Source: an uncultured virus (IMG/VR IMGVR_UViG_3300030104_002980)
Taxonomy: Duplodnaviria; Heunggongvirae; Uroviricota; Caudoviricetes
Length of the DNA: 20,000 nt
Strand: one strand, 5' to 3'
Virus record (IMG/VR): IMGVR_UViG_3300030104_002980
In this document: piece after piece, positions 1-20,000 of the stretch
Numbering within the stretch: position 1 is the first letter of the stretch
Layout of the letters: every line of letters begins with the position of its first letter
Translations under genes and position numbers: made by a program
The notes under the pieces: generated by a model
The model's database searches: none
The model's input: the letters and a program-made list of their open reading frames with translations, nothing else
What the model was told of the DNA's origin: nothing

Positions 1-2
1 TT

Positions 3-1229
3 AAGTGTGGAAGAAGTCATCATATTGTAAATGAGCATCATAAGAAAGACGCAGATGGTAATACGATTCCTCATGAGGGTGAAGATGTTGATGAAGCAAT
101 GTATACAGGCCCTAACAAAGAAGATAGAAAGCAAATTAAAAAAATGGATGACCCTAGTTATGCTAAGAAGTTAGCAGACTATGAAAAGAATATGGATCCC
201 AAGAAACGTCAGGCACTTAAGGATAAAGCAACTAAGGGTATGAAGTTTACTCATGAAGCATTTTCTGACACAGGTATGGCAAAAGGATCTGGAAAACCAT
301 CTGGTGCTATGAAAGATTTTCTTGATAAGAAAGCAAAGAAACTAGAAAAACAAAGAGCGTCACAATCTCAAGCTGCTAGAAATAATCCTCACTTTGATAG
401 CACACAACCATCACCGTCAGGTAGAAATAAGTATATGGAATCTATTTCTAATTGGAGAGAAGATTTTATATGGGAAGAAGAAGTTGAAGGCCCCGACAAT
501 AAAGATAATAAAAAAGTAACAGAGAAAAATATAAAAAATAAAATTGTTATTAATCCTAAATTAGGTGAGGCAGTTGAAAGTATGGGTGGACAACTGATTG
601 ATGTTGTTGAAATGGATATGGATAAAAAGGGTCAAGAGGATCCACAAATGAAATCAAAGATGCTTCGTCAAAGGCAACTTAAAAAACAAGTATTACTTCG
701 TAAATTACAGGCAGTAAGACAAACTGGTGGTGAAGACATTGTTGCATCATATGAACCAGACGGTGAACAACTTGATGAATATGGTAATCCAAGAGTAGGA
801 ATGAGGTTGAAAGTTGCTCGTGCGATTGATAAAGTAAATCCAAAACCAAAAGTAGGTAGTAAGAGAACTGCTATTTCAAACAAGTTGAAGATGTCTTCAA
901 TACGAGCAGAAACTAGAAGACAAAAACAAAAAGATAATCCATATTCAGTTGGTAAAAAAGTAAAGACTGCACTTGGAATGAGCACTGAAGACTATATTCC
1001 AGAAGAGGAATATGATCATTATAAAGATCGCATGGCTGAAAGGGGTATTGATATAAGTTCTCCTGATAAGAAAGATGCAACAACTATGCCAAGAAAACCA
1101 GAGAAACCATCAAAAGGCATGACTGCTGCACAAAAAGCAGCAAAAGGTAAATCTGCACTTGATATTGTGAAAGCAGACATTAGGAAAAAATATGGTAAAG
1201 GTGCCATCATGGATATGGGTAAAAAATAA
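3..1229 (+). CDS. Lys-rich modular cyanophage protein, 5'-truncated; putative head internal polyprotein
   Basis: The frame of the 99..1229 ORF stays open back to position 3 (KCGRSHHIVNEHHKKDADGNTIPHEGEDVDEAM...), so the true start is probably upstream of the window. Basic segments are separated by hydrophobic-X-E linkers (VNE, VDE, YME, IWE, LGE, VVE, LDE, IPE). Confidence 0.6.
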   Translation, partial: KCGRSHHIVNEHHKKDADGNTIPHEGEDVDEAMYTGPNKEDRKQIKKMDDPSYAKKLADYEKNMDPKKRQALKDKATKGMKFTHEAFSDTGMAKGSGKPSGAMKDFLDKKAKKLEKQRASQSQAARNNPHFDSTQPSPSGRNKYMESISNWREDFIWEEEVEGPDNKDNKKVTEKNIKNKIVINPKLGEAVESMGGQLIDVVEMDMDKKGQEDPQMKSKMLRQRQLKKQVLLRKLQAVRQTGGEDIVASYEPDGEQLDEYGNPRVGMRLKVARAIDKVNPKPKVGSKRTAISNKLKMSSIRAETRRQKQKDNPYSVGKKVKTALGMSTEDYIPEEEYDHYKDRMAERGIDISSPDKKDATTMPRKPEKPSKGMTAAQKAAKGKSALDIVKADIRKKYGKGAIMDMGKK

Positions 1230-3781
1230 TGCCAGCACTTTCCAAAAAACAACAAAGATTTATGGGAATGGTTTATGCAACCAAAAAAGGTGAAATGAAT
1301 AATCCGTCACCTGAAGTTCAAAAGGCTGCAGACTCTATGAAAAAAAGTGATGCAAAAGATTTTGCATCTACAAAACATAAAGGTTTACCAAATAAAGTAG
1401 TGCAAAAGGAGGAATCAAACCCTCGTATTCCTAGAAAGAAAGGTCAACCAGCCGGATCTAAAAAACATTCTGATTTATATACTGATGAAAATCCTAAAGG
1501 AACTATTCATGGACTTGGTTTTAAGGATGTGGCTACTGCTAAAGCATCTGTCTCAAAAATACGTAATTCTTCAAGATCACATGCTCATAAAATTCAAGCA
1601 GCAGTTGCTATGGAACAAAGGGCAAGAGAAATGGGTAAAACCTCTGAAGCAGCAGTCTATAGAAAATTCATCAACACGATGAAGGAAAAGACAAAGAAGA
1701 TGAATGAAGCGATAAATCCTGCACAACAGGCTGCTATTGCTATCTCTAAAAAGAATAGATTGCAAGATTTAAAAATTGCTAAGAAAAAAAAGAAATCTAT
1801 GAGTGAGAAAAAAGATCATGAACACTCAATGATAAGATCTCAACTCTCTACTATCATGAGAGCATCACAGAGATTGAAGAAAAAAATGAAAGGTGAAGGT
1901 GATGTAGAAGCATGGGTTCAATCAAAGATTACTAAAGCAGCAGATTATATAGATACTGCAGCAGATTATGTAGATAGTGGTGAAGTAAACGAGGAAGGTT
2001 TACGGGACTGGTTTGGTAAATCAAGCGGAACTACTAAGTCTGGACGCAAAGTAAAAGGTTGGGTTCAAGTTGGTGGTAAGTATGATGGTAAACCTTGTGC
2101 TCGTCAACCCGGTCAGAAAACAACTCCTAAGTGCACCTCTTCATCAAAGAGAGCATCTATGAGTGATAAAGAAAGAGATAGTGCAAGAAGAAGAAAGGTA
2201 GCAAAAGACCCTAATCAACCACAGAAGTCAGGTGCAGCAGCACCAACAATGGTTTCAACTGATCCCAAAAAGAAAATGAAGGAAGCATACGGTGGTCAAG
2301 GAGTATCGAGAAAGGCAAAATTAGCATCAACTCATCCTCCTACTGCACAAGCAGCAATCAAAAACATCCCTACAGAAACTGATAGGGGATCCGGTAACAA
2401 AGCAGCAAGGAGGGCTGGTATGGAAGTCAAAACAAAAAATCCTACTTTACAGGCATACTTAAAAAACAAAAAGAAAATTTCAGAGAGACATTACGGATCA
2501 TCTGTAAATAAAATACCAGCAGAACTTGACAAAGCAGTTGCGTTACATAAGAGTCAAGCAAAAAGATTAAGAGACTCTGATGAGGTAAAGAAAGATGCAG
2601 GGAAAGCTGCGAATAAAATTCCAGCACAACTTGATAAGGCAGTTGCGATGCACACAAAACAGGCAAAGACATTAAGAGCTGCTGGAGTAGGAGAGGGATT
2701 TAAAGGATATGCAGATCTTAGTAAATCACATCCAGAGGCAGTTAAAAAGATGGAAGATCATATTGCAAAACATTTTGGAAAGAAAAATCCAAGAGTGACT
2801 GGCGGTAAAATGGGTGTGAAGAAAGAGGAGTTTGTGAATGAAGCAAAGGTAGATCAAGGTAAAGATGACGCTTCTAAAATAAACACCAGAAATCAAAGAG
2901 CATTTGGTAACAGAAGAGATTCAAAGGGTGGAGGTCACACTGGTGATGATATGGAGGCAAGAAGATATAATACTGAAAAAGGAAGAGGTGTGAAAATGAG
3001 AGGAAAGAAAGATAAGACACCAATAAATTATAAGAAGAGAGATAGTGACAAAGCTATTGATGAAATTTTAGGAAGAAAACCAAAAAAAGAACCTACCTAC
3101 TTACAAAAAAAAGCTAGAACGGTTGAAATAAAAAGAAAAATAAAAAATAAAGAGGGTAAATTTGCTGAAGAGGTAGAATTAGTGAATGAAGCAGACAAGA
3201 AGGGTAAAGGTAGTGGCACTAAGGACGCATGTTACCATAAGGTAAAGTCAAGATACTCTGTGTGGCCAAGTGCTTATGCATCAGGTGCGTTAGTTAAGTG
3301 TCGTAAAGTAGGTGCTGCTAATTGGGGTAATAGTCGTAAGGAAGAGTTTGAAAGAGACGGTATCTCATTTGGTCAGTTTCAGGAGAAATGTTGGCCTGGA
3401 TATGAAAAGAAAGGTATGAAGACTATGTTTGGAAAGAGATATCCAAACTGTGTTAAAAAAAAAGCTAGCAAAGAAGAAGTAGAGCACGTTTACGAAGATG
3501 ATATGAAGGGTATGAGTGTCAAGTCAGGGCACAAAAGACCTACAAAATCTGGTGCTGGTATGACAGCAAAGGGTGTTGCAGCATATCGTCGTAGAAATCC
3601 AGGCTCAAAACTAAAGACTGCGGTAACAACAAAACCATCTAAATTAAAGAAAGGATCTAAGGCAGCAAACAGAAGGAAAAGTTACTGTGCTAGAAGTGCA
3701 GGGCAAATGAAGAAGTTTCCTAAAGCAGCGAAAGATCCAGATAGCAGATTAAGGCAAGCACGAAGACGCTGGAACTGCTGA
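1229..3781 (+). CDS. 850-aa Lys/Arg-rich multi-module protein; putative protease-processed virion internal polyprotein
   Basis: Long ORF with TAATG stop/start overlap with the upstream gene. About 12 short basic modules separated by MNE/MSE/VNE/MKE/ISE/VGE/VNE/VNE/FQE/VYE. Several modules are recalled as recurrent in marine phage proteins (N-terminal SKKQQRFMG..FAST; DACYHKVK..WPSAYASGALVKCR; C-terminal RRKSYCAR..SRLRQARRRWNC). Confidence 0.65.
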   Translation: MPALSKKQQRFMGMVYATKKGEMNNPSPEVQKAADSMKKSDAKDFASTKHKGLPNKVVQKEESNPRIPRKKGQPAGSKKHSDLYTDENPKGTIHGLGFKDVATAKASVSKIRNSSRSHAHKIQAAVAMEQRAREMGKTSEAAVYRKFINTMKEKTKKMNEAINPAQQAAIAISKKNRLQDLKIAKKKKKSMSEKKDHEHSMIRSQLSTIMRASQRLKKKMKGEGDVEAWVQSKITKAADYIDTAADYVDSGEVNEEGLRDWFGKSSGTTKSGRKVKGWVQVGGKYDGKPCARQPGQKTTPKCTSSSKRASMSDKERDSARRRKVAKDPNQPQKSGAAAPTMVSTDPKKKMKEAYGGQGVSRKAKLASTHPPTAQAAIKNIPTETDRGSGNKAARRAGMEVKTKNPTLQAYLKNKKKISERHYGSSVNKIPAELDKAVALHKSQAKRLRDSDEVKKDAGKAANKIPAQLDKAVAMHTKQAKTLRAAGVGEGFKGYADLSKSHPEAVKKMEDHIAKHFGKKNPRVTGGKMGVKKEEFVNEAKVDQGKDDASKINTRNQRAFGNRRDSKGGGHTGDDMEARRYNTEKGRGVKMRGKKDKTPINYKKRDSDKAIDEILGRKPKKEPTYLQKKARTVEIKRKIKNKEGKFAEEVELVNEADKKGKGSGTKDACYHKVKSRYSVWPSAYASGALVKCRKVGAANWGNSRKEEFERDGISFGQFQEKCWPGYEKKGMKTMFGKRYPNCVKKKASKEEVEHVYEDDMKGMSVKSGHKRPTKSGAGMTAKGVAAYRRRNPGSKLKTAVTTKPSKLKKGSKAANRRKSYCARSAGQMKKFPKAAKDPDSRLRQARRRWNC
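1937..1978 (+). repeat. 21-nt imperfect tandem repeat (AADYIDT / AADYVDS)
   Basis: gcagcagattatatagatact followed directly by gcagcagattatgtagatagt. Confidence 0.8.
2507..2680 (+). repeat. Intragenic duplication of ~22 codons, 105-nt period
   Basis: NKIPAELDKAVALHKSQAKRLR (from 2507) versus NKIPAQLDKAVAMHTKQAKTLR (from 2612). Confidence 0.85.
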
Positions 3782-3783
3782 CC

Positions 3784-3797
3784 TATATAATATACGT
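3784..3797 (+). promoter_or_regulatory. Putative promoter motif TATATAATATACGT (copy 1)
   Basis: Intergenic, 13 nt before ATG 3811. An identical 14-mer occurs at 13056-13069. Confidence 0.4.
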
Positions 3798-3810
3798 TTA
3801 GGAAATTATT

Positions 3811-4005
3811 ATGCTTTCATTTTTACTACCATTCGCATCAAAAATTGTATCTGATGCGGTGAATAAAATCCCTGAAAATGAGGAATTAGGGGATAAACTC
3901 ATTGAAGTTTGTATAGTCATCCTTAAAAAAGCAGTTAAGTTAACAAAAACTGACATGGATGATAAACTTTTAGCGGAAGTCGAGAAGGCAATTCAGACCC
4001 GTTAA
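3811..4005 (+). CDS. Conserved cyanophage hypothetical protein (64 aa)
   Basis: ORF preceded by AGGA, fills the intergenic gap, amphipathic helical sequence. Confidence 0.7.
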   Translation: MLSFLLPFASKIVSDAVNKIPENEELGDKLIEVCIVILKKAVKLTKTDMDDKLLAEVEKAIQTR

Positions 4006-4023
4006 TTTTGAAGATCACATATC

Positions 4024-4031
4024 TATAAATA
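4024..4031 (+). promoter_or_regulatory. T4-type late promoter TATAAATA
   Basis: Exact gp55 late-promoter consensus in intergenic DNA 33 nt upstream of ATG 4065. Confidence 0.75.
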
Positions 4032-4064
4032 TTAATTAGCAAGAAAATCTAAAGAGAGAAAAAC

Positions 4065-5354
4065 ATGGCACTTTGGGGAAACAAGGATGCTGGTATTGGA
4101 ACTGCCCCTGCAGCACATGCAGCGCAGGCCACGTTAACCTTGAATTATGCAACAAAAGAAATTGTTGGAGCAGCAACCACGTTTGGTCGTGTCGGTGCAG
4201 CAAAAACAGGTGATGTAATAGAAATCGGATCAAGAGCACCGGGTGCCACTTATTTCGGTAGTGCTACCATTGTTGGTATCGCAAGCACGACTTCCATTTC
4301 TATTGGATCAACAGCCGGTTTAAGCGGTGCAGCAATATCTGGAGTTACATTTTTCAAAGTTCGTGAGTGTCCTACCTCATCAGAAGGCGATCAATCATTC
4401 AGCACAAGAAATGATTCCGCATCTAGTTTGAATAAAATTGGAGAAGTAATTTTAGGAGCAGCAGTTGCCACTTCTGATGCAGCGGGTGTTGGTGTTAGTG
4501 TTTTCTCTGTAAGTAAGGCACAACAAAGTAGTGAGAGAGGACTAGGATTAATAGTCGGAGATAGCATAGATACAAATACTGGTAATCTTGTCATATCAAA
4601 AGTAAATGATGCTGTTGTGACCACATTATCTGCTGTTGGAGCAGGAGAAACAGTCTTTAGATTCGCTCCTCCACCGGGTATAAAACATGGTCAATTTATT
4701 CAAGACCAGAGTGGATCAATCGTTGGTTTTGGATCTACTACAGTAAAAGCGTTAGTTGGACAGGGTGCAACAACTAATTACATAACAATTAGTAATCTTG
4801 CTGGACATAATCTCTTGGCGGGAGACACAATTTTAACTCCTAATATTGCATCTGCTGTTGCAATCGGAACAGTGAATGTAGGTGTTAATACTATTTCATT
4901 AGTTGCTGGTGCCTCTGGAGGAACAATTACTGCTGGTATGGCGATCACAGTCTTTAGTGATACCATAGTTACATTAACTAAGGGTGCTGACATCGCTGTT
5001 AACGCTGGTTTAGGATTAACTATTGTTGGTGATGAGACTGCAGCATTCATATCATTTGGATCAACAACAGGATCAGCTATTAATTCTGGAGCAGGTGTAA
5101 CTGTTAATAGATTCCAAGGTGGTTACGATAGATTCATATATGGAACTGCAGGTGCTGGTCTAACAGCAACGGGTGACTCTACTGCCGGTGATAAATTTAT
5201 TCTTGACCATTCCGGATGGGTTGGTGTTCAAACATACGTTGATTCAGCGGGTAACTTAAGAGTTAAGAAAGAAGTATTAGTTGCAATGTCAGGTATTACA
5301 ACTGCTGATACTCCGATCTATCCAGCATATCCACCAAATCCACCAGCTGCATAA
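4065..5354 (+). CDS. Virion structural protein (fibre/decoration-like, Gly/Ala/Thr/Ser-rich)
   Basis: Late promoter upstream. N-terminus MALWGNKD and C-terminus HSGWVGVQTYVDSAGNLRVKKEVLVAMSGIT are recalled as typical of a cyanomyophage structural family. Beta-rich, low-charge middle region. Confidence 0.65.
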   Translation: MALWGNKDAGIGTAPAAHAAQATLTLNYATKEIVGAATTFGRVGAAKTGDVIEIGSRAPGATYFGSATIVGIASTTSISIGSTAGLSGAAISGVTFFKVRECPTSSEGDQSFSTRNDSASSLNKIGEVILGAAVATSDAAGVGVSVFSVSKAQQSSERGLGLIVGDSIDTNTGNLVISKVNDAVVTTLSAVGAGETVFRFAPPPGIKHGQFIQDQSGSIVGFGSTTVKALVGQGATTNYITISNLAGHNLLAGDTILTPNIASAVAIGTVNVGVNTISLVAGASGGTITAGMAITVFSDTIVTLTKGADIAVNAGLGLTIVGDETAAFISFGSTTGSAINSGAGVTVNRFQGGYDRFIYGTAGAGLTATGDSTAGDKFILDHSGWVGVQTYVDSAGNLRVKKEVLVAMSGITTADTPIYPAYPPNPPAA

Positions 5355-5371
5355 ATTATTAAAAGTATGAT

Positions 5372-5776
5372 ATGAGATTTACTGAATTGAATGAGGGCAA
5401 CTTCCTCTTGTTTGCGATTAAAAATTATGAAAATCCACAAGCCGTTACAAAGGACGACTTTGATAAGGATTTAAATCACTTCAAATATATCAAAAGATTA
5501 TTGAAGAGATACAAAAACACTGGTGTCCTTAAATCTCATTTACTACTTAATCATTTTATAGTTCTCTATAATATTTTCGGTGAAGCGACAACTCCGATGT
5601 TATTTTACAAAATAGACGAAGATCTGTGGGATACGATGAAGAGTTTTGTAATCTTTTTAAACAGATTACCTGAGTATCCTAAGACAAGCATGCATGATGT
5701 CAAAGTTGACGTGGTATGTTTGAAAGAACTTTATAGGGATTACAATGAAAAAAACTCCGCTAGAAAAGGTAATTGA
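5372..5776 (+). CDS. Conserved T4-like phage hypothetical protein upstream of primase
   Basis: MRFTELNEGNFLLFAIKNYENPQ...DFDKDLNHFKYIKRLLKRY...LLLNHFIVLYNIFG pattern recognised as a T4-like core hypothetical. Confidence 0.75.
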   Translation: MRFTELNEGNFLLFAIKNYENPQAVTKDDFDKDLNHFKYIKRLLKRYKNTGVLKSHLLLNHFIVLYNIFGEATTPMLFYKIDEDLWDTMKSFVIFLNRLPEYPKTSMHDVKVDVVCLKELYRDYNEKNSARKGN

Positions 5777-5933
5777 ATTAATTCGTGAGCAAGCGATTGG
5801 TGGTGCTCCAACGAATAATGTTGGTAGTGGAAATATAGCAGGAACAAGTCAAGCGGGTGATGATCCCCCTATTAGAAAGAAGAAAAGATATATCTATACT
5901 AGGGGGGCACGAAAGCAATGGATGAAGAAGTAA
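5745..5933 (+). CDS. Small conserved hypothetical protein (62 aa)
   Basis: Overlaps both neighbours. IRE followed by APTNNVGSGNIAG..DDPP and a basic tail. Confidence 0.6.
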   Translation: MKKTPLEKVIELIREQAIGGAPTNNVGSGNIAGTSQAGDDPPIRKKKRYIYTRGARKQWMKK

Positions 5934-6319
5934 GAGTCGCTATTCTAGAACAAAAACAAGAAGTTCTCGAACATTTTGTAGAGAAGTTAGATTCTGCTAT
6001 TGAAAAAATTGCAGAGGTAAATACTAATGTTAGTAGGATGCTTGCCGTCCATGAAGAAAAATTATCGAAACAAGACGAAATCGACGGAATACTCTTTGCT
6101 AAAATTGACGAACTCCGTGATAAAATGGACAGCGATCATGTCGTCCTGCGTCAAAGACTATCATTATTGGAACGGAGACTTTGGACTACTGTTGGAGCAT
6201 TGGGAGCAGTGGTATTACTAAGTAATCCCCAAGCTATCAAATTAATTAGACCATTGTTTTCTTCTGCAAATAGTGCTATAATAGCACCAGTAGTTGCTAT
6301 TGTGGATGGATCAAGTTGA
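5918..6319 (+). CDS. Coiled-coil protein with C-terminal hydrophobic segment
   Basis: Heptad-like helical N-terminal region, then WTTVGALGAVVLL candidate membrane segment. Confidence 0.65.
   Translation: MDEEVRVAILEQKQEVLEHFVEKLDSAIEKIAEVNTNVSRMLAVHEEKLSKQDEIDGILFAKIDELRDKMDSDHVVLRQRLSLLERRLWTTVGALGAVVLLSNPQAIKLIRPLFSSANSAIIAPVVAIVDGSS
6254..6282 (+). promoter_or_regulatory. sigma70-type promoter for primase-nrdAB, embedded in upstream CDS
   Basis: TTGTTT(6254-6259)-N17-TATAAT(6277-6282) with extended -10 TG at 6274-6275, 23 nt before primase ATG 6306. Confidence 0.5.
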
Positions 6320-7274
6320 TTCTAAGTATATTGGATTAGTATCATCAAGACTACAAAAATTCAAAAGAGTTAAATCTGATCTGTATAATTTCAGATGCCC
6401 GATTTGTGGTGACTCAAAAAGAACTAAAAGTAAAACGAGAGGATATCTCTATGCAATTAAGGCAAATGTAAATTTCAAATGTCATAATTGTGGTGCTTCA
6501 ATGTCTTTGAGTAATTTTTTGAAGAAGATAGACCCTGTTGTTCATAAACAATATGCTTTTGAAAAATTTAAGGACGGTCACACTGGTCGTAACTTTGTTG
6601 TTGAAGAACCAAAGTTTGAATTTAAAGCACCAGTTTTTAAACCCAAACTAAATTTACCAAAGGCAATTGATAATCCAATTGCAAAAAAATATCTAGAAAA
6701 AAGAAAGTTAAACCCATCTGAATTTTATTATACAGATACATTTAAGAAGTGGGTAAATACTTTAGTCTCTAAATTTGATGATGTAACTTATGATGAACCA
6801 CGAATAGTAATTCCTTTAATATATGAAAACAATCTTATAGGAATACAAGGAAGGTCTCTAGGCCCTAATTCTGTTAAATATATTACTATCATGTTAGAGG
6901 AGGATGCTCCCAAAATTTATGGACTCGACAAAGTTAACAAAGAAAAATCAATTTATATCATTGAAGGCCCTTTCGATTCCTCCTTCGTGGAGAACTCGGT
7001 TGCTATGTGCGGTTCCGATCTTGATGTTCGGTCGTTTGGTTGGAGCGATTATATTTGGGTTTTTGATAATGAACCACGTAACAGAGAAATCGTCAATCGA
7101 ATCTCCAAAACCATCGATAGAGGAGATAAAGTGGTAATTTGGCCTAGTAATATTGTTGAAAAAGACATAAATGATATGGTGATGAGTGGACAAGATGTAA
7201 TGAGCGTGTTAGAATCTAATACATATTTTGGTTTAGAAGCAAAACTTAAATTTAATACTTGGAAAAGAATATGA
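6306..7274 (+). CDS. gp61: DNA primase (T4 gp61-like)
   Basis: Zn finger NFRCPICGDS...FKCHNCG, Toprim motifs IIEGPFDS, VFDNEPRN, KDINDM. ATG 6306 preferred over TTG 6294. Confidence 0.95.
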   Translation: MDQVDSKYIGLVSSRLQKFKRVKSDLYNFRCPICGDSKRTKSKTRGYLYAIKANVNFKCHNCGASMSLSNFLKKIDPVVHKQYAFEKFKDGHTGRNFVVEEPKFEFKAPVFKPKLNLPKAIDNPIAKKYLEKRKLNPSEFYYTDTFKKWVNTLVSKFDDVTYDEPRIVIPLIYENNLIGIQGRSLGPNSVKYITIMLEEDAPKIYGLDKVNKEKSIYIIEGPFDSSFVENSVAMCGSDLDVRSFGWSDYIWVFDNEPRNREIVNRISKTIDRGDKVVIWPSNIVEKDINDMVMSGQDVMSVLESNTYFGLEAKLKFNTWKRI

Positions 7275-9565
7275 GCAACGGAACTAAAGTTGTTAAAAGA
7301 GATGGTTCAATTGAACTACTCGATCTAGAAAAGATGCATGTCATGGTCGAAGAGGCATGTAAAGGTCTTGGAGGGGTCTCTGCGAGTCAAGTTGAGATAC
7401 AATCTGGCATACAGTTCTATGATGGTATTACCACTGCTGAAATTCAGGAAATACTGATTAAATCTGCTAGTGATTTAATATCTACTGATAATCCTAACTA
7501 CCAATTTGTTGCTGCTAGACTATTATTGTTCTCTGTAAGAAAAAATTTGTATGGTGGTGTTCGTGATTTACCTCATTTAGAAAATCACATTTACAGTTGC
7601 ACAAATATTGATGTATATGATAAAGACATTTTTAACAAATATTCTAAGGAGGAGATTGACAAGGCTAATGGTTTCCTTGACCATAGCCGCGATTTTCTAT
7701 TCACATATGCAGGACTTCGGCAAGTGGTCGATAAATATCTTGTGCAGGACAGGAGTGGTGGAGGTGTTTTTGAAACACCACAATTCATGTATATCATGAT
7801 TGCCCTGACAATATTTGCAGAATATCCAAAAGAAACCAGACTTAACTACGTAAAAAGATACTATGACGCAATCAGTAAACACAAAATCAACATCCCAACA
7901 CCAATTATGGGAGGTGTCAGAACACCTCTTCGTCAATTTGCATCTTGCGTTTTGGTTGATATTGATGACACCCTCGATAGTATCTTTAGCAGTGATATGG
8001 CTATTGGCAAGTATGTCGCACAAAGGGCTGGTATCGGTATTAACGCAGGGAGAGTCCGTGGTATCAACAGTAAAATCAGAGGCGGAGAGGTTCAACACAC
8101 AGGTGTCATCCCCTTCCTTAAAAAATTTGAATCAACTGTCAGATGCTGCACTCAAAACGGGATCAGAGGCGGCTCAGCTACTGTCCACTTTCCAATCTGG
8201 CATCAAGAAATTCAAGACATCATTGTTCTCAAAAACAACAAAGGCACGGAAGACAACCGAGTAAGAAAGTTAGATTATAGTATTCAATTAAGTGCTTTAT
8301 TTTATCAAAGATTTATTGATGATGGAGAGATAACTTTATTCTCTCCTCATGATGCACCCGGACTTTATGATGCTTTTGGAACTGATTCTTTTGATGAACT
8401 TTATGAAAATTATGAGAAGAGTGATATACCAAAAACCACTGTAGGTGCACAGAAATTAATTCTTGATCTTTTAAAAGAGAGAGCAGAGACTGGTCGTATC
8501 TATATTATGAATATTGATCATTGCAATAGTCATAGTTCTTTCAAAGATAGAGTGACTATGAGTAATCTTTGTCAGGAGATTACTTTACCCACATATCCAC
8601 TACAACATATCGATGATCATTTGGGTGAGATTGCACTTTGTATCCTATCTGCAATTAATGTTGGTAAGGTTCAATCTGATAAAGAATTAGAAGATTTATG
8701 TGATTTATCTGTCCGTGCACTAGAGGAGTTGATTGATTATCAAGATTACCCTGTAAAGGCAGCAGAGATCGCTACAAAGGCAAGAAGATCACTTGGTGTA
8801 GGATTTATAGGTCTAGCACATTATTTGGCAAAACTTGGGTTCAAATATGACTCTCAAGAGGCATGGGATGCTGTTCATAGTTTATCAGAATCTTTTCAAT
8901 ATTACCTTTTAAAATCATCTAATCAGTTAGCAATTGAAAAAGGCCATTGTGAAAACTTCGGAAGAACAAAATATTCAGATGGAATACTTCCAATTGATAC
9001 ATATAAGAAGGATGTAGATGAAATTAGTAATTTAGAGTGTCAGCATGATTGGGAATCTCTTAGGTCATCTATCTTGGAGCACGGTCTCAGGCACTCAACA
9101 TTGTCCGCACAAATGCCTTCGGAGAGTAGTTCCGTTGTGTCAAACGCAACAAATGGAATTGAACCTCCTAGAGCATACTTGTCCATTAAAAAATCAAAGA
9201 AGGGGCCTCTTAAGCAGGTTGTTCCATCTTATGGAAGTCTAAAAAACAATTACACTCTTCTTTGGGATATGCCTGATAATACCGGATATATTAACATAGT
9301 TGCAGTAATGCAAAAGTTTTTTGATCAAGCAATCTCTGGAAATTGGTCATACAATCCAGAGCATTTTGACGACTCTGAAGTTCCGGTTAGTGTGATGGCA
9401 CAAGATTTATTAACAACATACAAATATGGTTGGAAGACATCCTATTATCAAAATACTAATGATATGAAAACTGATGATGTAGAATCAGATAAACCTGATA
9501 TACTAGACTTGATTAACGAAATAGACGACGCAAACGAAGAGGAGTGCGAATCCTGTGCAATTTAA
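7271..9565 (+). CDS. nrdA: Class Ia ribonucleotide reductase alpha subunit
   Basis: N-terminal ATP cone (VVKRDG), RQFASCVL, catalytic SNLCQEI, QMPSESSS, KTSYY tyrosine pair, C-terminal CESC. ATG 7271 overlaps the primase stop. Confidence 0.97.
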   Translation: MSNGTKVVKRDGSIELLDLEKMHVMVEEACKGLGGVSASQVEIQSGIQFYDGITTAEIQEILIKSASDLISTDNPNYQFVAARLLLFSVRKNLYGGVRDLPHLENHIYSCTNIDVYDKDIFNKYSKEEIDKANGFLDHSRDFLFTYAGLRQVVDKYLVQDRSGGGVFETPQFMYIMIALTIFAEYPKETRLNYVKRYYDAISKHKINIPTPIMGGVRTPLRQFASCVLVDIDDTLDSIFSSDMAIGKYVAQRAGIGINAGRVRGINSKIRGGEVQHTGVIPFLKKFESTVRCCTQNGIRGGSATVHFPIWHQEIQDIIVLKNNKGTEDNRVRKLDYSIQLSALFYQRFIDDGEITLFSPHDAPGLYDAFGTDSFDELYENYEKSDIPKTTVGAQKLILDLLKERAETGRIYIMNIDHCNSHSSFKDRVTMSNLCQEITLPTYPLQHIDDHLGEIALCILSAINVGKVQSDKELEDLCDLSVRALEELIDYQDYPVKAAEIATKARRSLGVGFIGLAHYLAKLGFKYDSQEAWDAVHSLSESFQYYLLKSSNQLAIEKGHCENFGRTKYSDGILPIDTYKKDVDEISNLECQHDWESLRSSILEHGLRHSTLSAQMPSESSSVVSNATNGIEPPRAYLSIKKSKKGPLKQVVPSYGSLKNNYTLLWDMPDNTGYINIVAVMQKFFDQAISGNWSYNPEHFDDSEVPVSVMAQDLLTTYKYGWKTSYYQNTNDMKTDDVESDKPDILDLINEIDDANEEECESCAI

Positions 9566-10739
9566 AATTTCATCAACAGAATCAAAACCAATGGCAGAAG
9601 TTAAGGGTATGACTGTGTTCAACACAAAAGATGTTGACACTAAGAAACAACCCATGTTTTTTGGACAACCATTAGGTGTTCAAAGATATGATAACTTCAA
9701 ATATCCACAGTTTGAAAATTTAACTAAACAACAACTTGGATATTTTTGGAGACCAGAAGAGGTGTCTCTACAAAAAGACCGTGGTGATTACCAAACATTA
9801 CGTCCAGAACAGAAACATATCTATACTTCTAACTTAAAGTATCAGATTATGCTTGACTCAGTTCAAGGTCGTGCACCCGGAATGGCATTTTTGCCATACT
9901 GTTCATTACCAGAACTTGAAGCATGTATGGAATGTTGGTCATTTATGGAAATGATACACTCACGTTCTTACACTTATGTAATTAAGAATGTCTATTCTGA
10001 TCCATCCGAAGTATTTGATACAATCATTAATGATCCAAGAATACTAGAACGTGCTGCAAGTGTTACAGGTTCTTATGATGACTTTATCAACGAGGCACAT
10101 GAGTATGATACTGGAAATCAATGGAAATCAGAGAACAAAGGTTCTTATCTGAGAGATTATACAAGAAAAGAATTAAAAAGAAAACTTTATAGGGCAGTCG
10201 CTAATGTCAATATTTTGGAAGGTATCCGCTTTTATGTATCTTTCGCTTGTAGTTTTGCTTTTGGTGAGCTTAAACTCATGGAAGGATCTGCGAAAATCAT
10301 ATCTCTTATTGCAAGAGATGAGAATCAGCATCTGGCAATAACCCAAAACATTTTAAATAATTGGAGAAAAGGTGATGATCCAGAGATGCAACAGATTATG
10401 AAAGAGGAAGAAGAGTGGACTATATCAATGTTTGACAAGTGTGTTAATGAAGAGAAAGCATGGGCAAAGTATTTGTTCAAAGATGGTAGTATGATTGGTT
10501 TAAATGACAAACTACTTCATCAGTATGTTGAGTGGGTATGTAATCGTAGATTAAGATCGATTCATCTTAAACCACAGTATGATATTCCTGCAAGAAACAA
10601 TCCATTACCTTGGACTGAGCACTGGATATCTTCAAAAGGATTGCAGGTTGCACCACAGGAGACAGAGGTTGAATCTTATGTTGTGGGCGGAATAAAACAA
10701 GATGTCAAGAAAGACACATTTAGTGGGTTTAAACTGTAG
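9555..10739 (+). CDS. nrdB: Class Ia ribonucleotide reductase beta subunit
   Basis: FWRPEEV, iron ligands LDSVQ / EMIHSRSY (radical Tyr) / LEGIRF / RDENQH, C-terminal APQETEVESY. Start is GTG 9555 or ATG 9591. Confidence 0.97.
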   Translation: MQFKISSTESKPMAEVKGMTVFNTKDVDTKKQPMFFGQPLGVQRYDNFKYPQFENLTKQQLGYFWRPEEVSLQKDRGDYQTLRPEQKHIYTSNLKYQIMLDSVQGRAPGMAFLPYCSLPELEACMECWSFMEMIHSRSYTYVIKNVYSDPSEVFDTIINDPRILERAASVTGSYDDFINEAHEYDTGNQWKSENKGSYLRDYTRKELKRKLYRAVANVNILEGIRFYVSFACSFAFGELKLMEGSAKIISLIARDENQHLAITQNILNNWRKGDDPEMQQIMKEEEEWTISMFDKCVNEEKAWAKYLFKDGSMIGLNDKLLHQYVEWVCNRRLRSIHLKPQYDIPARNNPLPWTEHWISSKGLQVAPQETEVESYVVGGIKQDVKKDTFSGFKL

Positions 10740-10748
10740 GAAGTAGAC

Positions 10749-10769
10749 TAGATAGTAATAATCTATCTA
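10749..10769. repeat. Inverted repeat TAGATAG-N7-CTATCTA
   Basis: Perfect 7-bp arms at 10749-10755 and 10763-10769, between the nrdB stop and the next ATG. Confidence 0.6.
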
Positions 10770-10772
10770 ATC

Positions 10773-10985
10773 ATGGATGCACTCTCATGCCCTTGGCCTG
10801 ATCCTTTTTACAGAACTTATATGAACGGAAGACTTAAAAAAATTGACATGGAATCAAGACTTCTTAAAATTAAAAGAGGTCTTGACGAACACTCTTGGTA
10901 TCCAGAGTGGAATGATACTCAAAGAGGTGCTGCACAACGCATACTAAATAATGCGTTAGAAGTGCTTCATGAGTATGACTATTGA
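10773..10985 (+). CDS. Conserved cyanophage hypothetical protein
   Basis: 70-aa ORF (alternative start ATG 10821) between nrdB and the nuclease, overlapping the next gene. Confidence 0.6.
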   Translation: MDALSCPWPDPFYRTYMNGRLKKIDMESRLLKIKRGLDEHSWYPEWNDTQRGAAQRILNNALEVLHEYDY

Positions 10986-11415
10986 TTATGAAAATCCCTG
11001 GCTATATAAAGGTTCAAATTTCTCTTCTAATGATATTGGCGATTTCTTCGGTTACGTCTACATCATTACAAATAATAAGAACGGTAGGGAATATATCGGA
11101 CGTAAATATTTTTGGCAGTTCAGAACTCCTAAAGGTAAAAAACGAAAAGTAAAATCAGAATCTGATTGGAAGAAGTATTATGGGTCTTGTCCGGAACTTA
11201 AAGAAGAAATTGGACGATTGGGTAAACAAAATTTTAGTCGAACTATCTTATCATTACATTATACAAAGGGCAAAACAAACTACGAAGAAACCAGACAACT
11301 CTTTACGAACAGGGTTCTTACGGAGCAGCTTGACGATGGAACCCCAAAATACTACAATAGCAACATACTCTCAAGATATTTTAGAAAAGATTACTATGAA
11401 GGGAACATCGACTGA
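10969..11415 (+). CDS. GIY-YIG endonuclease (EndoII/denA- or Seg-like catalytic domain)
   Basis: GYVYIITN...EYIGRK bipartite motif, KKYYGS, conserved Glu (NYEE) and YYNSN. Position after nrdB plus one small ORF parallels T4 nrdB-nrdB.1-denA. Confidence 0.8.
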   Translation: MSMTIDYENPWLYKGSNFSSNDIGDFFGYVYIITNNKNGREYIGRKYFWQFRTPKGKKRKVKSESDWKKYYGSCPELKEEIGRLGKQNFSRTILSLHYTKGKTNYEETRQLFTNRVLTEQLDDGTPKYYNSNILSRYFRKDYYEGNID

Positions 11416-11599
11416 GGAGACCGTATATTCAACACGTAAGTGGTCTATTGCTCGTATAGATGAAGCACAACCAGTCGCCGATAAAAATGCTATATACAAA
11501 GAGTTTGCAGAATGGATAGAACTTGAGATCGGTGACGATGATATAGAAGTTTTATCACTAGAACCACTAGACGATTACTACCGAGAATCAGAGGGTTGA
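11396..11599 (+). CDS. Small acidic hypothetical protein (67 aa)
   Basis: C-terminal part of the listed 11180..11599 ORF. ATG 11396 avoids the long overlap with the nuclease gene. Confidence 0.6.
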   Translation: MKGTSTEETVYSTRKWSIARIDEAQPVADKNAIYKEFAEWIELEIGDDDIEVLSLEPLDDYYRESEG

Positions 11600-11624
11600 C
11601 AACTCTCAGATAGTATGTCATAAT
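11596..11624 (+). promoter_or_regulatory. sigma70-type promoter for the manA RNA
   Basis: TTGACA(11596-11601)-N17-CATAAT(11619-11624) with TG at the extended -10 position. Predicted start near 11631, where the structured RNA begins. Confidence 0.75.
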
Positions 11625-11630
11625 AAGTTT

Positions 11631-11817
11631 GTCGGACGCGACATAGGGAGTGACTGAATAAACTTACTGGCATATTGCTGGTTAAGGTGATGAGACAGAG
11701 GTGGTGCTCGCTGTCAGGAATGGCAGAACTATCTTACCAGATAGGTCTTAGGCAAAGATGTATTTACTCTGTAGTAATGCCCATCTTTTGTTGGTATACA
11801 GGAATCCAACCTCCCCC
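11631..11817 (+). ncRNA. manA RNA: manA RNA motif (structured cis-regulatory RNA / riboswitch candidate)
   Basis: Non-coding, relatively GC-rich, with many helices: GTCG/CGAC 11631-11642; closing GGGAG 11646-50 / CTCCC 11811-15; ACTGGCA/TGCTGGT 11666-82; TGAGAC 11691-96 / GTCTTA 11745-50; CTGTCA-GGAA-TGGCAG 11711-26 (GNRA loop); CTATCT/AGATAG 11729-44; AAAGATG/CATCTTT 11754-88; GTTGG/CCAAC 11790-11810; loop-loop CTGTA 11769-73 with TACAG 11797-801. Lies 5' of a mannose-6-P isomerase-like gene in a cyanophage, the known context of the manA motif. Confidence 0.8.
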
Positions 11818-11824
11818 TTTCTTT

Positions 11825-11875
11825 TAAGACCTAAGATGCAACTTTATAAGTGGGGCAGAGGGTCTTATTTTTTTT
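11825..11875 (+). terminator. Intrinsic terminator downstream of the manA RNA
   Basis: TAAGACC 11825-31 / GGTCTTA 11861-67 stem, inner TGC/GCA and ACTT/AAGT pairs, then T8 at 11868-75. Confidence 0.6.
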
Positions 11876-11882
11876 AATTGAT

Positions 11883-12218
11883 ATGAAAGTAGATAAACCA
11901 TGGGGATCATATGAGGTATTGTTGGACGAACCAACATACAAAGTAAAAAGAATTATAATCTTACCTCAACAACAACTCTCTCTACAGTATCATAATCTTA
12001 GAGAGGAGCATTGGACAATTGTAGAAGGTAGTGGAACTATACATGTTAATGGTGTGGATTTCCAAGGTGTTGTTGGTGATAGAATTATGATTAACAAAAA
12101 AGAGGTTCACCGAGCAAAGGCTAATCAAGAACGTTTAGTTTTTATTGAGGTTCAATTAGGTGAATGTAAAGAAGATGATATTATTAGATTAGAGGATCAG
12201 TATGGTAGAGTCAAATGA
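11883..12218 (+). CDS. manA: Cupin-domain mannose-6-phosphate isomerase (type II PMI C-terminal-like domain)
   Basis: KPWGSY..L, YKVKRI, LSLQYH..REEHW.IV.G, HR, LVFIEVQLG, EDDIIRLEDQYGR match the cupin isomerase domain of ManC/AlgA-type enzymes. ATG 11883. Confidence 0.85.
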   Translation: MKVDKPWGSYEVLLDEPTYKVKRIIILPQQQLSLQYHNLREEHWTIVEGSGTIHVNGVDFQGVVGDRIMINKKEVHRAKANQERLVFIEVQLGECKEDDIIRLEDQYGRVK

Positions 12219-12463
12219 TTATTGTAAAATGCAAAGATTGTAATAAAGAGATAACCAGTAGTAAGAAACCAGAGTCATGTGGATGTCCTAACATGTTGGT
12301 TGTAACAGGCGATTCATTTACGGCAAAAAATCTAAAGAAAGTTATAATGTTAAATAATAATACACAAAAAACAGATGCGAAAGCATTAACACCAGAAGAA
12401 CTTGCTTGGCAAGAACAAAGAAGAAAAAGAAAAGTCAGAAAACTTGACTTTGAAATACGTTAA
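12215..12463 (+). CDS. Small putative Zn-ribbon protein
   Basis: CKDC...CGCPN, basic C-terminus RRKRKVRKLDFEIR, ATGA overlap with the upstream gene. Confidence 0.7.
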   Translation: MIIVKCKDCNKEITSSKKPESCGCPNMLVVTGDSFTAKNLKKVIMLNNNTQKTDAKALTPEELAWQEQRRKRKVRKLDFEIR

Positions 12464-12471
12464 GTCTTAAC

Positions 12472-12831
12472 ATGATCGATACACTAATCAGAGAGTTTCC
12501 AGTAACTACTGTTACTAAACTCAAAAGAAAAAACGATTCTTACACTAAAGAAGAAGTTAATTTACTCATTGAAGCAGCTGTTAAAGAGGCAGTGAATCAA
12601 GCAAGAGAGATTGATGAGATATCAATGGCAAAGCATAATCGCGATGCCACTGTTATCAGTATGATTCTTGGATTCACCACTCTTGCATTATTTGTTGATG
12701 GTCTATTAAGAATGTTAGGAATCATTCCACCATTTATGCATATTGATGTTAATATATTAGATAAGATAGAGACTGATATAATTGATAAAATAAAACAAGT
12801 TCCTATTCAAAAGTTATTTCAACGACAATGA
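12472..12831 (+). CDS. Hypothetical membrane protein
   Basis: Hydrophobic stretch VISMILGFTTLALFVDGLLRMLGIIPPF. Confidence 0.7.
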   Translation: MIDTLIREFPVTTVTKLKRKNDSYTKEEVNLLIEAAVKEAVNQAREIDEISMAKHNRDATVISMILGFTTLALFVDGLLRMLGIIPPFMHIDVNILDKIETDIIDKIKQVPIQKLFQRQ

Positions 12832-13055
12832 ATGATTTTACTGTTTTTATCTTCCTTATATTTTTTGTAGGTGTATTTGGTGCAACATTTGCTTTCATGT
12901 GGAAGATGATGACTACCACTATTGATTCTCTAAACAAACCAATCAAAAGACAAAATATTCACCCAGAAATGACAGACGTTAAATCAGGTGAAGAACTTTT
13001 AGTATTTAATGTTGAAGATGATGACGATGATGATGTCATAATAATTCGTAGATAA
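12828..13055 (+). CDS. Small single-pass membrane protein (DUF2973-like)
   Basis: N-terminal TM helix, HPEM...GEELLVF motif, poly-Asp tail. Family assignment from recall. Confidence 0.6.
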   Translation: MNDFTVFIFLIFFVGVFGATFAFMWKMMTTTIDSLNKPIKRQNIHPEMTDVKSGEELLVFNVEDDDDDDVIIIRR

Positions 13056-13069
13056 TATATAATATACGT
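13056..13069 (+). promoter_or_regulatory. Putative promoter motif TATATAATATACGT (copy 2)
   Basis: Identical to 3784-3797, 12 nt before ATG 13082. Confidence 0.4.
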
Positions 13070-13081
13070 CGCCATACTACA

Positions 13082-13213
13082 ATGCCTGATAAAAAGGTTG
13101 CTTTAGAAAGATTACATGAAGATTACCGAGCAATTCAGAGGAAAAAGAAGGTAAGTAAAGAAGATGAGGCTATAATAGAATTATATACAACTGGTCGGGG
13201 ATCCGATGCTTGA
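13082..13213 (+). CDS. 43-aa small ORF not in the supplied track
   Basis: MPDKKVALERLHEDYRAIQRKKKVSKEDEAIIELYTTGRGSDA, ATG 13082 to TGA 13213, fills the gap. Confidence 0.5.
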   Translation: MPDKKVALERLHEDYRAIQRKKKVSKEDEAIIELYTTGRGSDA

Positions 13214-13238
13214 CATTATCGCAGATTAAATTTAAAAT
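13210..13238 (+). promoter_or_regulatory. sigma70-type early promoter
   Basis: TTGACA(13210-15)-N17-TAAAAT(13233-38). Confidence 0.7.
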
Positions 13239-13247
13239 AAACTGTAA

Positions 13248-13463
13248 ATGTATAAAGCAATGACGCTTAAAAACAAATTTAAAAGGGATATTCACACCCT
13301 ACTTGGTGCTGTCAACAAAGAATTTTTTCTTGATGTATCTCATCCAAAACTTTTTAAAAAAGTTAAAAGATATTACAATAATAAAGAAAATATAGAATTT
13401 ACTGGCAATCACTATGAGGATTATGATATAATGATGGAAGTTATACTAGAGGATCTCTCATGA
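13248..13463 (+). CDS. Conserved cyanophage hypothetical protein
   Basis: 71-aa ORF (possible start ATG 13260) after the promoter, with LDVSHPKLFKKVKRYY and EDYD motifs. Confidence 0.65.
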   Translation: MYKAMTLKNKFKRDIHTLLGAVNKEFFLDVSHPKLFKKVKRYYNNKENIEFTGNHYEDYDIMMEVILEDLS

Positions 13464-13687
13464 ATGTAATTCTAGAACGTTTCCCATACCGATACATTGA
13501 AATGGATGACTTACTTCCAAACGGTTTTAAAGATTATCGTATCCAAAAGTTTAATGAATCAACTCAAAGATGGAGGGACATGTATCTTTGCGATAATTTT
13601 ATGCAAATAGATACAGCAATGGAGGATTTTGAATATACTAAATGGTTAGATCCAGAAGATGTCCCCTGCTATACCAATACTAAATAA
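13460..13687 (+). CDS. Conserved cyanophage hypothetical protein
   Basis: ERFPYRY...DYRIQKFN...WRDMYLCDN...AMEDFEYTKWLDP; ATGA overlap. Confidence 0.7.
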   Translation: MNVILERFPYRYIEMDDLLPNGFKDYRIQKFNESTQRWRDMYLCDNFMQIDTAMEDFEYTKWLDPEDVPCYTNTK

Positions 13688-13704
13688 AGAAAATTAATAA
13701 AACC

Positions 13705-13911
13705 ATGGCAGCAAAAGGAAAAGCAGCAAAGTCTGCAACAGGTGCTTCTATGTCAAAATATGATGTAGAGGTAGAGGCAAGACTCAAAGCATTGGAAGAA
13801 GCAGTCGCTGAATTGAAATCACATACACATGATAGTGATGCCAGTAGCGATCATGATACACTTGTAAGTATGATTGAAACACTTCACGATGCCTTCCCCG
13901 GAAGATTCTAA
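13705..13911 (+). CDS. Small coiled-coil hypothetical protein
   Basis: AAKSATGASMSKYDVEVEARLKALEE. A late-like ACTAAATA lies upstream at 13679-86. Confidence 0.65.
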   Translation: MAAKGKAAKSATGASMSKYDVEVEARLKALEEAVAELKSHTHDSDASSDHDTLVSMIETLHDAFPGRF

Positions 13912-13913
13912 GA

Positions 13914-13942
13914 TTGACATTTAATTCTTAATTTCTTATAAT
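13914..13942 (+). promoter_or_regulatory. Consensus sigma70 promoter for the glycan cluster
   Basis: Perfect TTGACA(13914-19)-N17-TATAAT(13937-42), 20 nt upstream of ATG 13963. Confidence 0.85.
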
Positions 13943-13962
13943 AATTATAATACGATAATCGC

Positions 13963-15096
13963 ATGAGTAAATTTAAAAAAACTGCACTTGTTCTCGGTGC
14001 TGGTGGCTTTATTGGAAGTCACATGGTTAAGCGACTTAAATCCGAGGGATACTGGGTGCGTGGAGTTGATTTAAAATATCCTGAATTTTCAGACAGTGAA
14101 GCACATGAATTTATTCAAGGTGATTTACGTGATGTTCATTTTGTAAAACGTGTCCTTGAATTTAAAGGTTATCAAGGTAATTTTTATAATTCAGTTCCTT
14201 ATCAACACATTGAACCATTTGATGAGATATATCAATTTGCTGCTGACATGGGTGGTGCAGGGTTTGTATTCACAGGAGAGAATGATGCAGATATCATGCA
14301 CAACTCAGTATCAATTAATTTAAATGTTTTAGAAGAACAAAGAAAGTTGAATGAAACATTCGATGGTGAAAAGAAAGATTGGACAGAAGCAAATAGATCT
14401 AAGTTACTCTGGAAAACAAAGATATTTTATTCTGGGTCTGCATGTATGTATCCAGAACACAATCAACTAGACCCTAATAACCCAGACTGTCGTGAAGAAT
14501 CCGCTTACCCTGCTAACCCTGATTCCGAATACGGATGGGAAAAACTCTTTTCTGAGAGGTTATATCTCTCTTATAATCGTAATCATGGTATCCCTGTTAG
14601 GATTGCTCGTTACCATAACATCTTCGGGCCAGAAGGAACATGGAAAGGAGGAAGAGAAAAGGCTCCCGCTGCCATCTGCAGAAAGGTTGCCTACGCTACC
14701 AGCGGAGATGAGATTGAAGTATGGGGAGACGGAGAACAAACAAGATCCTTCCTCTACATCGACGAATGTATTGAAGCAACCCGTAGGCTTATGGATTCCG
14801 ATTTTCTAGGGCCTGTAAACATAGGGTCTGAGGAGATGGTTACTATTAATCAATTGGTAGAGACTGCTGCTAAAGTTGCAAATAAAACAATTAAGAAAAA
14901 TCATATTGATGGCCCTCTAGGAGTGCGTGGTCGTAATTCAAACAATGATCTTATTCGTGAGAAACTTGGGTGGGATTATGAGCAAACTTTAGAGGAAGGT
15001 ATCAAGAAAACATATGGTTGGATAAGTTGGCAAATATCTAAAGAACTTTATCAGGAAGCAGATCCAATTTTAAACGAGGCAATGATTGCAGGTTAA
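13963..15096 (+). CDS. NAD-dependent epimerase, GDP-mannose 3,5-epimerase (GME)-like
   Basis: GAGGFIG, FAADMGGAGF, SACMYP (catalytic Cys), YGWEK (YxxxK), REKAPAAICRK (catalytic Lys), WGDGEQTRSF, GVRGRNSNN. Confidence 0.88.
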   Translation: MSKFKKTALVLGAGGFIGSHMVKRLKSEGYWVRGVDLKYPEFSDSEAHEFIQGDLRDVHFVKRVLEFKGYQGNFYNSVPYQHIEPFDEIYQFAADMGGAGFVFTGENDADIMHNSVSINLNVLEEQRKLNETFDGEKKDWTEANRSKLLWKTKIFYSGSACMYPEHNQLDPNNPDCREESAYPANPDSEYGWEKLFSERLYLSYNRNHGIPVRIARYHNIFGPEGTWKGGREKAPAAICRKVAYATSGDEIEVWGDGEQTRSFLYIDECIEATRRLMDSDFLGPVNIGSEEMVTINQLVETAAKVANKTIKKNHIDGPLGVRGRNSNNDLIREKLGWDYEQTLEEGIKKTYGWISWQISKELYQEADPILNEAMIAG

Positions 15097-15098
15097 TT

Positions 15099-15947
15099 AT
15101 GAGAGTTAGTATATTAGGCTCCGGTGGACAGATAGGAGCATATCTTGCAGAATATTTTCGCAAGAAAAATTATGAAGTCTTAGAGTTTGATATTACAAAC
15201 GGTCAACATGAAGATATGACTGTGATTCCTAATCCAGAATTGCATCGTAAAATAATGTTGTCAGATTTTGTTTTCTTTTTAGCATTTGATGTTGGTGGAT
15301 CACATTATCTTAAAAAATATCAACACACATTTCAGTTCATAGATAACAACACTAGACTGATGGCAAATACATTTGGGTTATTACAAAAATATAATAAACC
15401 TTTTGTATTTGCATCATCACAAATGAGTAACATGTCATACTCACCTTATGGTGTGTTAAAAAGAGTTGGCGAACTTTATACCAAGTCTCTTGGTGGATTG
15501 ATTGTCAAATTTTGGAATGTTTATGGCATTGAAAAGGATATGGAAAAGGCACATGTCATCACAGATTTCATTCGTAAAGGATTTGAAACTGGTGTCATAG
15601 ATATGATGACAGATGGAACTGAAGCAAGGGAGTTTCTTTATGCAGAAGACTGTTGCGAAGCGTTGGAAGCTGTCATGGCAAATTATGATAGACTTACTTC
15701 TGACGACGAACTTCATATTACTACTGGTAATTGCACAACTATACTGGAAATTGCACAGAGTATACAAAAATTATTTTCCAAAATTGGAAAAGAAGTTGTG
15801 ATCAGACGATCAGAATCTGTAGATGAAGTGCAGAAAGATGCTCGAAACGTATCAGATCCTTACATACAAAAATTTTGGAAATCTAAAACCTCTGTTAAAG
15901 AGGGTGTTTCAAAAGTCTTTGAGGAGATGAAAAAAAATTATGTCTGA
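15099..15947 (+). CDS. NAD-dependent nucleotide-sugar epimerase/dehydratase/reductase (extended SDR)
   Basis: GSGGQIG Rossmann motif, FASS, YGVLK, NVYG, DGTEAREFLYAED. Confidence 0.85.
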   Translation: MRVSILGSGGQIGAYLAEYFRKKNYEVLEFDITNGQHEDMTVIPNPELHRKIMLSDFVFFLAFDVGGSHYLKKYQHTFQFIDNNTRLMANTFGLLQKYNKPFVFASSQMSNMSYSPYGVLKRVGELYTKSLGGLIVKFWNVYGIEKDMEKAHVITDFIRKGFETGVIDMMTDGTEAREFLYAEDCCEALEAVMANYDRLTSDDELHITTGNCTTILEIAQSIQKLFSKIGKEVVIRRSESVDEVQKDARNVSDPYIQKFWKSKTSVKEGVSKVFEEMKKNYV

Positions 15948-16749
15948 TTTAAAATGGTGGTCTTGGTATATTAAAGAAAAAATTGCTTCTGAAGGAGTTA
16001 TTAATTTTCTTAGTGATACTAGATTTTGTGATTTAGGAACTAATTCTTTATTGTTAATTGATCTGGTAAAGGATGTAAAGAATAAAAGATTTTTAGATCT
16101 TGGTGTTCGTGACGGTGCATCATCTATCGCTTTATCTGTTAATGCTTCTGAAAATAATAATCACGTTTATGGATGCGATTTAAATTTTTCAGGATTATCT
16201 GTGAACGGAGGAGAAAAATTTTTAAATGACGACTATGTTAGATGTCAAGCAGATAGTGTAACATTAGGAAAAAATTGGTGTGTAGATCCTTTTGATATAA
16301 TTTTTGTAGACACGTTACATACAAGAGAGATTGTTCTCGCAGAACTTTATTTTTGGTCAAATCATATTAATGAAAATGGATATTTCATTTTTCATGATTC
16401 TCACTGGGATCATACTACAAAGGGAGATATGATAGCAGGTAAGGAGTATAGAAGAGTGGATGAAGCGATTACTGAATTTTTTAATCTCCCTAAAAATGTT
16501 ATGGAACTAACTGAATATGATGATCATGACATTTTTCTTTCCCATCATCCGGGTGATTATGGAATGACTTTCATAAAAATTAAAAATTTAGATGCAATAA
16601 AGAGATTTAAGGATGGAATTGATTGGGAAGAAGTATTTGTTCTTCGTAACGAATTAAATGATTTACATTTTAACAAGAACAATCCTAAGTTTATAAATTG
16701 GAAACAAGATATTCCTAATATTCAAAATGAATTAATTATTACACCATGA
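15940..16749 (+). CDS. Class I SAM-dependent methyltransferase (Methyltransf_24-like)
   Basis: FLDLGVRDGASS motif I, VYGCD, FDIIFVDTLH, GYFIFHDS. Confidence 0.8.
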   Translation: MSDLKWWSWYIKEKIASEGVINFLSDTRFCDLGTNSLLLIDLVKDVKNKRFLDLGVRDGASSIALSVNASENNNHVYGCDLNFSGLSVNGGEKFLNDDYVRCQADSVTLGKNWCVDPFDIIFVDTLHTREIVLAELYFWSNHINENGYFIFHDSHWDHTTKGDMIAGKEYRRVDEAITEFFNLPKNVMELTEYDDHDIFLSHHPGDYGMTFIKIKNLDAIKRFKDGIDWEEVFVLRNELNDLHFNKNNPKFINWKQDIPNIQNELIITP

Positions 16750-17558
16750 GTTTTTCTGTTTCCCATTGGTCGGGTCGTTTAGGAAATAATATACAGCAAG
16801 TTGCTAATTGTATTATGGCTGCTGAGAAAAATAAAACTGATTTCACTCAGACACTTGATCACGATATAATATCTAAATTTACAGTGAATTTTGGATCTGA
16901 TAATATAAAACAATCAGGTAGATTCTATGCTTGGGAGGCATTAGTTCATTGTGAGCATGGATGTTATGAGGGTGGTAATGAAATCGGTGTTGGTGTCGAG
17001 CATGTATATCGTAATATGCGTCGTGTATGTAAACGTATCGCACCTAATTTAGTCTTACCAAAGAAAGATTCTATTGGTGATGATACAATTGTAATGCATC
17101 TTCGTAGTGGTGATAATTATCATCGTGTCTTTGATCCACCAACAAATTATATTCCAAACCCACTTATCTTTTATCTAAATCTTATTGATTCATTTGAGAA
17201 ATGTATTCTTATTACAGAACCAGATAGAAACAATCCTATAGTTCATGAACTTATGAAGATTGATAAGGTAAAAGTTCAATCTTCTACAGTAGCAGATGAC
17301 TTTGCAACATTGATGAGTGCAAAGAATGTAGCACTGTCTGGTGTGGGAACTTTCGCAATGGCAGCAGCTCTGTGCTCCACTCAAATAAAGAACCTATATA
17401 CAACTGACTTGTTATTGACAGAGCATTTGAATTATAGTATGCTGATGAAAACAGATGTTGAAGTTCATGTGATGGAATTGGATAACTATCTTCCTGTTTT
17501 TCCATGTAGTTGGAAAAATACAGAGGATCAACGTAAATTTATTCTAGATTATCGATGA
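16746..17558 (+). CDS. GT11-like (alpha-1,2-fucosyltransferase-type) glycosyltransferase
   Basis: N-terminal GRLGNNIQQ, HLRSGD (HxRRxD-like), DDFATLMSAKNVALSGVGTF (D...STF-like motif). Confidence 0.7.
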   Translation: MSFSVSHWSGRLGNNIQQVANCIMAAEKNKTDFTQTLDHDIISKFTVNFGSDNIKQSGRFYAWEALVHCEHGCYEGGNEIGVGVEHVYRNMRRVCKRIAPNLVLPKKDSIGDDTIVMHLRSGDNYHRVFDPPTNYIPNPLIFYLNLIDSFEKCILITEPDRNNPIVHELMKIDKVKVQSSTVADDFATLMSAKNVALSGVGTFAMAAALCSTQIKNLYTTDLLLTEHLNYSMLMKTDVEVHVMELDNYLPVFPCSWKNTEDQRKFILDYR

Positions 17559-18547
17559 AGATTTTTGTAACCGGATGTGCCGGATTACTTGGTGCTAATT
17601 ACACTCGCCACTTGATTAAAAATGGACATCATGTGATTGGTATTGATGACCTATCCGGTGGGCATAAAGCGTTTATCACGAAGGGTGAGAACTTTGAATT
17701 TGTTAAATTAAATTTAGAGAGAAGAAAAAAGGTTGAAGCATTGTTTGAGGAACATAAACCTCAAGTATTGCTTCATTTTGCTGCGTATGCTGCTGAAGGA
17801 TTATCACCATTTATTCGTAATTATAATTATCGTAACAATCTTATTTGTTCTGCAAATCTTATCAATCCATGTATTACATATAAAACTAAGATGATATTTA
17901 CATCATCGATGGCAGTATATGGTGCACAGGAACCACCGTTTACAGAGGATAAACAACCACAACCCATAGATCCATACGGTATGGCAAAGTATGCCGTAGA
18001 ATGTGATCTAAAGATGGCAGAGAAGCAGTTTGGATTAAGATATAATATTGTCAGACCACATAATGTTTTAGGAACTTATCAAAATATTTGGGATAGATAT
18101 CGTAATGTAATTGGTATTTTTATTCGCAAGACTCTAAACGGTCAACCCATACTTGTTTATGGTGATGGGGAACAAACCCGTGCGTTTTCTGATATTAAAT
18201 ACTATATGAATCCTTTTGATATATTATTAAAAGAATTTGATGGAGAAACATTTAATATTGGTGCTGATAAATTCTTTACACTCAATCAGGTTGCAAAAAC
18301 AGTTCAGGATATTGGTAAAAAATATGGATATGATGTTCCGATAGAACATGGCCCTCCTAGACATGAAGCAAAACATGCATATTGTAATCATGACAAGGCA
18401 AAAAATTTGCTTAAGTTTAAAGACAATACTAACCTAGAAGAATTAATTGAAAGTATGTTTGTCTGGGCAATGAAACAACCAAATCGTAAAGTAAAAGATA
18501 TGGAATATGAAGTAACGGAGGGGATATATGACTACTGGAAAAATTAA
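17555..18547 (+). CDS. NAD-dependent nucleotide-sugar epimerase/dehydratase
   Basis: GCAGLLG, IDDLSGG, HFAA, FTSSMAVYG, PYGMAK, RPHNVLG, YGDGEQTRAF. Confidence 0.9.
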   Translation: MKIFVTGCAGLLGANYTRHLIKNGHHVIGIDDLSGGHKAFITKGENFEFVKLNLERRKKVEALFEEHKPQVLLHFAAYAAEGLSPFIRNYNYRNNLICSANLINPCITYKTKMIFTSSMAVYGAQEPPFTEDKQPQPIDPYGMAKYAVECDLKMAEKQFGLRYNIVRPHNVLGTYQNIWDRYRNVIGIFIRKTLNGQPILVYGDGEQTRAFSDIKYYMNPFDILLKEFDGETFNIGADKFFTLNQVAKTVQDIGKKYGYDVPIEHGPPRHEAKHAYCNHDKAKNLLKFKDNTNLEELIESMFVWAMKQPNRKVKDMEYEVTEGIYDYWKN

Positions 18548-18548
18548 T

Positions 18549-19301
18549 ATGGAAGAGAATAGAGCACCAAATTATTGGCTTCGATATGATAAAAAAGATC
18601 ATTACAGACTGAGGCATCAGTTTAAAAATTCTGAAAATGTAGAGGCAAACTGGTCACAATCAATGCAAGACATCTTTGTATTGAGTATGTTGGATGGTAA
18701 AAAGAATGGGTATTATGTTGAGATAGGTGCAGATATGCCTAGAATAATAAACAACTCATACTTATTGGAAAAAAATTATGATTGGACTGGAGTTTCATTT
18801 GAATTGGATAGTGAAAAGGTTGAATACTTTAACACTATTAGAAAAAATAAATGTATATGCACTGATGCAACTACATTTGATTACAAAAAACTTTTTGAAG
18901 AAAGAAACTATCCAAAGCAAATTGATTATCTACAATTAGATATTGATCCATCAGAGGCGACACTTGCTGCTCTAGAAAATTTGCCATTAGATGATTATAG
19001 ATTTTCTGTTATCACATATGAAACTGAAGTTTACCGAGCAGGTATAGATGGATATTATGATGAAATATGGCAAAAGAAATCTGGTGCAATTCTAAGTGAT
19101 TATGGATATGAACTTGTTGTTAAAAATGTAGCAAATCAAGGAAATCCGTATGAAGATTGGTGGGTTGATCCAAAAGTCGTAGATCGTGCTATAATAGAGA
19201 AGTTTAAAGACGATAGTGGATTCACTAAAGAATCTATAGAATGTGTTTTAAGTAATACAAATTTCACCGTAATGCCCATGTATACCCTCACTGAAATATA
19301 A
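18549..19301 (+). CDS. FkbM-like SAM-dependent methyltransferase
   Basis: SQSMQD, GYYVEIGA, NNSYLLE..YDWTGVSFE, IDYLQLDID, EDWWV. ATG 18549 follows the upstream stop (track start 18528). Confidence 0.75.
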   Translation: MEENRAPNYWLRYDKKDHYRLRHQFKNSENVEANWSQSMQDIFVLSMLDGKKNGYYVEIGADMPRIINNSYLLEKNYDWTGVSFELDSEKVEYFNTIRKNKCICTDATTFDYKKLFEERNYPKQIDYLQLDIDPSEATLAALENLPLDDYRFSVITYETEVYRAGIDGYYDEIWQKKSGAILSDYGYELVVKNVANQGNPYEDWWVDPKVVDRAIIEKFKDDSGFTKESIECVLSNTNFTVMPMYTLTEI

Positions 19302-20000
19302 TGAAAAGAAAAGTATTTGATTCTATTATTTTCTTCAATGAACTAGAATTGTTAGAGATGCGTCTCAACATTTTAGGTGATGTTGTGGATCATTTTGTCA
19401 TAACTGAATCTCCATTCACTGTGAGTGGAAATGAAAAACCCCTTTACTATGCAGAGAATAAAGATAGGTTTGCTAAGTTCAATGATAAAATTATACATCA
19501 TGTCACAGAAGAGATACCTAACGATTACAATCATCTATTAGAGAAGACTAAGTTTCATTGTGCATATAAAGAGAATGATCCTTATGGCACACCAATGATT
19601 GATCTTCCAGTTAGATATCAAAGAGCATTATTCAATCGTAATAATAGTGCATTTGGTATTGAGAAAGGTAATCCAAAACCAGAAGATATAATCATCACAA
19701 GTGATGCTGATGAGATTCTTGATCCACGAGTTCTAGAAAATTTAGATTGGTTTGATGGTTATAATCATTATGTTGCAACAGGCCCTGCATTTTATTTCAA
19801 ACTTAATTTTAAATATCAAGATGACTGGATGGGGCCAAGAATATGTAGTTGGTTTAAACTAAAAGACACAACAGTAGATCAACTCAGACAAGATCATAAG
19901 AACGCATATCGTATCGAAGATACTGCATGGCACTTTAGTTTCCTTGGTGATGCAGAAAACTTTAAACTTAAGTTGGCATCATATGAACATACAGAAAATA
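19301..20000 (+). CDS. GT17-like (MGAT3 / beta-1,4-GlcNAc transferase family) glycosyltransferase, 3'-truncated
   Basis: Own translation: MKRKVFDSIIFFNELELLEMRLNILGDVVDHFVITESPFTVSGNEKPLYY...DIIITSDADEI...AWHFSFLGDAENFKLKLASYEHTEN, open to the window end. Confidence 0.8.
   Translation, partial: MKRKVFDSIIFFNELELLEMRLNILGDVVDHFVITESPFTVSGNEKPLYYAENKDRFAKFNDKIIHHVTEEIPNDYNHLLEKTKFHCAYKENDPYGTPMIDLPVRYQRALFNRNNSAFGIEKGNPKPEDIIITSDADEILDPRVLENLDWFDGYNHYVATGPAFYFKLNFKYQDDWMGPRICSWFKLKDTTVDQLRQDHKNAYRIEDTAWHFSFLGDAENFKLKLASYEHTEN

Follow-up and report, generated by a model that had tools for sequence, protein, structure and literature searches.

We analysed a stretch of 20,000 nucleotides from an uncultured virus (IMG/VR record IMGVR_UViG_3300030104_002980), referred to below as the window. 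The window comes from a T4-like cyanophage and at the DNA level is most like Prochlorococcus and Synechococcus myoviruses. It contains a manA RNA locus. On the 5' side lie ribonucleotide reductase genes, a GIY-YIG ORF of the SegE type and a small ORF; on the 3' side lie a cupin gene, several small ORFs and a sugar-nucleotide gene cluster. The nearest record (G001, a 28-kb fragment) carries the same manA as a single copy. The features of the locus are as follows.

11180..11599, plus strand: upstream ORF (phrog_23981, function unknown), whose stop codon overlaps the -35 hexamer
11596..11624, plus strand: sigma-70-type promoter, TTGACA, 17-nt spacer with TG, CATAAT; 11 of 12 consensus positions
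11630..11820, plus strand: manA RNA core (Rfam RF01745), full length; 191 bits, model positions 1-192 of 192
11691..11750, plus strand: manA junction domain with closing stem UGAGAC (11691-96) / GUCUUA (11745-50), from the Rfam alignment and the fold
11742..11750, plus strand: segment TAGGTCTTA, which the first-pass annotation proposed as the 5' strand of an antiterminator
11821..11824, plus strand: end of the pyrimidine-rich linker from the pseudoknot strand to the hairpin, variable in relatives
11825..11867, plus strand: conserved manA-specific 3' hairpin of 43 nt, from the fold (-13.0 kcal/mol), RNAalifold and pair counts
11825-32 / 11860-67, plus strand: lower stem of the hairpin, 8 pairs
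11837-39 / 11855-57, plus strand: middle stem of the hairpin, 3 bp (UGC / GCA), with a second internal loop beyond
11841-44 / 11848-51, plus strand: tip of the hairpin, variable, 4 bp
11868..11875, plus strand: U8 tract (T8 in the DNA), which with the lower stem resembles an intrinsic terminator
11883..12218, plus strand: cupin gene of the mannose-6-phosphate isomerase C-terminal type (Pfam MannoseP_isomer, PF01050, E 1e-22)

Relatives of the locus were collected from at least 120 IMG/VR loci that carry the manA 5' anchor and at least 120 that carry the first 14 bases of the hairpin. From the matches listed in these two sets, removal of duplicates gave 57 distinct sequences with both manA and the hairpin, hereafter alignment A1.

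The RNA core was confirmed by the Rfam search. The multi-helix RNA of about 190 nt, taken for manA in the first-pass annotation, far exceeds the gathering score of the family (191 bits versus 55.2, E 3e-52), and a search of 11560-11900 at E values up to 10 returned nothing credible besides manA. The pseudoknot strands in the window are GGGAG (11646-50) and CUCCC (about 11811-15); by eye, the manA of phage P-HM1 has GGGUG with CACCC at the equivalent places. The junction domain holds three hairpins with GUGGUG, GGAA and UACC loops, and its local fold has an energy of -19.2 kcal/mol. Its closing stem is paired in 100% of the 57 sequences of A1, and three of its pairs have changed on both sides (among the matches listed).

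The occurrence expected for manA is in T4-like cyanophages and marine gamma-proteobacteria, and the window agrees with it: a full-length, high-scoring copy in a T4-like cyanophage setting, ahead of a mannose-isomerase-type cupin gene. This is one of the gene classes named in the original description of manA by Weinberg et al. 2010 (PMC2864571), whose available text rates manA as a probable cis-regulator and a possible or probable riboswitch. A 2023 phage genome paper, in the part available, describes the role of manA as unverified, and the available part of the review by McCown et al. 2017 (PMC5473149) does not discuss it. No ligand has been reported in the literature searched. In RNA-seq data from P-HM2 infection (PMC5082946, as far as its text was available), two small ORFs called across manA belong to the middle cluster C. 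We also compared the locus with metatranscriptome contigs from four RNA runs in four studies. These contigs cover about 11646-11815 only, with a summed word depth from hundreds to about 4000, and the flanking genes have almost no cover at a likeness of at least 92% (three patches with depth below 4, in X1 and X7). The idea of reading a stand-alone RNA or its abundance from this cover was dropped, because the contigs are mixtures of relatives and are blind to ends, strand and level.

The promoter directly ahead of manA, TTGACA-N17-CATAAT, was present as first annotated, and TG precedes its -10 hexamer. Transcription is predicted to start at about 11630-11632, at the first bases of manA. The same arrangement was found across the family. 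Among the matches listed, 82 of 87 distinct manA upstream regions have a promoter with at least 9 of 12 consensus positions at a fixed offset, and 77 of those 82 match 11 or 12 positions. The -10 hexamer ends 20-32 nt before a GGG anchor that lies a few bases 5' of the first hairpin. Even in four of the five low-scoring regions, TTGACA and TATAAA are still visible by eye.

Arbiol et al. 2010 (PMC2839356, available in part) described the promoter-early stem-loop (PeSL) cassettes of T4-type phages. The manA unit partly resembles these cassettes, which place a strong sigma-70-like promoter and a stem-loop terminator between movable accessory genes. Many manA relatives also have a PeSL-like upstream hairpin, with the -35 hexamer in its loop and a U-run serving as the spacer. 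However, a PeSL cassette drives an ORF, whereas the manA cassette drives a large structured RNA, and the window's own upstream stem-loop is weak and lacks a U-run, unlike PeSL and unlike many of the manA relatives.

The published Rfam model stops just past the pseudoknot strand, as seen in the seed alignment and in the end of the window's match at 11820, but the window adds the 43-nt hairpin. The first-pass annotation had described this element as a terminator followed by T8. Such a structure is indeed present: the hairpin has a stable lower stem of 8 pairs, with the U tract directly 3' of it, and the arms TAAGACC/GGTCTTA form the seven Watson-Crick pairs and one U-G wobble that had been described. 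Termination would occur at the U8 tract. A simple terminator scan missed the hairpin because its top of 26 nt is beyond the loop limit of the scan. RNAalifold recovered the same three hairpin helices, with three pairs kept through two-sided changes, and by direct pair counts over the 57 sequences of A1 91% of the cells are paired and four pairs have changed on both sides (among the matches listed).

The loops of the hairpin are more constant than a terminator would need. We calculated column conservation from 26 sequences that had been retrieved without reference to the hairpin (among the matches listed). The internal loops and the middle stem were invariant in 10 of 10 and 9 of 10 columns, while in these same 26 sequences only one column was invariant in each of the tip (1/15), the linker (1/16) and the tail (1/10). 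This pattern points to selection on the bases of the hairpin loops themselves. Because such invariance is unneeded for termination, the hairpin must have some further role.

The first internal loop is asymmetric and invariant, with AAGA opposite GA. With GA on both strands and a UAA bulge, it resembles, as far as we can judge, protein-binding kink-turn-like or UAA/GAN-like motifs. A kink-turn has a three-base bulge followed by tandem sheared G-A pairs that abut a Watson-Crick stem. In the hairpin, UAA and then GA stand opposite GA, and one extra base (U or G) parts GA from the stem. A canonical kink-turn assignment was set aside by eye, since the extra base on the non-bulged strand would put the register out.

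We then considered where the hairpin occurs. Of 120 loci with its first 14 bases, 73 have the full hairpin (among the matches listed). In 72 of these 73 a manA 3' strand lies at most 40 nt upstream, and for the last one just 2 nt are available upstream. The remaining 47 are chance matches in coding sequence in which the second half of the hairpin is missing (again among the matches listed). A covariance model of the hairpin (R1) was searched against five whole phage records and gave one strong match, 4 nt 3' of the sole manA of a 210-kb genome; elsewhere in those five records nothing credible was found. A BLAST search of 11806-11872 against 50,697 deposited phage records found the canonical hairpin in none of them, and returned only chance matches and the 3' end of the P-HM1 manA. 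Thus, the hairpin is a manA-specific 3' module and not a generic terminator, and it belongs to a subfamily of manA and is absent from the Rfam model. The available main text of Weinberg et al. 2010 (PMC2864571) contains no mention of the 3' hairpin, the fixed promoter or the pattern of one copy per genome.

The hairpin is not common to all manA RNAs. Among 90 distinct manA sequences retrieved by the manA anchor (among the matches listed), 17 are followed by the hairpin with a U-run and 9 by the hairpin without one. A different terminator follows in another 11 and a tRNA immediately in 6, and the remainder run into an ORF. About 70% of these 90 manA RNAs lack the hairpin, so it is not needed for the job of the core. 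About half of them (among the matches listed) are simple 5' leaders, lacking both the hairpin and any terminator. Such leaders fit a role in cis, which speaks against regarding manA as an RNA product.

manA is a single copy in all four carriers with complete genomes, namely P-HM1, P-TIM68, P-HM2 and the 210-kb record. In P-HM1 and MED4-213 it lies with its promoter directly 3' of the major capsid gene, in P-TIM68 between nrd genes and talC, and in P-HM2 ahead of gp32. P-HM1 has an unrelated or divergent terminator behind manA, in the same place as the hairpin. A single-copy manA found at differing sites behaves like a portable RNA unit and not like a leader tied to one pathway.

The presence of a U-run depends on what follows. 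A U-run stands behind the hairpin in 32 of the 57 distinct relatives in A1 (among the matches listed), all of them ahead of other genes, including talC, HAD-type and cupin genes and a gene for a small MSIK protein. The 25 hairpins without a U-run are all ahead of gp32 (19) or a tRNA-like gene (6), also among the matches listed; the identity of gp32 was taken from the P-HM2 annotation. The 19 gp32 cases probably represent one or two lineages, and the clean split therefore rests on few independent events. This association suggests that the phages tune read-through out of the manA unit. The promoterless genes behind hairpin and U-run, such as cupin, talC and HAD, resemble those of a regulated attenuator; a plain terminator would seem wasteful there, which counts against reading the hairpin as one.

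The same distribution bears on the possibility that the hairpin serves a protein or nuclease as a signal for recognition or protection, marking and stabilising the 3' end of a processed manA RNA. Under such a model the 3' end could come from termination at a U-run, from RNase P where a tRNA follows, or from a cut in the AU-rich leader of gp32, and the hairpin is kept in all three settings. The U-run itself follows suit, being found in 32 of 32 cases without gp32 or a tRNA behind and in 0 of 25 cases with them (among the matches listed), and the invariant sequence of the asymmetric loop with its possible likeness to protein-binding motifs would agree with a bound protein. However, there is no candidate protein, the loop appears to misfit the canonical kink-turn register, and the gp32 cases carry little independent weight if they come from one or two lineages. 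We consider this explanation doubtful.

The first-pass annotation had combined these parts into a riboswitch. In that model, an unfolded manA core would let 11742-50 pair with 11825-33 as an antiterminator and permit read-through into the cupin gene, while a core bound by its ligand would release the arm so that the terminator forms. Several of its observations hold. TAGGTCTTA (11742-50) is the exact reverse complement of TAAGACCTA (11825-33) over all 9 nt, and a 9-mer match of this kind is rarer than chance in the window: counting both strands, 0.14 occurrences are expected per 20 kb, and at least two matches turned up in 2 of 200 shuffles. The segment 11742-50 does lie on the 3' strands of the CUAUCU/AGAUAG hairpin and the UGAGAC/GUCUUA stem, on which the Rfam alignment and the minimum-free-energy fold agree. 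The duplex energies of the two alternatives are similar (-10.8 kcal/mol for the terminator arm pairing and -10.5 kcal/mol for the antiterminator pairing). The cupin gene, which starts 8 nt past the U tract, was correctly described as a PMI-like gene without its own promoter. No promoter-like site was found between 11624 and 11966, so the gene is reachable by read-through only. The rating of manA as a probable riboswitch in the available text of Weinberg et al. 2010 (PMC2864571) also favours such a switch. Thus the manA RNA, the promoter in front, the hairpin with U8 and the promoterless cupin gene all stand.

The mutually exclusive terminator and antiterminator are not supported. Our covariation analysis of the proposed pairing found no compensatory changes over its nine pairs in the 57 sequences of A1 (among the matches listed). 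All nine pairs form in 2 of the 57, namely the window and one relative (L202), and in most relatives the pairing is down to five Watson-Crick pairs and a wobble (A1, among the matches listed). A 5-bp core, GGUCU/AGACC, is kept in 53 of the 57 (among the matches listed). Being invariant, these core pairs would be neutral on a weak alternative pairing, giving it neither support nor exclusion.

The most telling cases are the four sequences of A1 (among the matches listed) in which the GGUCU core of the manA strand varies. The manA stem is GAGAU/AUCUC in L022 and L072 and GAGUC/GACUC in L044 and L167. In all four, the change in the manA strand is compensated in its manA partner strand and not in the hairpin arm. 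The hairpin arm stays (A)GACC in these variants except L022, where it changes together with its own partner, to AAACC/GGUUU. The manA strand thus covaries with its partner in manA instead of with the hairpin. Because the four variants carry U-runs and an uncompensated arm, the antiterminator is broken exactly where the terminator would need it.

Energy calculations gave a similar result. Under a nearest-neighbour model, without pseudoknot or tertiary terms, forcing the 9-bp pairing in the window gave -60.3 kcal/mol versus -68.7 kcal/mol, a cost of 8.4 kcal/mol. At equilibrium the pairing had a probability of 0.00 in the complete transcript, and of 0.04 when the transcript stopped short of the hairpin's 3' arm.

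Complementarity between the hairpin and the core was no higher across the family than in shuffled sequences. The halves of the hairpin paired with the manA core no better than shuffles (mean z +0.09; window -0.83), and unrelated terminators behind manA (13 loci and P-HM1) showed no excess of pairing with it (mean z +0.22). Pairing of the G-rich arms of generic terminators with the CCUCCC strand was likewise no better than in shuffles and was rejected. Two further candidates were rejected by eye, AAGAUG of the hairpin with the 3' strand of the long manA hairpin and GGCAGA of the hairpin with the GGAA-loop hairpin, because the partners vary in relatives and the hairpin is constant.

The 9-nt complementarity can be explained more simply. 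The junction stem and the lower stem of the hairpin share a GGUCU/AGAC(C) core, and in this lineage both are extended by A-U pairs. Judged from the alignment, the complementarity is a property of the lineage and not a conserved antiterminator. The locus resembles terminator/antiterminator riboswitches in its structured RNA, its hairpin with a U tract and its promoterless gene, and in the window's lineage only, one arm is able to pair with either of two partners. However, the alternative pairing is neither conserved nor covarying and is thermodynamically disfavoured, and the terminator of the window is clear of the conserved RNA, beginning 4 nt after it. The ligand proposed in the first-pass annotation, a mannose-pathway metabolite, would rest on the neighbouring genes, yet the same RNA precedes gp32, talC, HAD, cupin and tRNA genes or follows a capsid gene. 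Against the switch also counts that 25 of 57 hairpins have no U-run at all (among the matches listed). Taken as a whole, the switch is very improbable, and an attenuator for a mannose metabolite acting through 11742-50 and 11825-33 does not merit further pursuit as a mechanism for the whole family.

Cryo-EM work posted as a preprint in July 2026 (10.64898/2026.07.01.735769) reports, according to its available text, that manA RNAs assemble by kissing-loop contacts into pentamer-based decamers and a 60-mer cage. The assembly was shown only in vitro, at about 3 mg/mL RNA after annealing; that text contains neither ligand data nor results from living cells, and it does not deal with natural transcript ends, the 3' hairpin or a role in infection. 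The self-assembling manA RNAs are of the same family as the RNA of the window, and all of the possible kissing loops are found here: the loop complementarities GUGGUG/ACCA and CUGUA/UACAG are present in the window and invariant in A1 (among the matches listed). They may correspond to the L5-L7' and L8-L9' contacts of the preprint.

Another explanation keeps manA as a sensor, whether its signal is a ligand, Mg2+ or, by way of oligomerisation, the concentration of manA itself. Docking of the invariant hairpin loops onto the folded core, or onto an adjacent subunit, and not a Watson-Crick antiterminator, would decide whether the lower stem forms early enough to stop the polymerase. Tertiary contacts would account for invariant internal loops beside a variable tip and linker. 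No copy of the hairpin away from manA was seen among the matches listed or in the five phage records, promoterless accessory genes lie behind it, and specific RNA-RNA contacts of manA RNAs have been seen in vitro (10.64898/2026.07.01.735769, available in part). Against this, complementarity to the conserved core segments was not found in the shuffle test or in A1 by eye, and about 70% of manA RNAs (among the matches listed) do without the hairpin. We judge docking of this kind unlikely.

On balance, and by no great measure, we lean towards a portable unit of promoter, manA and hairpin or terminator. Its output would be a discrete RNA of about 245 nt, and read-through would account for expression of the cupin gene and the small ORFs. 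Transcription would begin at the first base of manA from a strong promoter of the host (sigma-70) type. The 191-nt core would then fold, and the 43-nt hairpin would follow 4 nt later. Because a U8 tract is carried here, the hairpin would end most transcripts and leave the discrete RNA. The cupin gene and the small ORFs behind it would be made by polymerases that read through, which implies that termination is leaky. In such a unit the manA RNA probably acts as a product itself and not as a metabolite switch, which is compatible with the self-assembly reported in vitro in 2026.

A further step would be to regard manA as a phage RNA gene, present once per genome in its own promoter cassette, moving between sites and giving a discrete, particle-forming RNA. 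The hairpin would then be a tenth helix whose loops contact the structure or a protein, and which becomes a terminator by the addition of a U-run where the next gene is dispensable. We put this forward as a tentative possibility, with a low though appreciable chance of being right.

An orphan ever since 2010, manA was reported in 2026 as the first natural RNA that builds an icosahedral cage in vitro (10.64898/2026.07.01.735769, in the text available). The fixed promoter, the hairpin end in about three in ten, the single copy per genome and the changing sites tell which molecule to make and which hypotheses to drop. The tuning of read-through suggested by the U-run bears on the dosing of auxiliary metabolic genes such as talC. 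If manA is indeed an RNA gene, the manA constructs studied so far may miss a native domain, and RNA cages or decamers assembled from transcripts of about 245 nt may occur inside infected cyanobacteria.

A second complement of 7 nt was found, in another register, between the two regions proposed to pair as a switch, the 3′ strand of the manA junction stem and the 5′ arm of the hairpin behind manA (TCTTAGG at 11746-11752 and CCTAAGA at 11830-11836). It overlaps the proposed pairing and is broken in most of the relatives, which read TCTCAGG. In the manA copy of P-TIM68 (L244; L numbers denote the manA-bearing loci of relatives compared with the window), the junction stem is wholly exchanged, with ACAUU/AAUGU instead of GAGAC/GUCUC, a clear compensatory swap inside manA. 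This copy lacks the 3′ hairpin.

Two metatranscriptome runs gave contigs to which sequencing-adapter sequence was fused; the junctions lie at about 11641/11646 (5′ side) and 11815 (3′ side), with one contig each. These junctions fall just beyond both strands of the manA pseudoknot, which gives at most a hint that they could be short inserts from a compact manA core of about 170 nt.

We found compact terminator-promoter joints about 20-60 nt 5′ of manA in many relatives (L012, L013, L017, L045 and many more). In these loci the −35 element TTGACA lies inside the loop of a GC-rich hairpin, and the U-run of the hairpin is the promoter spacer; the arrangement is PeSL-like. Downstream in the window, the following features were listed:

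13210-13238, near-consensus promoter, 11/12 positions
13914-13942, near-consensus promoter, 12/12 positions, immediately 5′ of the sugar-nucleotide cluster
13963-19999, sugar-nucleotide cluster with three epimerase/dehydratase genes, a methyltransferase and a GT17 glycosyltransferase

Because the predicted promoter at 13914-13942 stands directly ahead of it, the cluster would be independent of the manA unit (promoter, RNA and terminator).

The genes behind manA vary among the relatives. A conserved tRNA-like gene lies immediately 3′ of manA or its hairpin in L017, L020, L047, L060, L079, L108 and others, and ARAGORN calls it a tRNA in L020 and L079; a normal-looking tRNA begins 10-20 nt 3′ of manA in L005, L031, L048 and L084. 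In L040, L096, L185 and 16 others, the stretch between the manA hairpin and the start of gp32 is an A/U-rich, apparently unstructured leader of 37-39 nt. T4 gene 32 controls its own expression by way of a 5′ pseudoknot with an unstructured A/U-rich leader behind it, and the layout here resembles that one. GenBank also places small hypothetical ORFs across the manA RNA itself, PHM2_011 and PHM2_012 in P-HM2 (L245, 1555-1729) and PHM1_121 in P-HM1 (L242, 1476-1652), and these are probably not genes.

Upstream of manA, the following ORF of the window was listed:

10969-11415, complete GIY-YIG SegE-type homing-endonuclease domain (PF19835, E 8e-54)

The PHROGs label for its family is ‘NAD synthetase’, and the homologue immediately 5′ of manA in P-TIM68 is likewise annotated. 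This name is probably wrong. The adjoining predicted free-standing homing endonuclease may be relevant to the mobility of the manA unit.
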